A stretch of DNA of 64,000 nt from a virus (Duplodnaviria > Caudoviricetes), in the IMG/VR virus record IMGVR_UViG_3300028048_000057, positions 64,001-128,000 of that record; one strand, written 5' to 3'. The translations under genes were made by a program, and so were the position numbers. Within the stretch, counting starts at the first letter, position 1, and the number at the start of each line of letters is the position of its first letter. Shown one piece after another: positions 1 to 64,000 of this stretch. The notes below the pieces were generated by a model, which was not told the DNA's origin, made no database searches, and saw only the letters and a program-made list of their open reading frames with translations.

Positions 1-1
1 T

Positions 2-349
2 CCATCTAATACAGCAATTAGTAGAGGAAGTGGCTTAGGAACATTCTCAAGTGGATTAACTACATCTTCTTCAGCAATGAATACAGTTGCTAATGCTAGT
101 GGTAGTGATATATCAGAAAGTGCTTTAGCAGGAGCAACTCAGGAAACATCTTCAGCAACTATGGATGAAGACCAAGAAAATTCAAAACAAGCAGATATAT
201 CTACTATTAATATTTATAAATATTTATCAGAAACATTTGATAATAAGTTAGATAGATTGCTTAGTTATGTGGATGGTTTAGAATCTGAATTAACAGAAAT
301 CAAAAGTAAAATGAATTATAGTGGTGGTTGGGGATTATCTATAACATAA
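2..349 (+). CDS. C-terminal part of a long tail protein, probably tape measure (runs off the window 5' end)
   Basis: Frame is open from position 2; Ser/Thr/Ala/Gly-rich; lies directly before baseplate genes. Confidence 0.55.
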   Translation, partial: PSNTAISRGSGLGTFSSGLTTSSSAMNTVANASGSDISESALAGATQETSSATMDEDQENSKQADISTINIYKYLSETFDNKLDRLLSYVDGLESELTEIKSKMNYSGGWGLSIT

Positions 350-361
350 GGAGATTGAGGT

Positions 362-1591
362 ATGATTGTTTTAAATGATGATAACATTTATGTAGGTAAT
401 ATAAAACAATTATTACATAATTTTAATTTACCTATGTGTCCTATTTATAATGAGAATAGCACTTATGCTATAGGTGAACACTATTTAAAAGGTAATAAAC
501 TGTTTGTAATAGATAATAATGGAAATGAAAAGTTTATAACTTTTTATAAATTTGGGGATTTCATTGAAGGTTTGACTACTAAATTTCCTTTATCAAGTAA
601 TATATATGATTCAAAAACACATAATTATTTAGGTAAATATCTTAGATTTGTTAAAGATTATTTAGGATTAGATTTAATGAGTTTATATAATTGTTGCGGA
701 TATGATTCTCCTAGAGATTTAAATGCTCATTATGATAAGATTAAATTTAGTACAGAAGATGTTAGATATACTTTAATTATGCTTCCAGTAAGATGGGGCA
801 AAGAATACACAATTGCTATTGATTATCATGGTGAAATTGAAATGGCATGTATGCACTATTCTAATAATGCTTCTTTAGAAACCTCTACTCAAGAAGGTAT
901 ACCTATGATACAAGGTACTTATAAAAGAGTAGTAGGAACTAGATTTAATCATCCATTTTTATATGATAATTTAAAATCAAGAGAACATAATGGAGATACC
1001 AAAGAAGAGACTCTAACCTTGTTTATTAAAATTCCATCTACCTGTAATTCTTCTATAGTTGTCTTAGAAGGTGATTATAGAAAATGTACTAATGAAAATA
1101 TGTATATGGATAATAATTTAGATGGCACAGTAAATCAATATAAACAAAAATTAGGTGATGAACTATGTTTTTATGAGTTAGGTAGTTTTGAAAAACCTAT
1201 TTGGAATTTTGATTTTGTAACTAAAAATCAACTTTTATCCTTAAACTTAAAGGCTAAAGCATTATTAGCAGATAGATTAGTTGAATATTTATCTAAGCAA
1301 GCAATAGCCCCTAATTGTGATGTTACAGCAAATATTAAAAGATTACAAAAAACATTAAAAAAGGAATATCCTTTATCTTATACAATTAAAGAATATGGTA
1401 TATGGGATGATTCAATGAAGAAATATATTTATAAGTATATTTGGGACAGTGGTATTATTAATAATTACCAAGATATGTTATCTTATTTTGATAAAGATGT
1501 AGAAACAAAGATAGGAGGATTACTTTCTCAATATTCAGATTTAAATCCTTCTAAAAAAACTTTTTCTAATGCTACTTCAGGAGGTAAATAA
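362..1591 (+). CDS. Hypothetical virion/tail protein
   Basis: 409 aa ORF with GAGG RBS inside the tail operon. Confidence 0.6.
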   Translation: MIVLNDDNIYVGNIKQLLHNFNLPMCPIYNENSTYAIGEHYLKGNKLFVIDNNGNEKFITFYKFGDFIEGLTTKFPLSSNIYDSKTHNYLGKYLRFVKDYLGLDLMSLYNCCGYDSPRDLNAHYDKIKFSTEDVRYTLIMLPVRWGKEYTIAIDYHGEIEMACMHYSNNASLETSTQEGIPMIQGTYKRVVGTRFNHPFLYDNLKSREHNGDTKEETLTLFIKIPSTCNSSIVVLEGDYRKCTNENMYMDNNLDGTVNQYKQKLGDELCFYELGSFEKPIWNFDFVTKNQLLSLNLKAKALLADRLVEYLSKQAIAPNCDVTANIKRLQKTLKKEYPLSYTIKEYGIWDDSMKKYIYKYIWDSGIINNYQDMLSYFDKDVETKIGGLLSQYSDLNPSKKTFSNATSGGK

Positions 1592-1593
1592 AA

Positions 1594-2172
1594 ATGCCAG
1601 TATCAAAGACAATGAAGTTAATTGATAACTATATTTATTTATATCATACTGATACATGGTTATTATTACCTGAATATCCAGATTCAGTTAGTGATAAGAT
1701 GATGTCTACTTTTGGACAACAAAATGCTTTAAGTAGAACAGCACCTATTTTCTCCTATAGTAATAGTGGACCAAGAACAGTTCAAATTAATTTACATTTA
1801 CATAGAGATATGTTGGAAGATGTAAATATAGATACAAGTAATTTAAAGTTAGATGTTGATGAAGATTATGTAGATGCTTTAATAAGAAATTTACAAGCAA
1901 TAGCATTACCTAGTTATAGAGAAGCAGAAAAAATGGTTAATCCACCTTTGATTGCAGTTAAACTAGGAAATGAAATATTTGTTAAGGGAGTAGTTATTGG
2001 AGGTGTATCTATTCTTTATGAAAAGCCTATTATGATAGGTGATAGATATGCTCAATGTACACTTAATTTTGAAGTATATGAAGTAGACCCATTTGATGCA
2101 GAAAGTGTTAGCCAATTAGGTTCCTTTAGAGGAATTACTAAACAATTTAAAAATGGTATCTATAAAGATTAG
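1594..2172 (+). CDS. Tail tube initiator-like / baseplate protein
   Basis: PDSVSD...P.FSYSNSGPRTV...PPLI.VKLG..IFVKGVV pattern typical of contractile tail initiators; precedes a LysM-like gene. Confidence 0.6.
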   Translation: MPVSKTMKLIDNYIYLYHTDTWLLLPEYPDSVSDKMMSTFGQQNALSRTAPIFSYSNSGPRTVQINLHLHRDMLEDVNIDTSNLKLDVDEDYVDALIRNLQAIALPSYREAEKMVNPPLIAVKLGNEIFVKGVVIGGVSILYEKPIMIGDRYAQCTLNFEVYEVDPFDAESVSQLGSFRGITKQFKNGIYKD

Positions 2173-2183
2173 GAGGAAATTCT

Positions 2184-2510
2184 ATGGATGTTTTAGTAGA
2201 TAAACAAAAAAGAGATTATGACCATATTTCTAGATATTCTTCTTTTTCTTTTTATTACAATACACAAGATAAAAAATATATTTATGAAATTACTAGTCAA
2301 TTAAGTGATATTGTTACTTTTGTAGAACATAAGATTAAACAAGATGATACTTTAGATTCTTTGGCTTTTTATTATTATGGAAGACCAGATTTATATTGGG
2401 TTATTGCAGATTTTAATAGAATTCAAGACCCATTTATTAATCTTTATGAAAATTATAAATCATTAAAAGTACCTAACTTAAGTAATATTTCATTTATAGT
2501 TAAAGGATAA
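2184..2510 (+). CDS. LysM-like baseplate wedge protein (gp53/tail X-like)
   Basis: HKIKQDDTLDSLAFYYYGRPDLYWVIADFNRIQDP motif. Confidence 0.8.
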   Translation: MDVLVDKQKRDYDHISRYSSFSFYYNTQDKKYIYEITSQLSDIVTFVEHKIKQDDTLDSLAFYYYGRPDLYWVIADFNRIQDPFINLYENYKSLKVPNLSNISFIVKG

Positions 2511-2518
2511 TAATTAAG

Positions 2519-3772
2519 ATGGCTACAAGTAGATTAAATTTATTAGGAAGTACATCTAGAGTAGAAACACCTTTTATTAAAGTTACTATAGGTAAATATA
2601 CTTTTGGGGCTTATAGTAAAACAACTACACTTGAAAGTGATGGAATGGGTGCTTATATTTTAAATAAAGTTCAATACCCTAATTACCTTCAAAGATTAAA
2701 TGTATCTAAAATCAATGGTGTTGTTAATAAATATACATTGGAATTAGTTTATCCAATTACTCAAAATGATGACCCAAACTTCTTTGAAAAAGTATTTAGT
2801 AGTGTTAGTAAATCTCGTAAAATTATTTTTAGTTATGGAGATATGAGTGTTCCTACTTTCTTATATAGAGAAGAAGAAGCCACTATTATTAACATAAAAA
2901 AGGATTTAGATATTAAAAATTGTGCTATTAAATATATAGTTAGTGCTATAGGTGCAGGGTTTAAAGTTTCTATAGGTTCTTATACATTTGACTCAACTTA
3001 TGCAAGACCTAGTGAAGTAATTAAGAATTTACTTTATAATAGACCAGACCTTGGATTGTTAGAAGTTTTTTATGGTATGAGAGACCAAGGATTAGTGGAA
3101 CAAGAAGGACTAATTTTAAGTGATGATGTTCAAGTATATCTTCAAAAACAAACCAATATGTCAGTACTTGATTATATTAGTTATCTTGTTAGTAAAATGA
3201 AAACTACAGGATTTAACTCACTAACCAATAAGGAAGTCTATTCTATGGTTTTAGTTGATGATACTAGTGACAAGTTTAAGGGCCCTTATTTTAAAATAGT
3301 GAAAACTAAAAAAGTTAAAAATATGTCTACAGCATATGAAATTGATGTTGGGTTTCCTTCTCCAAATGCAATTCTTAGTTATAGATGCACAGATGACCAA
3401 ACTTATTCTATATTGTATGAATTTAGCAAAGAATTGAAAGATGCTCAATATGTACAAAGAATAAACAATGAAGGTAAATTAGAAGAGATATATGCTCCTA
3501 TTATAGCAAGTGGTACAGCAACTAGAGATGTTGATTCTATTGACACTAAATGGTGGACTAATGTAACAGAATTTCCAATTAAATTACAATTAACTATAAA
3601 AGGATTATTAAGGCCAGCAATTCTTATGTCTCATGTTAGATTAAATGTAATATTCTTTGGTAGAAAATATTTAGATAGTGGATTATATATTGTTACCAAA
3701 CAAGAAGATGAAGTTTCAGGAAATGGGTTTAGAACAACATTAAATCTCACAAGAATAGATGGAGATGAATAG
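2519..3772 (+). CDS. Baseplate hub protein (gp27/gpD-like)
   Basis: C-terminal SGLYIVTKQEDEVSGNGFRTTLNL hub signature; synteny. Confidence 0.65.
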   Translation: MATSRLNLLGSTSRVETPFIKVTIGKYTFGAYSKTTTLESDGMGAYILNKVQYPNYLQRLNVSKINGVVNKYTLELVYPITQNDDPNFFEKVFSSVSKSRKIIFSYGDMSVPTFLYREEEATIINIKKDLDIKNCAIKYIVSAIGAGFKVSIGSYTFDSTYARPSEVIKNLLYNRPDLGLLEVFYGMRDQGLVEQEGLILSDDVQVYLQKQTNMSVLDYISYLVSKMKTTGFNSLTNKEVYSMVLVDDTSDKFKGPYFKIVKTKKVKNMSTAYEIDVGFPSPNAILSYRCTDDQTYSILYEFSKELKDAQYVQRINNEGKLEEIYAPIIASGTATRDVDSIDTKWWTNVTEFPIKLQLTIKGLLRPAILMSHVRLNVIFFGRKYLDSGLYIVTKQEDEVSGNGFRTTLNLTRIDGDE

Positions 3773-3782
3773 ATTATACTTA

Positions 3783-3791
3783 GTGTATAAT
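3783..3791 (+). promoter_or_regulatory. GTGTATAAT promoter motif (one of about 12 gene-proximal copies)
   Basis: Exact motif 12 nt before the ATG at 3804. Confidence 0.55.
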
Positions 3792-3803
3792 AATTAGAAG
3801 ATT

Positions 3804-4637
3804 ATGGTTACAAAAGGTATAGTATTAGGTAGAAAACAAAATACAAATTTATACACTGTGAGAATTCCTTACTTTGAAAGTGCAGGAGGTTCTCAATGTA
3901 TTTTTGATGCTACTCTTTGTGCACCTCCAAATATTAGTGAAGCCTATAATGAAGGAGATGTTGTTCAAATTGCTTTTGAAGATAGACAAATGGACAGCCC
4001 TGTTATTATAGGGAAATTATTTACTTTAGATGAGAAAGAGGCTAGAGGATTTTCTAAAGTTCAAGCATTAGAAGTATCTAATAGTGCTTCTCTTCCATCT
4101 AATACTACTTTAGGTGGAGTTCCTTTAAAAAATATATTAGAAGTTATAGGAAAAGATTTAGATGAAGAAAATGATATTCCTCTAGAGGAGATGCCTACAA
4201 TTAGAGTTACTTCTTTATCTTATCCAAGTGAAGTAGTTAAATTTAATGAAGGTGATGTTGCTTACTTAAATGTTGTTGTAGAAGGCAATCTTAAGGTTGG
4301 AGATGAAATTACTATTTGTGAAAGAACAAAAAGTAAAGAAAATCCTAAAGGAACAAAAAGAGGAAGAGTAAGATATAGATATAAGACATTAAAATATATA
4401 ACTATAACTTCTCAAGATATTGGAAAAACAAGATTTAGTATACCTATTTATAATATTGAAGATGATAGATATGTGTTTAGTCATAATAATTCATCTACTC
4501 AAACAAGAGATACTTGGAGATATGTTAGAATAAGAAGAAAAATTCCATTTAAGTCTAATTGTAAATTTTCAAATATAGAAAGAATTTTAGTTATATATAG
4601 ATTTGATTCCAATAGATGTACATTAACTATTAACTAA
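3804..4637 (+). CDS. Baseplate spike (gpV/gp5 OB-fold) with a basic C-terminal extension
   Basis: VRIP...GDVVQIAFED...PVIIGKL N-terminal OB-fold pattern. Confidence 0.65.
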   Translation: MVTKGIVLGRKQNTNLYTVRIPYFESAGGSQCIFDATLCAPPNISEAYNEGDVVQIAFEDRQMDSPVIIGKLFTLDEKEARGFSKVQALEVSNSASLPSNTTLGGVPLKNILEVIGKDLDEENDIPLEEMPTIRVTSLSYPSEVVKFNEGDVAYLNVVVEGNLKVGDEITICERTKSKENPKGTKRGRVRYRYKTLKYITITSQDIGKTRFSIPIYNIEDDRYVFSHNNSSTQTRDTWRYVRIRRKIPFKSNCKFSNIERILVIYRFDSNRCTLTIN

Positions 4638-4645
4638 ATTTATAT

Positions 4646-4715
4646 AGGGTGTATGTTTATCATCCGTTTGGGTGAATATTAAAAGTCTTGTTAAAGGGCT
4701 TAAGTTGAACATCCT
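4646..4715 (+). ncRNA. Putative three-way-junction structured RNA
   Basis: P1 4646-52/4709-15, P2 4653-61/4671-79, P3 4683-89/4695-4701; several G-U pairs that only work on the + strand. Confidence 0.45.
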
Positions 4716-4789
4716 TAAACTATTAATTTATAATTAAAGTACATAAATAAATGCTAAATTTATTGACAAATATAATGGAGGAATGAGCC

Positions 4790-5161
4790 TTGAATAGTAT
4801 TGGTTTTCCAGAAATGTTTAAATCTAGTGCAACTCTAGTAGTTAAAGATAGAGAAGCATCATTACAAGATTTACAACTACTTCTTGCAAGTGAGAAGGGT
4901 GAACTTTTTGGTGACCCATTCTTTGGAGTAAGAGTTAAAAAGTATACTTTTAACCAAAACAATTATGTATTAAGGGACATTCTAGTAGATGAGATTTTTA
5001 CACAAGTAAAAGTATTTGCTCCTCAAATAACAGTAAGTAGAGATGACATTAAAATAATTCAAACAGGAAACACTTTAGTTACTAATATTAAAGGAATCAA
5101 CAAACTTGATTTTACTACAGATATGTATCAATTAGAGTTGTTTAATGATGAAGAGAGGTAA
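4790..5161 (+). CDS. Baseplate wedge gp25/gpW-like
   Basis: LLLASEKGELFGDPFFG motif; TTG start after GGAGG. Confidence 0.8.
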   Translation: MNSIGFPEMFKSSATLVVKDREASLQDLQLLLASEKGELFGDPFFGVRVKKYTFNQNNYVLRDILVDEIFTQVKVFAPQITVSRDDIKIIQTGNTLVTNIKGINKLDFTTDMYQLELFNDEER

Positions 5162-5166
5162 AATAA

Positions 5167-8100
5167 ATGATTAATGATAATGAGTTAATGATTAGTAATA
5201 AATCATATATAAATAAGGATTTTGCTACAATTTATCCTGAACTTTTAGACTATGTAAATATATTAACTAATAAATGGAATCCTCAAACTTCAAATGAAAG
5301 TGACCCAGGTGTTGTTCTTTTAAAATTAATGGGATTCATTGGAGACAAACTTAATTATAATTCAGATAAAAACATTTTAGAAGATTTTGCATTAAGTGCT
5401 ACTCAAGAATCTTCCATGAGAAAAATTTTATCTCCTTTAGGATATGATATGAAATATTATCATAGTGCTACAACAAAAGTACAATTTACTTTTATAGGAG
5501 ATGAACTAAATGATTCTAATGGAATAAACAAAAATATTAAGTTTCCAGCACTAGATACTATTATTACTAGTGATGATGAAAGTATTCAATTTGTACTTGT
5601 AAATTCACTTGAGTTGGATGCTAAAAATATTCCTAATTCTGCATTAGCCATTCAAGGGAGAAAAGAAACTTTAACTATTGGGGATAAAGATGTTATTTTA
5701 TTGGAAAACATTGATTCTAATAATAGAGTATATTTTCCAATACAAAGAGTTGCAGAAAATGGAGTATTTATTCATAGGGTAGATGATGATTCTAGATGGG
5801 AATGTATATCTAACTTAAATCTTTCTCCTATACATAGTGATGTTTTTGCTTTTGGTTATGATAGTGCTAGAGGACTTCCTTATGTAGAATTTCCAGATGA
5901 CATTGCAAATCTTATAGGAAATGGTCTACATATTGATTATATTATTACAGATGGTAGAGATGGAAATGTCAAGGCAAAATTCTTAACTAAATTAATTAAG
6001 CCTACTGAAATTCTTATTAATGGTACAGATGAAACTATTTCTTTTTCAGAAGATAACTCTAATTTATTAATTATTAAAAATTTAAGTGCTTCTATTGATG
6101 GTGCAGACCCAGAAACAATAGATGAAGCATACAATAATTTTAAGAAAACTATTGGTACTTTTGATACTTTAGTTACTTGTAGAGATTATGCTAATGCTAT
6201 TTATAGTATGTTAGATTTAGATACAGATTTAAATGTAGTTAGTAATGCTCAGGTAAGTGATAGAAGAGATGATTTTATGTATTCAACAAGAGTAGTTTCT
6301 TATGATACTTATGGTCAAAAAGTTACTAATGTAAAAAATAATATTAATAAAGATATTACAGCAAATGATTTATTCTTATATCCTTTATCTCCAGTAAGTT
6401 CATATACTATTGAAGGCTATACAGGTTCATTTAAACCTTTAAATAATGTTGCATATGTTGAAAGAAGATTAGAGAATTCTAAAACAGCATCTCATGATTT
6501 TTACCATCCTGTAGAAAGTGCTATTAGATTTTATGGACTTAAAAATTATCTTAAACTTAGTGCTCAAATTGCTACTACATATAAAGTAAATAATTATGAA
6601 AGAAAAGACATTATTTCTAATGTTATTAGTGCTTTAATTAAAAAATTTAATGCTAGAGAAGTAGATTATGGGTATGAAATTCCATATAATGAAATTCAAG
6701 ATACAATTTTAAATGCAGATTCTAGAATTACTTTTGTAAATTTACCAGACCCAACAATAACTACTAAAGTTTTATTTTCTAATGGAGATGAAAAAGCATT
6801 AATTTCTAGTGATGGACTTGATTATTTATTAACTTTAATGGCTCACAATATTTTATTAGGAAAAATTTCTTTGTTTGATTATGATGAAGATTTTAGTTAT
6901 GATTTTGGCCAAGAACAAATTAGTGGAAAGGCTATGAAACTTAAAGAACTTTCTACTATTAGTACAAAAACAGAAATTGAATTGGATTCAGGTTTAGAAG
7001 AAGAATTATTAGATAATGAAGTTATTCAAATGCTTGCTCCTTCTTTAATTACATCAAATAATTATTCATATGGTATTTATTATCATTTTACTAGTATTAA
7101 TTCAGTTCTAGAAAATACAAATTATAAATTAGGTTCTGGTGAAGAACTTTGGATAACTTATACTGATTCAGCAACTAAAAAAGTAATTACTAAAAAATTC
7201 ACAGAAGGTGAAATCATTCAACCTAAAGGGTTTACTTTAGTTCCTTCACAAGAGGGTAGAGGAGTTCAAAGAACTATTACATTTGAAGGACAGGAAGTTA
7301 CTTTATGGTTTGCTTCTTTAGGTGCTAGTGAAGAGATTGCTATTAGAAAAATTAATAAAACTACTTTTGGTAAACCTACTAATTTCTATTGGATTAGAAA
7401 TAATTCAGATAATCATTTATTTACTAGTGGAGATGCCATCATTAAGGATGATGTTGTGAAAGGTTATGAAACTATTTTAGGCGATGGTGAATATTTATTT
7501 TATACAGATGAAGGATTTAATAATCTTGTCTCATTAGGAAGTGGTACTACAATTTATACAAATAAATTAGATTTAGTTAATATTACTGCTAAAGTTGTTA
7601 CTTTTGAAGAAGTAATGGAAGAAGGTTTATTAGGACTTAAGGATAAATGGAATAAAATTAGTCTTACTAAAGAAAGTGTGCCATTAGGAGGTACTTATTT
7701 GTTAGTTCAAGAAAACACTATTTTAACTCTTACACAAGGGGATAAAATCACTTGGACTAAAGAAGAATCTAGTTTATCAAATACTATTACTTTAAATAAT
7801 ACATTACAACCAATTAGTGGTACAATTGAATATCAAATCAAAGGAGAACAACCTGATTTATTAGAGGGATACAACCTTGGAGAAGATTCAAAATGGAGAA
7901 TTAAATCTAGATACGATATTAATTGTGGTAGAAGTTTTGCACAATCTATAGGTGATGAGAGACAAACAGTTGTGTTTACAAATAAAGATAATTCTACCAT
8001 TTCTTTAGGTGGTGTAGGTGGAGTTGGACAAACCTTTAATTTAAATGAAGCATATCAATTTGCAGGAGCAGAAAGCATTGATGTGTCTTCTAAAGATGTT

Positions 8101-9051
8101 GTTACAGGAAATACATTCTACCCATTTAGTGTATATTGTTATGAATATCAACAAGTGGATGGCTCTAGTTTAGTTTTAGATAGAAATTCAGAAGGATATG
8201 TTGCCATTAAAGTAAAAAGTGGAGGAGATTTAAATGCAGATAAATTCTGTATGCCTAATATTGATGAATATAGTGTATTAATGGTTTATGCTACGATTAC
8301 ATCTAGTAATATTAAAATTAGAACATTTAATTATGTTGAAGATACCTTAATTGTAGATGCTACCACATTTGCTAGTGAGTTAAGTGATAAGGGTACATTA
8401 TATAAATTTGATTTAACCCAAGAGGAATATGTTAGTGTAACTACTTATGAAAATGATGTAACATATTATTATGTAGAAGGTTCAAACAAAAAGATTAGGC
8501 TTTACAATAGTGGTACTTCTTGGAGTGATGCTTCATCTACAATAGAAATCACTAAAGATGGAATTTATAATTTAGAGATTGAAAAAGGAACTACTGAAAT
8601 TTATATTTATAGTGACTACACTACTACAGGTAGTGATGAAGATGATGGATATAGTAAAAATACTTTAATATTAGATTATATAAAATATATTAATGGAATT
8701 GATTATGATAGTGAAATTGGGAAGAGATATGGTTTAAATCCACAAATAGGTTTAGAAAACATTACAGGAAATGATAAATCAGGAAAAACTATAACTCAAC
8801 TTGAAGAAGCATTATTAACAAAAATTAGAGATTTAGATAACCATAAAGAATCAGGTAGTTTATTAGTGTTAGACCCTCAATTCTACTACACTTGTAGAAT
8901 TCATAATTCAAATGTTATTGAATCTAAGGATTTAACTACTCCACAATCTTTATATGATATTAATAATTTTGCTAATAAGTTTGTCATTTCACAAATTGAT
9001 TTTGAAAAAATAAGTGATGATATAGATATATTAAGGAGTTCTAGATTATGA
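5167..9051 (+). CDS. Baseplate J / gp6-like wedge protein with a long C-terminal extension
   Basis: KDF..I..EL...W...NESDPGVVLL; GADPETIDE; LVT.RDY motifs. Confidence 0.8.
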   Translation: MINDNELMISNKSYINKDFATIYPELLDYVNILTNKWNPQTSNESDPGVVLLKLMGFIGDKLNYNSDKNILEDFALSATQESSMRKILSPLGYDMKYYHSATTKVQFTFIGDELNDSNGINKNIKFPALDTIITSDDESIQFVLVNSLELDAKNIPNSALAIQGRKETLTIGDKDVILLENIDSNNRVYFPIQRVAENGVFIHRVDDDSRWECISNLNLSPIHSDVFAFGYDSARGLPYVEFPDDIANLIGNGLHIDYIITDGRDGNVKAKFLTKLIKPTEILINGTDETISFSEDNSNLLIIKNLSASIDGADPETIDEAYNNFKKTIGTFDTLVTCRDYANAIYSMLDLDTDLNVVSNAQVSDRRDDFMYSTRVVSYDTYGQKVTNVKNNINKDITANDLFLYPLSPVSSYTIEGYTGSFKPLNNVAYVERRLENSKTASHDFYHPVESAIRFYGLKNYLKLSAQIATTYKVNNYERKDIISNVISALIKKFNAREVDYGYEIPYNEIQDTILNADSRITFVNLPDPTITTKVLFSNGDEKALISSDGLDYLLTLMAHNILLGKISLFDYDEDFSYDFGQEQISGKAMKLKELSTISTKTEIELDSGLEEELLDNEVIQMLAPSLITSNNYSYGIYYHFTSINSVLENTNYKLGSGEELWITYTDSATKKVITKKFTEGEIIQPKGFTLVPSQEGRGVQRTITFEGQEVTLWFASLGASEEIAIRKINKTTFGKPTNFYWIRNNSDNHLFTSGDAIIKDDVVKGYETILGDGEYLFYTDEGFNNLVSLGSGTTIYTNKLDLVNITAKVVTFEEVMEEGLLGLKDKWNKISLTKESVPLGGTYLLVQENTILTLTQGDKITWTKEESSLSNTITLNNTLQPISGTIEYQIKGEQPDLLEGYNLGEDSKWRIKSRYDINCGRSFAQSIGDERQTVVFTNKDNSTISLGGVGGVGQTFNLNEAYQFAGAESIDVSSKDVVTGNTFYPFSVYCYEYQQVDGSSLVLDRNSEGYVAIKVKSGGDLNADKFCMPNIDEYSVLMVYATITSSNIKIRTFNYVEDTLIVDATTFASELSDKGTLYKFDLTQEEYVSVTTYENDVTYYYVEGSNKKIRLYNSGTSWSDASSTIEITKDGIYNLEIEKGTTEIYIYSDYTTTGSDEDDGYSKNTLILDYIKYINGIDYDSEIGKRYGLNPQIGLENITGNDKSGKTITQLEEALLTKIRDLDNHKESGSLLVLDPQFYYTCRIHNSNVIESKDLTTPQSLYDINNFANKFVISQIDFEKISDDIDILRSSRL

Positions 9052-9749
9052 TAAGAACAAGGAATTTAGTTCCAGAAGTTTATTATAATGAATCAAGAGA
9101 CTTTCAAACTATTGGAAGAACTTTTGAAATACTTATTAATTATCTTAAAACAAATGTAGATTTAATTAAAGAATTGCCCTATAGTAAAAACAGTGATGAA
9201 CATATGCTTCCTCTTATGGCTACTACCTTAGGATTCACTAATAAAAGAAATTATAATACTAATGAGTTAAGAATTTTATGTTCTTCATTTAGTGAACTAT
9301 TAAGAAAAAAAGGTTCTAAAGAATCTGTAATAATGGCAGTAACTTTAATGCTACATGCACATCATATTAATGAACCTGCTAAAGTAGTAGAAGACCCTAA
9401 TGATAGATTTAATTATTTAATTTATATTCCATATGAATTAAAAGATACCACAATGTTAGAAGATATTTTTGATTATATTCTTCCTTGTGGATTTACTTAT
9501 AACTTTATCTATGCTTCAGTTGGAATGACATTTGAAGATGCTACTTCAATTGGTGTGGAAGATAAGTATGCTTATAGATTCTATGGAAATAATATTTCAA
9601 ATCCACAAATAAGTAAAATTGCTACCCCAGATTCAGTAGCAAAATCTCCAAGCATGCCAAGTTCAGGAGTTCAAATTCCAGAAGAGGAATTAACACTTAT
9701 TTCAAGTACAACTACATTAAAACCTGATGATGGAGAAAGTGAGGAATAG
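9048..9749 (+). CDS. Baseplate/tail protein (P2 gpI-like)
   Basis: LPLMATTLGF...LLRKKGS...ILPCG pattern; follows baseplate J. Confidence 0.6.
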   Translation: MIRTRNLVPEVYYNESRDFQTIGRTFEILINYLKTNVDLIKELPYSKNSDEHMLPLMATTLGFTNKRNYNTNELRILCSSFSELLRKKGSKESVIMAVTLMLHAHHINEPAKVVEDPNDRFNYLIYIPYELKDTTMLEDIFDYILPCGFTYNFIYASVGMTFEDATSIGVEDKYAYRFYGNNISNPQISKIATPDSVAKSPSMPSSGVQIPEEELTLISSTTTLKPDDGESEE

Positions 9750-9752
9750 TAA

Positions 9753-10256
9753 ATGAATACAAAGTCTATGATTTCTTATCAAGGAAATGTTACTTTGAAA
9801 ATATATCATGGAGATAAAGAAGTTAAGACCATTTATAATCATAATGAAGGGTCTTTAAGTTTAATGTCTTTCCTTGTACATTGTTTAGGGGGAGATTACC
9901 ATTATAGTGAAACTCCTAAATATATAAAGGCTTATTATAATGAAAGTGGAGATGATTTTAGTCCAACACAAGAAAGTCAAGTTACACTAAGACCTATAGT
10001 AACAAACTTTCCTCCAAAGTATATAGTTGATAATTCAACAACAAAAGCAAAAATTCAGTTAACATTTTTAATCCCTAATGGTGTTTATGATTCTTCAAAA
10101 ACTATAAATAGATTGGCTTTATATAATTTAGACCACAGGGATGGTTATAGTGACTACCTAGCATGGATAAAAACAGAACCTATAACACTAACAAGTGGAG
10201 AATCATTAATGATTATTTGGGAAATGACATTAGCAAATATACAAGTAAGTGAGTAA
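9753..10256 (+). CDS. Tail/baseplate structural protein
   Basis: GNVTLK...HN...LMIIWEM pattern; synteny. Confidence 0.5.
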   Translation: MNTKSMISYQGNVTLKIYHGDKEVKTIYNHNEGSLSLMSFLVHCLGGDYHYSETPKYIKAYYNESGDDFSPTQESQVTLRPIVTNFPPKYIVDNSTTKAKIQLTFLIPNGVYDSSKTINRLALYNLDHRDGYSDYLAWIKTEPITLTSGESLMIIWEMTLANIQVSE

Positions 10257-10273
10257 AGTGAGGAAATAATATT

Positions 10274-11623
10274 ATGAATAAATATCTTGAGAGTAGTCAA
10301 GTAAAAGTCTATCCTTCAGCATTTAGAAGTTCAGAAATAGATTTAGAAGCAAGTAGATTTACAGAAGGAAGTATAACTAAGTTAGTTAAAGCACCTTTAT
10401 TCAAAGAATCTTTTGTTAAAATTGAAAATAATGGTTCTATGACACTAGTTCTTGGAGGATATATTTTTACTATTATTGACCCAATTATTAATATTAAAAG
10501 TTTATTTAGTAATCAACCAGAAAGTATATATGCTTTCATTGTTTCAAAAGTAATAACCTCAACCAATGATAACATACCATTAACAATGTTGGTAAACATT
10601 GAGAATGAATCTTCAACTCTAGATGATACCTCAATGTTTAAGGCTCTTGCCTTTTCTGACACTAAGCCAAGTGAAGAAAATTATCCATTGCAAATTAAAG
10701 TTTTAGAATGGAGTGAAACATTAAATGATTATAAAGTTTCTTCTGAATCTAAATTAATTCTTGATAGCATTCAAATTAAAGATAATTTATCTGGTGATAA
10801 ATCAATTAGAGAATTATTTAAAACTGATGAATTATATGTTTTAGGGCAAAAAACACCTTCAGGAAAAACATATGGATTAAAGATTGATTCAAATGGATTA
10901 ATCCAAAAAAATAATTTAGAATATAGTGACCCAAAACTTACTGATGATGATGAAAATTATTCATATCTTACAGGAATTACAGTAACTAATGATGGTAAGG
11001 TAAGTACTACAAGATATACTCTTCCAGATGCAGGTGCTAATACTAAAGGATTAGTTAATACAGATAATCAAGAGTTTAGTGGGATTAAAACCTTTAATAA
11101 TGGTATTAAGACTAGTAGCATCTCTTCATCTGGTAGTGTAAATATTACTACTGGTTCTGGAGAGGCCCTTCAATACAATGGTTGGGAAGTTGCTACTAGA
11201 AAATATATGCAAGATTCAGGTATTTCTGCTACAGCAAAAAAAGCGGATGCTTTAAACTCTTTTAATAGTTATTGGATAGATTCTTCATCTCATTATATAG
11301 AGGTATATAGAGAATATAATTCTATTGATTTATCAATAGCACGTAAATTATATAATCATTATGTATATTTAGTTTTAGAACAAATAGATACTGTAGATGG
11401 TTACCATAGATTTTATAGTTTTGGAATTCATTATATACCGGCTCTATATAATGGAGGTAAAGTACGTGTGTATTTATCTGAAGTTAATTCTTATTTAACT
11501 GGTAATAATTTTATTGAGTTAGAATGTACCGAATCAGCAATTACAAGTATGAAATTTTATGCAGATAATCAATTCCTTAGTGGTTCCACTCCTGGAAAAC
11601 TACATTACCTCATAATAAAATAG
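10274..11623 (+). CDS. Tail fibre / receptor-binding protein
   Basis: LPDA...KGLV...QEFSGIKTF fibre repeat; last gene of the tail module. Confidence 0.6.
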   Translation: MNKYLESSQVKVYPSAFRSSEIDLEASRFTEGSITKLVKAPLFKESFVKIENNGSMTLVLGGYIFTIIDPIINIKSLFSNQPESIYAFIVSKVITSTNDNIPLTMLVNIENESSTLDDTSMFKALAFSDTKPSEENYPLQIKVLEWSETLNDYKVSSESKLILDSIQIKDNLSGDKSIRELFKTDELYVLGQKTPSGKTYGLKIDSNGLIQKNNLEYSDPKLTDDDENYSYLTGITVTNDGKVSTTRYTLPDAGANTKGLVNTDNQEFSGIKTFNNGIKTSSISSSGSVNITTGSGEALQYNGWEVATRKYMQDSGISATAKKADALNSFNSYWIDSSSHYIEVYREYNSIDLSIARKLYNHYVYLVLEQIDTVDGYHRFYSFGIHYIPALYNGGKVRVYLSEVNSYLTGNNFIELECTESAITSMKFYADNQFLSGSTPGKLHYLIIK

Positions 11624-11675
11624 ATATTTATTAGATTAAAATTAAATTGTATATTTATACAAAGGAATAAAATAT

Positions 11676-11792
11676 ATGAATCTTATTAAATGCCTAAATT
11701 GTGGAGCAAAGTATTTATCAGAAGAAATATTTTACCCTAATTTAGTCTTTAATAAAAATATAGAATTAGTTAGAGATGAGAATGATGTATAA
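11676..11792 (+). pseudogene. Truncated paralog (38 aa) of the downstream Zn-finger protein
   Basis: MNLIKCLNCGAKYLSEEIF versus IVCPHCGAKYMPSEIF in 11836..12147; AAGGA RBS; second CxxC missing. Confidence 0.6.
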
Positions 11793-11835
11793 TATATTGT
11801 ACTAATATATTAATAAAAGTGAAAGGAAAAAATTA

Positions 11836-12147
11836 ATGGAAGATAAGATAAACAAGGAACCTTTTATTGTCTGTCCTCATTGTGGAGCAAAATATATGCC
11901 TAGTGAAATCTTTATTGAAGAAGGTATATTAGGAGATGCTCATGAGATAGTAAAAACAAGCAAAGGTAACATAGAACATTATTTAGGTAAACCTTATGAT
12001 TTGCATGAAACCTATGTATGTGATTATTGTAACAAAGAATTTAAGATAGAAGGTACTATGGAATTCACTACTTCAAAAGTTGAAGATTTTGATGAAGATT
12101 ATGAAAAACCATTATTTAATAATAGAATTCAATTAGAAGAAAATTAA
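11836..12147 (+). CDS. Zn-ribbon protein
   Basis: CPHC and CDYC pairs. Confidence 0.7.
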   Translation: MEDKINKEPFIVCPHCGAKYMPSEIFIEEGILGDAHEIVKTSKGNIEHYLGKPYDLHETYVCDYCNKEFKIEGTMEFTTSKVEDFDEDYEKPLFNNRIQLEEN

Positions 12148-12159
12148 ATATTTAATATT

Positions 12160-13917
12160 ATGATTTATATAACAGAAGATAGACCAGAGAAGTTAGTGGG
12201 TATATCTTCTTTGTTTATATATGTGGATAAACCTAATATAGAAATTACAAATTTCATCAAATCTTTAGGTACTTATCAAATAAATGAAACAACAAAGGAG
12301 ATAGAAGTTCCTACAAATCAATTAGCCAAATTATTAGATTTTTTGGTTTATTTTGATGATGTTGTTTTTGATGCACTTGATTATAATGAGAATAGTAACT
12401 TCAAAAAAATGGAGGTGGAGCATAAAACTCCACCATTACCTCATCAAGTAGAGGGAATTGAATATGGACTTAATCACCCTAATTTTTTATTGTTAGATGC
12501 ACCAGGATTAGGTAAAACCATGCAAGCCACTTATTTAGCAGAAGAACTTAAGAAACAAGAAGGACTTGAACATTGTCTTGTAATATGTTGTGTTGCCTCT
12601 TTAAGAACAAATTGGAGTAGAGAAATAGATAAACATTCACTTGAAGATTGTTTGTTGCTGGGTGCTAGGTTTACGAGAACAGGAAACCTTGTTTGGGATG
12701 GTATTCCTAAAAGAGTTGAACAATTAAGTCAACCAATTAAAGAGTTTTTTATAGTTACAAATATTGAATCTTTAAGGAATGCTAAAATTATTGAAGCCAT
12801 AAAGAAAGGTCCAAATAAGATTGGGATGATTGTGGTTGATGAAATCCATAAAGCAAGTGGATACAACTCACAACAAGGACTTAATTTATTAGAATTAGAT
12901 GCTCCTCATAAAGTGGCCATGACAGGAACTCTAATAACTAAAAATCCATTAAGTGCTTATCTACCATTAGTTTGGATTGGAAAGGAGAGAAAAAGAAGCG
13001 TTACTAAGTTTAAAAACACATATTGTGAACTAGACCCAAATACTCTTGGAAGAATACTCTCCTTTAAAAACTTAGATATTTTAAAGAATCAATTAGCAAC
13101 TTGTTCTCTAAGGAGAACAATAGATGTTCTTGACTTTGATGAAGATAAGAAACTTCCACCAATAAAATTCATTGATGAATATTTAGACATGGACATTAAA
13201 CAAAAAGAGTTCTATGATGAATTTGAAAAATTAGCAAATGGTGAAGAAGAAGGAAAAGCCAAAAGTGATTTGAAAAAGAACTTGAAGAAAGAATGTGATT
13301 TAGTAAAATTACACATGGGAGACCAAAGAGCACTCATGATAAGACTTATTCAAGCCTCCACATGTCCTAGCATGTTAACCACATTGGATATTCCATCTTG
13401 TAAAATAGATAGAGCATTAGATTTAATAGAAGAAATTGTAGATAATGAAAATAAAGTAGTTGTCTTCTCTTCTTTTAAAAACCCTCTTTATAATTTACAA
13501 CAAAGATTAAAGAAAGAAAAAGGATTTGAATGTATAGTGGCTACAGGGGACCAAAGTGACCAAGAAATTATTAACTCTATAAATGAGTTTCAAAGTGCAA
13601 ATTCAAAGTGCAAAATTTTCTTAGCCACTACTCAAAAGATGGGTACAGGATTCACATTAACAGAAGCATCTTATGTAATCTTCTTAGACTTACCTTGGAA
13701 TGAAGTAGATTATTCTCAAGCATGGGGTAGAGTACATAGAATTGGTTGTAAGCATCCAGTATTTGTGTATAATCTTATGTGTGAAGATACTATTGATATG
13801 GCTATCTCTAGAGTTGTTTATAGAAAAGGAGCCTTAAGTAAATACATTGTAGATAATGTTGAAGACAGTGTAGTCACTAAAGCCTTGGGAAGAATGGTTA
13901 GTGATATAAAGCCTTAA
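12160..13917 (+). CDS. SNF2-family helicase
   Basis: DAPGLGKT, DEIH, MTGT, GTGFTL, QAWGRVHRIG motifs. Confidence 0.9.
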   Translation: MIYITEDRPEKLVGISSLFIYVDKPNIEITNFIKSLGTYQINETTKEIEVPTNQLAKLLDFLVYFDDVVFDALDYNENSNFKKMEVEHKTPPLPHQVEGIEYGLNHPNFLLLDAPGLGKTMQATYLAEELKKQEGLEHCLVICCVASLRTNWSREIDKHSLEDCLLLGARFTRTGNLVWDGIPKRVEQLSQPIKEFFIVTNIESLRNAKIIEAIKKGPNKIGMIVVDEIHKASGYNSQQGLNLLELDAPHKVAMTGTLITKNPLSAYLPLVWIGKERKRSVTKFKNTYCELDPNTLGRILSFKNLDILKNQLATCSLRRTIDVLDFDEDKKLPPIKFIDEYLDMDIKQKEFYDEFEKLANGEEEGKAKSDLKKNLKKECDLVKLHMGDQRALMIRLIQASTCPSMLTTLDIPSCKIDRALDLIEEIVDNENKVVVFSSFKNPLYNLQQRLKKEKGFECIVATGDQSDQEIINSINEFQSANSKCKIFLATTQKMGTGFTLTEASYVIFLDLPWNEVDYSQAWGRVHRIGCKHPVFVYNLMCEDTIDMAISRVVYRKGALSKYIVDNVEDSVVTKALGRMVSDIKP

Positions 13918-13923
13918 ATTTAG

Positions 13924-14042
13924 AATTTTTGAAAAAGGATGCTAACACTAAATTATTATAATAATTTAGAGCAAATTTATGTATTAATTATTTGTCTAAA
14001 CAACTTTAAAATTTTTGAAAAAGGACCGGCATACTAAATTAT
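13924..14042 (+). repeat. Bipartite direct repeat flanking an inverted repeat
   Basis: AATTTTTGAAAAAGGA-N7-ACTAAATTAT at 13924-13956 and 14010-14042. Confidence 0.75.
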
Positions 14043-14154
14043 GGATGATGAGAAAAAATTATTAGCAAGTTTAAGTGAAGAAGAAGTAATAGACTACATA
14101 GAAAGTCTAGAAGTGGAAATAGAACAAGAAAGGGAAAAACAAGATTATGAATAA
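14041..14154 (+). CDS. Small acidic protein (37 aa)
   Basis: MDDEKKLLASLSEEEVIDYIESLEVEIEQEREKQDYE; stop overlaps the next start. Confidence 0.4.
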   Translation: MDDEKKLLASLSEEEVIDYIESLEVEIEQEREKQDYE

Positions 14155-14365
14155 ACCTATACTTTATCATCAAAATGGGTGCGGAATGTGTAAAGCCCTT
14201 GAAATGATGTTAACAAAAAAGGGAATTGAATTTGAATCAATTCTTATTACATTAGATAATATAGAAGAATATAGAGAAAAAGGAATTACAGGAACACCAG
14301 CATTAGAAGTTAATAATAAAATCTTAATTAAAAAAGAAGCAAGTGATTGGGTAAAAGGATTGTAA
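14147..14365 (+). CDS. Glutaredoxin / NrdH-like redoxin
   Basis: CGMC active site, TP cis-Pro motif; adjacent to nrdD. Confidence 0.85.
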   Translation: MNKPILYHQNGCGMCKALEMMLTKKGIEFESILITLDNIEEYREKGITGTPALEVNNKILIKKEASDWVKGL

Positions 14366-14369
14366 TATT

Positions 14370-16283
14370 ATGGATGCTAAAACACTTGAAAAGAAATTAA
14401 ACTTTATTGATAAATATGCTAAAGCAAGTAATGCAGCAAGTGGAAGTGAATTTGATAGTAATGCTAATGTTGCTAGTATTAACCTTGCTACTCAAGAATG
14501 CGAATTAAGTAAAAAGGATTTTATTGATTTAAATAGAGCATTAGTAAAAAGATATTTACTAAAATTATATGGTGAAGAGGCTATTAATTATTTTGAACAA
14601 GATTTAAAAAATCATTTAATTTATGTACATGATGAATCTAGTTTAAAGCCTTATTGTGTTGCTTGTTCTTTATATCCTTTTTTATTAGATGGATTACAAG
14701 GATTAGGTGGTAGTGCAGGTGCACCAAAGCATGCAAATAGTTATATAGGTAGTTTGATTAATTTAGTATTTTTACTTGCTTCTCAATTTGCAGGAGCAGT
14801 TGCTATTCCAGAATTTTTAACTTATTTTGACCACTTCTTAAGATTAGATTATGGACAAGATTATGTTAAACATTTAGATGATATTGTAGAATCTATAGGA
14901 GAGCATAAATTTACTTTAAGACATAAGATTGAAGATTGGTTTCAACAATTTGTCTATAGTGTAAATCAACCTGCAGGGGCTAGAAATTATCAATCACCTT
15001 TTATTAATATTTCATATTTTGATAAAGGTTATTTTGAAAGTATATTCAAAGATTTCTTCTTTCCAGACTTTGATGAACCATGTTGGGAAACTACAAAAGA
15101 ACTTCAAAAGATGTTTATGAAATGGTTTAATAAAGAAAGAGAAAGAACAACAATTACTTTCCCAGTAGAATCTTTTAATCTTTTAGTAGATAAAGATACA
15201 CATAAGTATGTAGATGAAGAAAGTGCTGATTTTTGTGCAGAAATGCATTCAGAAGGACATTCATTCTTTATCTATCAAAGTGATAGTGCAGATTCATTAT
15301 CTTCTTGTTGTAGACTCAGAAATGGCATTGAAGAAAATGTATTTAGTACATCCATGGGTGCTGGTGGTATTATGACTGGTTCTAAAAAAGTCATTACATT
15401 AAATTTAAATAGAATTGTTCAAGATTGGTTTAATAAAGAAGTTAATGTTAAATATAAGAGAAATAGACAAACTCTTCCTGAGTATATTACTACAATAGTA
15501 AAAAGAGTTCATATGTATTTAAATGCTTGGAATGAGAAATTACATGAAGATTTCAATAATGATATGTTACCAGCATATAAAGCAGGATTCATTGATTTAG
15601 ATAAACAATTCTTAACAGTTGGAGTTAATGGATTTGTAGAGGCAGCAGAGTTCTTAAAAATTATGGGTGAATATGTCCCAGAATGTTACAAAGATATTGA
15701 AGTTAAACCAGAGAACAAAGCATATAGACAATTGGCAAAAGATATTTTAGGAACTATTGAAGATTTAAATAGAAAGAGTAGAGATGCTCATCATAAGTAT
15801 AACCTTGAATTTGTTCCAGGTGAAAATGCAAGTGCTAAGTTATATCAATGGGATAAGAGAGATGGTTATGTAGTCCCTAAAGGAAGAAATTTATATAATT
15901 CTTATTTCTATGTGGTTGAAGACACCACTATAGACCCAGTTAAAAAATTCTATTATCAAGGAGAAGGATTTGCTAGTGTATGTAGTGGAGGAGTGGCTTA
16001 TCACTGCAATTTAGATTCATTTTTATCTAAAAAAGTTTATAGAATGTTGATGGATGTTGCTGTTAAGGCAGGATGTAATTATTGGACCTATAATATTCCA
16101 GCAACAATATGTAATGATTGTGGATATAGAGATAAAAGATATTTGCATGTTTGTCCAAAATGTGGCTCTACAAATTTAGACTATGAAACAAGAATTATTG
16201 GATATTTGAGAAGAGTAAGCAATTTTAGTGAAGCAAGACAAGAAGAGGCTAAAAGAAGAGCCTATGGAAAGGTAGAAGAATAA
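14370..16283 (+). CDS. nrdD: Anaerobic (class III) ribonucleoside-triphosphate reductase
   Basis: IYVHD, PYC, SCCRL, C-terminal CNDC/CPKC and TRIIGY glycyl-radical motif. Confidence 0.95.
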   Translation: MDAKTLEKKLNFIDKYAKASNAASGSEFDSNANVASINLATQECELSKKDFIDLNRALVKRYLLKLYGEEAINYFEQDLKNHLIYVHDESSLKPYCVACSLYPFLLDGLQGLGGSAGAPKHANSYIGSLINLVFLLASQFAGAVAIPEFLTYFDHFLRLDYGQDYVKHLDDIVESIGEHKFTLRHKIEDWFQQFVYSVNQPAGARNYQSPFINISYFDKGYFESIFKDFFFPDFDEPCWETTKELQKMFMKWFNKERERTTITFPVESFNLLVDKDTHKYVDEESADFCAEMHSEGHSFFIYQSDSADSLSSCCRLRNGIEENVFSTSMGAGGIMTGSKKVITLNLNRIVQDWFNKEVNVKYKRNRQTLPEYITTIVKRVHMYLNAWNEKLHEDFNNDMLPAYKAGFIDLDKQFLTVGVNGFVEAAEFLKIMGEYVPECYKDIEVKPENKAYRQLAKDILGTIEDLNRKSRDAHHKYNLEFVPGENASAKLYQWDKRDGYVVPKGRNLYNSYFYVVEDTTIDPVKKFYYQGEGFASVCSGGVAYHCNLDSFLSKKVYRMLMDVAVKAGCNYWTYNIPATICNDCGYRDKRYLHVCPKCGSTNLDYETRIIGYLRRVSNFSEARQEEAKRRAYGKVEE

Positions 16284-16822
16284 TGTTAAAGGTATATGAT
16301 AGTGCTATAGTATTTGCAGAATTCCCTGATGAAATCACATTAGCAGTAAATATAAGTAATTGTCCAGGGATGTGTGATGGATGTTCAGAGCCTTGGCTTT
16401 TAGAAGATGTAGGTGAAGAACTTACTGAATCCAAGATTGATGAATTAATTAAAGACCATCCAGGAATAACTGTATTCGGATTAATGGGTGGAGATAGTGA
16501 CCATGATGATGTGGTTAGAATTGCTAATTATGTTCATGAAAAACACCATCTCAAAGTAGGAATGTATAGTGGAAGAGAATTCCTTAATATGAAACTTCTT
16601 GAGTGTTTAGATTTATATAAAATTGGTAGATGGATTATGCCAAAAGGACCAGTAGAAGAATGGCATCAAACAAACAACGGTGTTCTTCAATTTCCGTGGT
16701 CAAATCAACTTCTTTTTGAAAAAATTGGAAATATGTGGTTTAATACAACATATAAGTTTAGAAAAGAAAAAGTTGGAAATCCTAAGAGATATATAATTAC
16801 AGAAGAAGATAATAAAGAATAG
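16283..16822 (+). CDS. nrdG: Anaerobic RNR activase (radical SAM)
   Basis: CPGMCDGC (CxxxCxxC), MGGD, NQ; follows nrdD. Confidence 0.9.
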   Translation: MLKVYDSAIVFAEFPDEITLAVNISNCPGMCDGCSEPWLLEDVGEELTESKIDELIKDHPGITVFGLMGGDSDHDDVVRIANYVHEKHHLKVGMYSGREFLNMKLLECLDLYKIGRWIMPKGPVEEWHQTNNGVLQFPWSNQLLFEKIGNMWFNTTYKFRKEKVGNPKRYIITEEDNKE

Positions 16823-16855
16823 GTTCTCACATAGATTGAGAATCTTTTTTTTTTT
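16822..16855 (+). terminator. Intrinsic terminator after nrdG
   Basis: GGTTCTCA-loop-TGAGAATC followed by a long T run. Confidence 0.8.
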
Positions 16856-16880
16856 ATATTTTAAGTGTATAATAAGATGT

Positions 16881-17714
16881 ATGAAAATAATTTATAGAGT
16901 GTATGAAAAGGGTGAAGGTGGTACTGGTTTCTATGGAAACTATGATAACATCTTAAATCAAGAAGTTTGTTTTTGTAATAGCAGAGACCATTTCAAAGAA
17001 ATAATGAGAAGCATGTATGGAGAAGATATTGCTTTTAAAAATTCTAAGAAATTGCCTTTAGGGACTCCTTATATAGTTATTATTAGTGAAAATTGTCATG
17101 ATGCAGAAGAATATGTATCTGTGATGGATTATACTTGCTCTTGTTGTGGAAAACAATTTAAGTCAATTCCAAAGTCATTGAAGAAGATACATTCCACATG
17201 GGAATTTGATAGACTAAATCACAATCTATTTTTATCTAGACAAAATGAAATAGAAAATATGGTTTTTTGTTCAAGTTCTTGTCAAGAAAAAAAAGTTGGT
17301 GAAATAAAACAAGAATTTGAAAGATACAATGAAAAGAATGATATTGTTCCTGAATTTTATGTAGATAGAAATACTTTCTCTAGTTATAATCAATATGGGT
17401 ACATTTATAAAATAACTAAAAGAAGTACAGGTGAATTCTATATAGGACAAACAAAATATAATCCTATATTTAGATGGGGACAACATTTAACTACAGATAG
17501 ATTTCATGTTAAAAATATAATGGATTATATCTTTGAAGTTATTGATGTAGTTACTTGGGAAAATAGAGAGCAGTTGTTGGCTAAAGAGGCATATTGGATA
17601 AACCATGAAAGAGATAAGTGTCCAGAAAAATGTCTTAATAACCAAATTCCAAAAGAAGAAGATTGGAAAGAAAAATTAGAAAATGTATTGCATCAAGAAA
17701 AAATTGATGTATAA
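16881..17714 (+). CDS. GIY-YIG nuclease with an N-terminal Cys-rich region (start probably ATG 16881)
   Basis: GYIYKIT...FYIGQT...RW.QH...E..WI...N in the C-terminal half; CSCC and CSSSC upstream. Confidence 0.8.
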   Translation: MKIIYRVYEKGEGGTGFYGNYDNILNQEVCFCNSRDHFKEIMRSMYGEDIAFKNSKKLPLGTPYIVIISENCHDAEEYVSVMDYTCSCCGKQFKSIPKSLKKIHSTWEFDRLNHNLFLSRQNEIENMVFCSSSCQEKKVGEIKQEFERYNEKNDIVPEFYVDRNTFSSYNQYGYIYKITKRSTGEFYIGQTKYNPIFRWGQHLTTDRFHVKNIMDYIFEVIDVVTWENREQLLAKEAYWINHERDKCPEKCLNNQIPKEEDWKEKLENVLHQEKIDV

Positions 17715-17715
17715 T
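17688..17715 (+). promoter_or_regulatory. SigmaA-type promoter for the ROT-TerD gene
   Basis: TTGCAT-N16-TATAAT. Confidence 0.6.
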
Positions 17716-17722
17716 ATATTGT

Positions 17723-17797
17723 AGACAAACTAAGAGCCTATACTTATTTCTTGGGATAGCCTTTTAAGTTATTAGTTCAATAGTTAGGCCTTTGTCT
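17723..17797 (+). ncRNA. Bulged-helix RNA element, copy 1 (5' leader of the ROT-TerD gene)
   Basis: AGACAAA/TTTGTCT outer stem; GA-GCCTA-TACTTATTTC...TAGT-TAGGC-C core. Confidence 0.75.
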
Positions 17798-17815
17798 CAA
17801 TTTTGGAGGTAATTT

Positions 17816-19810
17816 ATGTTTAGTTTTAGTGAAAAATTATTAAAAATTTTAGTGATGAGACACTACTTAGTCTCATTATATCCAACTTGTAAAGAAGATG
17901 ATACTAGAAGAGCATATTTAAATGCTTATCTTTTATCTAATTTTGGTATTGTGGTAAATAGACCATATCTTTTAAGTGAGGATATGATTAAAATTATATC
18001 TACTATCTATAAATTAAATGTCCCAAAATCATTCTATGATAATCCACAAGATACTAAGTATTTTACAAGAGGCCAACTTTTAATGGAACAATTAGTTTCT
18101 TATTTCTTAGTGGAAACAGGAACAGGAATCTATGATAGAGTAGAACTCTTTAAAAAACATTTACCAGAATATGTGGTTGGTGATGAAATTAAATTAAGAA
18201 AATTCCAAATTTTATACATTGATGAAGCAAATGCAGTTTTAAAAGAAATTGCTACTTCTTTATGTGCATATACAAGACCATTCTCCTTAGAAGAGATGGA
18301 AGACTTTAAAACTCTTTATGCTAATGGTTTTGTTAGTGATGATGTAACTATTGGGTGCAAAGATAACATTATCAATATGCTTGATTTTGATGTTAGACTT
18401 GCTAGATTTTTAGATAGAAAGGATTTAGTAAAACTTTCAATTAAATTTGTAGGTGAAAAGAAAGTTGGTGTTAGAGAACAATTAAATAAATTAGATGCTA
18501 AACAAACTAATATTATTGTAAAATCTTTAGATTTGGTTAGAAATTGTCCTTTAACTAAAAAACAAGCAAAATACTTTAACAAATTACTTTCTATTTATAG
18601 TAGAGAAGAAGTACCAGTAGTGGAAGCAAATTCACCTTATAAATTTGCCATGAAATATTTGAAAGAAGGTAAGATTGTAGAAGCAGCAAGAGTGTTTTCT
18701 AAAAATGGTTCCCTTCTTGAAAGAAATTTAAGAATGCTTTTATCTAGAGCAAATCCACAAGAAGCAATGGAAATTATGAGCATGATAAAAGTTAAGAACC
18801 CAATGGTTTTATTCCAATTAGTTTCTTCATTAAAAGAAGAAGGAATTTCACCAAGAACTTTCTCATTCTTTAAGAATAATCTTGTTAAAAAACATATTGA
18901 AACTATATATGAAACTAAATGGAGAAAGTCTAGACTTAATGAATCCACAAATAAGTTTTTACATGATGCTTGTTTAGAAAAAGTATATGATTATTATAGA
19001 GGATTACCATCTTTAGGTAAAGTTTATATTAGTGATGCTTTTTATAAATTAGGAGTCCCTTCTAATACTAGTGCAAGTGGTAAAGGTATTGATGTTTTAC
19101 CAACAGGTTCTAGATTACCAATTCAAGGTAGTGCTATTAGAACCTTTGTTACTTGGAAAGGTGTATATGACATTGATGCTTCTATTTCTTTAATAGGAGA
19201 TAATAAGAAAGATTATCTTTTCTATGGTAATTATAGTGGAAAACCATTTGGTAATGATATTTTATTCTCAGGTGATTGTAGAGGTAATTCAGGTACAGAG
19301 TACTTTGACATCAAACTTGAACAAGCAAAAGCAAGAGGTTATAAATATCTTGTCTTCTCATTCCATGGATTTAATGGTAGATTAGACCAAGGTGAGATTG
19401 TTTGTGGATACCAAGACAAAACAAATCTTGAAACAAAGGCTTGGGATGCTAAAAATATTGCTTTCCAATTCAATGTTAAAGGGAATACAAGAGCATGTTT
19501 AGGTTTTGCTATTGACCTTACAACTAATGAAATGGTTATTCTTAATCTTATGGTTGAAGATGAATCTAGAGTTGTTCATAGTGGTACAGCAGATGATATG
19601 ATTTCTAAATACTTAAATTCAAGTTTCTTAGATATTAATATGGGCAATATCATTGCTTGTAGAGGTGAGGTTGTTAGTGACCCATGTGAAGCAGATGTTG
19701 TGTTTGATGATACATTTATGCCAGAAATGACTAAAGATGGAACACCAGCACAAAAAGTCATTAGAACATTTGATTTAGAAAAATTAGTTTCTATTTCAAG
19801 TGAAAAATAA
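17816..19810 (+). CDS. ROT/TROVE(Ro60)-like helical protein with a C-terminal TerD domain
   Basis: Helical N-terminal region (SFYDNP, GSLLERNLRMLL); C-terminal TW...DIDAS...SGD...EYFDI TerD motifs; matches the ROT-like+TerD architecture described for Prok-RING_4-type proteins, but lacks an obvious RING. Confidence 0.65.
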   Translation: MFSFSEKLLKILVMRHYLVSLYPTCKEDDTRRAYLNAYLLSNFGIVVNRPYLLSEDMIKIISTIYKLNVPKSFYDNPQDTKYFTRGQLLMEQLVSYFLVETGTGIYDRVELFKKHLPEYVVGDEIKLRKFQILYIDEANAVLKEIATSLCAYTRPFSLEEMEDFKTLYANGFVSDDVTIGCKDNIINMLDFDVRLARFLDRKDLVKLSIKFVGEKKVGVREQLNKLDAKQTNIIVKSLDLVRNCPLTKKQAKYFNKLLSIYSREEVPVVEANSPYKFAMKYLKEGKIVEAARVFSKNGSLLERNLRMLLSRANPQEAMEIMSMIKVKNPMVLFQLVSSLKEEGISPRTFSFFKNNLVKKHIETIYETKWRKSRLNESTNKFLHDACLEKVYDYYRGLPSLGKVYISDAFYKLGVPSNTSASGKGIDVLPTGSRLPIQGSAIRTFVTWKGVYDIDASISLIGDNKKDYLFYGNYSGKPFGNDILFSGDCRGNSGTEYFDIKLEQAKARGYKYLVFSFHGFNGRLDQGEIVCGYQDKTNLETKAWDAKNIAFQFNVKGNTRACLGFAIDLTTNEMVILNLMVEDESRVVHSGTADDMISKYLNSSFLDINMGNIIACRGEVVSDPCEADVVFDDTFMPEMTKDGTPAQKVIRTFDLEKLVSISSEK

Positions 19811-19820
19811 AAAAAGTTAT

Positions 19821-19848
19821 TTGCACTTATTTAAAATAGGTGTATAAT
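19821..19848 (+). promoter_or_regulatory. Promoter for the Y-like RNA pair
   Basis: TTGCAC-N16-TATAAT (GTGTATAAT). Confidence 0.7.
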
Positions 19849-19877
19849 AAATTATAAGGTGGTATTAAGGAGTACCA

Positions 19878-20004
19878 TTAGAACCTATACTTATTTCAGA
19901 AAAATGTTAGGACAAGACTCTATCAAGGGTTCGATTCCCTTCTATCTCAAACTGAGATAGTGGTGTAATGGTAACACAGAGTCACAAACAATTAGTTAGG
20001 TCAA
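19878..20004 (+). ncRNA. Y-RNA (YrlA)-like RNA with a circularly permuted tRNA domain, copy 2
   Basis: GA-ACCTA-TACTTATTTC...TAGT-TAGGT-C enclosing a GACTC/GAGTC stem, T-arm AAGGG-TTCGATT-CCCTT, closed acceptor stem CTATCTCA-AAC-TGAGATAG, D-arm GTGT-AATGGTA-ACAC. Confidence 0.85.
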
Positions 20005-20024
20005 AATTTAATTACATCATTAAA

Positions 20025-20100
20025 TAATAAAGTAGAGCCACTACTTATTTCAGAAGCCCTAAATTGACATTTTAGTTTATACTAGTGTGGCCTATTATTA
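20025..20100 (+). ncRNA. Bulged-helix RNA element, copy 3
   Basis: GA-GCCAC-TACTTATTTC...TAGT-GTGGC-C with compensatory changes; TAATAA/TTATTA outer stem. Confidence 0.75.
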
Positions 20101-20126
20101 TATTAATGGTAGAAAGGAAAAAGAAC

Positions 20127-20708
20127 ATGAAGAAGAATCTATTTATGTTAATCCCTCTTTTAGGATTAATGCTTGTTGGTTGTGGTTCTCAACCTAGTGT
20201 GCATACTCATACCATGACTCATGTTGCAGGTATTGAAGCAACATATACCACAGAAGGTGTTGTTGAACATGACCATTGTACAACATGTGAAAAAGATTTT
20301 GATGCTGATGGAAATGAATTAACTTCAGTAGTTATTCCAGAATTAGAATATTCTAAAACAGTTGATGCTGTTACTTCAGACATTCAAACTACCATTGGTT
20401 CTACAGCACAAGCATTTAATTTATCAAGTTATGCACCAGAAGGAGCCGATTTAACAAACACTCAAGCACCAGAAGATTTATTAGTTGTTCCAGTATCTAT
20501 TCTTTATTCAGTTATGCCAGAATACTTATCAGTAGCAAGTGCTCATTACTATACTACTGAAGAAGATTATTGGGAAGATGAATCAGGTGATACAGTTTAT
20601 TCATTATTGCTTGTTACACCAAGAACAGAAGTAGGTGTTGAAATTGTTGGCTATGTCTACAAAGATGCACTAGTAGGTCAATATAATGTTTTTGAACCAA
20701 AAATTTAA
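20127..20708 (+). CDS. Lipoprotein (start at MKKNLF)
   Basis: Signal peptide with LVGC lipobox; HTH...T.EG...C..C motif seen in Bacillota surface proteins. Confidence 0.75.
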   Translation: MKKNLFMLIPLLGLMLVGCGSQPSVHTHTMTHVAGIEATYTTEGVVEHDHCTTCEKDFDADGNELTSVVIPELEYSKTVDAVTSDIQTTIGSTAQAFNLSSYAPEGADLTNTQAPEDLLVVPVSILYSVMPEYLSVASAHYYTTEEDYWEDESGDTVYSLLLVTPRTEVGVEIVGYVYKDALVGQYNVFEPKI

Positions 20709-20750
20709 TAATTAATAATGCTAAATTATAAAGGAGAATTCCAAACAATT

Positions 20751-20849
20751 ATGAAAAATATTAATAGAGCAAATTTACAATTTACACTTCAACCACTTCC
20801 TTATTGGTATGGTGTTTTGTCTATGCTCTTAAAAGTAAGTAATAATTGA
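20751..20849 (+). CDS. Putative attenuator leader peptide (32 aa)
   Basis: MKNINRANLQFTLQPLPYWYGVLSMLLKVSNN*; AAGGAG at 20731-36; contains an antiterminator segment. Confidence 0.75.
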   Translation: MKNINRANLQFTLQPLPYWYGVLSMLLKVSNN

Positions 20850-20880
20850 AGTAATTCTTAATTAAATTTAAAAAACTTTG

Positions 20881-20911
20881 GGCAGCATAGACAACTATGT
20901 TGCCTTTTTTT
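20881..20911 (+). terminator. Attenuator terminator directly before the tRNA operon
   Basis: GGCAGCATAG-ACAA-CTATGTTGCC-TTTTTTT; 5' arm complementary to 20817-20827. Confidence 0.85.
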
Positions 20912-20914
20912 ATT

Positions 20915-20998
20915 GGGAAGGTAGGTAAGTGGCTAAAACCATCTGACTGTAAATCAGACGCTTAGGCTTCATGTGTTCGAATCACACCCTTCCCACCA
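20915..20998 (+). tRNA. tRNA-Tyr(GTA)
   Basis: Cloverleaf, long variable arm, encoded CCA. Confidence 0.95.
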
Positions 20999-21000
20999 AT

Positions 21001-21089
21001 GCTCCTATGTTGGAATTAGTAGACAACCTAGTTTGAGAGACTAGTGTCCATATAAGGGCGTGCAAGTGCAAGTCTTGCTAGGAGCACCA
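21001..21089 (+). tRNA. tRNA-Leu(GAG)
   Basis: Cloverleaf, long variable arm, T-loop TGCAAGT, CCA. Confidence 0.9.
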
Positions 21090-21093
21090 AAAT

Positions 21094-21170
21094 TGGGATG
21101 TAGACGAATTGGTAAAGTCAAGTGGCTTTGAACCACTTATGTGAGGGTTCGAGACCTTCCATCCCAGCCA
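21094..21170 (+). tRNA. tRNA-Gln(TTG)
   Basis: Cloverleaf, U1-A72, G73, CCA. Confidence 0.95.
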
Positions 21171-21172
21171 AT

Positions 21173-21246
21173 ATGGGTGTAGTTTAATGGCAGAACTATG
21201 GTCTCCAAAACCATTGATGAGAGTTCAATTCTTTCCACCCATGCCA
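21173..21246 (+). tRNA. tRNA-Trp(CCA)
   Basis: Cloverleaf, G73, CCA. Confidence 0.95.
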
Positions 21247-21250
21247 ATAT

Positions 21251-21324
21251 TGAGGGTTCTGTTAATGGTAGGCTTACGGCTTTGGAGACCGTGAATGGGG
21301 GTTCGATTCCCCCACCTTCAACCA
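21251..21324 (+). tRNA. tRNA-Pro(TGG), atypical
   Basis: Acceptor and T arms intact, CCA present; weak D stem; C-A mismatch closing the anticodon loop TTTGGAG. Confidence 0.7.
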
Positions 21325-21328
21325 TAAT

Positions 21329-21404
21329 GGGAGAGTGACCGAAGTAGTTAAGGTGCTGGTCTGAAAAACCAGATATGCTGGTGCGATTCCAACCTCTCCC
21401 ACCA
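21329..21404 (+). tRNA. tRNA-Phe(GAA)
   Basis: Cloverleaf, T-loop TGCGATT, CCA. Confidence 0.9.
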
Positions 21405-21440
21405 TTTATGCTAAATTTAAAGAAAAGAAGGAAAAATAAT

Positions 21441-22160
21441 ATGAAAAAATTAAGTGAATTATTTTGGACTTGTCACACTATAAAATATGATGTGGTAGGG
21501 GATGATGTTAATTATAAGTTTGTAGAGGAAGATTCAACTCTTTATATCTATTTCCAAGGCAGTAATAGTGTTATGGATTGGATTCGTAATTTCTTATTTC
21601 CAGCAAAACCTTATAAAGATATGGAAATTTCTTATAGAGTACATAGAGGTTTTTTAAATGCTTGGAAACAAGTAGAAGATATTGTAATAGATAAAATTCA
21701 AGAAAAAACAACTAAATTAATGTTTAATAAATATAAAAAGAAATATGAAAATAAAGATATATTCAAGTTTAAAAAGATTATTGTAGTTGGATATTCTCAT
21801 GGTGCAGCACTTGCTGGACTTTGTCATGAATGTGTTTGGTATTGGAGACCTGACCTTAGAGAAGATGGTCTTGAGGGTTATGGATTTGAAGCACCAAGAT
21901 TCTATGCTGGATGGCATGTTAAAAAAGCATTAAAAGAAAGATGGTCTAAATTTAAAGTTATTAGATGTAATAATGATTTAGTTACACATTGTCCACCATG
22001 GATTCTTAGATTTATACATGTTACTAAAGACATCCTTAAAATAAAAGGAGACACTAAATTAGTGGATAAGTGGTACATACCAAAATGTGTAAAATCACAC
22101 TTCCCACAAGTAGTAATGGATGGGTTAACAAAATTAGAAAATGAAGAGGCTAACAAATAG
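21441..22160 (+). CDS. Class 3 lipase (alpha/beta hydrolase); start at MKKLSEL
   Basis: FQGS, VHRGF, GYSHG nucleophile elbow, APR, NDLVTHCP. Confidence 0.85.
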   Translation: MKKLSELFWTCHTIKYDVVGDDVNYKFVEEDSTLYIYFQGSNSVMDWIRNFLFPAKPYKDMEISYRVHRGFLNAWKQVEDIVIDKIQEKTTKLMFNKYKKKYENKDIFKFKKIIVVGYSHGAALAGLCHECVWYWRPDLREDGLEGYGFEAPRFYAGWHVKKALKERWSKFKVIRCNNDLVTHCPPWILRFIHVTKDILKIKGDTKLVDKWYIPKCVKSHFPQVVMDGLTKLENEEANK

Positions 22161-22173
22161 TTAGTCTTTTTTT
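22147..22173 (+). terminator. Intrinsic terminator
   Basis: AGGCTAAC-AAATA-GTTAGTCT plus T run. Confidence 0.75.
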
Positions 22174-22183
22174 ATTTTATATA

Positions 22184-22212
22184 TTGACAATTATTTTTAA
22201 AGAGTTTAAAAT
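22184..22212 (+). promoter_or_regulatory. SigmaA-type (early) promoter
   Basis: TTGACA-N17-TAAAAT. Confidence 0.7.
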
Positions 22213-22234
22213 AGTGTCAGAGAAATAAGAAAGT

Positions 22235-22537
22235 ATGAAACAAGTAATAGTTAGAATCAGAGATTGTAGGCCTACTTATACAAAAACAATTGCTAGATAT
22301 TATTTTTTATGTGTATCTAGTTATGAATATGATGTATTGGATTGTGTAAAAACTTTATTTCCAGGACAAGAGATTTGGATTAAAGTAGGAAATTTATATT
22401 CTAAATATATTTCTTATGAAGAATTAGTAGAAAATTCTCAAAAAGATGATATCACTATTGATGAAGAGTTGTATAATAATTTGTTAGAAGATTATAATTT
22501 AAATTATTATATTAATCAATATTTACCTAAATATTAA
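22235..22537 (+). CDS. Hypothetical protein
   Basis: ORF after promoter. Confidence 0.55.
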   Translation: MKQVIVRIRDCRPTYTKTIARYYFLCVSSYEYDVLDCVKTLFPGQEIWIKVGNLYSKYISYEELVENSQKDDITIDEELYNNLLEDYNLNYYINQYLPKY

Positions 22538-22566
22538 AGAAATAAGAAAGGAAACTACATAAAATT

Positions 22567-22965
22567 ATGAAAAAATATGCAATTGTACCTATTAGTATGA
22601 AATCCACATTACCTTGGAATCTTTACATTAGATGTGTTCTTATAGAATACACCCATATGAATAAAAATTTCTTTAAAGGCACTAGATATATTGATTGTAG
22701 TCCTTATTTTAAAGATGGTGAAGTGCAACTTCATTATAAATTTGAAGATGATGGATTTATTTTAGTTAAAGATGACCAAGAAGTTAACAATAAAGTAATA
22801 GAGATTAAAAGAGAATATCATCTTTGTTCTTCTACTTCCATTATAGATAGTAGATTAACTGGGGTTAGATTTACATGTGAAAATGATGAACAAGCAATTG
22901 CTTATTTTAAGAATAGTGAATTTTATGATACTGAAACTCATCCATTACAATTTAAAAGAATTTAA
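22567..22965 (+). CDS. Hypothetical protein
   Basis: ORF with AAGGA RBS. Confidence 0.55.
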   Translation: MKKYAIVPISMKSTLPWNLYIRCVLIEYTHMNKNFFKGTRYIDCSPYFKDGEVQLHYKFEDDGFILVKDDQEVNNKVIEIKREYHLCSSTSIIDSRLTGVRFTCENDEQAIAYFKNSEFYDTETHPLQFKRI

Positions 22966-22982
22966 GGAGTAAATTAAAATTT

Positions 22983-23138
22983 ATGAAAGTATTTAAATAT
23001 ATCTTATATACCTGTGTTGGAATTGTTTTTGGTGCTATAGGTGCATTGTGTATTATTCCATTTATTGCATTATTTTATTTAATAAATTTACCTTGTCTTA
23101 TTGTTAGTGATATTTGGAGGAATTTGAAGAATGAATAA
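22983..23138 (+). CDS. Small membrane protein (51 aa, not in the ORF track)
   Basis: AAGGAG RBS; long hydrophobic stretch; overlaps the next start. Confidence 0.55.
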   Translation: MKVFKYILYTCVGIVFGAIGALCIIPFIALFYLINLPCLIVSDIWRNLKNE

Positions 23139-24234
23139 AAAAGATTTAATTCAACCAACACCTACTTTATATGGTGAAGATGCAAAATTAGTTTTAAAAG
23201 AAACATTTGAAGTCTCACCAGAACAACTTGAAAAAGTAAAAGAAAGATTAGAGAAGTCTGCTCCAATCTGTTTTAAAGATGATTCAAAGATTGAATTCAT
23301 TCCTCAAATGTATCAAATGATTTCTTCTGAAGAAGAATTGAAATGGTTCTTTGAACATGTTGTAATGAAGCCACAAGTCAATGAATCTTATAGTGCTGTT
23401 TTTGTTTCTAGACATAAGAAACTTACTAAAGAAGAGCAGGAAACAATTGGCCTTACTAGAAAAGAAAGTGAATTTTTAGCAACTCAAACTTTTAGATTAG
23501 GCAAATTCAAAGATGCATTGTATATTGATGAAGATAATAACTGGACTTTTGATAATTTCTTAAAAAGAATTAGAAGATTTAATGTTGATAAATATGCTTA
23601 TACTACAGCATTAGGAGAACCTATTCCTACTAAAACACTTGCTATTATCTTTTATGTTAATCCTTGTGATGATATTAAAGTATGTAGAGAATTTGTTACT
23701 CAATATTGTGATGTTAACCAAGCAATCTCTAAAGCAATGTTATGTGGAAAAACAACTGTAGATAATTTACAAAGTTATCAATGGTTTGGTAATGCTGAAA
23801 ATAATTTAAAGCATCTTAAAGCAAATCAAAAAGGAACTAGATATTGGTTAGATTTTGATATTGATGTTCCTAAATGGTTTAAAAATTCTAAGAGAAAAAA
23901 CATGAATGATAAAACATATTATCAAGTAATGTGTGATGAAATTTTTACAGAAACTTTCGGAAAAGGTAATTATGTAGTAATAGATACATCTGGTGGATAC
24001 CACGTTTTAGTTAAAACTTCTGCTATTAAATCTAATCCACATGATATTTGTAAGAAAGTTGATAGATTATATCAAGAGGGTTTATTAGATGGCCAAGAGC
24101 CTTATCTAGATGATAAAGGTAACTGCAAGTTTGAATGTATCGTTAATGATAGTCAAATTCCAGGCATTCCATTACCAGGTACTTATCAATATGGTAGACC
24201 AGTAACAGTTCTTAATAAGGGAGATTTTGAATAG
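23131..24234 (+). CDS. Archaeo-eukaryotic primase (AEP/prim-pol)-fold protein
   Basis: WLDFDID (DxD), DTSGGYHVLV, IPLPGT motifs. Confidence 0.65.
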   Translation: MNKKDLIQPTPTLYGEDAKLVLKETFEVSPEQLEKVKERLEKSAPICFKDDSKIEFIPQMYQMISSEEELKWFFEHVVMKPQVNESYSAVFVSRHKKLTKEEQETIGLTRKESEFLATQTFRLGKFKDALYIDEDNNWTFDNFLKRIRRFNVDKYAYTTALGEPIPTKTLAIIFYVNPCDDIKVCREFVTQYCDVNQAISKAMLCGKTTVDNLQSYQWFGNAENNLKHLKANQKGTRYWLDFDIDVPKWFKNSKRKNMNDKTYYQVMCDEIFTETFGKGNYVVIDTSGGYHVLVKTSAIKSNPHDICKKVDRLYQEGLLDGQEPYLDDKGNCKFECIVNDSQIPGIPLPGTYQYGRPVTVLNKGDFE

Positions 24235-24502
24235 TATGGGTTGGAAAGAAAATAAAAAGAAACATGATGACTATGTTAACTTTGTGACTAAAGTACTAAG
24301 TGGCTATTATCAGATTTGTACTATTGAAGATTATCTCAAGAAAGAAATTGAAGACTATTTAAAAAAGAAGTATAAGTGGAAATACCCTAGAAATTATGAT
24401 ATGAAATTAATTTCTAAAAGAAAAAATAAATATCATTTTAGAATTATTCCTTATGATATCATTGAAGATATAGATATTAGAATTGATATATCAAGAGAGT
24501 AA
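24227..24502 (+). CDS. Hypothetical protein
   Basis: Tightly packed ORF. Confidence 0.5.
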   Translation: MNSMGWKENKKKHDDYVNFVTKVLSGYYQICTIEDYLKKEIEDYLKKKYKWKYPRNYDMKLISKRKNKYHFRIIPYDIIEDIDIRIDISRE

Positions 24503-24520
24503 AGGAGGAATTTAAATAAT

Positions 24521-24757
24521 ATGCCACTAGAAGCAATAGTAGTTTTAACAACAATGTATGTATTATTTAATATTGGTAGTGTATTCTTTACTTTCTTATG
24601 TGAAGACTTACATTTTCTTAGATTCATGCTTCCAAATGATTTTAAAAGAAGCACTACAATGAATTGGTTTGGATGTTCAGTTATATCCTTACTTTGTTTT
24701 ATATTCTTCCCTTTAATTTACTTGTATAGATTATTTGAGTTTTTATTTCATATTTAA
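24521..24757 (+). CDS. Small membrane protein
   Basis: AAGGAGG RBS; two hydrophobic segments. Confidence 0.6.
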   Translation: MPLEAIVVLTTMYVLFNIGSVFFTFLCEDLHFLRFMLPNDFKRSTTMNWFGCSVISLLCFIFFPLIYLYRLFEFLFHI

Positions 24758-24772
24758 GAGAATATTTATACT

Positions 24773-24997
24773 ATGACTAAAGAAGATTTACTAGAATTAT
24801 TAAATTGTAATTACATATATGTTGCTTTATATAACTGTGATTTTGGAGATGTAAGCGATTACTTTATTGTTAAATTAGAAATTTTTGATTTAACATCTGC
24901 TGGTATAATTGTTAAAGAAAATGAATATGATGTTACATTTATTCCATATGAAGGATTTAAAGAATACTGGGCTATGAATAAGGAGGACCTTAAATAA
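24773..24997 (+). CDS. Hypothetical protein
   Basis: Packed ORF. Confidence 0.5.
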   Translation: MTKEDLLELLNCNYIYVALYNCDFGDVSDYFIVKLEIFDLTSAGIIVKENEYDVTFIPYEGFKEYWAMNKEDLK

Positions 24998-25146
24998 TGA
25001 GAAAACAAAAAGCAATAACTATAGGAAAAGATGGTAGTGTTAGTATTTTAAATTTTTATTTATCAGATGGTTGGAAAGTAGTAGATAAAACAGTATTAGA
25101 TGATAAAGTAATCTATATCTTAGAACTTAATAAAAAGGATTTTTAA
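24997..25146 (+). CDS. Small hypothetical protein (49 aa, not in the ORF track)
   Basis: AAGGAGG RBS; TAATG overlap with the previous stop. Confidence 0.55.
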   Translation: MRKQKAITIGKDGSVSILNFYLSDGWKVVDKTVLDDKVIYILELNKKDF

Positions 25147-25149
25147 ATA

Positions 25150-25548
25150 ATGAGTAAAGAATCAAAAAACTATGGAACTGGTACCACATTTGACGAAATG
25201 ATTGATTATGTAAAGAATATGAAATATATTGATGAAAATGAAGCCAATGATATTCTTGATGGGCTTCTTGAAACTATACTTAAAGAAAACCAAGATATAC
25301 AAAGTTGTTTTGAAGATTATGATTTGTCTATAAAAGACATTCGTAAAGTTTGTGTTTCTTATAAACAAAGAGAAAAACATGAAAAAGCATTAGAGACTAT
25401 TAAAGAAAAAGGTTGGATTGCTCTTGATGTTGATTATGAAAATTATGATGATTGGAAAAAACACCATATAGCATTTATAGATATTGAGACAGGAGAATTT
25501 CCATTAACCCAAAAAGAATTTGACTTATTGAAAGAGGTGTTGTTATGA
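25150..25548 (+). CDS. Hypothetical protein
   Basis: Packed ORF. Confidence 0.55.
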   Translation: MSKESKNYGTGTTFDEMIDYVKNMKYIDENEANDILDGLLETILKENQDIQSCFEDYDLSIKDIRKVCVSYKQREKHEKALETIKEKGWIALDVDYENYDDWKKHHIAFIDIETGEFPLTQKEFDLLKEVLL

Positions 25549-25892
25549 TATACACAAGTTATTTTGCACATATTAGTAAACTACCAAAGGAATATCCATT
25601 ATACTATATATCCAACAGTACTATAAATTCTAGGATACAACAATTATCTTGTGTAGTTCCAGATTGGCATATTGTAAAAGATTACAAAGATGGACTTATA
25701 AATGAAGAAGTTTATACACAGAAGTATTTACAAATGTTAGAAGACAATAAAGAAGAAATATTAAAACAAATTAAAAATTTGCCTAACAATTCAGTATTAT
25801 TGTGTTATGAAGGTAAAACTAAATTTTGTCATAGACATGTATTAGCAGATTGGCTAAAAACATATAATATTGAAATAGAAGAAATTGAATAA
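25545..25892 (+). CDS. DUF488-like protein
   Basis: MIYTSYF...LLCYE...FCHRHVLADWL. Confidence 0.75.
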   Translation: MIYTSYFAHISKLPKEYPLYYISNSTINSRIQQLSCVVPDWHIVKDYKDGLINEEVYTQKYLQMLEDNKEEILKQIKNLPNNSVLLCYEGKTKFCHRHVLADWLKTYNIEIEEIE

Positions 25893-25909
25893 AGGTGTAT
25901 AATAATTAT

Positions 25910-25999
25910 ATGATAGAGAAAATAGCATTGTGTCTAATTGTTTGTGTATTAACTATTGCATTGTTGATATTTATAGATTATCTAGGAGATAGTGATTAA
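25910..25999 (+). CDS. Small hydrophobic peptide (29 aa), possibly leaderless
   Basis: ATG at the predicted start site of the GTGTATAAT promoter (25895-25903); single TM-like segment. Confidence 0.4.
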   Translation: MIEKIALCLIVCVLTIALLIFIDYLGDSD

Positions 26000-26002
26000 G
26001 TT

Positions 26003-26254
26003 ATGAAAAAAGTAGTAATGTATGGTAGACATAGTAAGAAGCCTTTGTTTGTAGGAACAGAAGAGGAATGTCTTAAATGGATTTTCTCCCAAGCAAGTGA
26101 CAATATTAAATATATTAAGGAAGATGGAACGGAAGCCATGCTTGTAAGAGAGGTTCATGCAAAAGAAGGAATTGCTTATGATGTAGGTCAACCTGTTATG
26201 TATCAAATAGTTGAAGCAAAAGAAAATGAAACAAAAGGTATTTACAATAATTAA
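26003..26254 (+). CDS. Hypothetical protein
   Basis: Packed ORF. Confidence 0.55.
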   Translation: MKKVVMYGRHSKKPLFVGTEEECLKWIFSQASDNIKYIKEDGTEAMLVREVHAKEGIAYDVGQPVMYQIVEAKENETKGIYNN

Positions 26255-26273
26255 GAAAGGAAATTAATATTAT

Positions 26274-26552
26274 ATGAAAAAATTATTTCTATCATTATTA
26301 GCAATTGCATCATTAACATTAACAGGATGTAATGCAGACCTTGGATTTGGAAGTTATTCATTCCATTTTGTTCATGTTCAAATGTACAGCATGAGTGAAC
26401 CAGTTCATTTTAGAATAGATACATGGAAAAGTGATGATGGTGGAATAGAACTAAAATTAGTTAATCATGGTACTATTCTCTTAGGAGATGGAACATATAT
26501 GATGTATGATGTTGAAAATTGTCCAATTTGTGGTCATGTGGAGTATAAATAA
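26274..26552 (+). CDS. Small lipoprotein
   Basis: MKK-hydrophobic-LTGC lipobox; C-terminal CPIC. Confidence 0.7.
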   Translation: MKKLFLSLLAIASLTLTGCNADLGFGSYSFHFVHVQMYSMSEPVHFRIDTWKSDDGGIELKLVNHGTILLGDGTYMMYDVENCPICGHVEYK

Positions 26553-26941
26553 TGAAGAAAAAAGATATTATTGATTTGATTATTGCTCATTATGAAGATG
26601 ATTCAAGAACATTTTTCCATAGAACTATTGAGGTTTTAAAAGAATTTCAAGAAGATGGTGATAATGAATTAGTTGAATATGTTAGTAATATTCTAAAGAG
26701 TAAAGTTAAAATTGCTCCAAAAAGAAAATTTACTAAAGTAGAAGATTTACAAGAAGAAATTTCATTTGATGATGCTGTTGATTTAGGTTGGATTCCCATG
26801 AATAGAGATGAAGTAGAAAAATATTCTATCTGTCCAAACTGTGGTAGTGATAATATTGCAGGGAATAGAGATTTTTCTGACCCTTGGATTAAATGCTTAG
26901 ATTGTGGATTCTATTTAAGAGAAGGTAAAAAACATGAGTAA
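26552..26941 (+). CDS. Hypothetical protein with a C-terminal Zn ribbon
   Basis: CPNC...CLDC. Confidence 0.6.
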   Translation: MKKKDIIDLIIAHYEDDSRTFFHRTIEVLKEFQEDGDNELVEYVSNILKSKVKIAPKRKFTKVEDLQEEISFDDAVDLGWIPMNRDEVEKYSICPNCGSDNIAGNRDFSDPWIKCLDCGFYLREGKKHE

Positions 26942-27137
26942 AGATGAGATACTAATGAATATTGCTACTGTAGAAGAAACTAAAGCACAAAACATTATGG
27001 GATGTTCTGAAAACTGGTATAACCCTTACTATGCTATTGGACACACATTTACTTATGAAGAACTATATAAAATGTCAGAAGAAGAACTTAATGATTTAGT
27101 TAAACTTGCTGATAAGATTTCGGAGTATTTATATTAG
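26934..27137 (+). CDS. Hypothetical protein
   Basis: Overlapping start/stop. Confidence 0.55.
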   Translation: MSKDEILMNIATVEETKAQNIMGCSENWYNPYYAIGHTFTYEELYKMSEEELNDLVKLADKISEYLY

Positions 27138-27151
27138 GAGGTGCTATTATA

Positions 27152-27451
27152 ATGAGAAATTATTCTCAAGAAGTAATAAACTTCTTATTAAATCAAGGTG
27201 GTAATATCATTGTTACTTTGAGAGATAATAGTGTTTATGTTGGAACTTTAGTTCCAGGATATGGTTCACATTATAGGCTTATTCCACCTACTATAAATGA
27301 TGGAGGAATGGGTTTTTCAAGAAGTGATATCAAACAAATTGTATTATTTAATGGATTAATATTTCCAAAAGAAATGAGTGGCCCTCATAAAATACTTAAC
27401 ATATTAGAACTAAATGATTTAGTTAACAAAGCAGGATATGAATTTATATAA
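27152..27451 (+). CDS. Hypothetical protein, possible Sm-like/SH3 fold
   Basis: AGGAGGT RBS; IIVTLRDNSVYVGTL...SDIKQI. Confidence 0.5.
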   Translation: MRNYSQEVINFLLNQGGNIIVTLRDNSVYVGTLVPGYGSHYRLIPPTINDGGMGFSRSDIKQIVLFNGLIFPKEMSGPHKILNILELNDLVNKAGYEFI

Positions 27452-27453
27452 TT

Positions 27454-27909
27454 ATGAAAAAGTTAACCAATCAAGAAATTGAATTTATTAAGAAAACAGG
27501 ATTTACTCCTACTGTTTTTCAATGTAATGAATGGGATAGGACTAATAAGGCACCTTATTATATTAATAATATTGATGAAGCACATTATGTTGCTATTGAT
27601 TATTTTAATATTAATTTAATTGAATTTATGGGTAAAACTGCAAACATAAATATGTGTGATAAGATTAATTTAGATTATGAAGCCACCTATTTGTTTTATA
27701 CTTTCTTCTCTAAAGAAGAATTGTTAGATTTAGATACTTCATGGGCTCTTAAATGGCTACAAGATTTCAAATATTATTTTGGATATAGAAAATGGACTGA
27801 AAAAGATGTTGAACTTGCTATACAAGATGCTTTGGAAATATATGGTGGTTCAAGAGAATTTTATGAGTGTCAAGAAGATGGAGAAGTTTGGAATAGAGTA
27901 ATTAATTAA
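27454..27909 (+). CDS. Hypothetical protein
   Basis: Packed ORF. Confidence 0.55.
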   Translation: MKKLTNQEIEFIKKTGFTPTVFQCNEWDRTNKAPYYINNIDEAHYVAIDYFNINLIEFMGKTANINMCDKINLDYEATYLFYTFFSKEELLDLDTSWALKWLQDFKYYFGYRKWTEKDVELAIQDALEIYGGSREFYECQEDGEVWNRVIN

Positions 27910-27918
27910 AAAAAATAT

Positions 27919-27946
27919 TTGACAAATAAATAAAAACCTCTATAAT
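27919..27946 (+). promoter_or_regulatory. Consensus sigmaA promoter with an A-tract UP element
   Basis: TTGACA-N16-TATAAT. Confidence 0.75.
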
Positions 27947-27970
27947 TATAGATAGATGGAGGTACTCAAC

Positions 27971-28936
27971 ATGAATATTAGTGGTGTTGAAAATATGATT
28001 GGTAAGGAACTTACCTATAAAGGAAAACAATATATTATTGACAATTATGAAACTCATAATTATGATGGTAAAGGAGACCAACTTTATTTTGGTTTAAAAT
28101 CTACTAAAGGGTCAAAGGATAAAACATATATTTCTACAAAAACCTTTGATAGAGGTGAAACTTCTACAAAAGATGAAGATTTACAATTATTTGTTAAAAA
28201 ATTAAACAATGACTTTGATATTCAAAGTGAAGTTATCCTTGAACAAAGAAGGGTTAAAGAAGAACAAGAGAGAATCCTCAAAGCACAAGAAGAAAAAGAA
28301 GAACTTAAAAGAGAACTTCAATTCAAAGAAGAAGAAAAATTAGATGGTGCCAAAAGAGGCAAAGAAGATGCTAGAAATAAGATTTCAGCACTTTATAATA
28401 TCTTTACATCTAAAGAATATAAATGTATTGTTAAGGCTAATGAATATAGTCCAGAATTTAGAAATGCCTATATTGTTTCTTATGAAGATGAAAAGAAGCA
28501 AATGAAACAAGAAAGATTAATTGCTTCTAGAGCAAAGTATGATACTTTAGATGAATATCCAGGGGATTTAGATGAACTTATCTTATGGATGAGAAAAAAT
28601 CTCCTTAGAGTTGATGTATTTGCTTCTCCAGATAAAATTAAGAATGAACAAATGGCTATTGATGCTATTAATTCAAGAGATGGAACTGATTATCAAGTTA
28701 AGATTAGACAAGGACAATATGTTGCTTATGAAGCCTTCTTCAAGAATCCTACAACTGCACCTAAAGAATTCTTATCTTGGATGGTTAGTAAACATGATTA
28801 TACCACTAGTGATTTAAATCAAAGAGTCATGGCACATCCTATGAATGTTAGTACAGGAAAGATGACTTGTAATGCTTTAGTTAAAGAGTTGGTGTATAAT
28901 AGTGAATATGCCTTTCATCTTGGAAAGGCTCTTTAA
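27971..28936 (+). CDS. Hypothetical coiled-coil early protein (start at MNISG)
   Basis: GGAGGT RBS at 27958-63. Confidence 0.65.
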   Translation: MNISGVENMIGKELTYKGKQYIIDNYETHNYDGKGDQLYFGLKSTKGSKDKTYISTKTFDRGETSTKDEDLQLFVKKLNNDFDIQSEVILEQRRVKEEQERILKAQEEKEELKRELQFKEEEKLDGAKRGKEDARNKISALYNIFTSKEYKCIVKANEYSPEFRNAYIVSYEDEKKQMKQERLIASRAKYDTLDEYPGDLDELILWMRKNLLRVDVFASPDKIKNEQMAIDAINSRDGTDYQVKIRQGQYVAYEAFFKNPTTAPKEFLSWMVSKHDYTTSDLNQRVMAHPMNVSTGKMTCNALVKELVYNSEYAFHLGKAL

Positions 28937-28941
28937 TAGTT

Positions 28942-29127
28942 ATGAAATGGGCAATTAAAATTAGATATTTAGAATCAAAATATGGTGGAGATGGTAAATG
29001 GCATAGAAAGACCACCAAATGGTATGAAGATTCTAATGATGCTTGGGAAGAAAATGATAAATTTTTAGCCAAAAATTCTATTAAAATTGATGAATCATCT
29101 TCAAGTCTTATTCACAAGGAGATTTAA
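28942..29127 (+). CDS. Hypothetical protein
   Basis: Packed ORF. Confidence 0.45.
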   Translation: MKWAIKIRYLESKYGGDGKWHRKTTKWYEDSNDAWEENDKFLAKNSIKIDESSSSLIHKEI

Positions 29128-29130
29128 TAA

Positions 29131-29406
29131 ATGACTTATTTTAGTGTTTTAAAGAAAAGAGGATACAAGCCTCTAGTTATAGGTAGAAAACTTTCAGTAT
29201 ATTCCAAGAATCATAGATTAAATGTAGCCACTATTGTTGTTTTAAAAGATTCCCATTGTAAAGGTCAAGATATATCTTTTGAAGTTAGACAATTAATTAA
29301 AGACAATGGAAACAATCAATCCAATTTAGATAATGCCTACTTATTAAATGAAGTCAATTTTATTTTAAATGAATTTAATAGACTTAAGGAGAGAAAACAA
29401 GCATGA
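29131..29406 (+). CDS. Hypothetical protein
   Basis: AAGGAG RBS. Confidence 0.55.
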   Translation: MTYFSVLKKRGYKPLVIGRKLSVYSKNHRLNVATIVVLKDSHCKGQDISFEVRQLIKDNGNNQSNLDNAYLLNEVNFILNEFNRLKERKQA

Positions 29407-29996
29407 GAAAATTATTAAAACATTTAAAAACAATTAGAACCCATAGAAAATATGTTAGAAAGATGTGTTGGAAAATGGGACTTTTTTGGCAAGGAATTTT
29501 TCATGACCTTTCTAAATATTCTTTTGCAGAACTCAAGATGTGTAAATATTGGACAGGAAAAGGAAGTCCACATCAAGCATGTAGAGAAGTTTTAGGTTAT
29601 TCTCCATCTTGGACTCACCACTATCATGTAAATAAACATCATTATGCCTATTGGTGGGATGAAGATGAATTAGGGAATATTATTCCTATTAAAATGCCTT
29701 ATAAATATGTAATTGAAAGTTTTTGTGATATGTTAGGTGCCTCTAAGGCATACAATTCTAAAAATTGGGAACCTAAAATGCTTTATAATTATTGGGTGGA
29801 TAAGTGTGAAGGTAAAAGAATAATGCATGAAGAATCAATCTATTTAGTACATAAATTGATTTGGAATTTATATGAAATGGGTGAAGAAAAATTCTTAATT
29901 TGGTATAAACAAGCAAAAACATACTTGAAAGAAAATTATGAAAAAGGTATACTAGAAATAGTAGACAAGGAGGCCATGCCAATTTATGATAAATAA
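29403..29996 (+). CDS. DUF5662-like HD-fold protein
   Basis: H...H...V...HDLSKY...HHYH.NKHH...W...E..CD. Confidence 0.75.
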   Translation: MRKLLKHLKTIRTHRKYVRKMCWKMGLFWQGIFHDLSKYSFAELKMCKYWTGKGSPHQACREVLGYSPSWTHHYHVNKHHYAYWWDEDELGNIIPIKMPYKYVIESFCDMLGASKAYNSKNWEPKMLYNYWVDKCEGKRIMHEESIYLVHKLIWNLYEMGEEKFLIWYKQAKTYLKENYEKGILEIVDKEAMPIYDK

Positions 29997-30225
29997 AATT
30001 GTTAAACAAGCAAGTCTTAGTAAAGAGCAATATAATAATTTATATTTTGAAATTTGTAGACAACTTCAAAAAGAGGCTCTAGATGAAATTGATTTTACCT
30101 TTTTTGTTGTATATGGATTAAAGTTTAAAGTAGAAGAAATTAAAAATAAAGATAATGTAATAATTATAGTTACTTTAACCTATACAAGTAAAGAATCTTC
30201 AAGAGGAGATACAACTAATGAATAA
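29986..30225 (+). CDS. Hypothetical protein
   Basis: AAGGAGG RBS. Confidence 0.5.
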   Translation: MINKIVKQASLSKEQYNNLYFEICRQLQKEALDEIDFTFFVVYGLKFKVEEIKNKDNVIIIVTLTYTSKESSRGDTTNE

Positions 30226-30547
30226 ATTAATGTCTAAAAGTTTGAACCCTATGCAATTAGCCATTGTATATAAAAATGTGGTTGAACTTACTCAAGGTAC
30301 AGAAGTAGCCAAGGATAGAGAACAATTAAAAAAGATTATTAAAGAGGAATATCATAAATTATATCCTCATTCTTATATGCCTATTAATGATAAAGAAGAA
30401 ACTTTAACTTCTATATATAATAACTACGGAAGAATTGAAGAACTTGCCATTGAATTAGGCATTAAAGATATTGATAATTTATTAAATTGTATTGCAATGG
30501 GAGCAAGAGCAAAGTCCAAAACAACCAAAAAGAAAAAGGAGAATTAA
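30218..30547 (+). CDS. Hypothetical protein
   Basis: GAGGAG RBS. Confidence 0.55.
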   Translation: MNKLMSKSLNPMQLAIVYKNVVELTQGTEVAKDREQLKKIIKEEYHKLYPHSYMPINDKEETLTSIYNNYGRIEELAIELGIKDIDNLLNCIAMGARAKSKTTKKKKEN

Positions 30548-30550
30548 TAT

Positions 30551-31984
30551 ATGTTTTATTTAAATAAATTTATTAAGATTCCTAATAAAAGAGTAGAGGA
30601 TGCTCTTTTTTGGCTTTATCCTTATTTTAAAGATGCTAAAAAAGAACTATACCTTGTAGGTGGATGTGTTAGAGATATGCTCTTAGGTAAGGAACCTAAA
30701 GATTATGATTTTTGCACTAATGTATCTCCAGAAGAAGTTAAACAAATTTTAAGTAAAAATTCTAGATATAGTTTTATTGACACTGGATTAAAGCATGGTA
30801 CAATTACAGTTCATGATAAATGTTTAGATTTATTTTTTGAAATTACTACTTACAGAGTTGATGGTGCATATGAAGATAATAGACATCCAATTAAAGTTAG
30901 TTGGACTTCTAGTTTAGAAGAAGACCTTAGAAGGAGAGACTTTACTATTAATTCATTTGCATATGACCCTTTAGAAAAAGAATTGGTTATGTTAGATGAA
31001 ACTTATCTATATGACCTTAAATTAGGAATCATTAGATGTGTTGGAAATCCTATTGAAAGATTTAATGAAGATGCCTTAAGAATGCTTAGAGCAATTAGGT
31101 TTAGTGCTCAATTAGGGTTCACTATTGAGAAAGAAACTTATAATGCAATTATTCAAGGTGCTCCTCTTATTCAATACATATCTAAAGAAAGAATTAGAGA
31201 TGAATTAACTAAAATTCTTTTGAGTGATAATCCTCAAATGTTAGAATTGTTTAGTTTAACTACATTAGAACATCATGTATTTGAATCAAATACTCCTTAT
31301 ATTGAATCTATGTTACAATGTGAACATGAGAACCCATGGCATTATACAGATGTATTTCATCACACAATGGATGTAATTAAACATCTTCCAAAAGATTTTG
31401 ATTTAAGGTGGAGTGCTTTAATGCATGATATGGGAAAACCTAAAGTAAAGAAACAAAGACCACAAGGGCCTATTGGACACATGGTTTATTATGGGCACCC
31501 AGATATTTCAGAAAAGATTGCTTTAGAAATTATGGAAATTTTAAAATTCTCCAATGAATCTAAGGAAAAAATTAGAAAATTTGTTAAATATCATGACTAC
31601 CCTTTAGATGAAGTTAGTGATGTAAAATTTAAAAAGATGATTATTAATATTGGCCAAGATAATTTTATTGATTTTCTTAAATTAAGAGAAGCAGATGCTT
31701 TAGCACATAGATTACTTAAAAGCACACAATATATTATTGATGCACCAAGTATTGTTAAAGATAGATATATGAAAATAGTTATGAATAAAGAACCTTTAAC
31801 TTTAAAAGACCTTGTTATTAATGGGAATGATTTAAAGAAATTTAAAGTTAGTGGAATTCATATAGGTCAGTGTTTAAATAGATTATTAGATAGAGTTTTA
31901 GAAGACCCTGATTTAAATAAAAAAGAAACATTATTAAATATAGCCAAAAGTTACTTTTGGAAATTAGGTTTATTGGAGGATTAA
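30551..31984 (+). CDS. cca: CCA-adding tRNA nucleotidyltransferase with an HD domain
   Basis: VGGCVRD..LG..PKDYD, EITTYR, EDL.RRDFTIN, EDALRMLRAIRF, ERI..E, HD.GK. Confidence 0.9.
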   Translation: MFYLNKFIKIPNKRVEDALFWLYPYFKDAKKELYLVGGCVRDMLLGKEPKDYDFCTNVSPEEVKQILSKNSRYSFIDTGLKHGTITVHDKCLDLFFEITTYRVDGAYEDNRHPIKVSWTSSLEEDLRRRDFTINSFAYDPLEKELVMLDETYLYDLKLGIIRCVGNPIERFNEDALRMLRAIRFSAQLGFTIEKETYNAIIQGAPLIQYISKERIRDELTKILLSDNPQMLELFSLTTLEHHVFESNTPYIESMLQCEHENPWHYTDVFHHTMDVIKHLPKDFDLRWSALMHDMGKPKVKKQRPQGPIGHMVYYGHPDISEKIALEIMEILKFSNESKEKIRKFVKYHDYPLDEVSDVKFKKMIINIGQDNFIDFLKLREADALAHRLLKSTQYIIDAPSIVKDRYMKIVMNKEPLTLKDLVINGNDLKKFKVSGIHIGQCLNRLLDRVLEDPDLNKKETLLNIAKSYFWKLGLLED

Positions 31985-32007
31985 TATATTTAAAGGAGAA
32001 AGTTAAT

Positions 32008-32238
32008 ATGAGATTTAAAGTTGAACACACATATACAGATACAGTTAATAAGGGATTTGGATTAGGAACTATGGGATTTATCACATGGTTAGTATTTTTA
32101 ATCCTTAAGGTTACAGGAACATGGGCCATTTCTTGGTTCTGGGTATTTTTCCCTTTATGGCTTCCTTGGGCTATTTCTGGAGCCATCTTTGTGTTAATTT
32201 TAATTGTAGCAGTTATTGTTGCATGTGTAAATAATTAG
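32008..32238 (+). CDS. Small membrane protein (start at MRFKVEH)
   Basis: LILK.TG...SWFWVF.PLW pattern common in phages; AAGGAG RBS. Confidence 0.7.
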   Translation: MRFKVEHTYTDTVNKGFGLGTMGFITWLVFLILKVTGTWAISWFWVFFPLWLPWAISGAIFVLILIVAVIVACVNN

Positions 32239-32249
32239 GAGGGACTAAT

Positions 32250-34514
32250 ATGAGAACCTTATTGTTAATGAGAGGTGCTCCAGGTGCTGGTAAGACTACT
32301 TGGATAAAAGAACATGGTTTAGAAAAATATGCACTATCACCAGATAATATGAGAGAACTTTGTAGTTCAGTTGAATTACAACCAACAGGTGAGTTTAAGA
32401 TTTCTCAAGCAAGAGATAATGAAAATGTTGTTTGGGATGTTCTTATGAAAGTTCTTGAACATAGAATGTCTAGAGGTGAGTTTACAGTTATTGATGCAAC
32501 TTGTTCTAAGACAAAGGATATGCAAAAATATAAAGACTTGGCTTCACAATATAGATATAGAATGTATGTGGTTGATTTCACAGACATCCCTTTAGAAACT
32601 TGTTTAGCCCAAAATAAAATGAGGGATGAAATTAAGCAAGTTCCATCTAATGCTATTAGAAATATTTATGCTAGGTTTGCTACTCAAAAAGTTCCTAGTG
32701 GTATTAACATTATTAAAAGAGATGAATTTGATACTTTACTAGAAACACCTATAGATTTAACTGAATATGAAAAGATTGTATTCATTGGAGACATCCATGG
32801 TTGCTTTGATACACTTATGCAATATGGTGATTTTAAGAATGGTTTAAATCCTCATTATGAATATATTTTCTTAGGTGATTTCTTAGATAGAGGAAATCAA
32901 AATGCAGAAGTTTTTAAATGGTTAGCCTCAATTAGAAATGAACCTAATGTTTGTTTTTTAGAAGGAAATCATGAAAGACACATTAGAGATTGGGGTAATG
33001 GTGTTCCAAGTGTTTCTCCAGAATTTGAAAGAAAAACAAAACCTCAATTAGAAAATGCTTGTATTGATAAAAAGGATGCAAGGGAACTCTATAGAAGATG
33101 TAGACAATTTTCACATTTCTATTATGGTAAAAATGAAATCATGGCTTGTCATGGTGGTATTCCAAACTTAAATACAAATTTACTTTATTTACCAAGTGAT
33201 TGTTTTATTCATGGTGTTGGTGAATATAAGGATTATATCACTATAGCAGAGTCTTGGATGGGTCAAACTAAACCTAACCAATATCTTGTCCATGGACATA
33301 GAAATACAGAGGGTTCAGACATTGATGTGTGTGATAGAGTCTTTAATCTTGAAGGTAGAGTTGAATTTGGTGGTCAATTAAGAATTGTTGAATTAACTTT
33401 AAATGAAGATGGAAAACCAATTTGGAATCCTATTTATTTAGATGATTGTCAACCAGTAAATCAACAACTTAATACAGAAGAAAGAAGAGTTGATACAATT
33501 GAAGATGCTATTAATTATTTAAGAAATAATAGATTTATTCAAGAAAAAGTATTAGGAGATGGAATCTCTTCCTTTAACTTTACAAGAGAAGCATTCTACA
33601 AAGGTAATTGGAATAAACAAACTGTTCTTGCTAGAGGTATCTTTATTGATACAATTAATAATAAAATCATGGCAAGAAGTTATGAGAAGTTCTTTAAGAT
33701 TAATGAAGTTCATCAAACAGAGATGGCATCATTAAGAAATTTATTACAATTCCCAGTTAAAGCCTATGTTAAGGAAAATGGATTTTTAGCCATTGTTTCT
33801 TATGATTATAGAAATGATGATTTATTTATTGCTTCTAAATCAACTAACAAAGGTGACTATGTTGAATATATTAAAAAGCAATTAGAGCCTTATAGAGAAA
33901 ATCTTCTAAACTATTTTAGAAAAGAGTATGACCATCTTTATAAAGACAGTAAAGAAGTGAGTGGTATATCCTTTGTATTTGAATGTATTGATATTGAAAA
34001 TGACCCACATATTATCAAATATGATTCAAGTAAAATTGTCTTATTAGACATTATTTATAATGAACTTAGTTATAGCACTTATGATTATAATTCCCTAGTT
34101 CAAATAGCATTATATTTAGGAAATTGTCCAGTTAAAGAAAAAGCATTTGAACTAAAAGATTGGGATGCTTTTAGAAGTCTCTACAATCAAGTTCAAGATG
34201 AAGAATATAAATATAATGGAAATTATATTGAAGGATTTGTATTTGTAGATTCTAATGGCTTTATGACCAAATGTAAAACAGGTTATTACAATCTTTGGAA
34301 AAAGATGAGAGGTGTTTGTGATACTACATTAAGATGTGGTTATATAACAAAAACAGGAATGTTAACTTCTTCTATTGAAAATTTATTTTATGGTTTTTGT
34401 AGAGAAATTTATAATAAATATTATGATAAGGATACTAAAGAATATCCATTTAAAACAGACATTATTTCAATGAGAGAAAGATTTATTGAACAAGGTATTG
34501 ACAAATTAAACTAA
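32250..34514 (+). CDS. Polynucleotide kinase-metallophosphoesterase-RNA ligase (Rnl1-like) fusion
   Basis: GAPGAGKT and IDAT; GDIHG/GDFLDRG/GNHE/HGH; ligase KFF, KENG, EGFV, KCK. Confidence 0.9.
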   Translation: MRTLLLMRGAPGAGKTTWIKEHGLEKYALSPDNMRELCSSVELQPTGEFKISQARDNENVVWDVLMKVLEHRMSRGEFTVIDATCSKTKDMQKYKDLASQYRYRMYVVDFTDIPLETCLAQNKMRDEIKQVPSNAIRNIYARFATQKVPSGINIIKRDEFDTLLETPIDLTEYEKIVFIGDIHGCFDTLMQYGDFKNGLNPHYEYIFLGDFLDRGNQNAEVFKWLASIRNEPNVCFLEGNHERHIRDWGNGVPSVSPEFERKTKPQLENACIDKKDARELYRRCRQFSHFYYGKNEIMACHGGIPNLNTNLLYLPSDCFIHGVGEYKDYITIAESWMGQTKPNQYLVHGHRNTEGSDIDVCDRVFNLEGRVEFGGQLRIVELTLNEDGKPIWNPIYLDDCQPVNQQLNTEERRVDTIEDAINYLRNNRFIQEKVLGDGISSFNFTREAFYKGNWNKQTVLARGIFIDTINNKIMARSYEKFFKINEVHQTEMASLRNLLQFPVKAYVKENGFLAIVSYDYRNDDLFIASKSTNKGDYVEYIKKQLEPYRENLLNYFRKEYDHLYKDSKEVSGISFVFECIDIENDPHIIKYDSSKIVLLDIIYNELSYSTYDYNSLVQIALYLGNCPVKEKAFELKDWDAFRSLYNQVQDEEYKYNGNYIEGFVFVDSNGFMTKCKTGYYNLWKKMRGVCDTTLRCGYITKTGMLTSSIENLFYGFCREIYNKYYDKDTKEYPFKTDIISMRERFIEQGIDKLN

Positions 34515-34551
34515 AAAATATTACTATATTAAATAGGAGGTAATTAGTGAT

Positions 34552-35445
34552 ATGAGTATAATAGACCAAATGTATTCTAATTTTTGTAGATGTGCTAGAA
34601 CTATTCCAGGTTTTAAGATAGGCCAAAAAGAAGATGTTAATTATGATATTACAGATTTAGCAAATGCTTATATTAAAGCCTATGATGAAAATGACCAAGA
34701 AGGCATGAATAGATATATTAGTGCTCTTATGGTTAGGTATTGGCATATGGTTCCTTATTTATGGGATAAAAGCAAATCATCCAAATTAAGCATGGAAGAC
34801 ATGGTTATGTGGATTTATGAGGGTTTTGCTAAGGCATTCAAATATAGAAGTTGGTTAGACCCTAATAAAGAAGTAAGTAAAGACCCAAAGGGAGCAGAAA
34901 AATGTTTCAATCAATGTATTACAAGTGTAAGACAATATTGGTATAGACATTTTAATACTAATCAATCAAAAGTAAACTATATAGCGTCTTCTTTAGATTC
35001 TATGTATGAAACTTTAGGGGATTCTTTTGATGATGGTCTTCCTCAAGAAGATATGTATGATAGTGCAAATAATTGTAGAGATATTATTTTAATGTTAGTT
35101 AAAGAAAACAAAATATTTGAGGCTATCTTAATGGATAGAATTTGTTTTGAAGATACATGTAAAGAGCATAAGCATACAAAACAAATTAAGATTGTTTCAG
35201 AAGAAGGGGAATCTTTTGAGGATGCAACTTCCTATAGTTATTCATTGGATAATAAGAAAATAATTTCATCTTTAAAGTCAATTGATAATAATTATATTTT
35301 AGATTTTAGTAAAACTTATGGAGTTAATCCTCAAGAAGTTACTTTAACTTTAAACAAATATACTAAAAAGAATATTTCTAATAATATTCAAGAAGCACTT
35401 ATAAGAGTTAGAAATGATAAAAAGGTGATGTCAGTATTATGTTAA
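34552..35445 (+). CDS. Sigma-factor-like protein
   Basis: Region-2-like EDMVMWIYEGFAKA and an SLD motif; TTGACA promoter at 34498. Confidence 0.45.
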   Translation: MSIIDQMYSNFCRCARTIPGFKIGQKEDVNYDITDLANAYIKAYDENDQEGMNRYISALMVRYWHMVPYLWDKSKSSKLSMEDMVMWIYEGFAKAFKYRSWLDPNKEVSKDPKGAEKCFNQCITSVRQYWYRHFNTNQSKVNYIASSLDSMYETLGDSFDDGLPQEDMYDSANNCRDIILMLVKENKIFEAILMDRICFEDTCKEHKHTKQIKIVSEEGESFEDATSYSYSLDNKKIISSLKSIDNNYILDFSKTYGVNPQEVTLTLNKYTKKNISNNIQEALIRVRNDKKVMSVLC

Positions 35446-36167
35446 ATGCTTTAGACGCTTCAAATTATTTTCAATTTAATATAATTGCAGCACAAATTCT
35501 AGGTCTTAACAATGCTATTTATTGTTCAGAAGTTATTAATATTTATCAAAAGGCCAAGAAAAAGAAAAAATTATATGATGATTTTTTCATTGTAAATAGA
35601 AATTACATTACACATAGAACCACTTTAGACATTACTACTCAATATGAGTGTGATGCTTCTTTAAAAAAGGTGGGAATCATTTATATATCTAAAGATAATC
35701 CTGATATGATAAAATTAGATTATGAAAAATTTGTTCAAATAGTTACAGAAGAAGATTATAAATTCTTAAAAGAAGTAACTAAAAAAGCAAGAACAGTAAC
35801 TCCTAGTGAAGTTAAAGAGGCTAAGAAGAAAAAGACTATAGAATCTCTTCAAGAGAAAGTTAATAGTGGTAATGCTAATATAGATATGGCTTTAAGGCAT
35901 TGGATTGAAGTTACTTGTGAAAAAACATTTATATCTAATGATACTGTAATGGATTTTCAAAATGTATTAATGCAATATGCAAAAGTAGATACTAAGAAGG
36001 CTTTGAGAATTATAGAAATTGCTACTTCTCAAGCATGGACCTCTATTGTTCAAGCAATTTCTTCTTTTGAAAAAGAACAAGAGGTATTAAATAAAGTAAA
36101 TAATTTACCTAGAGTATCAAACATAAAAAGAGGCTCCTCTAAAAATTTAAGTAAAGAAGTTTATTAG
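35439..36167 (+). CDS. Replication initiator-like (wHTH) protein
   Basis: AQILGLNNAIY...L.K.GII pattern; precedes the helicase loader. Confidence 0.5.
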   Translation: MLNALDASNYFQFNIIAAQILGLNNAIYCSEVINIYQKAKKKKKLYDDFFIVNRNYITHRTTLDITTQYECDASLKKVGIIYISKDNPDMIKLDYEKFVQIVTEEDYKFLKEVTKKARTVTPSEVKEAKKKKTIESLQEKVNSGNANIDMALRHWIEVTCEKTFISNDTVMDFQNVLMQYAKVDTKKALRIIEIATSQAWTSIVQAISSFEKEQEVLNKVNNLPRVSNIKRGSSKNLSKEVY

Positions 36168-36189
36168 GTGTATAATAAATTGATATAAT

Positions 36190-36876
36190 ATGGAAAAAGT
36201 AATATTAGAAGAAAATAAAAATTGTTGGTTATGTAAAGAATGTAATCATATTGATTGTGATAAGTTTTGTCTTAGAAGATTTAAACTTGATTGTCTTTAC
36301 AATGAAGCACTAGTATCTCTTAAACAAAGAACTAGAATTCCTTTAAGATTAGATGGTGATGAATTAGACAAAGATAATTTTGATTATCTTTCTACCATTG
36401 AGAAAAATATCCTTAATTTTGTAAAAGAAGGAGGTAGTCTTTATATCTATTCATCTACTACAGGGAATGGAAAAACTTCTTGGGCTTTAAGAATGATTCA
36501 ATCATATTTGAATAAGATTTGGTATGATAGTGAATTAGTTTGTAGGGCTTTGTTTATTAATGTTCCTAGATATTTATTGGCTCTTAAAGATAACATTTCA
36601 GAGAAGAGTGAATATGTTACTCATATTAAAGAAAATGTATTGAATGCAGACCTTGTTGTTTGGGATGAAGTAGGAACTAAAGGATTGACTCAATTTGAAC
36701 ATGAAAATATTTTAAATATTATTAATGCTAGAATTGATTTAGGTAAAGCCAATATCTATACCTCTAATCTTAGTGATGAAGAATTACATCAAGCAGTTGG
36801 AGATAGACTTTATTCTAGAATTGCCATTTTAAGTGATGGTGTTGAATTATTTGGCAGTGATAAAAGAGCATTATAG
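36190..36876 (+). CDS. DnaC/IstB-like helicase loader ATPase
   Basis: GNGKT, LVVWDEVG, IYTSNL, RLYSRI, G.DKR. Confidence 0.9.
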   Translation: MEKVILEENKNCWLCKECNHIDCDKFCLRRFKLDCLYNEALVSLKQRTRIPLRLDGDELDKDNFDYLSTIEKNILNFVKEGGSLYIYSSTTGNGKTSWALRMIQSYLNKIWYDSELVCRALFINVPRYLLALKDNISEKSEYVTHIKENVLNADLVVWDEVGTKGLTQFEHENILNIINARIDLGKANIYTSNLSDEELHQAVGDRLYSRIAILSDGVELFGSDKRAL

Positions 36877-36890
36877 GGAGGACTTAAATT

Positions 36891-38168
36891 ATGATACAAT
36901 TACAATTTATTAATAAGATTCTCTCTACTAGAGATTCTTCACTTATTGAATTAAATAATTTGACTAGTGATTATTTTTGTGATTACAAAAGTGAATTTAA
37001 TTTTATTAAAAATCATTTAGATTTGTATGGAAATATTTGTGATTTGCCTACATTTTTAAGTAACTTCCCAAATTTTGAAGTTATTGAAGTGTTAGAAAGT
37101 GATGAATATTTAATCAAGGCTTTAATTGATGATTATAATGCTAGAAAGATGAGTGATACTTTTAATGCAATTAAACCACTTGTTTTAAATGGTCAAATTG
37201 ATAAGGCCATTGATATTTATAGACAGATGGGTGAATCTTTAAATAAAGGAGTTTCACTTAAAACTGTAGATTTATTGCATGACACAAGTAGATATGATAG
37301 ATTTTTAGATAAAACAGAAAATTTTAATAAGTATTATATATCTACAGGTTTTCCAGAACTTGATGAAGTTATTGGAGGATTTGATAGACAAGAAGAATTG
37401 GCTACTATTGTTGCTAGAACAAATTATGGTAAATCATGGATTCTTTTAAAATGTGCCACAAGTGCTTGTGAACAAGGTTTAAGAGTTGGTTTATATAGTG
37501 GTGAAATGAGTGCAGATAAAGTTGGATATAGAGCAGATACTTTAATTGGACATATTAGTAATGGTGCTCTAACTCATGGTAATGTAGATTTTCAAGTTGA
37601 ATACAAAAGATATATTGATTCTTTACATGAAAGATTTCCAAATGCTGTACTTAAAGTACTAACTCCAGATAGCATTAATGGACCAGCAGATGTTAATGCT
37701 CTTAAAGTATTCATGGAAAAAGAAAAATTAGATATTCTTTTTATTGACCAACTATCCTTATTAGAAGATATGAGACATGGTAGGACAGACCCAGAAAAAG
37801 CAGGAAACATTATTAAAGATTTAAAAAATCTTCAAGTAATGAAACATATTCCTATTATTTGTGTTTCTCAACAAAATAGAACTACAAGTGAAAATGGTGT
37901 GGACACAACTCAAATTGCAAATAGTGATAAGATTGGTCAATATTCTACAGTTGTAATCTTTATTGAGAAAAAAGATTATGTAATGAAACTTACTATTGTA
38001 AAATCAAGAGATAGTGAAAATGGTAAAGTGTTAACTTATAATGTAGATTTAAACAAAGGTGATTTTACATATGTCCCAAGTGAAAAAGATGGTATTAAGG
38101 GTAAAATTATTAAGGAAGAATTTGTAAAAAGATATGAGTCTAGAGATGATGGAGGAGATTACTTTTAA
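36891..38168 (+). CDS. dnaB: Replicative DNA helicase (DnaB-like)
   Basis: STGFPELD, ARTNYGKS, SGEM, IDQL, SQQNR, KSRD. Confidence 0.9.
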   Translation: MIQLQFINKILSTRDSSLIELNNLTSDYFCDYKSEFNFIKNHLDLYGNICDLPTFLSNFPNFEVIEVLESDEYLIKALIDDYNARKMSDTFNAIKPLVLNGQIDKAIDIYRQMGESLNKGVSLKTVDLLHDTSRYDRFLDKTENFNKYYISTGFPELDEVIGGFDRQEELATIVARTNYGKSWILLKCATSACEQGLRVGLYSGEMSADKVGYRADTLIGHISNGALTHGNVDFQVEYKRYIDSLHERFPNAVLKVLTPDSINGPADVNALKVFMEKEKLDILFIDQLSLLEDMRHGRTDPEKAGNIIKDLKNLQVMKHIPIICVSQQNRTTSENGVDTTQIANSDKIGQYSTVVIFIEKKDYVMKLTIVKSRDSENGKVLTYNVDLNKGDFTYVPSEKDGIKGKIIKEEFVKRYESRDDGGDYF

Positions 38169-39157
38169 TGGGTGATTTAATCATTGATAATCATATTATA
38201 GATACTCCTATTGAAACAATTCTTAATCAACTCAAAAAAGAATTAACCAATGGGAAGTTAAGCCAAATTGAAAAGAAGGGAGACAATTTTTGTGTCACTT
38301 GTCCTCATCATAAAGGTGGACAAGAATCTAGACCTTCTTCTTATGTTTATTGTGGAAGTGACCCTAATATTGAATATGGATATTATCATTGTTTTACTTG
38401 TGGAGAACAAGGAAGTCTTTGGCATTTTGTAGCAGAATGCTTTGATAAAAGTGATGAATTTGGAAAGAAATGGTTATTAAATAGATTTGGAAATACTTTT
38501 GTAGAAAATACTATTAAATTCCCAGATTTTGATTTGTTGCAAAAAAATGATTTGTTGCATAAAGATGAAACAAAAGAAATAGATGAAACAATTTTAGATA
38601 ATTATCAATCTTGGCATCCATATATGGCTAAAAGAAAATTATCTAGAGATGTTTGTGAAAAATTTAAAATTAAATATGACCCTAAAGGAGAACATATAGT
38701 GTTTCCTTGTTGGGATGAAAATGACAAACTTGTAATGTGTACTAGAAGGAGTGTACATACAAAACAATTTTTAATTCCTAAAGATGTAGAGAAACCAGTA
38801 TATTTACTTAATGTTATTAAAAGAAATAATATAAATGAAGTAACCATTTGTGAAAGTCAAATAAATTGTCTTACTCTTTGGGGTTGGGGAATTCCTTCTT
38901 GTGCTTTATTTGGTACAGGGACTTCTCATCAATATGAAATTTTAAATAAAAGTGAAATTAAACACTATTATTTATGCTTTGATGGTGATGATGCAGGTGA
39001 CAAAGGAATTAGAAGATTCCTAAAGAATATTAGAAAAGATGTTTTTGTGGATATTATTCTAATGATTAGAGGAAAAGATATAAATGACCTTACTCAAGAA
39101 GAATTTGATAAATTAGAAATTATAGATAAATCAGAATGGTTGAGGAGGAATAAATAA
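38168..39157 (+). CDS. dnaG: DNA primase (CHC2 Zn finger plus TOPRIM)
   Basis: CPHH...CFTC; CES; FDGDDAG; KDIND. Confidence 0.9.
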   Translation: MGDLIIDNHIIDTPIETILNQLKKELTNGKLSQIEKKGDNFCVTCPHHKGGQESRPSSYVYCGSDPNIEYGYYHCFTCGEQGSLWHFVAECFDKSDEFGKKWLLNRFGNTFVENTIKFPDFDLLQKNDLLHKDETKEIDETILDNYQSWHPYMAKRKLSRDVCEKFKIKYDPKGEHIVFPCWDENDKLVMCTRRSVHTKQFLIPKDVEKPVYLLNVIKRNNINEVTICESQINCLTLWGWGIPSCALFGTGTSHQYEILNKSEIKHYYLCFDGDDAGDKGIRRFLKNIRKDVFVDIILMIRGKDINDLTQEEFDKLEIIDKSEWLRRNK

Positions 39158-39894
39158 TGTTAGATTATTCTAGATTTAATGAAATTAGGTTTTGGTCCCC
39201 TAGTGCTTCTTTAGAGGAGAGTATTGAGGAGGCAAGAATACTTGAATTAAGTAAAGCCAAATATGCTTTGGATGAAACACAAAAAAGAATTGAAATGGCA
39301 AGTAAGAAACAAGAAGTAATTGATAATCTTACTTATGAAAAGAATTTAATTCTTAGAGATGCTATGCTTGCTATTAAAGAAGATATTGCTCAAAGTTATT
39401 ATAATGTCTTTAAATTTTTTATGCCTAATAATATATTAGGAAAAGCATGGAAATATTCTATGTTTAAAAATCAAAATAGATTAAAAGAAATAGAAGAATC
39501 ATATAAAAAAGACCCTAGCGAGGGTTATTCTCTAAAAGATTATAAAAATAGTTTTGATTTTGTTATTAATACAATTAAAGATAGATTAATACCAGATAAG
39601 TATAAAAAAGAATCTAAATTAATTGAAATCATTGATAGCAATTATGCTACAACATATGAGTTCACATTTAATTATAAAAATGTAGAGTTCATTGTTTGTA
39701 TTCCTATTTTTGAAAATGCCAATATAAACAATTATTCAGAATTATTAAATGGGTATGTGTTAAGATTTCATGAGAGTAAATATTGTGTAGGATATGCATT
39801 CCATGCATTAAATCCAGATGAATTTAAAGAAAAATTAGAAAAATGGTTAGATGAAAAATTAATTAGTGAAAAGGAGGCCTCTTCTAATGAGTAA
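39157..39894 (+). CDS. Hypothetical protein
   Basis: GAGGAGG RBS. Confidence 0.65.
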   Translation: MLDYSRFNEIRFWSPSASLEESIEEARILELSKAKYALDETQKRIEMASKKQEVIDNLTYEKNLILRDAMLAIKEDIAQSYYNVFKFFMPNNILGKAWKYSMFKNQNRLKEIEESYKKDPSEGYSLKDYKNSFDFVINTIKDRLIPDKYKKESKLIEIIDSNYATTYEFTFNYKNVEFIVCIPIFENANINNYSELLNGYVLRFHESKYCVGYAFHALNPDEFKEKLEKWLDEKLISEKEASSNE

Positions 39895-40645
39895 AAATAA
39901 TACATTATATAATCCTTATCCTAAAGAATTGATAAGTGATGTTGTTTGTCCAAAATGTGGTGGGGAAGCAACTATAGATACTTCAATGATACTAACTTCA
40001 CACCCACCAAAATATAAATGTGTTTGTAAAAAGTGTGGACATGTTTTTTACACTGAAAGTTTAATAGGAAGTAAAGTAGTACCACAAGAAAACAATGATT
40101 ATAATAAATTTGAATATGTTTCATGGTCTAAAAAAGAATTTGCTCTCCCTCAAAGAGCAACAAAAGGAAGTGCTGGTTATGACTTTTTCTCTCCAATAGA
40201 AACTACAATATATCCAGGTGAAACGAAAGAATTTTCATTAGAAGTTAAATGTAAAATTAAACAAGGGGAATTTTTAATGATTCCACCAAGAAGTAGTTTA
40301 GGATTTAAAAGGGATAATCATGTTGCTTTAACAAATACAATAGGAATTATAGATAGTGATTATTATAATAATGAAGACAATGAAGGTGAAATTAGATTAA
40401 GATTACATAATTTTGGAAATAGTCCATTTGTAATTAAAAAGGGAATGGCCTTAGTTCAAGGTATATTCTTAAAGTTTGACACTACCATTGATGATTGTCC
40501 AAGAGAAAATGAAAGAGTAGGTGGATTAGGTTCTACTGATAAATTATTTAATTTTATGAATCAAATATTTACTGAAAATGGTACAATTAGAGTGTATAAT
40601 AATGTAGAAACAAAGGAGAATAATAAATGTCTAGAAAGAAAATAA
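39887..40645 (+). CDS. dut: Trimeric dUTPase with an N-terminal Zn ribbon
   Basis: SAGYD, PRSS, GIIDSDY, QGIF, R.GGLGST; CPKC/CKKC. Confidence 0.9.
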   Translation: MSKNNTLYNPYPKELISDVVCPKCGGEATIDTSMILTSHPPKYKCVCKKCGHVFYTESLIGSKVVPQENNDYNKFEYVSWSKKEFALPQRATKGSAGYDFFSPIETTIYPGETKEFSLEVKCKIKQGEFLMIPPRSSLGFKRDNHVALTNTIGIIDSDYYNNEDNEGEIRLRLHNFGNSPFVIKKGMALVQGIFLKFDTTIDDCPRENERVGGLGSTDKLFNFMNQIFTENGTIRVYNNVETKENNKCLERK

Positions 40646-40809
40646 ACACAATTCCAGATTTTATTTCATTGATAGGTAAAGATAATAAACTCAATTCTAG
40701 TCTAGTTGAAGATACTTTAATTAATAATGATAGATTTTATGTTAAAGATATTTATGGAATGATTTTTAGAATTGATGAAAAAACATACAAACTTTTAAGG
40801 GAGGAATAA
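40627..40809 (+). CDS. Hypothetical protein
   Basis: AAGGAG RBS; GTGTATAAT at 40592. Confidence 0.55.
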   Translation: MSRKKINTIPDFISLIGKDNKLNSSLVEDTLINNDRFYVKDIYGMIFRIDEKTYKLLREE

Positions 40810-40814
40810 TTTAA

Positions 40815-41699
40815 ATGGTTACAGGTATGTATTCATATGAGACTTATGCAAGTGCAAAGTCTAAAGAAAAAGAAACAAAAGAAACCTCTGAAAAACCTAG
40901 AGGTAGTGTGGGCTATTTTAAACTCATGGATGATGGTGATGAAGCCATTGTAAGATTTGTTTATGATGACCCAAAGGAATTAGTAATGGCTCATGTTCAT
41001 GATGAACCAGTAGGTAAGAATAAGCATAGAAGAATCTTATGTTTAAGAGAAAATGCAAGAGATGATACAGAAAAATGTCCTCTTTGTGCAAGAGGAGATA
41101 AATACTTTGCAAAAGTTTATCTTAAATTAATTGAATACACTAAAGATGAAAATGGTAAAATTATTCATCAAGCAAAGATTTGGGAAAGACCAGAATCATT
41201 TGCAGACACCATTGTTGAATACATCAATAATTATGGTGGTTTAAAAGATACTGTATTTAAAATTAAAAGAAAAGGTATTAGAGGAAGTACAGACACTAAT
41301 TATATTTTAACACCATTACCATCTACTGTTTTTACAGAAGAAAGTGGATATATTAAAGACTTTAGTGATTTTGATAAATTCTATTTTTATCCTCATTCAT
41401 TTTTAAGTAAAACTAAAGAAGATATTGAAGAATATATTAAAACAGGTGAATTCCCATTCCATAAAAAAGATGGAAGCACTCCAACCACAACACCTACAAC
41501 TCCAAAAGAATCCACTTCAGTAGTTGAAGAAGTGGTTGTTAAGGAAGAACCAAAAGGAATTGAACCACCTACATCAGTAGTTACAGCACCAGTTGGTGGT
41601 CAAGCAACTTCTTCCACAATTCCTACAACTAATACTCAAAGTGGAGATACAAATAATCCTTTAATGGATAGACCAAGAAGAAGATATGATTATAAATAA
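40815..41699 (+). CDS. Single-stranded DNA-binding protein (gp32-like)
   Basis: YFKL..DG...VRF...H.H...CL...CPLC...KIKRKG...T.Y; low-complexity tail. Confidence 0.75.
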   Translation: MVTGMYSYETYASAKSKEKETKETSEKPRGSVGYFKLMDDGDEAIVRFVYDDPKELVMAHVHDEPVGKNKHRRILCLRENARDDTEKCPLCARGDKYFAKVYLKLIEYTKDENGKIIHQAKIWERPESFADTIVEYINNYGGLKDTVFKIKRKGIRGSTDTNYILTPLPSTVFTEESGYIKDFSDFDKFYFYPHSFLSKTKEDIEEYIKTGEFPFHKKDGSTPTTTPTTPKESTSVVEEVVVKEEPKGIEPPTSVVTAPVGGQATSSTIPTTNTQSGDTNNPLMDRPRRRYDYK

Positions 41700-41713
41700 T
41701 TAGGAGGTATTTA

Positions 41714-44167
41714 ATGTTTAGTGAAAATTTATTTGGTGATGACTTTCCTTTAGAAGATAAAGAAGAAACAAGTAAACTTTTAAAGAAAGCCAAAGAACCA
41801 AAAAAGGCAAAAACTAAAAAGGTTGTTGACCCTACACTAGCATTACATGATAAACTCTTAGTTATTGAGCAAGAAGTGTACAGAATACTAGGTAGGCATA
41901 AAGAGGATACCTTAGTTATTAAGTCTTATGATGACTTTGTTAAGTACATTGATGCAATTATTCAAAAGGGCATTTGTGCTCTAGATACAGAAACAAATAA
42001 CTCATTAGACCCACATACATGTAAGTTGATGGGTCTTTGTTTATATACATATGGTCAAAAACAAGTATATATTCCTTGTAACCATGTAGATATATTTACC
42101 AAGGAGAGATTCTCATGGCAAATTAATGAGCAACAAATAAAGGAACAAATGCAAAGACTTTTAGACAACAATGTTAAAATTGTCTATCACAATGCCTCTT
42201 TTGATATTAGAGTAGTTCAATGTACTTGTGGTATTGAAATGTCTTATTATTGGGATACACAAGTTGCAGCAAAAATATTAAATGAAAATGAAGAATCTAA
42301 GTTGAAAGTTCAATACAAATTACATATTGACCCAACTCATGAAAAATATGATATAGAAGGACTTTTCCAAAAACTTCCATATGAATTAGTTGACCCAGAT
42401 TTATTTGCCTTGTATGCAGCAACAGATGCTATGATGACACTTAAATTATATGATTATCAATTAAAGGAATTCTCAAAAGAAGAAAATAAAAAGATTTATG
42501 ATTTATTGTTAACTGTAGAGTTCCCATGTATTCAAGTTGTTAAGGATATGGAACTTGAAGGTATTGAAGTAGATTTAGATTTTTGCCATAGAATCCAAAC
42601 TAAATATCATGGAATATTAGATGGCTATGATGCTAAAATTCAAATTGAATTAGAGAAATTACTTCCTAAGATTAATGAATGGAAACTTAGTGAAGATGGT
42701 CAAGTAAAGGTAGGTAAGAAAACAAAAGCAGAACAACTTACAGACCCAATCAACTTAGATTCATCTACACAATTAGCAATTATTGTTTATGATGTATTAA
42801 AAGTACCAACAACATATGGAATTAAAGGGCCAAGAAGTGTGGATAAAGATACAATCCCATTAATTTTAGAGGATTATAAGATTCCACTATTAGAAGTATT
42901 TAATGAAAAGAAAGTCTATCAAACATTAGTTAATAACTTCCTAGATAAGATTCCAGAGATGGTCAATCCTAATACAGGAAGAGTTCATTGTTCTTTCAAT
43001 CAAGTTGGAACAGTTACAGGTAGATTCTCTTGTAGTGACCCAAATCTTCAACAAATTCCATCCCACAACCATGAAATTAGATTAATGTTTAAAGCAAGAG
43101 ATGGTTATACTTTAGTTGGTAGTGACTTTTCACAACAAGAACCAAGATTACTTGCATTCTATTCTCAAGATGATGATATGATGAGAAACTATGCAGAAGG
43201 TAAAGACTTATATGCACTTATTGCAATGAAGGTTTATCACAACAATTATGAAGAAAATCTTGAGTTCAATCCTATTACAGGACAAAGGAGTGAAGAAGGT
43301 GCTAGAAGAAGAAGTATTTGTAAACAAGTTCAATTAGCCATTTCTTATGGTATGTCTACTAAATCATTAGCAAATAAAATTGAAACTAGTGAAAAAGAAG
43401 CCCAAGGAATTATTGATGGTTTCTATAAAGGATTTCCTAAAGTTAGAAAATGGACAGATGAAACTATTGCTAATGCCAAAAAGACAGGTTATGTAGAAGA
43501 TTGGCATGGTAGAAAAAGAAGACTTCCAAATCTATTACTACCTAAATATACCATCAAATTAGTCAATAATGATGAGGAATCTAACTTCAACCCATTTATA
43601 GGTTGTTCAAATAGAGAAATTGATGAAGCAAGTTTGAACAAATATCAAGAATTACTTTCTAAGGCAAAATGGTATAAAGATGTTAAAAAGATTAAAGACC
43701 AAGCCTATCAAGAAGGAATTTCTATTATATCTAATAATACTCTTATAGGTAAATCAGAGAGACAATGTGTTAATGCTAGAATCCAAGGTGGAGCAGCAAC
43801 TATGACTAAAGTTGCTATGATTAAAATCTATAATGATGAAGAAATGAGAAAACTTGGATTTAAACTTTTAATTGGTGTTCATGATGAATTGATTGGTGAA
43901 TGTCCAAAGGAAAATCAAGATAAAGTTGCAGAAAGATTATCATATTTAATGAAAACATGTATTAGTGATGTATGTAATGTTGGATTCAAGTGTGATGCTG
44001 ATGTAAGTGAAAGATGGTATTGGAACCCATATATTTCAGGTCTTGAAAAAGAAATTAAAGATTTTATAAAAGAAGAACACTTGACAAGAGAAGAAGCAAT
44101 TGATAAAGTTGTTATAGAACACACTGAAATGCCAGAAGATATTCTTAGAAACACTTTAGGTGTATAA
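41714..44167 (+). CDS. polA: Family A DNA polymerase with a 3'-5' exonuclease
   Basis: DTET, HNASFD, YAATD; TGRFSC..PNLQQIP, DFSQQEPR, R...K......YG, NARIQG, VHDE. Confidence 0.95.
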   Translation: MFSENLFGDDFPLEDKEETSKLLKKAKEPKKAKTKKVVDPTLALHDKLLVIEQEVYRILGRHKEDTLVIKSYDDFVKYIDAIIQKGICALDTETNNSLDPHTCKLMGLCLYTYGQKQVYIPCNHVDIFTKERFSWQINEQQIKEQMQRLLDNNVKIVYHNASFDIRVVQCTCGIEMSYYWDTQVAAKILNENEESKLKVQYKLHIDPTHEKYDIEGLFQKLPYELVDPDLFALYAATDAMMTLKLYDYQLKEFSKEENKKIYDLLLTVEFPCIQVVKDMELEGIEVDLDFCHRIQTKYHGILDGYDAKIQIELEKLLPKINEWKLSEDGQVKVGKKTKAEQLTDPINLDSSTQLAIIVYDVLKVPTTYGIKGPRSVDKDTIPLILEDYKIPLLEVFNEKKVYQTLVNNFLDKIPEMVNPNTGRVHCSFNQVGTVTGRFSCSDPNLQQIPSHNHEIRLMFKARDGYTLVGSDFSQQEPRLLAFYSQDDDMMRNYAEGKDLYALIAMKVYHNNYEENLEFNPITGQRSEEGARRRSICKQVQLAISYGMSTKSLANKIETSEKEAQGIIDGFYKGFPKVRKWTDETIANAKKTGYVEDWHGRKRRLPNLLLPKYTIKLVNNDEESNFNPFIGCSNREIDEASLNKYQELLSKAKWYKDVKKIKDQAYQEGISIISNNTLIGKSERQCVNARIQGGAATMTKVAMIKIYNDEEMRKLGFKLLIGVHDELIGECPKENQDKVAERLSYLMKTCISDVCNVGFKCDADVSERWYWNPYISGLEKEIKDFIKEEHLTREEAIDKVVIEHTEMPEDILRNTLGV

Positions 44168-44198
44168 TAAATTGAAATGAAAGGAAAAAATTTTAAAG

Positions 44199-45335
44199 AT
44201 GATTTTAAAAGTTAAAAAATTTCAAGAAGCATGTAAAAAGATTTTAGGAGCAGTTGATACAGACTCAGAATTAAAAGGAGTTGTTGGAGCCTATGATACT
44301 TTAGAAGTTTGTGCTTCAAATAACAAATTACAACTTAATGTTGGTAATGGTGAGTATTATGCTAGTGTATCACTAGATTATACCATTGATGAAGAATTTA
44401 GAGCAGTAATTGATGCAAAAGTATTTGTTACTTTAATTAGCAAATTAACTACAGAAGATGTGGAATTGGTTATGAGTGCTAATACTCTTATTGTTAAAGC
44501 AGATAAAGGTATCTATAAGTTCCCACTTAAATGTGATGATAAGGGAATGGTTGTTTTATCTAAGATTGAAGTTAGTAAACCAAGTGTAGAGATGATTATT
44601 GAAAATTCAAAATTACAAAGTATGCTTGACTTCAACTCAAAAGAATTTAGTAAAGGTGCCATATCTAATCCAGTACAAAGACTTTATTATTTAGATGAAG
44701 AAGGATGTCTAACATTTACTAATGGTACAGCATGTATCAACTCATTCCCATTAACTAAACCAGTTCAAGTAATTTTAAGTCAAAAAGTAGTTAAATTATT
44801 TAAATTGTTTGATACTGAAGATGTTAAGTTTATATTAGGCCATGAGGAAGTTGGTGGAATGATTCAAACTAGAGTTAAATTTGAAAGTGGTAATGTTTCC
44901 ATTTCTTATCTTTCTTTAAATGACCAATCTTATATTGCTAAATTCCCTACAAAATCAATTAGAGGAATGGCTAATAAAGCATATAGTTATTCAGTATCAA
45001 TGGAAACTAAAGAATTTATTAGTGCTCTTGATAGATTACTTTTATTTGATGATACAAACAATTTAAATAGAGGAGTAGGTATTTTTGAATTTGGTAACAT
45101 GGGAATCACCATTTATGATTCAAGAAAGAGCAATCAAGAATTTGTTGCTTATCATAGTGTTAATGCTTTACCTACAGAAATTGTGACTATTAATTTAGGT
45201 TTAGCAGAACTTAAATCTTCTTTGGAAAATAGTGAAGAAGAATTCTTAGTATTTAATTTTGGTACTCAAGATAAAGCCATTGTACTTGCTAATGGTAATA
45301 TTAAAAATGTTATTGCAAGAAAAGTAATTAAATAA
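44199..45335 (+). CDS. Sliding clamp (beta/DnaN-like)
   Basis: 378 aa with a three-domain-like pattern (FP...; EFISALDR); follows polA; clamp loader genes present. Confidence 0.7.
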   Translation: MILKVKKFQEACKKILGAVDTDSELKGVVGAYDTLEVCASNNKLQLNVGNGEYYASVSLDYTIDEEFRAVIDAKVFVTLISKLTTEDVELVMSANTLIVKADKGIYKFPLKCDDKGMVVLSKIEVSKPSVEMIIENSKLQSMLDFNSKEFSKGAISNPVQRLYYLDEEGCLTFTNGTACINSFPLTKPVQVILSQKVVKLFKLFDTEDVKFILGHEEVGGMIQTRVKFESGNVSISYLSLNDQSYIAKFPTKSIRGMANKAYSYSVSMETKEFISALDRLLLFDDTNNLNRGVGIFEFGNMGITIYDSRKSNQEFVAYHSVNALPTEIVTINLGLAELKSSLENSEEEFLVFNFGTQDKAIVLANGNIKNVIARKVIK

Positions 45336-45351
45336 AAGAGAGGTGCTTAAC

Positions 45352-45783
45352 ATGGATGAATTTGATTTATTTGGTGTAGTTGAAAGTGAGGAAGATAAAA
45401 AATATACAACTAAGGTAGGTATTCCTCAATATCTACCTTCTATGGATTGTCCTAGACTTGATACTTTAGTTGATAAAAATAAGTATAATGAACTTATTAG
45501 AGAAATTAATTCCTCTAATGTTAGTGAACAGGAAAAAGAATTTTTAAGATTTGCAGCAACTAGGCATTTAGTTTTTACTTATTCAAGAATTGCAGATTAT
45601 TATGCTCATGCTACTCCAGAAATGCAAAAACTCATGGAAAAGAGTGCATTAGTTATTATTGACATTGATGATGCTATTGCTAATGGCTATGTTAAGTTAA
45701 GTGAATCTATTAAAAAGATTATGGAAGAAACTGGTAGACAAGCAGGAGATGACTACCATAATCAAACAACTCCTAAACAATAA
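45352..45783 (+). CDS. Conserved partner of TET-associated glycosyltransferases
   Basis: KYT.K...PQY.P...FL..AA.RH.VF.Y..IADYYAHA...MQ.LME.SALVIID.D.AI..GYV. Confidence 0.65.
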   Translation: MDEFDLFGVVESEEDKKYTTKVGIPQYLPSMDCPRLDTLVDKNKYNELIREINSSNVSEQEKEFLRFAATRHLVFTYSRIADYYAHATPEMQKLMEKSALVIIDIDDAIANGYVKLSESIKKIMEETGRQAGDDYHNQTTPKQ

Positions 45784-45785
45784 AT

Positions 45786-46346
45786 ATGATTTATTTGATA
45801 ATAGGTGCATCTTGTAGTGGAAAAACCTCCTTTACCTATAATTCATTTCTTAAAGATAAAGAATTTATCAACAATAAGAACATTCTTGATTATTGTGAGA
45901 CAAAGGACACCATCCTTTTAGGTAAATGGGATAAAGAAGGAAGAACTAAAGGTTCAGACACAATTAGTAGAAAAGACATCTCATTAATTAATTCTTGGAT
46001 TGCAGAGATGCTTAAAATTTCAAATAAAGATATTGTTTTAGAAGGAGATAAGATAACATCAAGAACTATTTTTAATTTCATAAAAGACTTTAGATTACCT
46101 TGTAAATTATATTGGATACAAGTTACTCCAGAAGTTAGTTATTCTAGAAATGTGAATAATGGTTCAACTTGTTCTTTTTCCCATCTTAAAGCAGTTACTA
46201 CAAAAGCACAAAACATCTATATGGATTATTGTAATTATTTCAATGGAGAAATAGTTAATACATGTAATCTAACTAGAAAAGATTTTGATGTATTAAATAA
46301 AGATAACTACAAAACAATTTGTGGATGTGAAGATTTTTTGTTTTAA
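45786..46346 (+). CDS. P-loop nucleotide kinase
   Basis: IIGASCSGKT, LGK, GSD, EGD motifs as in phage base-modification kinases. Confidence 0.7.
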   Translation: MIYLIIGASCSGKTSFTYNSFLKDKEFINNKNILDYCETKDTILLGKWDKEGRTKGSDTISRKDISLINSWIAEMLKISNKDIVLEGDKITSRTIFNFIKDFRLPCKLYWIQVTPEVSYSRNVNNGSTCSFSHLKAVTTKAQNIYMDYCNYFNGEIVNTCNLTRKDFDVLNKDNYKTICGCEDFLF

Positions 46347-46362
46347 AAAATGAGGTATTTAA

Positions 46363-47214
46363 ATGAGAGATGATTTTGCAATATTAATATTAACTCATGG
46401 CAGAGCCAACAATGTTATCACATTATCTACATTAGGCAAATGTGGATACACAGGAAAATGGTACATGGTTATTGACAATGAAGATAAACAAGCAGAGGAT
46501 TACTATAGATTATATGGTAAAGACCATGTAATTATGTTTGATAAACTCAAAAAATCACAAGAATTTGACACTTGTGATATGCCTTATGCTAAAAGGAATG
46601 CTATAGTGTATGCAAGAAATGCTTCTTTTGATATTGCAAAAGATTTAGGTTTAAAATATTTTATGGAACTTGATGATGATTACATTGAGTTTAGAAATAG
46701 ATTTGAAAAGGATGGAATGCTTTCTAGTGCTTGGGTAAATGATTTAGATTCAATGCTAGAGGCAATGATAGAATTTCTAGATACAAGTGGTGCTTTAAGT
46801 GTAGCCATGTCTCAAATGGGAGACTTTATTGGTGGACTTGGATGTTCTATGTTTAGAGATAGATTAACTAGAAAGTGTATGAACTCCTTTATATGTAGGA
46901 CAGATAGACCTTTTACATTTGTTGGTAGAATTAATGAAGATGTTAATACTTATGTTTGGAGAGCATCAAGAGGAGAATTGATGTTTACAATTGCAGATGT
47001 CTCTTTGAATCAAGTAGATACTCAACAAAATAAAGGTGGAATGACGGACTTTTATCTTGATGGTGGCACTTACATTAAATCTTTCTATAGTGTTATTATA
47101 AATCCTTCTAGTGTTAAAATATCTACTATGGGAGTAGGCCACATAAGATTCCACCATAATGTTAATTGGGAAAATTGTGCTCCTAAAATTATTAGTGATA
47201 AATTTAGAAAATAA
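46363..47214 (+). CDS. GT-A glycosyltransferase, TAGT/GREB1-like (copy 1)
   Basis: ILTHGRA, YARN, LDDD, MNSF, NED, Q..GG, KSFY, R.HH. Confidence 0.8.
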   Translation: MRDDFAILILTHGRANNVITLSTLGKCGYTGKWYMVIDNEDKQAEDYYRLYGKDHVIMFDKLKKSQEFDTCDMPYAKRNAIVYARNASFDIAKDLGLKYFMELDDDYIEFRNRFEKDGMLSSAWVNDLDSMLEAMIEFLDTSGALSVAMSQMGDFIGGLGCSMFRDRLTRKCMNSFICRTDRPFTFVGRINEDVNTYVWRASRGELMFTIADVSLNQVDTQQNKGGMTDFYLDGGTYIKSFYSVIINPSSVKISTMGVGHIRFHHNVNWENCAPKIISDKFRK

Positions 47215-47215
47215 T

Positions 47216-48049
47216 ATGGATTCATTTGCTATTTTTATTACTACCCACGGAAGAAGTAATAATTGTACAACTTTAAACACATTAAAATCTTTGGGATGTA
47301 AATATCCTATTTATCTTATTGTAGATGATTTGGATAAAGACTTAGACTCCTATAAGGTAAAATTTGGTGATTGTGTAAAGGTTTTTAGTAAACAAAAATA
47401 TGTGAACCTTACAGATACAATCATGACTCCAAAAGTATTTAGTGCAGTAGTTTTTGCTAGAAACTTTTGTGAAGACTTGGCCAAAATGATGGGTTTAAAG
47501 TATTTTTTAATACTAGATGATGACATTAAAAATTTTAAAATAAGGTTTCCTATTAACACTAAATTAACTAGTACAAAGATAAATAATATAGATAAAATAT
47601 TAGATATCTATTTAGATTATTTGGATAACTCTCCTTTAGGGCTTTTAGGGTTTGGTAATAAACCAAGTTATATTGGTGGGTTAAGTAATTTTTATAAAAC
47701 TAAAAGAAGATGTTTTAATGCTTTTCTAAGAAAAACTTCTATTCCTTTTACTTGGGTATCAAATTTTAATGAAGATACTATATCTTGTGTAGTTGAAGGA
47801 AAAAGAGGATTTCTTGTTTTAGAACTTCCTTATGTTCAATTAGAAGCAATAGAAACAGGAAAAGGAACACAAAATGGTGGAATGTTTGAAATGTATAATA
47901 ATATAGATGAATATAAAAGGAAATTTAACTATGTTATAATCCAACCAAACATTTATAGTATTTATATTAATAGTGATAAAGAAATTAAAGTAAGAAGAAT
48001 TTGGGATAATGCAATTCCTAAAATAATAAAACAAAAGTATAGAAAATGA
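47216..48049 (+). CDS. GT-A glycosyltransferase, TAGT-like (copy 2, divergent; start at MDSF)
   Basis: THGR, FARN, LDDD, NED, GGM. Confidence 0.75.
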   Translation: MDSFAIFITTHGRSNNCTTLNTLKSLGCKYPIYLIVDDLDKDLDSYKVKFGDCVKVFSKQKYVNLTDTIMTPKVFSAVVFARNFCEDLAKMMGLKYFLILDDDIKNFKIRFPINTKLTSTKINNIDKILDIYLDYLDNSPLGLLGFGNKPSYIGGLSNFYKTKRRCFNAFLRKTSIPFTWVSNFNEDTISCVVEGKRGFLVLELPYVQLEAIETGKGTQNGGMFEMYNNIDEYKRKFNYVIIQPNIYSIYINSDKEIKVRRIWDNAIPKIIKQKYRK

Positions 48050-48897
48050 TTAGAGAAAATTTTGCAGTATTTATATTAAGTCATGGTAGGGCTAATAACC
48101 TTATCACTTTAAACTCACTTAAAAGATGTGGTTATAGTGGTAAATGGTTTGTTATAGTTGATAATGAAGATTCTACTATTGATGAATATATCAAAGTTTG
48201 TGGGAAGGAACATGTCATTGTATTTGATAAGTTAGCAACTTCCAAAACATTTGATACCTTTGATATGTCCAATAATAGAAAAACAATTGTCTATGCTAGA
48301 AATGAATGCTTTAAAATTGCAAAAGATTTAGGATTAGATTATTTTTTAGAATTGGATGATGATTATAGATGGTTTGAATTTAGGTGGCCAGAAGGAGATG
48401 TTCTCAAAACTAAAGAAATGAAAGATATTGATAAGGTCTTTGAGGCCTTTTTGACTTTCTTGGATGAAACAAATGCTAAAACAATTGCCTTTGCTCAAGG
48501 TGGGGACTTGATTGGTGGAGTTAATGGTTCAAGATTTAAACAAGGCCTTTTGAGAAAAGCCATGAATAGTTTCTTTTGTAAAGTTGATAGACCATTCACC
48601 TTTGTAGGAAGAATTAATGAGGATGTTAATACTTATACAACTCTAGGCTCTAGAGGTGATTTATTTTTCACTTTTACAAAAGTAGACTTAGTTCAAGTAA
48701 ATACTCAAAAGAATGAGGGAGGTATGAGTGATGTTTATATGGATTATGGTACCTATAATAAATCATTCTACACAATTATGACTATGCCTTCATGTACAAA
48801 GATAGGGATGATGGGAGATAAACATTTAAGAATACATCATCAAGTAGATTGGGAAACATGTGTTCCTAAAATTATAAGTGAGAGGTTTAGAAAATAA
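48046..48897 (+). CDS. GT-A glycosyltransferase, TAGT-like (copy 3)
   Basis: Close paralog of 46363..47214. Confidence 0.8.
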   Translation: MIRENFAVFILSHGRANNLITLNSLKRCGYSGKWFVIVDNEDSTIDEYIKVCGKEHVIVFDKLATSKTFDTFDMSNNRKTIVYARNECFKIAKDLGLDYFLELDDDYRWFEFRWPEGDVLKTKEMKDIDKVFEAFLTFLDETNAKTIAFAQGGDLIGGVNGSRFKQGLLRKAMNSFFCKVDRPFTFVGRINEDVNTYTTLGSRGDLFFTFTKVDLVQVNTQKNEGGMSDVYMDYGTYNKSFYTIMTMPSCTKIGMMGDKHLRIHHQVDWETCVPKIISERFRK

Positions 48898-49140
48898 ATG
48901 GAAAGTAAATATTTAGATTTTATAGAAGATACAATACCAAATAGAAAAACCCCTATTGTTCATGTAATGAATAAGTCTACTACTTATTTAGGGATGATTT
49001 ATTTTTATCCTTCATGGCGTAAGTTCATTTTTAGACCAGAAGCAGATATAATTTTTGACACAAATTGTTTATTAGATATAGTAAATAAATTAAATGAACT
49101 TCAAGAAAATTGGAAAGAAGGTTTAAAAAAGAATGGCTAA
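48898..49140 (+). CDS. Hypothetical protein
   Basis: Packed ORF; LG.I.F...WRKF. Confidence 0.6.
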   Translation: MESKYLDFIEDTIPNRKTPIVHVMNKSTTYLGMIYFYPSWRKFIFRPEADIIFDTNCLLDIVNKLNELQENWKEGLKKNG

Positions 49141-49603
49141 AAAGAATTATGGTAAAGATTGGGAAACTCATTTCAAAACTGATTTTATGAGAACTTTTCC
49201 AAATGAATTTATATTAAGATTAAAAGATAATACTTCAAAATATAAAAATGCATCCAAAAATCCATGCGACTTTTTATGTCATATAGATGGAAAATTATTT
49301 ATGATAGAAGTTAAATGTCACTATGGAAACACTTTCCCATTTAGTGCTTTAAGTCAATATGATGAATTAGCAAATGATTGGTGTGGCTTAAAGGATGTTA
49401 GAAAATGTGTAGTTCTATGGATGATTGACCATGATTTAGTTTTAATAGTCCCTATTAGTGAAATTACTAAAATGATGAATGATGGTTTAGTTTCTATTAA
49501 TGTTAAAACATATAAGAAGTATAATATAATAGAACCTACTTATACTATGAAAAGGGTATTTCCAGAAGTAGACTATACAAAAATATTAGAAGTGGAGGAT
49601 TAA
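49133..49603 (+). CDS. RecU-like Holliday junction resolvase
   Basis: GK.WE...PCDF...IEVK...Q PD-(D/E)xK pattern. Confidence 0.7.
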   Translation: MAKKNYGKDWETHFKTDFMRTFPNEFILRLKDNTSKYKNASKNPCDFLCHIDGKLFMIEVKCHYGNTFPFSALSQYDELANDWCGLKDVRKCVVLWMIDHDLVLIVPISEITKMMNDGLVSINVKTYKKYNIIEPTYTMKRVFPEVDYTKILEVED

Positions 49604-49606
49604 TGT

Positions 49607-50161
49607 ATGTCAGATTCATTCCTTAAGACAATAGATACAACTAAATTAGATTCATTAATGAAAGAAACTACATTAAATGTTCAATATTTTAATAACACTT
49701 GTTTAGATATTATTTCTAAATATAGTAAACCTTTAGATGATTTAATGAAAGACATCTATGTTGATTGTATTAAAAATGATAACCCAACTTTAGATGTTCT
49801 TGAAAAGTATTATCTAGAACTTCAAAATATGATATACTTTATGAATGAACAATTAGAACAATTAGGTATTCATGCTGATATGGCTGAAAAAGCATCTAAT
49901 GAAATGTATTCTAAAGGTTATATTAAAGCAAGTGAAATTAGAGATGAAAATGGTAAAAAGAAACCAGTTGATGAAATCAAGGCTTTAGCAAATACAGAAT
50001 CTCAATATGAAAATGTAGTTGCTTCTATATATGACCATGCATATAAGGTAGTTAAAGGTAAGATGTCTAGTGGGCAAGATTTATGTGATTGCTTAAGAAG
50101 AATTATTTCTACTAGAACAGAAGTAATGAAGATGGATTCTTATCATGGAGGTTCAGTATAA
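49607..50161 (+). CDS. Helical hypothetical protein (possible recombination mediator)
   Basis: Coiled-coil character; lies between the resolvase and recA. Confidence 0.5.
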   Translation: MSDSFLKTIDTTKLDSLMKETTLNVQYFNNTCLDIISKYSKPLDDLMKDIYVDCIKNDNPTLDVLEKYYLELQNMIYFMNEQLEQLGIHADMAEKASNEMYSKGYIKASEIRDENGKKKPVDEIKALANTESQYENVVASIYDHAYKVVKGKMSSGQDLCDCLRRIISTRTEVMKMDSYHGGSV

Positions 50162-50589
50162 TGAGACATGATTTAGAATATCTTTACCAAGTTACTCTTG
50201 AAAGTGGGTATGGAGAATCTTTAGGAAGTTATACAGATTTAAAAAGATTAAGAATAGATGAAGATTTACAAGATATATTTGAATACAACTTTCAAATAAA
50301 ATATGATAAACAATATAATCCATTAAGTTGGTATTTAGAACCAAATTCAAAAGAATTATATAAAGAACTAGAGGAATTATGGAAGAATAATAATATCAAC
50401 ACCCATAAACTTTATATTGAAGATTATGCCTTTCAAGAATTCTTAAAAGAAAAATATGCTTCACAAGTAAGTGGACTTGTTGAAAGAGATGTAATTAAAA
50501 AGATTAAAACTAATTATATTATAAATGATGGTGTAATATACTTTATTGAAGGTGAATATTTATATATTGATGGTGCAGTTCAAGAATAG
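50161..50589 (+). CDS. Hypothetical protein
   Basis: GGAGG RBS. Confidence 0.6.
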   Translation: MRHDLEYLYQVTLESGYGESLGSYTDLKRLRIDEDLQDIFEYNFQIKYDKQYNPLSWYLEPNSKELYKELEELWKNNNINTHKLYIEDYAFQEFLKEKYASQVSGLVERDVIKKIKTNYIINDGVIYFIEGEYLYIDGAVQE

Positions 50590-50613
50590 ACAATATTGGA
50601 GGAAAACAAAATA

Positions 50614-51783
50614 ATGTCAGATAATAAAAATTTACAAGAAATTTTAAAAGGGATTGAAAAATCTTATGGAAAAGGAATTACAACAGTTGGTGTTGGAGAT
50701 AGACCTAAGAAATCTTATTTCTCATTAGGAACCCCAGGATTTGATTTTTGTACTTACAATTCAATTCCAGAAGGTGTTTTCATTGAAGTACAAGGTCCAG
50801 AACAAAGTGGTAAAACTACTTGGGCTTGTTTAGCAGCAAGTAGTTTTATTAGAAATGAGAAAAAGAAACCAGTGGATGAAAGAAGAAAAATCTTATTTGT
50901 TGATGCAGAAGGTACAGCAGACCCAGATTGGATTTTAACTTCTACAGGATATAATATGAATGATGTAGATATTCAAACTATTTATCTTACACCATTAGGA
51001 CAAAGTGCAGAACAAATCTTTGATATGGTTATTGATTTAGTCAAAACAGGTGAAGTTGGTTTAGTTGTTTTTGATAGTTTAGTAGCAATTGCTCCTCAAC
51101 AAGTCAATGAAGAATCCATGGAAAAGAAAGATATGGGTGGATTAGCAAGTGTGCTTAAATACTTTGTTACAAAAGGAACAGGTGTATTTAATAGATACAA
51201 AACTACATTTATTGGAATTAATGGAACTACTATGAATTTAACTCCTTATGGAAATCCAGAAACATCCCCAGGAGGCACTTATTGGAAAAGAGCATGTTCA
51301 TTAAGATTAAAATTCAAAAGAGGAGAGTTCTTTGATGAAGATGGCAATACTCTTAAAGGAAGTGCAGAAAGTCCAGCAGGACATGTTATTGAAATGGCAG
51401 TACTTAAAACTAAGTTTTGTAGATGGGATAGAAAATTAGGTAGATGTCATTTAAACTATACAAAAGGTATTGATATTCTCCAAGATACCATTGAATTAGC
51501 ATGTAGAAGTGACTTTGATATAATTAGAGAACCTTCAAAAGGATGGTTTGTTGTAGTAGACCCAGATACAGGAGAGGCATTAACTGATAAAATTCATGGT
51601 ATTAATAATATTGCTCCTTTCTTTAAAGAACATGTTGATATTTGGAAAAAAGTATATGATAAGGTTTATGAAAAACTATCAATTAAAGATGACCCAAATA
51701 TTGTATCATTTGAAAAAATGTTAGGAGTTAATGTTAGTGAAGCATTTAATGTTGATTTTGTAAAAGAAGGAGAAGAACAATAA
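50614..51783 (+). CDS. recA: RecA-like recombinase
   Basis: GPEQSGKT, FVDAE, VVFDS, GNPET.PGG; GGAGG RBS before ATG 50614. Confidence 0.9.
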   Translation: MSDNKNLQEILKGIEKSYGKGITTVGVGDRPKKSYFSLGTPGFDFCTYNSIPEGVFIEVQGPEQSGKTTWACLAASSFIRNEKKKPVDERRKILFVDAEGTADPDWILTSTGYNMNDVDIQTIYLTPLGQSAEQIFDMVIDLVKTGEVGLVVFDSLVAIAPQQVNEESMEKKDMGGLASVLKYFVTKGTGVFNRYKTTFIGINGTTMNLTPYGNPETSPGGTYWKRACSLRLKFKRGEFFDEDGNTLKGSAESPAGHVIEMAVLKTKFCRWDRKLGRCHLNYTKGIDILQDTIELACRSDFDIIREPSKGWFVVVDPDTGEALTDKIHGINNIAPFFKEHVDIWKKVYDKVYEKLSIKDDPNIVSFEKMLGVNVSEAFNVDFVKEGEEQ

Positions 51784-52103
51784 TGGAAGAAATTAATAGA
51801 TTCTATATTAGAAAAACAGATTTCCAAAGTAAGGATGAGTTTAATACTTATCTTAATAATCTAATTAATACCTTAACAAAAGTAGATTCCAATATTGTGG
51901 TTGCTTATCAATCTATGGACCCTAATGTATACATTATTGAATGCAATACTCAAGACCCTACTTTAAATGGTGTATTTCCATTTTGGGTTACTCCTAGTGA
52001 AATGATGTCAATTAAACAATATAGAGAAAATCCTAAAAAGATTGTTAAAAAGGCTCAGACCAAAGATGATGACTTTGGTGGATTCCCAGGAGGGGAAGCC
52101 TAA
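51783..52103 (+). CDS. Hypothetical protein
   Basis: TAATG coupling. Confidence 0.6.
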   Translation: MEEINRFYIRKTDFQSKDEFNTYLNNLINTLTKVDSNIVVAYQSMDPNVYIIECNTQDPTLNGVFPFWVTPSEMMSIKQYRENPKKIVKKAQTKDDDFGGFPGGEA

Positions 52104-52453
52104 TGGCTAAAATTGGGACTACTAGATATTACTCTACAATTCAAGAAGATAGTGTAGTTGACCTTATTGGTGGATTTAGAGTAAGTAATTCTGGAGGTGG
52201 GCTTTTTACTAAATGTGATGTAATAAATAAAGAGGCCTCCATTGGAATAGAATGTAAAACTCCTACTAGTGAAAAAGATTCATTCTCAATTAAAAAGGAA
52301 TGGATTGAAAAGAATATAAAAGATGCTAGAGATATGAGACTATTCAATAGTGCATTAGCATTTACATTTGCTCCAAATCAAGAAAACTTCTTTGTGATTG
52401 ATGAAAAGTTGTTTAAATTTTTAATTGAAAAATTAGAAGAAGAATATAAATAG
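52103..52453 (+). CDS. PD-(D/E)xK nuclease / resolvase-like protein
   Basis: QE...SGG...K.D...IECK...S.SIK.EW. Confidence 0.7.
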   Translation: MAKIGTTRYYSTIQEDSVVDLIGGFRVSNSGGGLFTKCDVINKEASIGIECKTPTSEKDSFSIKKEWIEKNIKDARDMRLFNSALAFTFAPNQENFFVIDEKLFKFLIEKLEEEYK

Positions 52454-52456
52454 TTG

Positions 52457-52486
52457 TTGACATATTGAATTATTTCTTGTTATACT
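52457..52486 (+). promoter_or_regulatory. SigmaA-type promoter
   Basis: TTGACA-N18-TATACT with an extended TG. Confidence 0.65.
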
Positions 52487-52501
52487 TTAATAAGGAGTTA
52501 A

Positions 52502-52720
52502 TTGATGATTTGTTACAATAATTATAGATTAGGTAAAAATAAGAATATTGAATCTCATTACAATTTTCATGATGACAAAGTTCATACTATTAGAAGAGAT
52601 TTAAGAAAACTTCATAGAGGTTGGGGTAAACATAGAATTGAAGATGAAACTTGCACAACCTTTTGTAAAAGATTAAGTAAAGTTGTACAATATCAAAAAG
52701 GTAAACCAAAAAAAAGTTGA
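52502..52720 (+). CDS. Small basic hypothetical protein
   Basis: AAGGAG RBS. Confidence 0.5.
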   Translation: MMICYNNYRLGKNKNIESHYNFHDDKVHTIRRDLRKLHRGWGKHRIEDETCTTFCKRLSKVVQYQKGKPKKS

Positions 52721-52745
52721 CAAACATATAAAACTAAAGTATACT
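52717..52745 (+). promoter_or_regulatory. SigmaA-type promoter
   Basis: TTGACA-N17-TATACT after an A tract. Confidence 0.7.
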
Positions 52746-52767
52746 TTATAATGAAGAAGGTTCAAAT

Positions 52768-52971
52768 ATGGTGTGGGAAGTAATTGATAATATTGTAGGT
52801 GAGACCACCTCTCATACAAATTATATGAATGCTTTGGAAGAAGCAGAAAGAAGAGTATCTATGCATGAAAGTGAATTTCCTTATAGACATAGAGGATATC
52901 ATTATGCTATTCCATGTGAAATGATTGAAAACAAAGACACTAAAACTATAACTATTGTAAGAAAGGACTAA
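52768..52971 (+). CDS. Hypothetical protein
   Basis: ORF after promoter. Confidence 0.5.
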   Translation: MVWEVIDNIVGETTSHTNYMNALEEAERRVSMHESEFPYRHRGYHYAIPCEMIENKDTKTITIVRKD

Positions 52972-52977
52972 ATTAGT

Positions 52978-53475
52978 ATGGAAGGATTAGAAAAATTATC
53001 TTTTGAAGAAAAAGTAAAAGCAGCAAAAGCAGTTGATTCTTTAATTGCAGAAATGGAAGCCCAAATTGAAAGTTGTAAACAAACAATTGCAGAATGTACT
53101 CCAGATAGAGATGCTATCTATGCAAGTCTTTTAGAAGATGTTAAGAGTAAAGGTGTTAAGGACTATGATGAACAAGTTGATGATTTATTTGTTACTCTTT
53201 TCTCTAAAGAAGATGTAGCATGGCTTGATGATGCTGGATTACTTAAAAAGTTACAAGAAAATGGTGATTATGGATTTATTAAAACTACAACTAAGATTAC
53301 AACTAGTGTAGACAAAAATGCACTTAAGAAAGCATTTAAATCTAATGAGTCTCTAAAAGAAGCATATAAAGATTTCTATGGAACTAAATTAACAGAGTAT
53401 GTTACAGTAACTACAGAAGAAAATCATGCTAAAATGTTAGAGCACATTAGTGAAAATACAAAGAAAGGAAAGTAA
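52978..53475 (+). CDS. Gam/Gp157-like coiled-coil protein
   Basis: N-terminal coiled coil; SVDKNALKK motif. Confidence 0.5.
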   Translation: MEGLEKLSFEEKVKAAKAVDSLIAEMEAQIESCKQTIAECTPDRDAIYASLLEDVKSKGVKDYDEQVDDLFVTLFSKEDVAWLDDAGLLKKLQENGDYGFIKTTTKITTSVDKNALKKAFKSNESLKEAYKDFYGTKLTEYVTVTTEENHAKMLEHISENTKKGK

Positions 53476-53477
53476 TT

Positions 53478-53663
53478 ATGGCAGAACCAAAAGAAGTTAA
53501 AAAAGAAGTTAGTTCTACACCAGCAAAAGAGGAAAGTGTTGCTAAATCAGACTTTGACAGGGTTGTCAAAGAGTATGAAAAATTAGCCAATGCATTCAAT
53601 AGACTCTTAAAAGAGTATAATGAGTTGCATCTTAAAACTCTCTTTGTTGAAGAAACTAAATAA
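53478..53663 (+). CDS. Small coiled-coil protein
   Basis: AAGGA RBS. Confidence 0.55.
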   Translation: MAEPKEVKKEVSSTPAKEESVAKSDFDRVVKEYEKLANAFNRLLKEYNELHLKTLFVEETK

Positions 53664-53669
53664 TAACAT

Positions 53670-53695
53670 AAATGGTCTTAAACAAGACCATTTTT
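53670..53695 (+). terminator. Hairpin with a short T run before the second tRNA cluster
   Basis: AAATGGTCTT-AAAC-AAGACCATTT-TT. Confidence 0.55.
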
Positions 53696-53772
53696 GGACC
53701 CATATCTCAATTAGGTAGAGAAGTCGCCTCATAAGCGAATAGTTCTAGGTTCGAGTCCTGGTGGGTCCACCA
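53696..53772 (+). tRNA. tRNA with CAT anticodon, probably Ile2 (lysidine type)
   Basis: Cloverleaf; GGACCCA acceptor resembles Bacillota tRNA-Ile2; CCA. Confidence 0.85.
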
Positions 53773-53775
53773 TTT

Positions 53776-53862
53776 GGAGGGCTGTGATAATTGGTAGTCA
53801 GCCTGTCTTGAAAACAGGTGTGTCGTAAGGCATTTAGGGTTCGAGTCCCTAGCCCTCCGCCA
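53776..53862 (+). tRNA. tRNA-Ser(TGA)
   Basis: Cloverleaf, long variable arm, G73, CCA. Confidence 0.95.
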
Positions 53863-53865
53863 AAT

Positions 53866-53938
53866 CCCTGTATGGTTCGGTGACCAAGTGCGTCTCATAA
53901 GCGTATTAGCCTTAGTTCAACTCTAGGTGCAGGGACCA
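53866..53938 (+). tRNA. tRNA-Met-like (CAT) with an aberrant D arm
   Basis: Acceptor CCCTGTA/TGCAGGG, loop CTCATAA, T-loop TTCAACT, CCA; shortened D arm. Confidence 0.7.
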
Positions 53939-53977
53939 TTTTAATAAAGCATAGTGTATAATAAAGTAAAGGAGATT

Positions 53978-54697
53978 ATGCTCATGTTAGATGAACAACA
54001 ATTAGTAGAAGTTAAAAATGAATTTATTTCTCTTTTAAGAAATATTAAAAGAGAGGGTAGTGATATAGATGGATTAATTAGTTGGATGGAAACTAATGGA
54101 TTTTTTAGTGCTCCAGCAACATCTAAATATTACTGCTCTTTTGAAGGTGGTTTAGCACTTCATTCTATCAATGTATATAAAACAATGTGTAGATTTGCTA
54201 AAGCATTTGCCTCTAAAAAAGAAACAATTGAACCAGCAAAATTTGGTGCAAAAGGTGAAATTATCCCTGCAGTAGAAGAAACTAAATATAAATATGACCA
54301 AGACACTTTATTGATAATTGGCTTATTACATAGTATTTATAAATCAAATCTTTTTGAAAAATATTTCAAGAATGAAAAAGTATATAGTAAATATGGTAAG
54401 AAAAAAGATGAAGGTGGATTTTATGATTGGGTTAGCACACCAGGGTATAAAGTAGTTGATGAAAGTGAAAGAGAAATTTATGGAGATAGTGGATTCTCAT
54501 CTTATTTCATTATTAGTGAATTTATTCCATTAACTACAGAAGAAAGTGTTGTATTGGCTAATTTTAATGAACTATTAAGTGATGAATCAAACAAGGCTAG
54601 TATGTATCAAGTATTGTCTAAATATCCTTTAGCATCTATTTTACTTTCAGCATCAGTGATATCTTCTTATTGTATTGAGAATCCAAATTTATTTTAA
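53978..54697 (+). CDS. HD-domain-like protein (degenerate HD)
   Basis: FF.APA.....FEGGL..HS..VY...LLHS..K; AAGGAG RBS. Confidence 0.7.
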   Translation: MLMLDEQQLVEVKNEFISLLRNIKREGSDIDGLISWMETNGFFSAPATSKYYCSFEGGLALHSINVYKTMCRFAKAFASKKETIEPAKFGAKGEIIPAVEETKYKYDQDTLLIIGLLHSIYKSNLFEKYFKNEKVYSKYGKKKDEGGFYDWVSTPGYKVVDESEREIYGDSGFSSYFIISEFIPLTTEESVVLANFNELLSDESNKASMYQVLSKYPLASILLSASVISSYCIENPNLF

Positions 54698-55068
54698 TGC
54701 TTGACAAAATAATAAAACAACAATTAGATAGTCTTGAAGTTGCTGAGGTAAGTGTCTACAATGAAGATAAACATAGATACTTATTTAGAAAAGTAGGCCA
54801 TTCTATTGAAATTGGTAGAAATTATATAATAAGACTAGATAAAAATTTGACTAACAAAGAACAGTCAAGTGTAATAGCAAATAATTGGAATCATGGATTA
54901 GTCCCTACTTATACTTTAATGAAAATAATTATTAAAGATAAAATGGGAAGTATGTATTTAGTTCATGGAGATTATTTAAATGAAGATTATTCTTTAGTTG
55001 ATGATTGTGCTTTTTGGGAAGGTTGGCTTCCTATAGAGCAAATAGAAGTTTTAGAGGAGGTAAATTAA
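54697..55068 (+). CDS. Hypothetical protein
   Basis: TAATG coupling. Confidence 0.6.
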   Translation: MLDKIIKQQLDSLEVAEVSVYNEDKHRYLFRKVGHSIEIGRNYIIRLDKNLTNKEQSSVIANNWNHGLVPTYTLMKIIIKDKMGSMYLVHGDYLNEDYSLVDDCAFWEGWLPIEQIEVLEEVN

Positions 55069-55069
55069 C

Positions 55070-56104
55070 ATGGAAGCATTGGCTACTAAATATAGACCAC
55101 AGACATTTGAAGAAGTTAGTGGTCAAGTCAATATTATTCAAATATTAAAAAGACAACTTGAAACTAATTCTTTCAAGCATACCTATTTATTTTGTGGTCC
55201 TAGTGGAGATGGTAAAACAACTATTGCTAGGATTTTTGCTAAAGAATTGAATCATGGTTTTGGAGAACCTATTGAAATTGATGGTGCTTCAAATAATGGT
55301 GTGGATAATGTAAGAGCAATTATTGATGAATCAAAATCAAGAGCCATGGATTGTGAATATAAAGTTATAATTATTGATGAATGTCATATGTTAACTATAC
55401 AAGCATGGAATGCTTTCTTAAAATGCCTTGAAGAACCTTCTCAATTTACAATTTTTATATTTTGTACTACAGACCCTCAAAAGATTCCTCAAACAGTTCA
55501 AAATAGATGTCAAAGATTTAATTTATCTAAAATTGAAACTAATCTAATTAAGAATAGATTATTGTATGTTTGTAAACAAGAAGGGTTTATTAATTATGAA
55601 GAAGGTTGTGATTATATTAGTAAACTAGCAAATGGTGGAATGAGAGATGCTTTAAGTTTACTAGAAAAAGCAAGTGACTATAATAAAGATTTAACTATTA
55701 TTAATGTACTAAATGCATTAGGCAATTTTTCATATAAAATGTTTTTAGAGTTAGAAAATGCCATTTATGATGGAGACCAAAAAACTATTATTGAAGTTGT
55801 AGATTCTATTTATAATAATGGAAATGATATGAAATTATTTATTGAACAATTTTTAGAATTTACTTTAGACTTAAATAAGTATTGTTTATTTAAAGATTTA
55901 AGCATGACAAAAATTCCAACTTCTTTAGAAAAAGAAAGTGGAGACCACTTAAGTGTAGAATATGTCACTCACATTGAAAATCCTATAAATTATTACAATA
56001 GTCTAATAGATAAATTATTAGAATTAAAAACTTACTTAAAGTATGATTCAACTCCAAAAACAACAATTGAAATTCAATTAATTCATTTTTCTAGAGGTGC
56101 TTAA
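55070..56104 (+). CDS. dnaX: Clamp loader gamma/tau subunit
   Basis: LA.KYRPQTF, G.GKTT, EIDGASN.GVD, IIDECHML, GGMRDALS. Confidence 0.95.
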   Translation: MEALATKYRPQTFEEVSGQVNIIQILKRQLETNSFKHTYLFCGPSGDGKTTIARIFAKELNHGFGEPIEIDGASNNGVDNVRAIIDESKSRAMDCEYKVIIIDECHMLTIQAWNAFLKCLEEPSQFTIFIFCTTDPQKIPQTVQNRCQRFNLSKIETNLIKNRLLYVCKQEGFINYEEGCDYISKLANGGMRDALSLLEKASDYNKDLTIINVLNALGNFSYKMFLELENAIYDGDQKTIIEVVDSIYNNGNDMKLFIEQFLEFTLDLNKYCLFKDLSMTKIPTSLEKESGDHLSVEYVTHIENPINYYNSLIDKLLELKTYLKYDSTPKTTIEIQLIHFSRGA

Positions 56105-56904
56105 TGTTAGGCCAACAAGAAATTAAAACTAGATTACTGGAATTACCTAATGTTACTTATTTACCTAATTCTATGCTCTTTTTAGGAGAAAAGGGATGTG
56201 GTAAACATACATTGGCTAATGAAGTATCCAATCATTATAGGTTGGCTCTTTTAGATATTACTAAAAATGTATCCTATGAAAGTATAGAAGAAATTTATTT
56301 AAATCCTACTCAAGCCTTCTACCTAATTAATGTGGATGAGATTAGTGAAAGACAACAAAATGCTCTTCTTAAATTTATTGAAGAACCATTACCTAGTTCT
56401 TTTATTATATTAATCTCTTCATCTAAAACTCATTTACTTGAAACTATTGTAAATAGATGTGTTGCATATGAATTTAAACCTTACACAAAAGAAGAGTTAA
56501 AAGAATTTATTCAAGATGGGGATGTAGATGATATTTTATCTCTTTGTACAACTCCAGGTCAAATACTTAGTCTTAATACTAAGTCATTAGAAGGGCTTCA
56601 TACTTTATGTGATACAATGATTGATAAACTTGGAATAGCAAAATATCCAAATGCTTTAAAAATTGTTAAAAAGATTAATTATAAAGATGAATATGATAAA
56701 TATGATTTTAATATATTTTTAAATTGTTATAAATTACATTTAATGAATAAAATACTAGTAGATAATTCTAAACTTTATTTAGACTTGTATAATATATTAG
56801 TTAAGACTTGTGAATTATTGAGCATAAATAATATTAATAAAGAATACTTCATGGAATATTTAATTACTAAGTTATGGGAAAGGTGTAAGGATGAAGTTAA
56901 GTGA
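56104..56904 (+). CDS. holB: Clamp loader delta-prime-like subunit
   Basis: QNALLKFIEEP, LLETI.NRC. Confidence 0.8.
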   Translation: MLGQQEIKTRLLELPNVTYLPNSMLFLGEKGCGKHTLANEVSNHYRLALLDITKNVSYESIEEIYLNPTQAFYLINVDEISERQQNALLKFIEEPLPSSFIILISSSKTHLLETIVNRCVAYEFKPYTKEELKEFIQDGDVDDILSLCTTPGQILSLNTKSLEGLHTLCDTMIDKLGIAKYPNALKIVKKINYKDEYDKYDFNIFLNCYKLHLMNKILVDNSKLYLDLYNILVKTCELLSINNINKEYFMEYLITKLWERCKDEVK

Positions 56905-57829
56905 ATTAAAGAATAATATTTTAAATAATACTTTAAGTAATAACTTACTTATTTTTACTTGGAAAGAAAATAACTTTTTAACTTCTCAGTATATTCATGA
57001 AATAGCAAAAGTTAGAGGTCAATCAATTCAATTTGTTGATTCTTTTGAAGAGTTGATGGGCATATCTTCTAATGAAAATGTATTTGGTGAAGATTTTGGA
57101 GAAGGTGTGCTTAAAGTTTTGAGTGTGGATGTTTTTGATGAATTGGCTAATGATTCAATGGTTAATATTGAAAATTCAATCATAGTTTGCAAAGAGATAG
57201 CCAAAGAAGTTAAGCATAGTTATGAAAATTATCCTAATTTAATTGTGGAGTTTCCAAAAATTGAATCTTGGCAAGTTAAAGATTATATTAGGGTAAATTG
57301 TAAAGGTCTTAGTAAAGAATCTATTGAAACTTTATATTCAATTACAAATGGAGATATATTTAGAATAGATAGTGAGTCGGGAAAAATAAGTTGTTTCCCT
57401 ATAGGCAAACAAGATGAATTATTTAGAAAAATGTTATCAAGTGGAGCCTATAGTGATTTAGTCCAACTAAATGTATTTAATTTAGTAAATGCAGTAATCA
57501 AAAGAGATATGACTCTAGTAAGTGATGCTTTAAGAAATATTAATAATATTGATATTGATGCTATAGGATTATCTACTATTCTTCACAATAATATAAAAAA
57601 CATTATAGATATTCAAATGAATAGTAAAGCAACTGCAGAAGAATTAGGGATGAGTGAAAAACAATTTATTGTTATTAAAAAGTACAATTGTGGAAAATTT
57701 AGTGATGGTCAATTAAGAAAATTATTATTATTTTTAGATGAAATTGATTTCAAATTAAAAAGTGGAAAACTTGACATTTCTAATAAAGATAAAGTAGAAT
57801 ATATTGTATGTAAAATGTTAGAGAGGTAA
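56891..57829 (+). CDS. holA: Clamp loader delta-like subunit
   Basis: G.D...I..E..K; NVFNLVNAV; D..LKSG. Confidence 0.7.
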   Translation: MKLSELKNNILNNTLSNNLLIFTWKENNFLTSQYIHEIAKVRGQSIQFVDSFEELMGISSNENVFGEDFGEGVLKVLSVDVFDELANDSMVNIENSIIVCKEIAKEVKHSYENYPNLIVEFPKIESWQVKDYIRVNCKGLSKESIETLYSITNGDIFRIDSESGKISCFPIGKQDELFRKMLSSGAYSDLVQLNVFNLVNAVIKRDMTLVSDALRNINNIDIDAIGLSTILHNNIKNIIDIQMNSKATAEELGMSEKQFIVIKKYNCGKFSDGQLRKLLLFLDEIDFKLKSGKLDISNKDKVEYIVCKMLER

Positions 57830-57831
57830 TT

Positions 57832-57996
57832 ATGGAACTTACACTTGAATATAAAGATTTAAACTATAAAATACATATAGAAGGTGAAGAAGTTAAGGTA
57901 AATAGATTTTTACAAAAATTACATCTCTTTGCTTTAAATGAATTAAATGAAGAAGATTTAGAAGATATTACTATAGATGAGGAAATGATAAGATGA
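57832..57996 (+). CDS. Small hypothetical protein (54 aa, not in the ORF track)
   Basis: GAGGT RBS; ATGA overlap with the next gene. Confidence 0.5.
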   Translation: MELTLEYKDLNYKIHIEGEEVKVNRFLQKLHLFALNELNEEDLEDITIDEEMIR

Positions 57997-58481
57997 ATAA
58001 ATTTGAAAAAATAATGTTTGGTATAATGTTTTGGATTGTATCCTTAACTTGGGGAGCACTTTTAACTATTCCAGGTATCATTATTGCATTATTTGCAATT
58101 TTGTTAGGGGGAACTCTTCATAAAAATGGTTGCACTTTTATTATTGAGGTAGGAAATAATTGGGGAGGTCTTGAAATTGGTGCTATTGCTTTTTGTGGTA
58201 GATATTCACAAAAAGAAGGCCCTTGTTATAATCCAAGTTGGTATGAACACACAAGAGCACATGAATTTGGTCATAATCTTCAACAATTAATTTTAGGTCC
58301 ATTTCAACTATTTTTAGTTTTTATTCCTAGTGCTATTAGATATTGGTATTCTAGAATTCATGGATTAAAACATCCTTATGACTATGCTCTTTTTGAATAT
58401 ATAGCAAGCAAATTAGGATACTATTGGATGAGAAAGTTAGATGCTTCTTTCAAGGAAGAATATACATATAAAAGAAAATAA
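57993..58481 (+). CDS. Membrane protein with an HExxH zincin-like motif
   Basis: TM segments; HEFGH..Q; FE..A. Confidence 0.65.
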   Translation: MNKFEKIMFGIMFWIVSLTWGALLTIPGIIIALFAILLGGTLHKNGCTFIIEVGNNWGGLEIGAIAFCGRYSQKEGPCYNPSWYEHTRAHEFGHNLQQLILGPFQLFLVFIPSAIRYWYSRIHGLKHPYDYALFEYIASKLGYYWMRKLDASFKEEYTYKRK

Positions 58482-58507
58482 GTGTATAATAAACTAGAGG
58501 TAAAGGG

Positions 58508-59521
58508 ATGAAGAAAATATTAATTGTTGGTGATGTACATTGGTCAACTTATTCTTCTATACTAAGAACTAGAGGACTTAAATGTTCTATAAGATTAGAA
58601 AGATTAATTGCAAGTTTAAATTGGTGTGAGCAGTTAGCAATAGAAAAAGGATGCGATAGTGTCCTTTATTTAGGTGACTTCTTTGATAAACCAGAATTAT
58701 ATGGTGAAGAAATTACTATGCTTAATTCTATTAAATGGAATTCACTTCCACATTATTTTATTGTAGGTAATCATGAAAGTGATGTTGCTTCTTTAGAGTA
58801 CAATTCTACAGAGGCACTTAGAAAGAATAATTTTGAGATTATTAATAAACCAACAATAATAGATAATATTGTTATTCTTCCATACATTACAGAAGATGCT
58901 AGACTTCCACTTAAAGATTATTTACAAGGAACAAATAAACCTATTGTTTTTGCTCATAATGACTTAAAGGGAATTAGGTATGGTAAATATGAATCCAAAA
59001 CAGGATTTGAATTAACAGAAATTGAAGAATTAACTTCATTGTATATTAATGGTCATCTTCACAATGGGGCTTGGGTTACTAAGAAAATTTTAAACCTAGG
59101 TATTTTATGTGGTCAGAATTTTGGAGAAGATGCCTTTAATTATGAACATCAAGTTATGATTTTAGATGTGGATACTTTATCTTATGATTTAATTGAAAAT
59201 CCACATGCTATTAATTTTTATAAAATAGAAATAAATACTAGAGAAGATTTTAATTGCATAAAAAATATTAAAAATTATGCAGTTCTTTCTATTAAATGTG
59301 CAAATAGTCTTAAAGAAGAACTCAAAGAAATTCTAGATAAAGACCCTAGAATTCTAACTTATAAATTAGTTATCTATATAGAAACTAAAGATGATACTAC
59401 AAGTGAAGCACAAGTAGAATTAAAAGGATTAGATTATATAGATAGATTTAAAGAATTTATTATTAATAATATGGGCAATGATGAGGTTGTCATGGAAGAA
59501 CTTGAGGAGGTATGTAAATAA
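58508..59521 (+). CDS. SbcD/Mre11-like nuclease
   Basis: GDVH, LGDFFD, GNHE, GHLH. Confidence 0.9.
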   Translation: MKKILIVGDVHWSTYSSILRTRGLKCSIRLERLIASLNWCEQLAIEKGCDSVLYLGDFFDKPELYGEEITMLNSIKWNSLPHYFIVGNHESDVASLEYNSTEALRKNNFEIINKPTIIDNIVILPYITEDARLPLKDYLQGTNKPIVFAHNDLKGIRYGKYESKTGFELTEIEELTSLYINGHLHNGAWVTKKILNLGILCGQNFGEDAFNYEHQVMILDVDTLSYDLIENPHAINFYKIEINTREDFNCIKNIKNYAVLSIKCANSLKEELKEILDKDPRILTYKLVIYIETKDDTTSEAQVELKGLDYIDRFKEFIINNMGNDEVVMEELEEVCK

Positions 59522-61413
59522 TGAATATCACATTCAATAAGTTAACTATCCATCATTTTCTTTCAATGGGAGATTGTGAAATTGATTTGAATAATAGGGG
59601 ATATTGTTTAGTTAGTGGAATCAATAACAACCCTAAAGATGCAGCAAAATCTAATGGTTCAGGAAAATCAACAATTTGGAGTGCTTTATCTTATGTTTTA
59701 ACTGGAAAAACAGTTCAAGGAACTACAAGTGATTTACCTAATAACTTTTATGGAGATGGTTGTTGGGTATCTTTGTCCTTCAATGTTGATGGCCATGATT
59801 ATATAGTTACAAGAAGTAAAGAAGATAAAAATCTTGGAACTAATTTAAAAATTGTTATGGATGGTGTAGATAAGAGTGGTAAAGGCATTCAGGAATCACA
59901 AAAAGCCTTGAGTGATTTACTTCCAGACCTTAATGAAGAATTAATTGGAAGTATTATCATTTTAGGTCAAGGCATGCCAGATAAATTCACTAAAAATACT
60001 CCAGCAAAAAGAAAAGAAATTCTTGAACACTTATCCAAGAGTGATTTTATGATTGAAGACCTTAAGAATAGGGTTACAAATAGAATAAATGCATTAAGTG
60101 CCATGGTAAGAGAAGTGGAAGACACTACTCTTAAAAACAGCACCTTAAAGACTACTTTTAGCCAACAATTAGAAAATGCTAAAGTGGAGTTAGAAAACCT
60201 TATTAAAAGTGTGGAAGACATTGATTTAGATAAAAATATTGAGGATTTGCAATTAAAATTAAATGAATTGGATGAAACAATTAAAAGTTTAAATGAAAAA
60301 ATTTCTCAAATGAATGAAGACATTGAAAAGGCAAATGCCTCTGTTTTAGATGCAACAAACATGAAACAAAATGCAATTAATAAAGTTAGAGAGACTCATG
60401 AACAATATGCTAAAGAGGATAATGAAAAGAAAACTAAATTGAATGGTGATATCTATATTCTTAATAATGAGATAACAAAATTAAAATCAATTACAGATGT
60501 TTGTCCTACATGTGGTCAAAAAATACCTAATGTTAGTAAACCAGATACAAGTACAAAAGAACAAGAATTAGAAGCATTAAGAAAACAATTACAAGAACTA
60601 AATAATATTATTCTTGAAGATAATGAAGAATATCAAGAAATTTTAAAAAAGATTGATGCTGAGTTTAATGGTAATATTCAATCTTTACAAAAGAAGTTAT
60701 CAGAATTAAAAGAAGAATTGAGACAATTTAATCAAAAAGTTTATACTCATAGTAATGATAAAATTATATTAACTCAACAACTAACTTCTTCTAAAGCCAA
60801 GAAAGATACATATTTAGAAAATAAACAAAGAATTGAAAATACAATTAATGATTTAACTAAAAAGGTAAATGAGTTAGAAAAATCATTAGAAGAACTTGCT
60901 ACCAAGAGTAGTAATTTGAAATTACATCAGGATGTAGTCAACAAGATGAACACTTATATTAAAAGAGATTTTAGAGGATTCTTACTTGCCAATGTTATTG
61001 ATTACATTCAATTAAAAGCAAAAGAATATAGTTCTCAAATATTTGATACAGATGAAATTGTATTTGCCTTAGATGGCAATAATATTGATATTTCATTTTG
61101 TGGAAAAGCATATGAAAATCTTAGTGGTGGAGAAAAACAAAGGGTTGACCTTATTGTTCAATTTGCAATTAGAGATATGATGTGCCAATATTTAAACTTC
61201 TCTTGCAATATTTTAGTTTTAGATGAGATTACAGATGCTTTAGATAGTGTAAGTTGTGATAGGGTATTAAACTTTATTACTAAAGAATTAACAAGTGTAG
61301 AAAGTGTATTTATTATTTCACACCATGCAAATGAATTAGATATTGCTTGTGATGGAGAAATTATAGTAATGAAAGATTCAAATGGTGTTAGTGAAGTAAC
61401 AAGTCAATATTAA
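59521..61413 (+). CDS. SbcC/Rad50-like ATPase
   Basis: NGSGKS, coiled coil with CPTC zinc hook, LSGGE, LDE, ISH. Confidence 0.9.
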   Translation: MNITFNKLTIHHFLSMGDCEIDLNNRGYCLVSGINNNPKDAAKSNGSGKSTIWSALSYVLTGKTVQGTTSDLPNNFYGDGCWVSLSFNVDGHDYIVTRSKEDKNLGTNLKIVMDGVDKSGKGIQESQKALSDLLPDLNEELIGSIIILGQGMPDKFTKNTPAKRKEILEHLSKSDFMIEDLKNRVTNRINALSAMVREVEDTTLKNSTLKTTFSQQLENAKVELENLIKSVEDIDLDKNIEDLQLKLNELDETIKSLNEKISQMNEDIEKANASVLDATNMKQNAINKVRETHEQYAKEDNEKKTKLNGDIYILNNEITKLKSITDVCPTCGQKIPNVSKPDTSTKEQELEALRKQLQELNNIILEDNEEYQEILKKIDAEFNGNIQSLQKKLSELKEELRQFNQKVYTHSNDKIILTQQLTSSKAKKDTYLENKQRIENTINDLTKKVNELEKSLEELATKSSNLKLHQDVVNKMNTYIKRDFRGFLLANVIDYIQLKAKEYSSQIFDTDEIVFALDGNNIDISFCGKAYENLSGGEKQRVDLIVQFAIRDMMCQYLNFSCNILVLDEITDALDSVSCDRVLNFITKELTSVESVFIISHHANELDIACDGEIIVMKDSNGVSEVTSQY

Positions 61414-61424
61414 GAGGTGATTAT

Positions 61425-62279
61425 ATGGCATTATATACAAATAATGAAAACTTAAAAGTAGTAGACATGTGTAAAATTTTTGATGAGGAGTTCCCTTTAG
61501 AAAATAGAGATGATAATAAATTATTTAAATATTTATATCTCATAATTTATGCAGTAACCCTTAAAGAAAAACCAACATGGTTTCAAAGATATGAAGATTA
61601 TGATGCGTATGCTACATATAGCACAAAAGTACTATATGGAAGATTTATTAAGCAACAAAAAGAAGGTAAACAACTTAAATCTATTTTAAATTATTTTCAT
61701 GGAGCAATGAATGGTTTAAGAATTAACTTTCAAAGAGAAGAATTTGCAGAAGTAATTAATGCAGAGCATAGTGAATTTATTCCAGAGCAATTTTTGGAAA
61801 ATATGCAAGTTAGTTTATCAAATGAATACTTTGCACAAGAAAGAGAAGATGAAATTACTAAATTACTTAATAATGTACATAAAGTAGCCAAACAAGTTAT
61901 TAAAGAAAGTCCTTATGCAAAAGACTCTATTATGAGTCATAGATTATATATTTCAATGTTATTGACTTTCTTAAGTAATCTAACCATTAATAATAAAGCA
62001 ATGAGTAAATTTAATAAAAAATTAAAGAAAAATGTAAAAGATTCAGATGATATATTTACAAAACTTTTAGAAAAAGAAAAATTAGAGTCTCCTATTTTAT
62101 GGAAACTTGATTCATCAATGAGTGATTATGTTAGATTATTAGTTAATAAAATGAAATTTAAGTTAGCCAATAAATTAAGAGATATAAAAAATTATTATAT
62201 ACTCCCAGAAGATGTTGTGGTTGGAATTATGGCTAGTGCTTATAGTGATGGATATAAAAATGATGTGGAGGAAGAGTAA
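61425..62279 (+). CDS. Hypothetical protein
   Basis: GAGGTG RBS. Confidence 0.65.
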   Translation: MALYTNNENLKVVDMCKIFDEEFPLENRDDNKLFKYLYLIIYAVTLKEKPTWFQRYEDYDAYATYSTKVLYGRFIKQQKEGKQLKSILNYFHGAMNGLRINFQREEFAEVINAEHSEFIPEQFLENMQVSLSNEYFAQEREDEITKLLNNVHKVAKQVIKESPYAKDSIMSHRLYISMLLTFLSNLTINNKAMSKFNKKLKKNVKDSDDIFTKLLEKEKLESPILWKLDSSMSDYVRLLVNKMKFKLANKLRDIKNYYILPEDVVVGIMASAYSDGYKNDVEEE

Positions 62280-62672
62280 ATGCCAAAAAGTAATATTGTA
62301 AAGGAATTAAATAATTTAAGTGCAAAAGATATATTTTCTATGACTTTATTTGCACTATATAAATTAAAAGACAATCCAAAGTATGCAACATTAAGTGAAT
62401 TAGTTTATGTTTTAGATAAAGAAAGTCTTTTTAACTTTTTAAGTGTATTTGAAGGATTAACTATCAATGTACCTAAGTTAAGTGAATTGCAAGAAATTAT
62501 TTATGGGTTAATGCTATTTACATTAGTGAATGTACAAGAAGTTCCTTATGATGAAGCATTTAATCAAGTGTATAAACCTTCTATGGATAGAGAAGCACTA
62601 AAGAAGAGTTATGAAACTATTTGTCAAGTAATTGATGTGAATGAGTTTAAAAGAGAGGGAGACCATGAATGA
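62280..62672 (+). CDS. Hypothetical protein
   Basis: Packed ORF. Confidence 0.6.
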   Translation: MPKSNIVKELNNLSAKDIFSMTLFALYKLKDNPKYATLSELVYVLDKESLFNFLSVFEGLTINVPKLSELQEIIYGLMLFTLVNVQEVPYDEAFNQVYKPSMDREALKKSYETICQVIDVNEFKREGDHE

Positions 62673-62883
62673 TTTTTGTAAAATAGTCTATGAACTAGCA
62701 ACTAAAATAGAGAACCTCCCTTCTAGAAAAGAAACTTTAGAGAAATGTGTTGAAGAAAAACTATTATTTAGTGACACTATGTATAAAGAGCAAATAGAAG
62801 AATCAAAAAAATATTTATTGTCTAGAGATAATTTAAAAGTAGTCAAAACAATTGCAAGAGAAAATAAAAAGAAAGGTGTATAA
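62665..62883 (+). CDS. Hypothetical protein (start at MNDF)
   Basis: GAGGGAG RBS. Confidence 0.55.
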   Translation: MNDFCKIVYELATKIENLPSRKETLEKCVEEKLLFSDTMYKEQIEESKKYLLSRDNLKVVKTIARENKKKGV

Positions 62884-62886
62884 TAA

Positions 62887-63225
62887 ATGATGGAAACTAA
62901 CAAAAATTTAATTAAAGGTCTATCTATATTAACCACAATTAATGAATCACATTTAGAAAGATTAGTGGATTTAAGCAAATTAGTTATTGTAGATGAAATA
63001 GTTGAACAATTAGAACAAGGTCAAGAAATAGTAAAAATTGACATTGGAATTGGTACTTTACTTTTACATTATTCAGGAGAATCCATAAAATTCAAATTTA
63101 CTCCAAATGCTAAATTTGAAGAAGATATTGTTAATGCATGTATCCATAAAGTAAATTTAATTGATGACAAAGTAGAGTCTTCATTGAAAGATAAGATAGT
63201 AAATACATATAAGGATTTAATTTAA
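62887..63225 (+). CDS. Hypothetical protein, possibly HU/IHF-like
   Basis: I..IG.L...KF.P pattern; GTGTATAAT immediately upstream. Confidence 0.5.
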   Translation: MMETNKNLIKGLSILTTINESHLERLVDLSKLVIVDEIVEQLEQGQEIVKIDIGIGTLLLHYSGESIKFKFTPNAKFEEDIVNACIHKVNLIDDKVESSLKDKIVNTYKDLI

Positions 63226-63872
63226 TGATTGAAGATAAAACATTAGTGGAAAAGGAATTAGAACCTCAATTTGAAGAAGATTCTAATGATGTTGAAGAAG
63301 AGCCTTTAACCGAAGAACCAAAGGCCACTTTAACTATAGAATCTCCAGTAGTTGTAGTTGAACCTATTTCACTAAAATCTTCTTCAGATGAAATATTAGA
63401 TAGAATATCAAAAGCAGAAAGTGTGGAAGAGTTAAAAGAATTAACTAGACTCTTTCATTTAAGTCTTGCTAAAAAAGAGGCTTCAAGAGCCTTAACTCAA
63501 AGTGAATTAGTTGATTTATTGTTGGAGCAAGCCAAAGAAAGAATTACTAAGAGAGCAGATGAATTATCACATAAAGATGTGTTAGATTATATAACTGCTT
63601 TTCAAAATTCTCTTGACAAATCTTCAAAATCATTAGATAGTAAAATAGTAGAGGCTCAACCTTTAACTTTAAATCAAACTAATCAAGAAATAAATATTAA
63701 TATTGATTCTGGAAAATCTATTGCTATTGATGAAGAATCTAGAGCAAGAATATTAGATGTTATTAATGCTATTACAAAAGGTAGTGTACAACAAAAAACA
63801 ATACAAGAAATAAGTGATGAAGTTATGACTGTTAAAAGTGATTCTAAAGAAGAACCAAAAGGAGAAGAATAA
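63225..63872 (+). CDS. Acidic helical hypothetical protein
   Basis: TAATG coupling. Confidence 0.6.
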   Translation: MIEDKTLVEKELEPQFEEDSNDVEEEPLTEEPKATLTIESPVVVVEPISLKSSSDEILDRISKAESVEELKELTRLFHLSLAKKEASRALTQSELVDLLLEQAKERITKRADELSHKDVLDYITAFQNSLDKSSKSLDSKIVEAQPLTLNQTNQEININIDSGKSIAIDEESRARILDVINAITKGSVQQKTIQEISDEVMTVKSDSKEEPKGEE

Positions 63873-63875
63873 AGA

Positions 63876-64000
63876 ATGACAAAACATGAGATTGTAAACT
63901 TAATAAAAGAAAGAAGAGCCTTACATGGTGGAATTTTAACCAAAGAAGATTTATTTGATATTGGTATGGCCCATAGACAACTTCCAAAAACAGAAAGAAG
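63876..64000 (+). CDS. Partial ORF running off the window
   Basis: ATG at 63876, open to the end. Confidence 0.5.
   Translation, partial: MTKHEIVNLIKERRALHGGILTKEDLFDIGMAHRQLPKTER

What the first reader, a model, noticed from the sequence alone, without database searches (positions are those of the whole stretch)
19916..19983. Circularly permuted tRNA mimic inside RNA copy 2
Seen: order is stem GACTC (19916-20), variable loop, T-arm with TTCGATT (19925-41), acceptor stem closed by an AAC loop (19942-60), U8-G9, D-arm with GG (19963-77), GAGTC (19979-83). There is no anticodon and no CCA; the anticodon stem instead continues into the conserved bulged helix. It has its own promoter (19821-48). 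Established: this is the topology of bacterial YrlA Y RNAs. Inference: an elbow mimic that tethers a nuclease or ligase to the ROT protein, or decoys host tRNA-binding defence proteins. Standard tRNA scanners would probably miss it.
Basis: partly seen in the sequence, partly recalled or inferred. Interest (0 to 1): 0.8.

Follow-up and report, generated by a model that had tools for sequence, protein, structure and literature searches.

The report
Back-to-front tRNA mimic in phage RNA
A small RNA of this uncultured large phage carries a real, conserved tRNA look-alike wired back to front. It sits on a conserved stem that always travels with one unstudied protein, which suggests an undescribed counterpart of the Ro60/Y-RNA particle that may interfere with enzymes that handle tRNA.

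Summary
Bases 19916-19983 fold into a four-way junction in the order anticodon-type stem, variable loop, T arm, capped acceptor stem, U8-G9, D arm. There is no anticodon loop and no CCA. tRNA scanners miss it.

It is not chance. In 32 equivalent modules from related phages, 95% of pair cells are paired and 18 of 21 pairs carry compensatory changes. The tRNA tertiary positions are kept.

The module is the cargo of a 123-nt RNA (19881-20003). Its two ends form a conserved bulged "handle" helix. Three handles flank a 664-aa gene in the window, and the handle recurs beside homologues of that gene in about 100 metagenomic phage loci and in bacterial MAGs.

The topology is that of YrlA. Rfam's YrlA model is the only non-chance family hit: 22 bits here, up to 43 bits in relatives. 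It is not a YrlA member: the score is below the gathering cut-off, the GNCGAA motif is absent, and no TROVE protein is detectable. The partner protein is helical with a TerD-fold domain.

In relatives the cargo is often a whole permuted tRNA with an authentic anticodon loop. The function (decoy or tether for tRNA-binding enzymes) is inference. This scan found the same system before on at least six other genomes. I found no publication describing it.

The parts
19820..19848 (+). Promoter-like site (TTTGCA, 17 nt, TATAAT). Predicted start near 19855, about 25 nt before the handle.
   Evidence: 10 of 12 matches. One search shows TATAAT enriched upstream of handles in relatives (87 of 207 against 6.8% at random positions). 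In the window the hexamer starts 38 nt before the handle.
19881..20003 (+). Whole small RNA, copy 2: handle plus linkers plus tRNA-like cargo (123 nt).
   Evidence: It falls in the 112-130 nt size class of cargo-bearing handles.
19881..19897 (+). Handle 5' strand: G, bulged A, ACCTA, bulged T, ACT, then the invariant TATTTC.
   Evidence: 207 distinct handles with 62 distinct covarying 5-bp helices.
19898..19915 (+). 5' linker. It contains UGUU (19905-08), which can pair with AACA (19987-90), and a UAGGAC motif shared with relatives of the same cargo type.
   Evidence: Sequence read, parse. The pairing is seen in few sequences only and is inferred.
19916..19983 (+). Circularly permuted tRNA-like module. 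In order: anticodon-type stem 3' strand, variable loop, T arm, capped acceptor stem, U8-G9, D arm, A26, anticodon-type stem 5' strand.
   Evidence: and 92 (56.8 bits to model R1, of which it is a training member).
19984..19993 (+). 3' linker (ACAAACAATT).
19994..20003 (+). Handle 3' strand: AGT, TAGGT, C, A.
17734..17791 (+). Handle RNA copy 1, a short hairpin cargo in the leader of the protein gene.
   Evidence: A handle in the leader is the rule in bacterial and phage homologue loci.
17816..19810 (+). Partner candidate P0001, 664 aa: a helical N-terminal part plus a TerD-fold domain (residues 437-596).
   Evidence: 604 homologues at E <= 0.001 among 8,000 scored candidates, no Pfam domain on the 120 listed. 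(TerD, Z 14.9, rmsd 2.4 over 144 residues). (Foldseek TerD, E 2.8e-5).
20035..20093 (+). Handle RNA copy 3 (short hairpin cargo). No -10 hexamer of its own, so probably co-transcribed with copy 2. It ends before the next ORF, which starts at 20085 or 20127.
   Evidence: No terminator-like site in 17600-20200.

Best explanation
SHOWN. Bases 19916-19983 are a real, selectively maintained tRNA-shaped domain: T arm, D arm, capped acceptor stem and a 5-bp anticodon-type stem, with all elbow-forming positions in place. It is wired in circularly permuted order and has neither an anticodon loop nor CCA.

It is the variable cargo of a roughly 123-nt RNA. The 5' and 3' ends of that RNA pair into a conserved handle: a G-C pair, a bulged A, 5 covarying base pairs, a bulged U, RCU paired with AGY, then the invariant UAUUUC. 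Handles occur in the same genomes as one 650-aa helical plus TerD-fold protein, and one handle usually forms that gene's leader.

INFERRED. The protein binds the handle. This would give an RNA-protein particle built on the plan of Ro60 with YrlA/YrlB Y RNAs, but from parts that are not detectably homologous. The leader copy would let the protein regulate its own mRNA. The displayed tRNA elbow would recruit or trap a protein that recognises tRNA shape.

Relatives display whole tRNA bodies with authentic Lys, Arg, Asn, Pro, Leu, Thr and Ile anticodon loops. This phage also carries a CCA-adding enzyme and a kinase-phosphoesterase-Rnl1 repair ligase. The most likely task is therefore interference in the conflict over tRNA, as a competitive decoy or tether for host tRNA-cutting or tRNA-processing enzymes. 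The window's copy has no anticodon loop, so it would address factors that read the elbow or acceptor stem rather than the anticodon.
For: Structure: (fold, z = -3.05); 95.4% of cells paired, 18 of 21 pairs with double changes, 0 of 500 shuffles reach the observed values, slid controls 36-50%. U8:A14 in 34 of 34, G18G19 in 34 of 34, TTC.A in 34 of 34; the 15:48 pair is G:C in 29 and A:U in 4.

The closest relative, L022, keeps the same cargo type through compensatory changes in all four stems.

YrlA-type topology.

Handle family. Frames were found in 97 of 102 sources (101 loci plus the window) under the looser one-mismatch screen, which also produced false positives. After filtering there are 207 distinct handles with 62 helix variants.

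Link to the protein: (extra handle clusters lie on contigs that encode the homologue elsewhere; a single leader handle in bacterial MAG loci).

Expression signal: (-10 hexamers 12-16 nt upstream, which would put the transcript start at the handle's G1).

The module is not a recent copy of any of the phage's 25 tRNAs, and it is the only such module in the genome.

Context of tRNA conflict: CCA-adding enzyme at 30551-31984; kinase-phosphoesterase-Rnl1 at 32250-34514; authentic anticodon loops on relatives' cargoes.

Published precedent for the decoy idea for YrlA: PMC7790460.
Against: There are no data on transcripts, binding or processing. The RNA-protein pairing rests on co-occurrence only.

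The N-terminal domain gives only generic alpha-solenoid matches (Z <= 7.6). No RNA-binding fold is identified, and TerD domains are not known RNA binders.

The window's module has A15:C48, the one exception to the covarying 15:48 pair.

The folding z-score of the whole 129-nt RNA is weak (-1.40).

Two bacterial loci I examined lie among housekeeping genes with no RNA-repair or defence neighbours, so the role need not be phage counter-defence.

Twelve of 34 relatives keep N73-CCA in the acceptor loop. That could mean processing into chargeable RNAs rather than mimicry.
Confidence: 0.6

Rival explanations
1. It is a precursor of a working tRNA, either a permuted or a split tRNA gene. RNase P and 3' trimming would open the acceptor loop. 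The handle would be removed and the ends joined, for example by the phage Rnl1 ligase, and CCA would be added by the phage enzyme.
For: Among relatives, at least 16 of the 36 cargoes examined keep complete, isoacceptor-typical anticodon loops, with the chain break always inside the anticodon stem (29/30, and 28/29 by eye in two further cargoes). Twelve of 34 have N73-CCA plus 1-5 nt in the acceptor loop, against 0.6 expected by chance. A proline-type cargo keeps C1-G72 and A73. The phage encodes a ligase and a CCA-adding enzyme. M. smegmatis YrlA is cut by RNase P and receives CCA in vitro (PMC4201824).
Against: The window's copy has no anticodon loop, no U33 context and no CCA, and its 8-bp acceptor stem is capped by 3 nt. 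No joining of its linkers yields a consistent anticodon: ARAGORN calls scatter over Val, Leu, Phe and Ser depending on the junction chosen. The handle bulges lie 10-20 nt from the tRNA body, so cutting there could not restore a tRNA. No splicing endonuclease was recognised. The phage already has 25 ordinary tRNA genes.
Confidence: 0.07
2. It is a cis-acting processing or regulatory element of a polycistronic transcript. The tRNA-like fold would serve as an RNase P/RNase Z punctuation mark or stabiliser for the flanking mRNAs (the 664-aa gene upstream and the lipoprotein-like gene downstream), not as a free RNA-protein particle.
For: No terminator-like site lies between the protein gene, copies 2 and 3 and the next ORF. 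Copy 3 has no -10 hexamer of its own. Copy 1 is an mRNA leader. tRNA-like punctuation is established elsewhere (my own knowledge: mitochondrial transcripts, MALAT1 mascRNA).
Against: Most handles in relatives have a -10 hexamer placed so that transcription would start at the handle's first G. That fits discrete small RNAs whose two ends form the handle. Handles occur in tandem arrays of up to 8 with no ORFs between them. The capped acceptor stem lacks a normal RNase P/Z substrate end.
Confidence: 0.12
3. It is a decaying relic of recombination between tandem tRNA genes, with no function of its own.
For: The permuted-module model R1 also scores the junctions between adjacent ordinary tRNA genes at 17-35 bits. 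CCA plus a short spacer in the loops of relatives looks like an inter-tRNA junction. Origin from a tandem tRNA pair is therefore plausible.
Against: Compensatory changes occur in all four stems and the tertiary positions are invariant across 32-34 diverged copies. The cargo type is kept between the window and L022, whose partner proteins are 70% identical. The module is always embedded in the handle.
Confidence: 0.03
4. It is the tRNA-like domain of a two-piece (permuted) tmRNA.
For: The gene order is the same as in permuted ssrA genes: T arm, acceptor 3' strand, gap, acceptor 5' strand. Weak partial Rfam tmRNA hits occur near equivalent RNAs in three loci (E 0.002-0.04).
Against: ARAGORN, which detects permuted tmRNA, finds none. 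The RNA is only 123 nt, with no tag reading frame or pseudoknots. It has a full 4-bp D stem, which tmRNA lacks (my own knowledge), and no CCA.
Confidence: 0.01

Closest known systems
YrlA Y RNAs with bacterial and phage Ro60/Rsr (Rfam RF02553; Chen et al. 2014, PMC4201824)
   Same: The permuted order is the same: stem, variable loop, T arm, capped acceptor, U8-N9, D arm, stem. There is no anticodon loop. The G15:C48 / A15:U48 covariation is shared. The tRNA-like domain sits on a terminal stem made by the RNA's own ends. Short cargo-less sister RNAs accompany it, as YrlB accompanies YrlA. It lies next to the gene of a large putative partner protein and also occurs in phages.
   Different: Scores are 22-43 bits against a gathering score of 69. 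The GNCGAAN0-1G motif is missing, and the conserved single strand here is CUUAUUUC with a different bulge pattern. No TROVE or vWA protein is present; the neighbour is a helical protein with a TerD-fold domain. Cargoes in relatives can be whole tRNAs with real anticodon loops, or even an unpermuted tRNA.
Circularly permuted and split tRNA genes (Cyanidioschyzon merolae; Nanoarchaeum equitans). Recalled from my own knowledge, with reviews PMC4090602 and PMC3400036 found.
   Same: The 3' half lies before the 5' half with a short spacer between the acceptor strands. The flanks pair into a helix with bulges. In relatives, the break sits at a fixed position in the anticodon arm.
   Different: Those RNAs are matured through a bulge-helix-bulge motif placed exactly at the junction, by a splicing endonuclease that is absent here. 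The window's copy has no anticodon loop to restore.
D. radiodurans Yrn1 with Rsr and PNPase (RYPER) (cited in PMC4201824 and PMC7790460)
   Same: It offers a model for how a protein-bound handle plus a second RNA module can tether another enzyme.
   Different: Yrn1 has the opposite orientation of the T and D elements. Its protein partner is Ro60. No PNPase link is shown here.

Membership tests
YrlA (Rfam RF02553) | Scores at or above the Rfam gathering score (69 bits) | tested here: not met
   22.4 bits, E 0.18, at 19901-19997. The best score among equivalent RNAs of relatives is 43 bits.
YrlA (Rfam RF02553) | tRNA-like domain with T arm, D arm, closed acceptor stem and variable loop in permuted order | tested here: met
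YrlA (Rfam RF02553) | GNCGAAN0-1G motif near the 5' end, the presumed Rsr-binding site (PMC4201824) | tested here: not met
   The motif is absent from 19855-20003. The conserved 5' strand is GA-N5-N-RCUUAUUUC.
YrlA (Rfam RF02553) | Encoded next to a Ro60/TROVE gene | tested here: not met
   No TROVE match by Pfam on P0001 or on 28 homologues. No six-frame TROVE match in the 161-kb genome, while control genomes gave matches.
Ro60/TROVE fold (partner protein) | HEAT-repeat ring closed by a vWA domain | tested here: inconclusive
   Residues 271-396 give only generic alpha-solenoid matches (Z <= 7.6). No Ro60 chain was listed. The C-terminal domain has the TerD fold, not vWA (Z 14.9).
TerD domain (PF02342) | TerD beta-sandwich fold | tested here: met
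   VIA-align against 2qz7_B: Z 14.9, rmsd 2.4, 144 residues aligned, model residues 437-596. Foldseek against 2kxt: E 2.8e-5. By sequence, only 1 of 28 members gives a weak Pfam hit (E 0.14).
Canonical tRNA gene | Contiguous cloverleaf with anticodon loop, detected by ARAGORN or Rfam RF00005 | tested here: not met
   No anticodon loop and no free acceptor end.
Permuted tRNA gene that matures to a tRNA | Both halves of one tRNA, including a restorable 7-nt anticodon loop and a processable acceptor end | tested here: not met
   For the window's copy there is no consistent anticodon on un-permuting and no CCA. Some relatives do meet the sequence part of this test. Processing itself cannot be tested here.
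Two-piece tmRNA | tRNA-like domain plus tag reading frame and pseudoknots | tested here: not met
   ARAGORN finds no tmRNA. The RNA is 123 nt with no tag ORF.

The most novel reading that the evidence does not exclude
The handle RNAs and the TerD-domain protein form a previously undescribed, widespread RNA-protein particle that evolved independently of Ro60/Y RNA. It would work as a programmable display rack for tRNA shapes. Phages would load it with elbow-only mimics, as here, or with whole tRNA bodies bearing the anticodon loops that host anticodon nucleases attack (Lys, Arg, Asn and others). This would titrate, sense or redirect those nucleases while the phage's ligase and CCA-adding enzyme repair the real tRNAs.
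Probability: 0.25. Interest if true: 0.85.

Novelty: new variant of a known kind. Interest (0 to 1): 0.72.

Why it matters
Y RNAs with a tRNA-like domain are known only as partners of Ro60, and what that domain does is still open.

This case shows the same RNA design: a terminal protein-binding stem plus a back-to-front tRNA elbow. Here it is built on a different handle and travels with a different protein, in hundreds of uncultured large phages of gut and rumen and in Clostridia-type bacteria.

If the pairing holds, the design arose twice. That argues that displaying a tRNA shape on a protein is a general solution to some problem in tRNA surveillance or in phage-host conflict. The family's interchangeable cargoes, which include authentic anticodon loops, give a direct experimental handle on what the tRNA-like domain is for.

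It also marks a class of tRNA-derived genes that standard annotation misses.

Tried and rejected
- **DNA search of cultured phages.** A search with 17700-20110 found nothing. A protein search found only two distant partial matches in uncultured records. No named phage or host could be assigned.
- **Sequence searches for the protein.** Pfam, PHROGs and PDB sequence searches gave nothing usable. The one PHROG hit is a family of unknown function.
- **ESM Atlas.** The search on residues 1-430 gave only unnamed viral clusters and one labelled "TerD family", all scoring below 0.9.
- **Fold searches of the N-terminal domain.** Whole-protein and domain-only models gave only generic helical-repeat matches. 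No Ro60 chain was listed. I treat TROVE-likeness as unresolved, not excluded.
- **Un-permuting the modules and running ARAGORN.** Nearly all become "tRNAs", but the anticodon call depends on the junction chosen. This test only confirms the tRNA-like arms. It fixes an identity only where the loop is intact.
- **IMG/VR scan for the handle 5' strand.** 47 of the 80 stretches I fetched and examined (119 matched) were chance matches with no closing strand, so raw motif counts are not usable.
- **Burroughs & Aravind 2016 (PMC5062991).** The paper is not held, so I could not check whether a TerD-linked system is described there.
- **Literature searches.** Searches for such a system found none.
- **The look-up of encoding contigs.** The closest homologues (84-88% identity) could not be inspected for their RNAs.
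- **RNA-repair neighbours in bacteria.** Two bacterial loci showed no RNA-repair neighbours.

Full report
**1. The observation**

The window is AT-rich phage DNA. It is part of a 161,442-bp IMG/VR virus record estimated at 91% complete.

Bases 19916-19983 read, in order:
- GACTC
- TATC
- AAGGG-TTCGATT-CCCTT
- CTATCTCA-AAC-TGAGATAG
- TG
- GTGT-AATGGTA-ACAC
- A
- GAGTC

Folded alone, the 68 nt adopt exactly this four-way junction: -21.8 kcal/mol, z = -3.05, and 1 of 200 shuffles folds as well. The same junction appears when the whole 129-nt RNA is folded, together with an outer helix formed by the two ends.

ARAGORN finds nine ordinary tRNAs in the window but not this element. The Rfam tRNA model does not report it even at E <= 10.

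**2. More than chance**

The neighbouring ORF (17816-19810, 664 aa, P0001) returned 604 homologues at E <= 0.001 among 8,000 scored candidates, all from metagenomes. With an alignment of 28 of them I fetched 21 viral, 80 metagenomic and 25 genome-bin loci.

Beside these genes the same kind of RNA recurs. I found 207 distinct "handles" of the form GA, 5 nt, N, RCUUAUUUC ... AGY, 5 complementary nt, C. There are 62 different covarying 5-bp helices, and the R:Y pair is A:U in 124 and G:C in 81.

About 131 handles carry a short hairpin. About 45 carry a 60-100-nt insert with a T loop.

I parsed 34 distinct inserts into tRNA arms:
- The T stem is paired in 34 of 34 at every position.
- The acceptor stem is paired in 32-34 of 34.
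- The D stem is paired in 30-34 of 34.

On a MAFFT alignment of 32 modules, 95.4% of cells are paired, against 36-50% with slid partners. 18 of 21 pairs carry changes on both sides. No shuffle out of 500 reaches any measure.

The positions that build the tRNA elbow are kept:
- U8:A14 in 34 of 34.
- G18G19 in 34 of 34.
- T54-T55-C56 and A58 in 34 of 34.
- A21 in 34 of 34.
- The 15:48 pair is G:C in 29 and A:U in 4.

The single A:C at 15:48 is the window's own copy.

The nearest relative with DNA in hand is L022, whose partner protein is 70% identical. It has the same cargo type, with compensatory changes in all four stems. The element is therefore a maintained structure, not a relic.

**3. Anatomy of the RNA in the window**

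The handle is built as follows:
- G19881 pairs with C20002, and A19882 is bulged.
- ACCTA (19883-87) pairs with TAGGT (19997-20001), and T19888 is bulged.
- ACT (19889-91) pairs with AGT (19994-96).
- TATTTC (19892-97) is invariant.

An 18-nt 5' linker and a 10-nt 3' linker join the handle to the tRNA-like module.

Two further handles with short cargo lie at 17734-17791, in the leader of the protein gene, and at 20035-20093. A pattern search and a family-specific covariance model find no further handle or permuted module in the genome.

**4. Promoter**

The promoter-like site 19820-19848 is real but not above chance by itself.

Comparatively, an exact TATAAT lies within 60 nt upstream of 87 of 207 handles, against 6.8% of random positions. 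For the first handle of a cluster the figure is 65 of 107. The usual distance is 12-16 nt, which would start transcription at the handle's first G.

The window's copy 2 belongs to a second group in which the hexamer lies about 38 nt upstream. Copy 3 has no hexamer, and no terminator-like site is predicted in 17600-20200. Copies 2 and 3 may therefore be one transcript.

**5. Comparison with YrlA**

Rfam's YrlA model is the only family that aligns meaningfully. Here it scores 22.4 bits, E 0.18, and matches the T arm, the closed acceptor and the D arm.

In 14 related loci it hits the equivalent RNAs at 31-43 bits, with E from 3.6e-6 to 6e-3. Most of these alignments use model positions 23-86, which is the tRNA-like part.

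All scores are below the gathering score of 69. Chen et al. 2014 (PMC4201824) define YrlA RNAs by three features: a neighbouring Ro60/TROVE gene, a 5' GNCGAAN0-1G motif and the tRNA-like domain. Only the third is met here.

**6. The neighbouring protein**

No Pfam family matches P0001 or its homologues at useful E-values. A PDB sequence profile finds nothing. A six-frame TROVE search of the whole phage is empty, although two control genomes gave matches.

An AlphaFold model (pLDDT 78) has a C-terminal domain, residues 437-596, with the TerD fold. VIA-align gives Z 14.9, rmsd 2.4 over 144 residues, and Foldseek gives E 2.8e-5.

The N-terminal 430 residues, modelled alone, give only generic helical-repeat matches with Z <= 7.6.

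So "TerD" is supported. "ROT/TROVE-like" is neither supported nor excluded.

**7. What relatives add**

The cargoes fall into types.

In at least 16 of the 36 cargoes examined, a complete anticodon stem-loop is kept on the 5' side and the chain break lies inside the 5' strand of the anticodon stem. The script placed all 16 at 29/30. Two further cargoes appear by eye to break at 28/29.

The loops are those of Lys UUU, Arg UCU, Asn GUU, Pro UGG, Leu UAG, Thr GGU/UGU and Ile UAU. Position 37 fits the isoacceptor: G37 for Pro and Leu, A37 for the rest.

Others, including the window's copy, have a closed 5-bp stem with both strands leaving where the anticodon loop would be. This is the YrlA arrangement.

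Some cargoes are only a T arm plus a hairpin. One handle (L002 3474-3610) holds an unpermuted tRNA.

In 12 of 34 modules the acceptor loop starts with N73-CCA followed by 1-5 nt, where 0.6 would be expected by chance. The permuted-module model also scores the junctions between neighbouring ordinary tRNA genes at 17-35 bits.

Together these suggest that the cargoes arose from tandem tRNA gene pairs. The window's module is not close to any of the phage's 25 tRNAs.

**8. Distribution**

No cultured phage in GenBank encodes the protein.

Handles found away from the gene lie on contigs that encode it elsewhere.

In bacterial genome bins (Clostridia, Christensenellaceae, Erysipelotrichaceae and others) a single short handle precedes the gene. 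Two such loci lie among housekeeping genes, dnaG-rpoD and metG, with no RNA-repair genes nearby.

**9. Mechanism**

What is shown: a conserved tRNA-shaped domain on a conserved terminal handle, co-inherited with one protein.

What is inferred: the protein binds the handle, and the particle presents the tRNA shape to another factor.

The window also encodes a CCA-adding enzyme (30551-31984) and a kinase-phosphoesterase-Rnl1 fusion (32250-34514). That is a tRNA-repair kit. It argues that enzymes which cut tRNA are a real pressure on this phage.

Hughes et al. 2020 (PMC7790460) proposed that YrlA's tRNA-like domain could competitively inhibit an anticodon nuclease. The authentic anticodon loops on relatives' cargoes fit that idea better than any other I can name.

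The window's copy has no anticodon loop. It would have to act on factors that read the elbow or the acceptor stem.

Maturation into a working tRNA is unlikely for this copy, since it has no anticodon loop and no CCA and no consistent anticodon appears on un-permuting. It stays open for some relatives.

**10. Novelty and earlier notes**

Notes from this scan describe the same handle-plus-TerD-protein system on at least six other genomes, and in this window. I re-derived the main points independently.

I did not confirm the claim that the gene often sits in RNA-repair operons, but I examined only two bacterial loci.

I found no publication describing the system.

Noticed in passing
L002:3474-3610: One handle in a related phage carries an ordinary, unpermuted tRNA-like insert (Rfam tRNA, 42.6 bits at L002 3513-3588). 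The handle can therefore hold tRNA cargo in either topology.
   Followed up: partly
G000:C1:85132-85202 and other hits (window 21132-21202): The covariance model of permuted modules scores the junctions between adjacent ordinary tRNA genes at 17-35 bits. In addition, 12 of 34 cargo acceptor loops are N73-CCA plus a 1-5 nt spacer. Both suggest the cargoes arose from tandem tRNA gene pairs.
   Followed up: partly
window 19905-19915, and L002:3943-4062, L025:3549-3667: Cargoes of the window's type share a UAGGAC/UGGGAC motif in the 5' linker just before the tRNA-like module. In the window and in L022 a 4-bp helix between the two linkers seems to covary (UGUU/AACA against UUUC/GAAA). There are too few sequences to judge.
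   Followed up: no
window 16836-17714: A GIY-YIG homing-endonuclease-like ORF (Pfam E 4.8e-7; PHROG family annotated as homing endonuclease) sits between nrdG and the handle/protein locus.
   Followed up: no
window 30551-31984 and 32250-34514: A CCA-adding enzyme with an HD domain and a single-chain kinase-phosphoesterase-Rnl1 RNA ligase lie 10-14 kb downstream of the RNA. Together they form a tRNA-repair kit.
   Followed up: partly
L229-L253 (bacterial genome bins), e.g. L243:5822-5867, L238:5912-5961: In bacterial homologue loci a single short handle lies directly upstream of the gene. The pair next to the bulge is U:A (UCU/AGA) instead of A:U or G:C, a third covarying state. Two of these loci lie among housekeeping genes (dnaG-rpoD; metG).
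   Followed up: partly
L251:595-1888: A Spirochaetaceae-bin contig carries eight handles in tandem upstream of the homologue. They use the core variant CUUACUUC, and several have tRNA-like cargo.
   Followed up: no
window 19857-19880: A small hairpin (TGGTA ... TACCA) lies between the predicted transcription start and the handle of copy 2. Most relatives lack such a leader.
   Followed up: no

Follow-up and report, generated by a model that had tools for sequence, protein, structure and literature searches.

How the expression of six tRNA genes in the genome of an uncultured phage (161,442 bp) is controlled is the question raised by a short open reading frame (ORF) and a terminator located in front of them. 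That phages carry tRNA genes has long been known, for decades in fact, and recent work on these genes deals with codon supply and with escape from tRNA-cleaving defences. To our knowledge, the control of their expression has received little attention, and the genes are mostly regarded as constitutive passengers. A preliminary description of the window, which is the whole stretch of 64,000 nucleotides analysed here, had interpreted the locus as a leader-peptide attenuator. This interpretation is supported at the level of sequence. The elements of the module, their statistics, their conservation and covariation as well as the co-variation of leader and array were observed directly, whereas translation and regulated read-through are inferred. 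We assign a probability of roughly three in four to the reading as a ribosome-mediated leader-peptide transcription attenuator that gates the phage tRNA operon. The features of the module and its 3' border are as follows.

20720-20727, + strand: GCTAAATT motif at the start of the module, promoter-like or 5'-end-defining as judged from recurrence and conservation
20732-20736, + strand: Shine-Dalgarno-like AGGAG, 14 nt 5' of the ATG, read from the sequence
20751-20849, + strand: leader ORF with ATG at 20751 and TGA at 20847-20849; the 32 sense codons are MKNINRANLQFTLQPLPYWYGVLSMLLKVSNN
20766-20795, + strand: region 1, 5' strand of the 1:2 hairpin (AGAGCA, ACAA, ACACT, CCAC), overlapping the sensor codons
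20778-20810, + strand: sensor run QFTLQPLPYWY (codons 10-20), with 10 of its 11 codons cognate to the array
20817-20833, + strand: region 2, pairing with region 1 or region 3; 5' strand of the antiterminator with the core TTGTCTATGCT at 20817-20827
20878-20894, + strand: region 3, 5' arm and loop of the terminator, complementary to region 2
20880-20911, + strand: intrinsic terminator with an 11-pair stem and a 4-nt loop (20880-20905) and a T7 run (20905-20911)
20915-21404, + strand: tRNA array Tyr(GTA)-Leu(GAG)-Gln(TTG)-Trp(CCA)-Pro(TGG)-Phe(GAA), found with ARAGORN
21410-21417, + strand: next GCTAAATT motif, starting the following unit with a class-3 lipase-like gene

Coordinates and ARAGORN confirm the arrangement that had been described, a 32-codon ORF followed by a terminator 3 nt before a six-tRNA operon. 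A separate promoter between terminator and tRNAs, which had been named as a finding that would refute the attenuator, has no room in the 3-nt gap between the end of the T run and the start of tRNA-Tyr (20915). Within the array the genes lie 2-4 nt apart and include their CCA ends.

The motif at the 5' end of the module occurs in the genome with 29 copies on the + strand and one on the - strand. The copies are mostly intergenic, several of them just after the T run of a terminator or after a tRNA, and most are found shortly 5' of a Shine-Dalgarno sequence (SD) and a start codon. In comparison with relatives that carry a different upstream gene (L007-9 and L033), conservation starts at the motif, and in L036, L037 and L042 it is equally placed. 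We regard GCTAAATT as a putative promoter-like or 5'-end-defining element of the phage, for which no transcription start has been mapped. Should it be a -10-like element, the SD might fall outside the transcript. The next copy at 21410-21417 opens the following unit and thereby marks the end of the module; the lipase-like gene of this unit gives a Pfam Lipase_3 match with E = 9e-15.

The start signals of the leader call for a caveat. With 14 nt, the AGGAG spacing is at the long end of the range of the genome, where it amounts mostly to 8-11 nt and to at least 14 nt in about 15% of cases; in relatives, 17 nt (L033) and 6 nt (L042) were found. An ORF from ATG to TGA with a length of 26-33 codons is present in every lineage. 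A frame of 43 codons from an ATG at 20718 was rejected as the functional ORF. This ATG straddles the GCTAAATT motif, and the additional N-terminal codons differ between sequences (GEFQTI, GDTKII, GDTQII), in contrast to the invariant 32-codon part.

The sensor run reads CAA TTT ACA CTT CAA CCA CTT CCT TAT TGG TAT. As confirmed by codon counts, ten of these eleven codons are cognate to the array, and Leu is encoded by CTT and not by the usual TTA (21% and 64%, respectively, of the Leu codons in the long ORFs of the genome). When 11-codon windows were scored in all three + frames of the 161,442-bp genome, ten or more cognate codons together with all six kinds occurred in the leader alone. Adjusted for the 300-nt upstream search, the match has p = 0.0014 and is beyond chance. 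With the same statistic none of the other nine tRNA units of the genome scores for a matched leader, and no tRNA unit with a matched leader was found in three distant phages (G001-G003) that had been retrieved via the lipase-like protein. With a matched leader in only one of about ten tRNA units, the design is not general for the tRNAs of this phage. Small ORFs with a terminator abutting the tRNAs but without codon match were observed elsewhere, at a Met-Ser-Met unit (53696) and at a tRNA-Glu unit beyond the window. The latter was rejected as a second attenuator: it has a significant antiterminator-like complement, but Glu codons are not enriched.

Among public phage records no close relatives were found by megablast, and blastn matched single tRNAs only. 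Scans of IMG/VR and JGI data with leader patterns, tRNA-Leu patterns and the 664-aa protein encoded upstream gave no relatives. Relatives were retrieved from a protein collection, first by the leader peptide and then by the 664-aa protein, and share the syntenic order 664-aa gene, leader, array, lipase. Contigs of this kind are contained in samples such as DRR595532, DRR595534 and ERZ28653428. A profile search with the 32-aa peptide against 1.84 billion proteins returned the own leader of L010 (P0002) and one new leader homologue, P0130.

Between the window and L033 the leader ORF is identical in 99 of 99 nt, despite flanks that are 67-80% identical. The adjacent non-coding DNA differs at 21 of 106 aligned positions (Fisher p = 4e-7), and the flanking genes carry synonymous changes at 22% of the conserved residues; the chance of zero synonymous changes over 32 codons is 4e-4. 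Recent recombination is unlikely to be behind this identity, since breakpoints would be needed at both ends of the ORF and identity is as low as 67% in the neighbouring tRNA-Tyr. The leader of L010 has a 1-nt insertion that alters the tail following region 2; what is conserved is thus not the C-terminal peptide.

The preliminary description had suggested checking in related phages whether leader codons change with the content of the array. This check was positive: leaders are cognate to their own array in 10-11 of 11 codons and to the other array type in 5-6 of 11. In L037 the run reads QQYTLQPWFYP, with the same amino-acid set in a rearranged peptide (10 of 11 cognate, adjusted p = 0.007). 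L042 carries QFQLQPLPYWY, cognate in all 11 codons, with five synonymous changes that all remain within the cognate set and with Leu staying CTY. The array of L038 is a different one, Leu(TAG)-Leu(TAA)x2-Leu(CAA)-Pro...Val(TAC)-Val(GAC)-Phe, and its leader run LFVLLPLPVVF is cognate to this array in 11 of 11 codons (p ~0.002). A run of this kind occurs only once within 80 kb of loci and not at all in the 161-kb genome. The whole leader ORF of L038 is without Gln, Trp or Tyr codons; its first 21 codons contain four Val codons and the Leu codons TTA/TTG/TTA/CTT. Leu codons thus change from CTT to TTA/TTG where Leu(TAA/CAA/TAG) replace tRNA-Leu(GAG). The leaders are homologous across the relatives, and the codon matches are therefore not all independent; the change in array type is essentially one event (L038 versus the rest). 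That all six tRNAs are represented in the leader holds for the window but not as a rule. L010 has lost the Phe codon from the leader and retained tRNA-Phe, and extra Leu(TAG) and second Pro tRNAs in L033, L010 and L036 have no dedicated leader codon. In L043, a match with the sequence GLSIR was considered as a second attenuator and rejected, being marginal and obtained in a window picked after the fact.

The terminator stem has an energy of -15.6 kcal/mol. Across six sequences all cells of the terminator are paired, four pairs are changed on both sides, and its covariation score was reached by 0 of 500 shuffles. For the competing helix, the complementarity that had been reported proved to be exact: the region 2 core (20817-20827) forms 11 perfect pairs with 20884-20894, extendable to ~17. 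The energy of this 2:3 duplex is -18.7 to -19.8 kcal/mol; a value of -18.7 kcal/mol was matched by 1 of 2000 dinucleotide shuffles, and the duplex ranks first among the 14 terminators found in the genome. Region 2 is nearly invariant across the six sequences, 97% of the antiterminator cells are paired and two pairs are compensated, a result reached by 16 of 500 shuffles and by 0 slid controls. In L037, base 20884 and the two bases with which it can alternatively pair, 20827 and 20901, are all changed. The bases complementary to region 2 are, in L037 and L038, mostly located in the terminator loop, where they would otherwise be free to vary. A 2:3 duplex at homologous codons reaches significance in the window and in L036 and is marginal in both L037 and L038. 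The best duplex of L042 is neither significant nor at the homologous place.

As to the third helix, pairing of region 1 is present in minimum-energy folds, including the AGAGCA-TGCTCT pairing (20766-20771 with 20824-20829; z = -3.8 for the fold) that had been pointed out before. An equivalent 1:2 hairpin of region 2 with early codons is also predicted in L036, L037, L038 and L042. Across these five lineages it remains a prediction only, with different bases in each and with poor pair-by-pair homology in L038. Of the trp/his layout that had been proposed, the three helices 1:2, 2:3 and 3:4 are all predicted. The analogy to trp, however, is inexact because the stop codon is located 18 nt beyond region 2, so that a terminating ribosome would leave region 2 unmasked, unlike in trpL.

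On these grounds the attenuator would operate as follows. Transcription would enter at or before GCTAAATT, a ribosome would initiate on the 32-codon ORF, and the outcome would be set by the speed of decoding across codons 10-19. If aminoacyl-tRNA for Gln, Phe, Leu(CUY), Pro, Tyr or Trp is scarce, the ribosome would stall among these codons, melt the 1:2 hairpin and leave region 2 (20817-20833) uncovered. Region 2 could then pair with region 3 (20878-20894) as the latter emerges, the terminator could not nucleate, and RNA polymerase would read through into the six tRNA genes, with RNase P cutting out tRNA-Tyr a few nt past the U-tract. With fast decoding, the ribosome would either be positioned over region 2 (A-site codons 20-30) or have moved past it and allowed 1:2 to form again; the terminator would fold from regions 3 and 4, and the transcript would end at 20911 with a length of about 190 nt. 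The net effect would be a negative feedback that keeps precisely these decoders in supply. In the absence of expression data, three steps are inferred: translation of the ORF, the choice of the fold by stalling, and a dependence of read-through on the supply of tRNAs.

The geometry was examined with a ribosome model in which a footprint of 29 nt was used and the position of the A-site codon was scanned against 2:3 pairing. In this model, 2:3 survives for A-site codons up to ~19 in the window and in L037 and up to 17-18 in L038; the last codon of the cognate run is number 20, 20 and 17, respectively. The spacer between stop codon and terminator measures 22-42 nt. In E. coli, a terminator is fully functional when it is at least 30 bp from the stop codon (PMC4824070). 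Equilibrium folds of the full leader with a masked ribosome always kept the terminator, as expected of a kinetic switch, and the stage before region 4 exists was therefore modelled instead. At this stage equilibrium favours 2:3 even without a ribosome, which means that the off state depends on kinetics or on ribosomes over region 2.

In a first alternative reading, the ORF does sense decoding speed but the output is not termination. Processing or stability of the precursor (RNase P/RNase E), Rho loading or translation of the peptide could be affected instead, with the hairpin being mainly a 3'-end stabiliser. Such an output would fit L038, where a second codon-matched ORF runs directly into a Lys-Lys-Cys-Arg tRNA block without a terminator, L043, where a sigma-70-like promoter lies between terminator and tRNAs, and the position of the stop codon, which differs from classical attenuators. 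However, the hairpin has all the hallmarks of intrinsic termination and its U-tract is always present, the conserved complementarity between region 2 and the 5' half of the terminator is what an antiterminator requires, and the modelled stalling window coincides with the sensor run. We consider an output of this kind improbable.

A second alternative dispenses with translation altogether. An RNA switch could bind a protein, or uncharged tRNAs in a T-box-like manner, the open frame being incidental. In every lineage, however, the cognate run is found solely in the frame of the ORF, between start and stop, and the island of conservation begins at the ATG. The conservation at the nucleotide level and the poor and variable SD spacing are in accordance with a switch of this type, and the three alternative helices exist regardless of translation; yet L042 keeps its codon set synonymously, which selection on the RNA sequence would not do. 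In T-boxes of Firmicutes, tRNA supply likewise chooses between terminator and antiterminator before translation-related genes. Unlike the phage leader, the T-box binds uncharged tRNA directly, via one specifier codon and a T-box motif and without a ribosome, and it reads one such codon, not eleven. An Rfam scan of 20650-20930 with E up to 10 gave no T-box match, and no family, including the trpL, hisL, pheL and leuL leaders, reached the gathering score. A translation-independent switch appears hardly probable to us. That the ORF encodes merely an ordinary small phage protein, perhaps hydrophobic or aromatic, with a leaky terminator, constitutive read-through and a coincidental codon match, is very improbable in our view: units of ORF, terminator and tRNA without codon match do exist in this genome (Met-Ser-Met and Glu, see above), and the core peptide LQPLPYWYG is conserved, in L042 via synonymous changes, so that the decoded sequence and not the nucleotides alone is selected, but the codon match is unique in the genome, recurs with other composition against another array in L038, keeps its composition in L037 with the peptide order scrambled, and is found together with a frameshifted C-terminal tail in L010, with zero synonymous changes towards L033 and with a terminator loop that remains complementary to the ORF.

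The preferred reading as a leader-peptide attenuator can be compared with cellular systems. Among enterobacterial amino-acid operons, attenuators sensing several amino acids are represented by thrL (Thr, Ile), the ilvGMEDA leader (Leu, Val, Ile; 32 codons) and ilvBN. These share with the phage leader a short ORF with clustered codons for several amino acids, overlapping 1:2, 2:3 and 3:4 helices, an intrinsic terminator directly before the regulated genes and, as inferred for the phage, the read-out of ribosome position as read-through. The phage leader differs in being viral, in covering six amino acids and in having as its presumed targets the tRNAs that decode its sensor codons, not biosynthetic enzymes; moreover, its synonymous codons follow the anticodons (Leu CTY vs TTR), and its stop codon lies 18 nt past region 2. 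With trpL, hisL, pheL and leuL it has the layout and, by inference, the mechanism in common, as well as termination as the predicted default when translation is unhindered. In contrast, these four sense one amino acid by tandem identical codons, and their region 2 is masked by a ribosome at the stop codon; by sequence and family they are unrelated to the phage leader. The pheST (pheM) leader attenuator controls phenylalanyl-tRNA synthetase and is cellular, responding to one amino acid. Here the output is likewise a part of the decoding machinery, but the target is a synthetase. We know of no earlier attenuator whose product is the molecule sensed. A general theory of multivalent leader-peptide attenuators is available (PMC1183508). 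Our literature search found no description of an attenuator or a leader peptide controlling phage tRNA genes.

Within 14 kb of the array, the window also contains genes for a kinase-phosphatase-RNA ligase and for a CCA-adding enzyme. The link to anticodon-nuclease defences that had been drawn rests on these two genes and is circumstantial only. In the parts of the published reports that were accessible, phage tRNAs are described as replacing host tRNAs that are depleted or cleaved by defences (PMC10264068, PMC11555353, PMC11464382). These parts concern tRNA function. Applied to the present locus, an anticodon nuclease or a tRNA-depleting defence would remove a decoder, the leader would stall, and nuclease-resistant copies would be switched on. 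The leader would then be a multiplex sensor of the tRNA pool and the array a damage-inducible replacement operon alongside tRNA repair enzymes. This extension of the attenuator model is possible but doubtful, and we offer it as tentative.

If true, the attenuator would constitute a direct feedback loop on decoding capacity and carry the trp/his paradigm over to targets of a new kind and to viruses. It would also provide a sequence signature for regulated tRNA operons in metagenomes and, as a compact natural part, a simultaneous read-out of the availability of several tRNAs. The relatives, which carry different arrays and leaders at the same position, make the idea testable. A modest case of the same design, with an analogous leader at 51341-51439 of the record, was observed in the Caulobacter phage phiCbK; codon-matched leaders may represent a general, so far undescribed regulation of tRNA genes in large phages.

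The window covers bases 64001-128000 of a virus contig. This contig has a G+C content of 29% over 161,442 bp, carries nearly all of its genes on the + strand and contains 24 tRNA genes. A preliminary description had named an ORF, a terminator, six tRNAs and a run of matching codons at the locus considered here, and all of these were found to be correct.

Elements of the leader and tRNA unit, as read from the sequence
20720-27, +, copy of the motif GCTAAATT (copies in the window include 4753, 20720, 21410 and 44937)
14 nt 5' of the leader ATG, +, Shine-Dalgarno sequence (SD) AGGAG
20751-20849, +, leader ORF of 32 codons, ATG to TGA
20880-20905, +, terminator hairpin of 11 pairs, then seven T
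3' of the terminator, +, tRNA-Tyr(GTA), Leu(GAG), Gln(TTG), Trp(CCA), Pro(TGG) and Phe(GAA), in this order and spaced by 2-4 nt

Three bases separate the T-run from tRNA-Tyr(GTA), and the six tRNAs can apparently be entered only through the terminator. The genome as a whole has 29 copies of GCTAAATT, often longer as GCTAAATTTATTGATAAA, on the + strand and a single one on the − strand. The copies are mostly intergenic, a short way 5' of an SD and start codon, and several come directly after a terminator T-run or a tRNA; the copy following that of the leader lies directly 3' of tRNA-Phe. Since similarity to contigs with a different upstream gene begins at GCTAAATT, the unit is taken to start there and would comprise motif, SD, ORF, terminator and the six tRNAs. 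The motif resembles a promoter or 5'-end signal specific to the phage; promoter and processing signal could not be told apart, and the factor reading it is unidentified.

Codons 10-20 of the leader read CAA TTT ACA CTT CAA CCA CTT CCT TAT TGG TAT. The six anticodons can read 13 codons, and all 11-codon windows of the genome were scored for these in each frame. On the + strand, at least ten cognate codons (readable by a tRNA of the downstream array) were reached in the leader only, and no other + strand window of the whole genome combined nine matches with all six kinds. Corrected for a 300-nt upstream search, the match has p = 0.0014. With the same statistic neither the remaining nine tRNA units of the genome nor those of three distant relatives scored, and most tRNA genes of the phage are without a matched leader.

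The pairings claimed for the transcript proved exact on re-examination, and the minimum-energy fold holds both the hairpin of region 1 (20766-95) with region 2 (20817-33) and the terminator (3:4). The alternative duplex of region 2 with the 5' half of the terminator (2:3, antiterminator) amounts to -18.7 kcal/mol. When the upstream 132 nt are dinucleotide-shuffled, 1 in 2000 shuffles equals this value, which ranks first among the 14 terminators callable in the genome.

A search with the leader peptide gave four near-identical proteins, and the peptide combined with the lipoprotein encoded upstream identified five loci of related phages (L007-L010 and L033). Identity of the window to L033 is 80% in the lipoprotein gene, 68% in the SD-to-ATG spacer, 70% in the spacer 3' of the stop codon and 67% in tRNA-Tyr, versus 99/99 nt in the leader ORF. 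The absence of mismatches in the ORF, compared with 21 in 106 aligned positions of the adjoining non-coding DNA, has p = 4e-7, and at the synonymous divergence of flanking genes zero synonymous changes in 32 codons have p = 4e-4. One base inserted 3' of region 2 in L010 turns the tail LKVSNN into SETR, and the reading frame ends two codons earlier. Therefore, the C-terminal peptide is not what is conserved.

A gene upstream of the leader encodes a 664-aa protein with more than 600 homologues. In L036, L037 and L038, the loci of its 88%, 69% and 64% homologues, the 664-aa gene is likewise followed by leader, tRNA array and lipase in this order; in three further loci this layout is missing or a promoter lies between terminator and tRNAs. 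L042, of higher G+C content, came from a profile search.

Arrays and cognate runs of related loci
L037: Phe, Leu(GAG), Leu(TAG), Tyr, Leu(CAA), Gln, Trp, Pro; run QQYTLQPWFYP in the ORF MKAVRKALTQQYTLQPWFYPHGLLSMPSFACK, 10/11 against its own array, adjusted p = 0.007; amino-acid set as in the window, order changed
L042: Tyr, Trp, Leu(GAG), Pro, then contig end; run QFQLQPLPYWY, 11/11
L038: Leu(TAG), Leu(TAA) twice, Leu(CAA), Pro, a 143-nt tRNA-like spacer, Val(TAC), Val(GAC), Phe; run LFVLLPLPVVF within MTRNVTLFVLLPLPVVFTTILSVLSN, 11/11

The five synonymous changes in L042 all leave cognate codons, with Leu kept as CTT/CTC. The L038 leader lacks Gln, Trp and Tyr codons and has four Val among its first 21 codons, where Leu is written TTA, TTG, TTA and CTT, compared to CTT only in the window's run. 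No second 11-codon match of this kind occurs in 80 kb of related loci, and there is none anywhere in the 161-kb genome. Leaders score 10-11 of 11 against arrays of their own type versus 5-6 against the other type; the expectation that leader codons change with the array was thus met. A one-to-one correspondence does not hold: a Phe codon is lacking in the L010 leader, and no leader codons correspond to the additional Leu(TAG) and second Pro tRNAs of relatives. As the leaders are homologous, the independent evidence comes down to the match in the window, that in L038 and details at the codon level.

Covariation was assessed in a six-sequence alignment. For the terminator all cells are paired, both members of four pairs changed, and none of 500 shuffles attained its covariation score. 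For the antiterminator, 97% of cells are paired and two pairs show compensation (A-U to G-C in L038, U-A to C-G in L037); its covariation was reached by 16 of 500 shuffles and by none of the slid controls. In L037, base 20884 changed jointly with its region 2 partner 20827 and its region 4 partner 20901, a pattern that would be expected where one base serves two exclusive helices. Terminator loops normally drift freely; in L037 and L038 the complement of region 2 lies mostly within the terminator loop. In each of the five lineages a hairpin between region 2 and early codons is predicted to enclose the run, with bases that differ from one lineage to the next. The antiterminator of L042 is unconvincing.

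A stalled ribosome was modelled as a masked footprint of 29 nt placed codon by codon, with the transcript folded as far as the terminator loop. In this model 2:3 persists with the A-site at codons 1-19 (window, L037) or 1-17/18 (L038) and is lost beyond. As the cognate runs stop at codons 20, 20 and 17, respectively, the run occupies the stretch in which a stall can free region 2. The leader stop codon is located past region 2, and the distance from SD to ATG is long in both the window and L033. Stop codon and terminator are 22-42 nt apart; by comparison with measurements in E. coli (PMC4824070), a terminating ribosome should not repress the terminator from this distance. Before region 4 exists, equilibrium folding prefers 2:3 even without a ribosome; the off state must therefore depend on kinetics or on ribosomes over region 2.

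Ribosome-mediated attenuation of the tRNA array, as initially proposed, is supported by comparative evidence, and we put its probability at roughly three in four. Translation of the ORF and variable read-through are inferred, without data showing either. A link to anti-defence is possible and unshown. The mechanism would be that of classical leader-peptide attenuators, with the multivalent thrL and ilv leaders as closest known systems. In contrast to these, the target here is the very tRNAs by which the sensor is decoded. Further differences lie in the number of amino acids, in the synonymous codons tracking anticodons and in the viral setting. Full-text literature searches gave no description of such a tRNA-gene attenuator, and the terms "attenuat" and "leader" are both absent from the phiCbK genome paper.

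The Caulobacter phage phiCbK (JX100813) has a promoter, ORF, terminator and tRNAs at 51290-51640. A sigma-70-type promoter (TTGACA-N17-TAGGGT) is followed by a leaderless 32-codon ORF (MSKTYRQFVRQIQVV...) with the run YRQFVRQIQVV, the annotated terminator (51465-51502), an unannotated tRNA-like sequence with anticodon GTA, and Phe-Val-Ile-Ile-Val-Gln-Gln. With the statistic used for the window, the run scores 8/11 against its own array (adjusted p = 0.03). Since phiCbK is cultured, the idea is testable there.

Other tRNA units were also inspected. About 12.9 kb past the window end (G000:C1:140878-141158), GCTAAATT, a 35-codon ORF, a terminator and tRNA-Glu(TTC) are laid out as at the leader. 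The terminator's 5' half complements the ORF interior (-16.8 kcal/mol, 0/2000 shuffles); Glu codons are not enriched in this ORF (3/11, p = 0.05). At window 53660-53938 a 72-codon ORF precedes a terminator adjoining tRNA-Met-Ser-Met, with neither antiterminator complement nor codon match, so that a terminator beside a tRNA is alone no sign of attenuation in this phage. At L038:4193-4260 the ORF MRNYFEKLKNKRKRFFKRSFRC leads directly into tRNA-Lys(CTT)-Lys(TTT)-Cys-Arg(ACG) without intervening terminator; with 7/11 cognate codons (adjusted p = 0.04) it may be another kind of codon-matched leader. GGA TTA TCA ATA AGA at L043:6401-6415 are exact Watson-Crick codons for five of six downstream tRNAs (Gly, Leu, Ser, Ile, Arg). 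The ORF containing them has 42 codons and a terminator downstream; a sigma-70-like promoter lies between this terminator and the tRNAs, and the adjusted p of 0.03 refers to a window picked post hoc.

tRNA-Tyr(GTA)/tRNA-Phe(GAA) genes at L010:235-320, L036:8472-8557 and L037:7210-7284 and 7505-7590 are found by ARAGORN only at a relaxed threshold and score 25-49 bits in Rfam where reported (Tyr of L036 and L037 unreported); they are unusual or decaying. Two enzymes encoded in the window form a tRNA repair set at most 14 kb from the putatively regulated array:
30551-31984, CCA-adding enzyme
32250-34514, single-chain polynucleotide kinase-phosphatase-RNA ligase (PHROG 8238, E = 1e-200)

The window also encodes an anaerobic ribonucleotide reductase (14370-16283), which suggests that the host is an anaerobe. 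Repeats of type AGAACYTRTRCTTATTTC, with tails like a T-arm and CCA end, occur between 664-aa gene and leader and also within the L038 array (L036:7984-8260, L037:6747-7000, L038:7969-8160 and 8743-8885, L043:5990-6250). L038:2814-2873 gives a weak Rfam match to YrlA (Y RNA-like).
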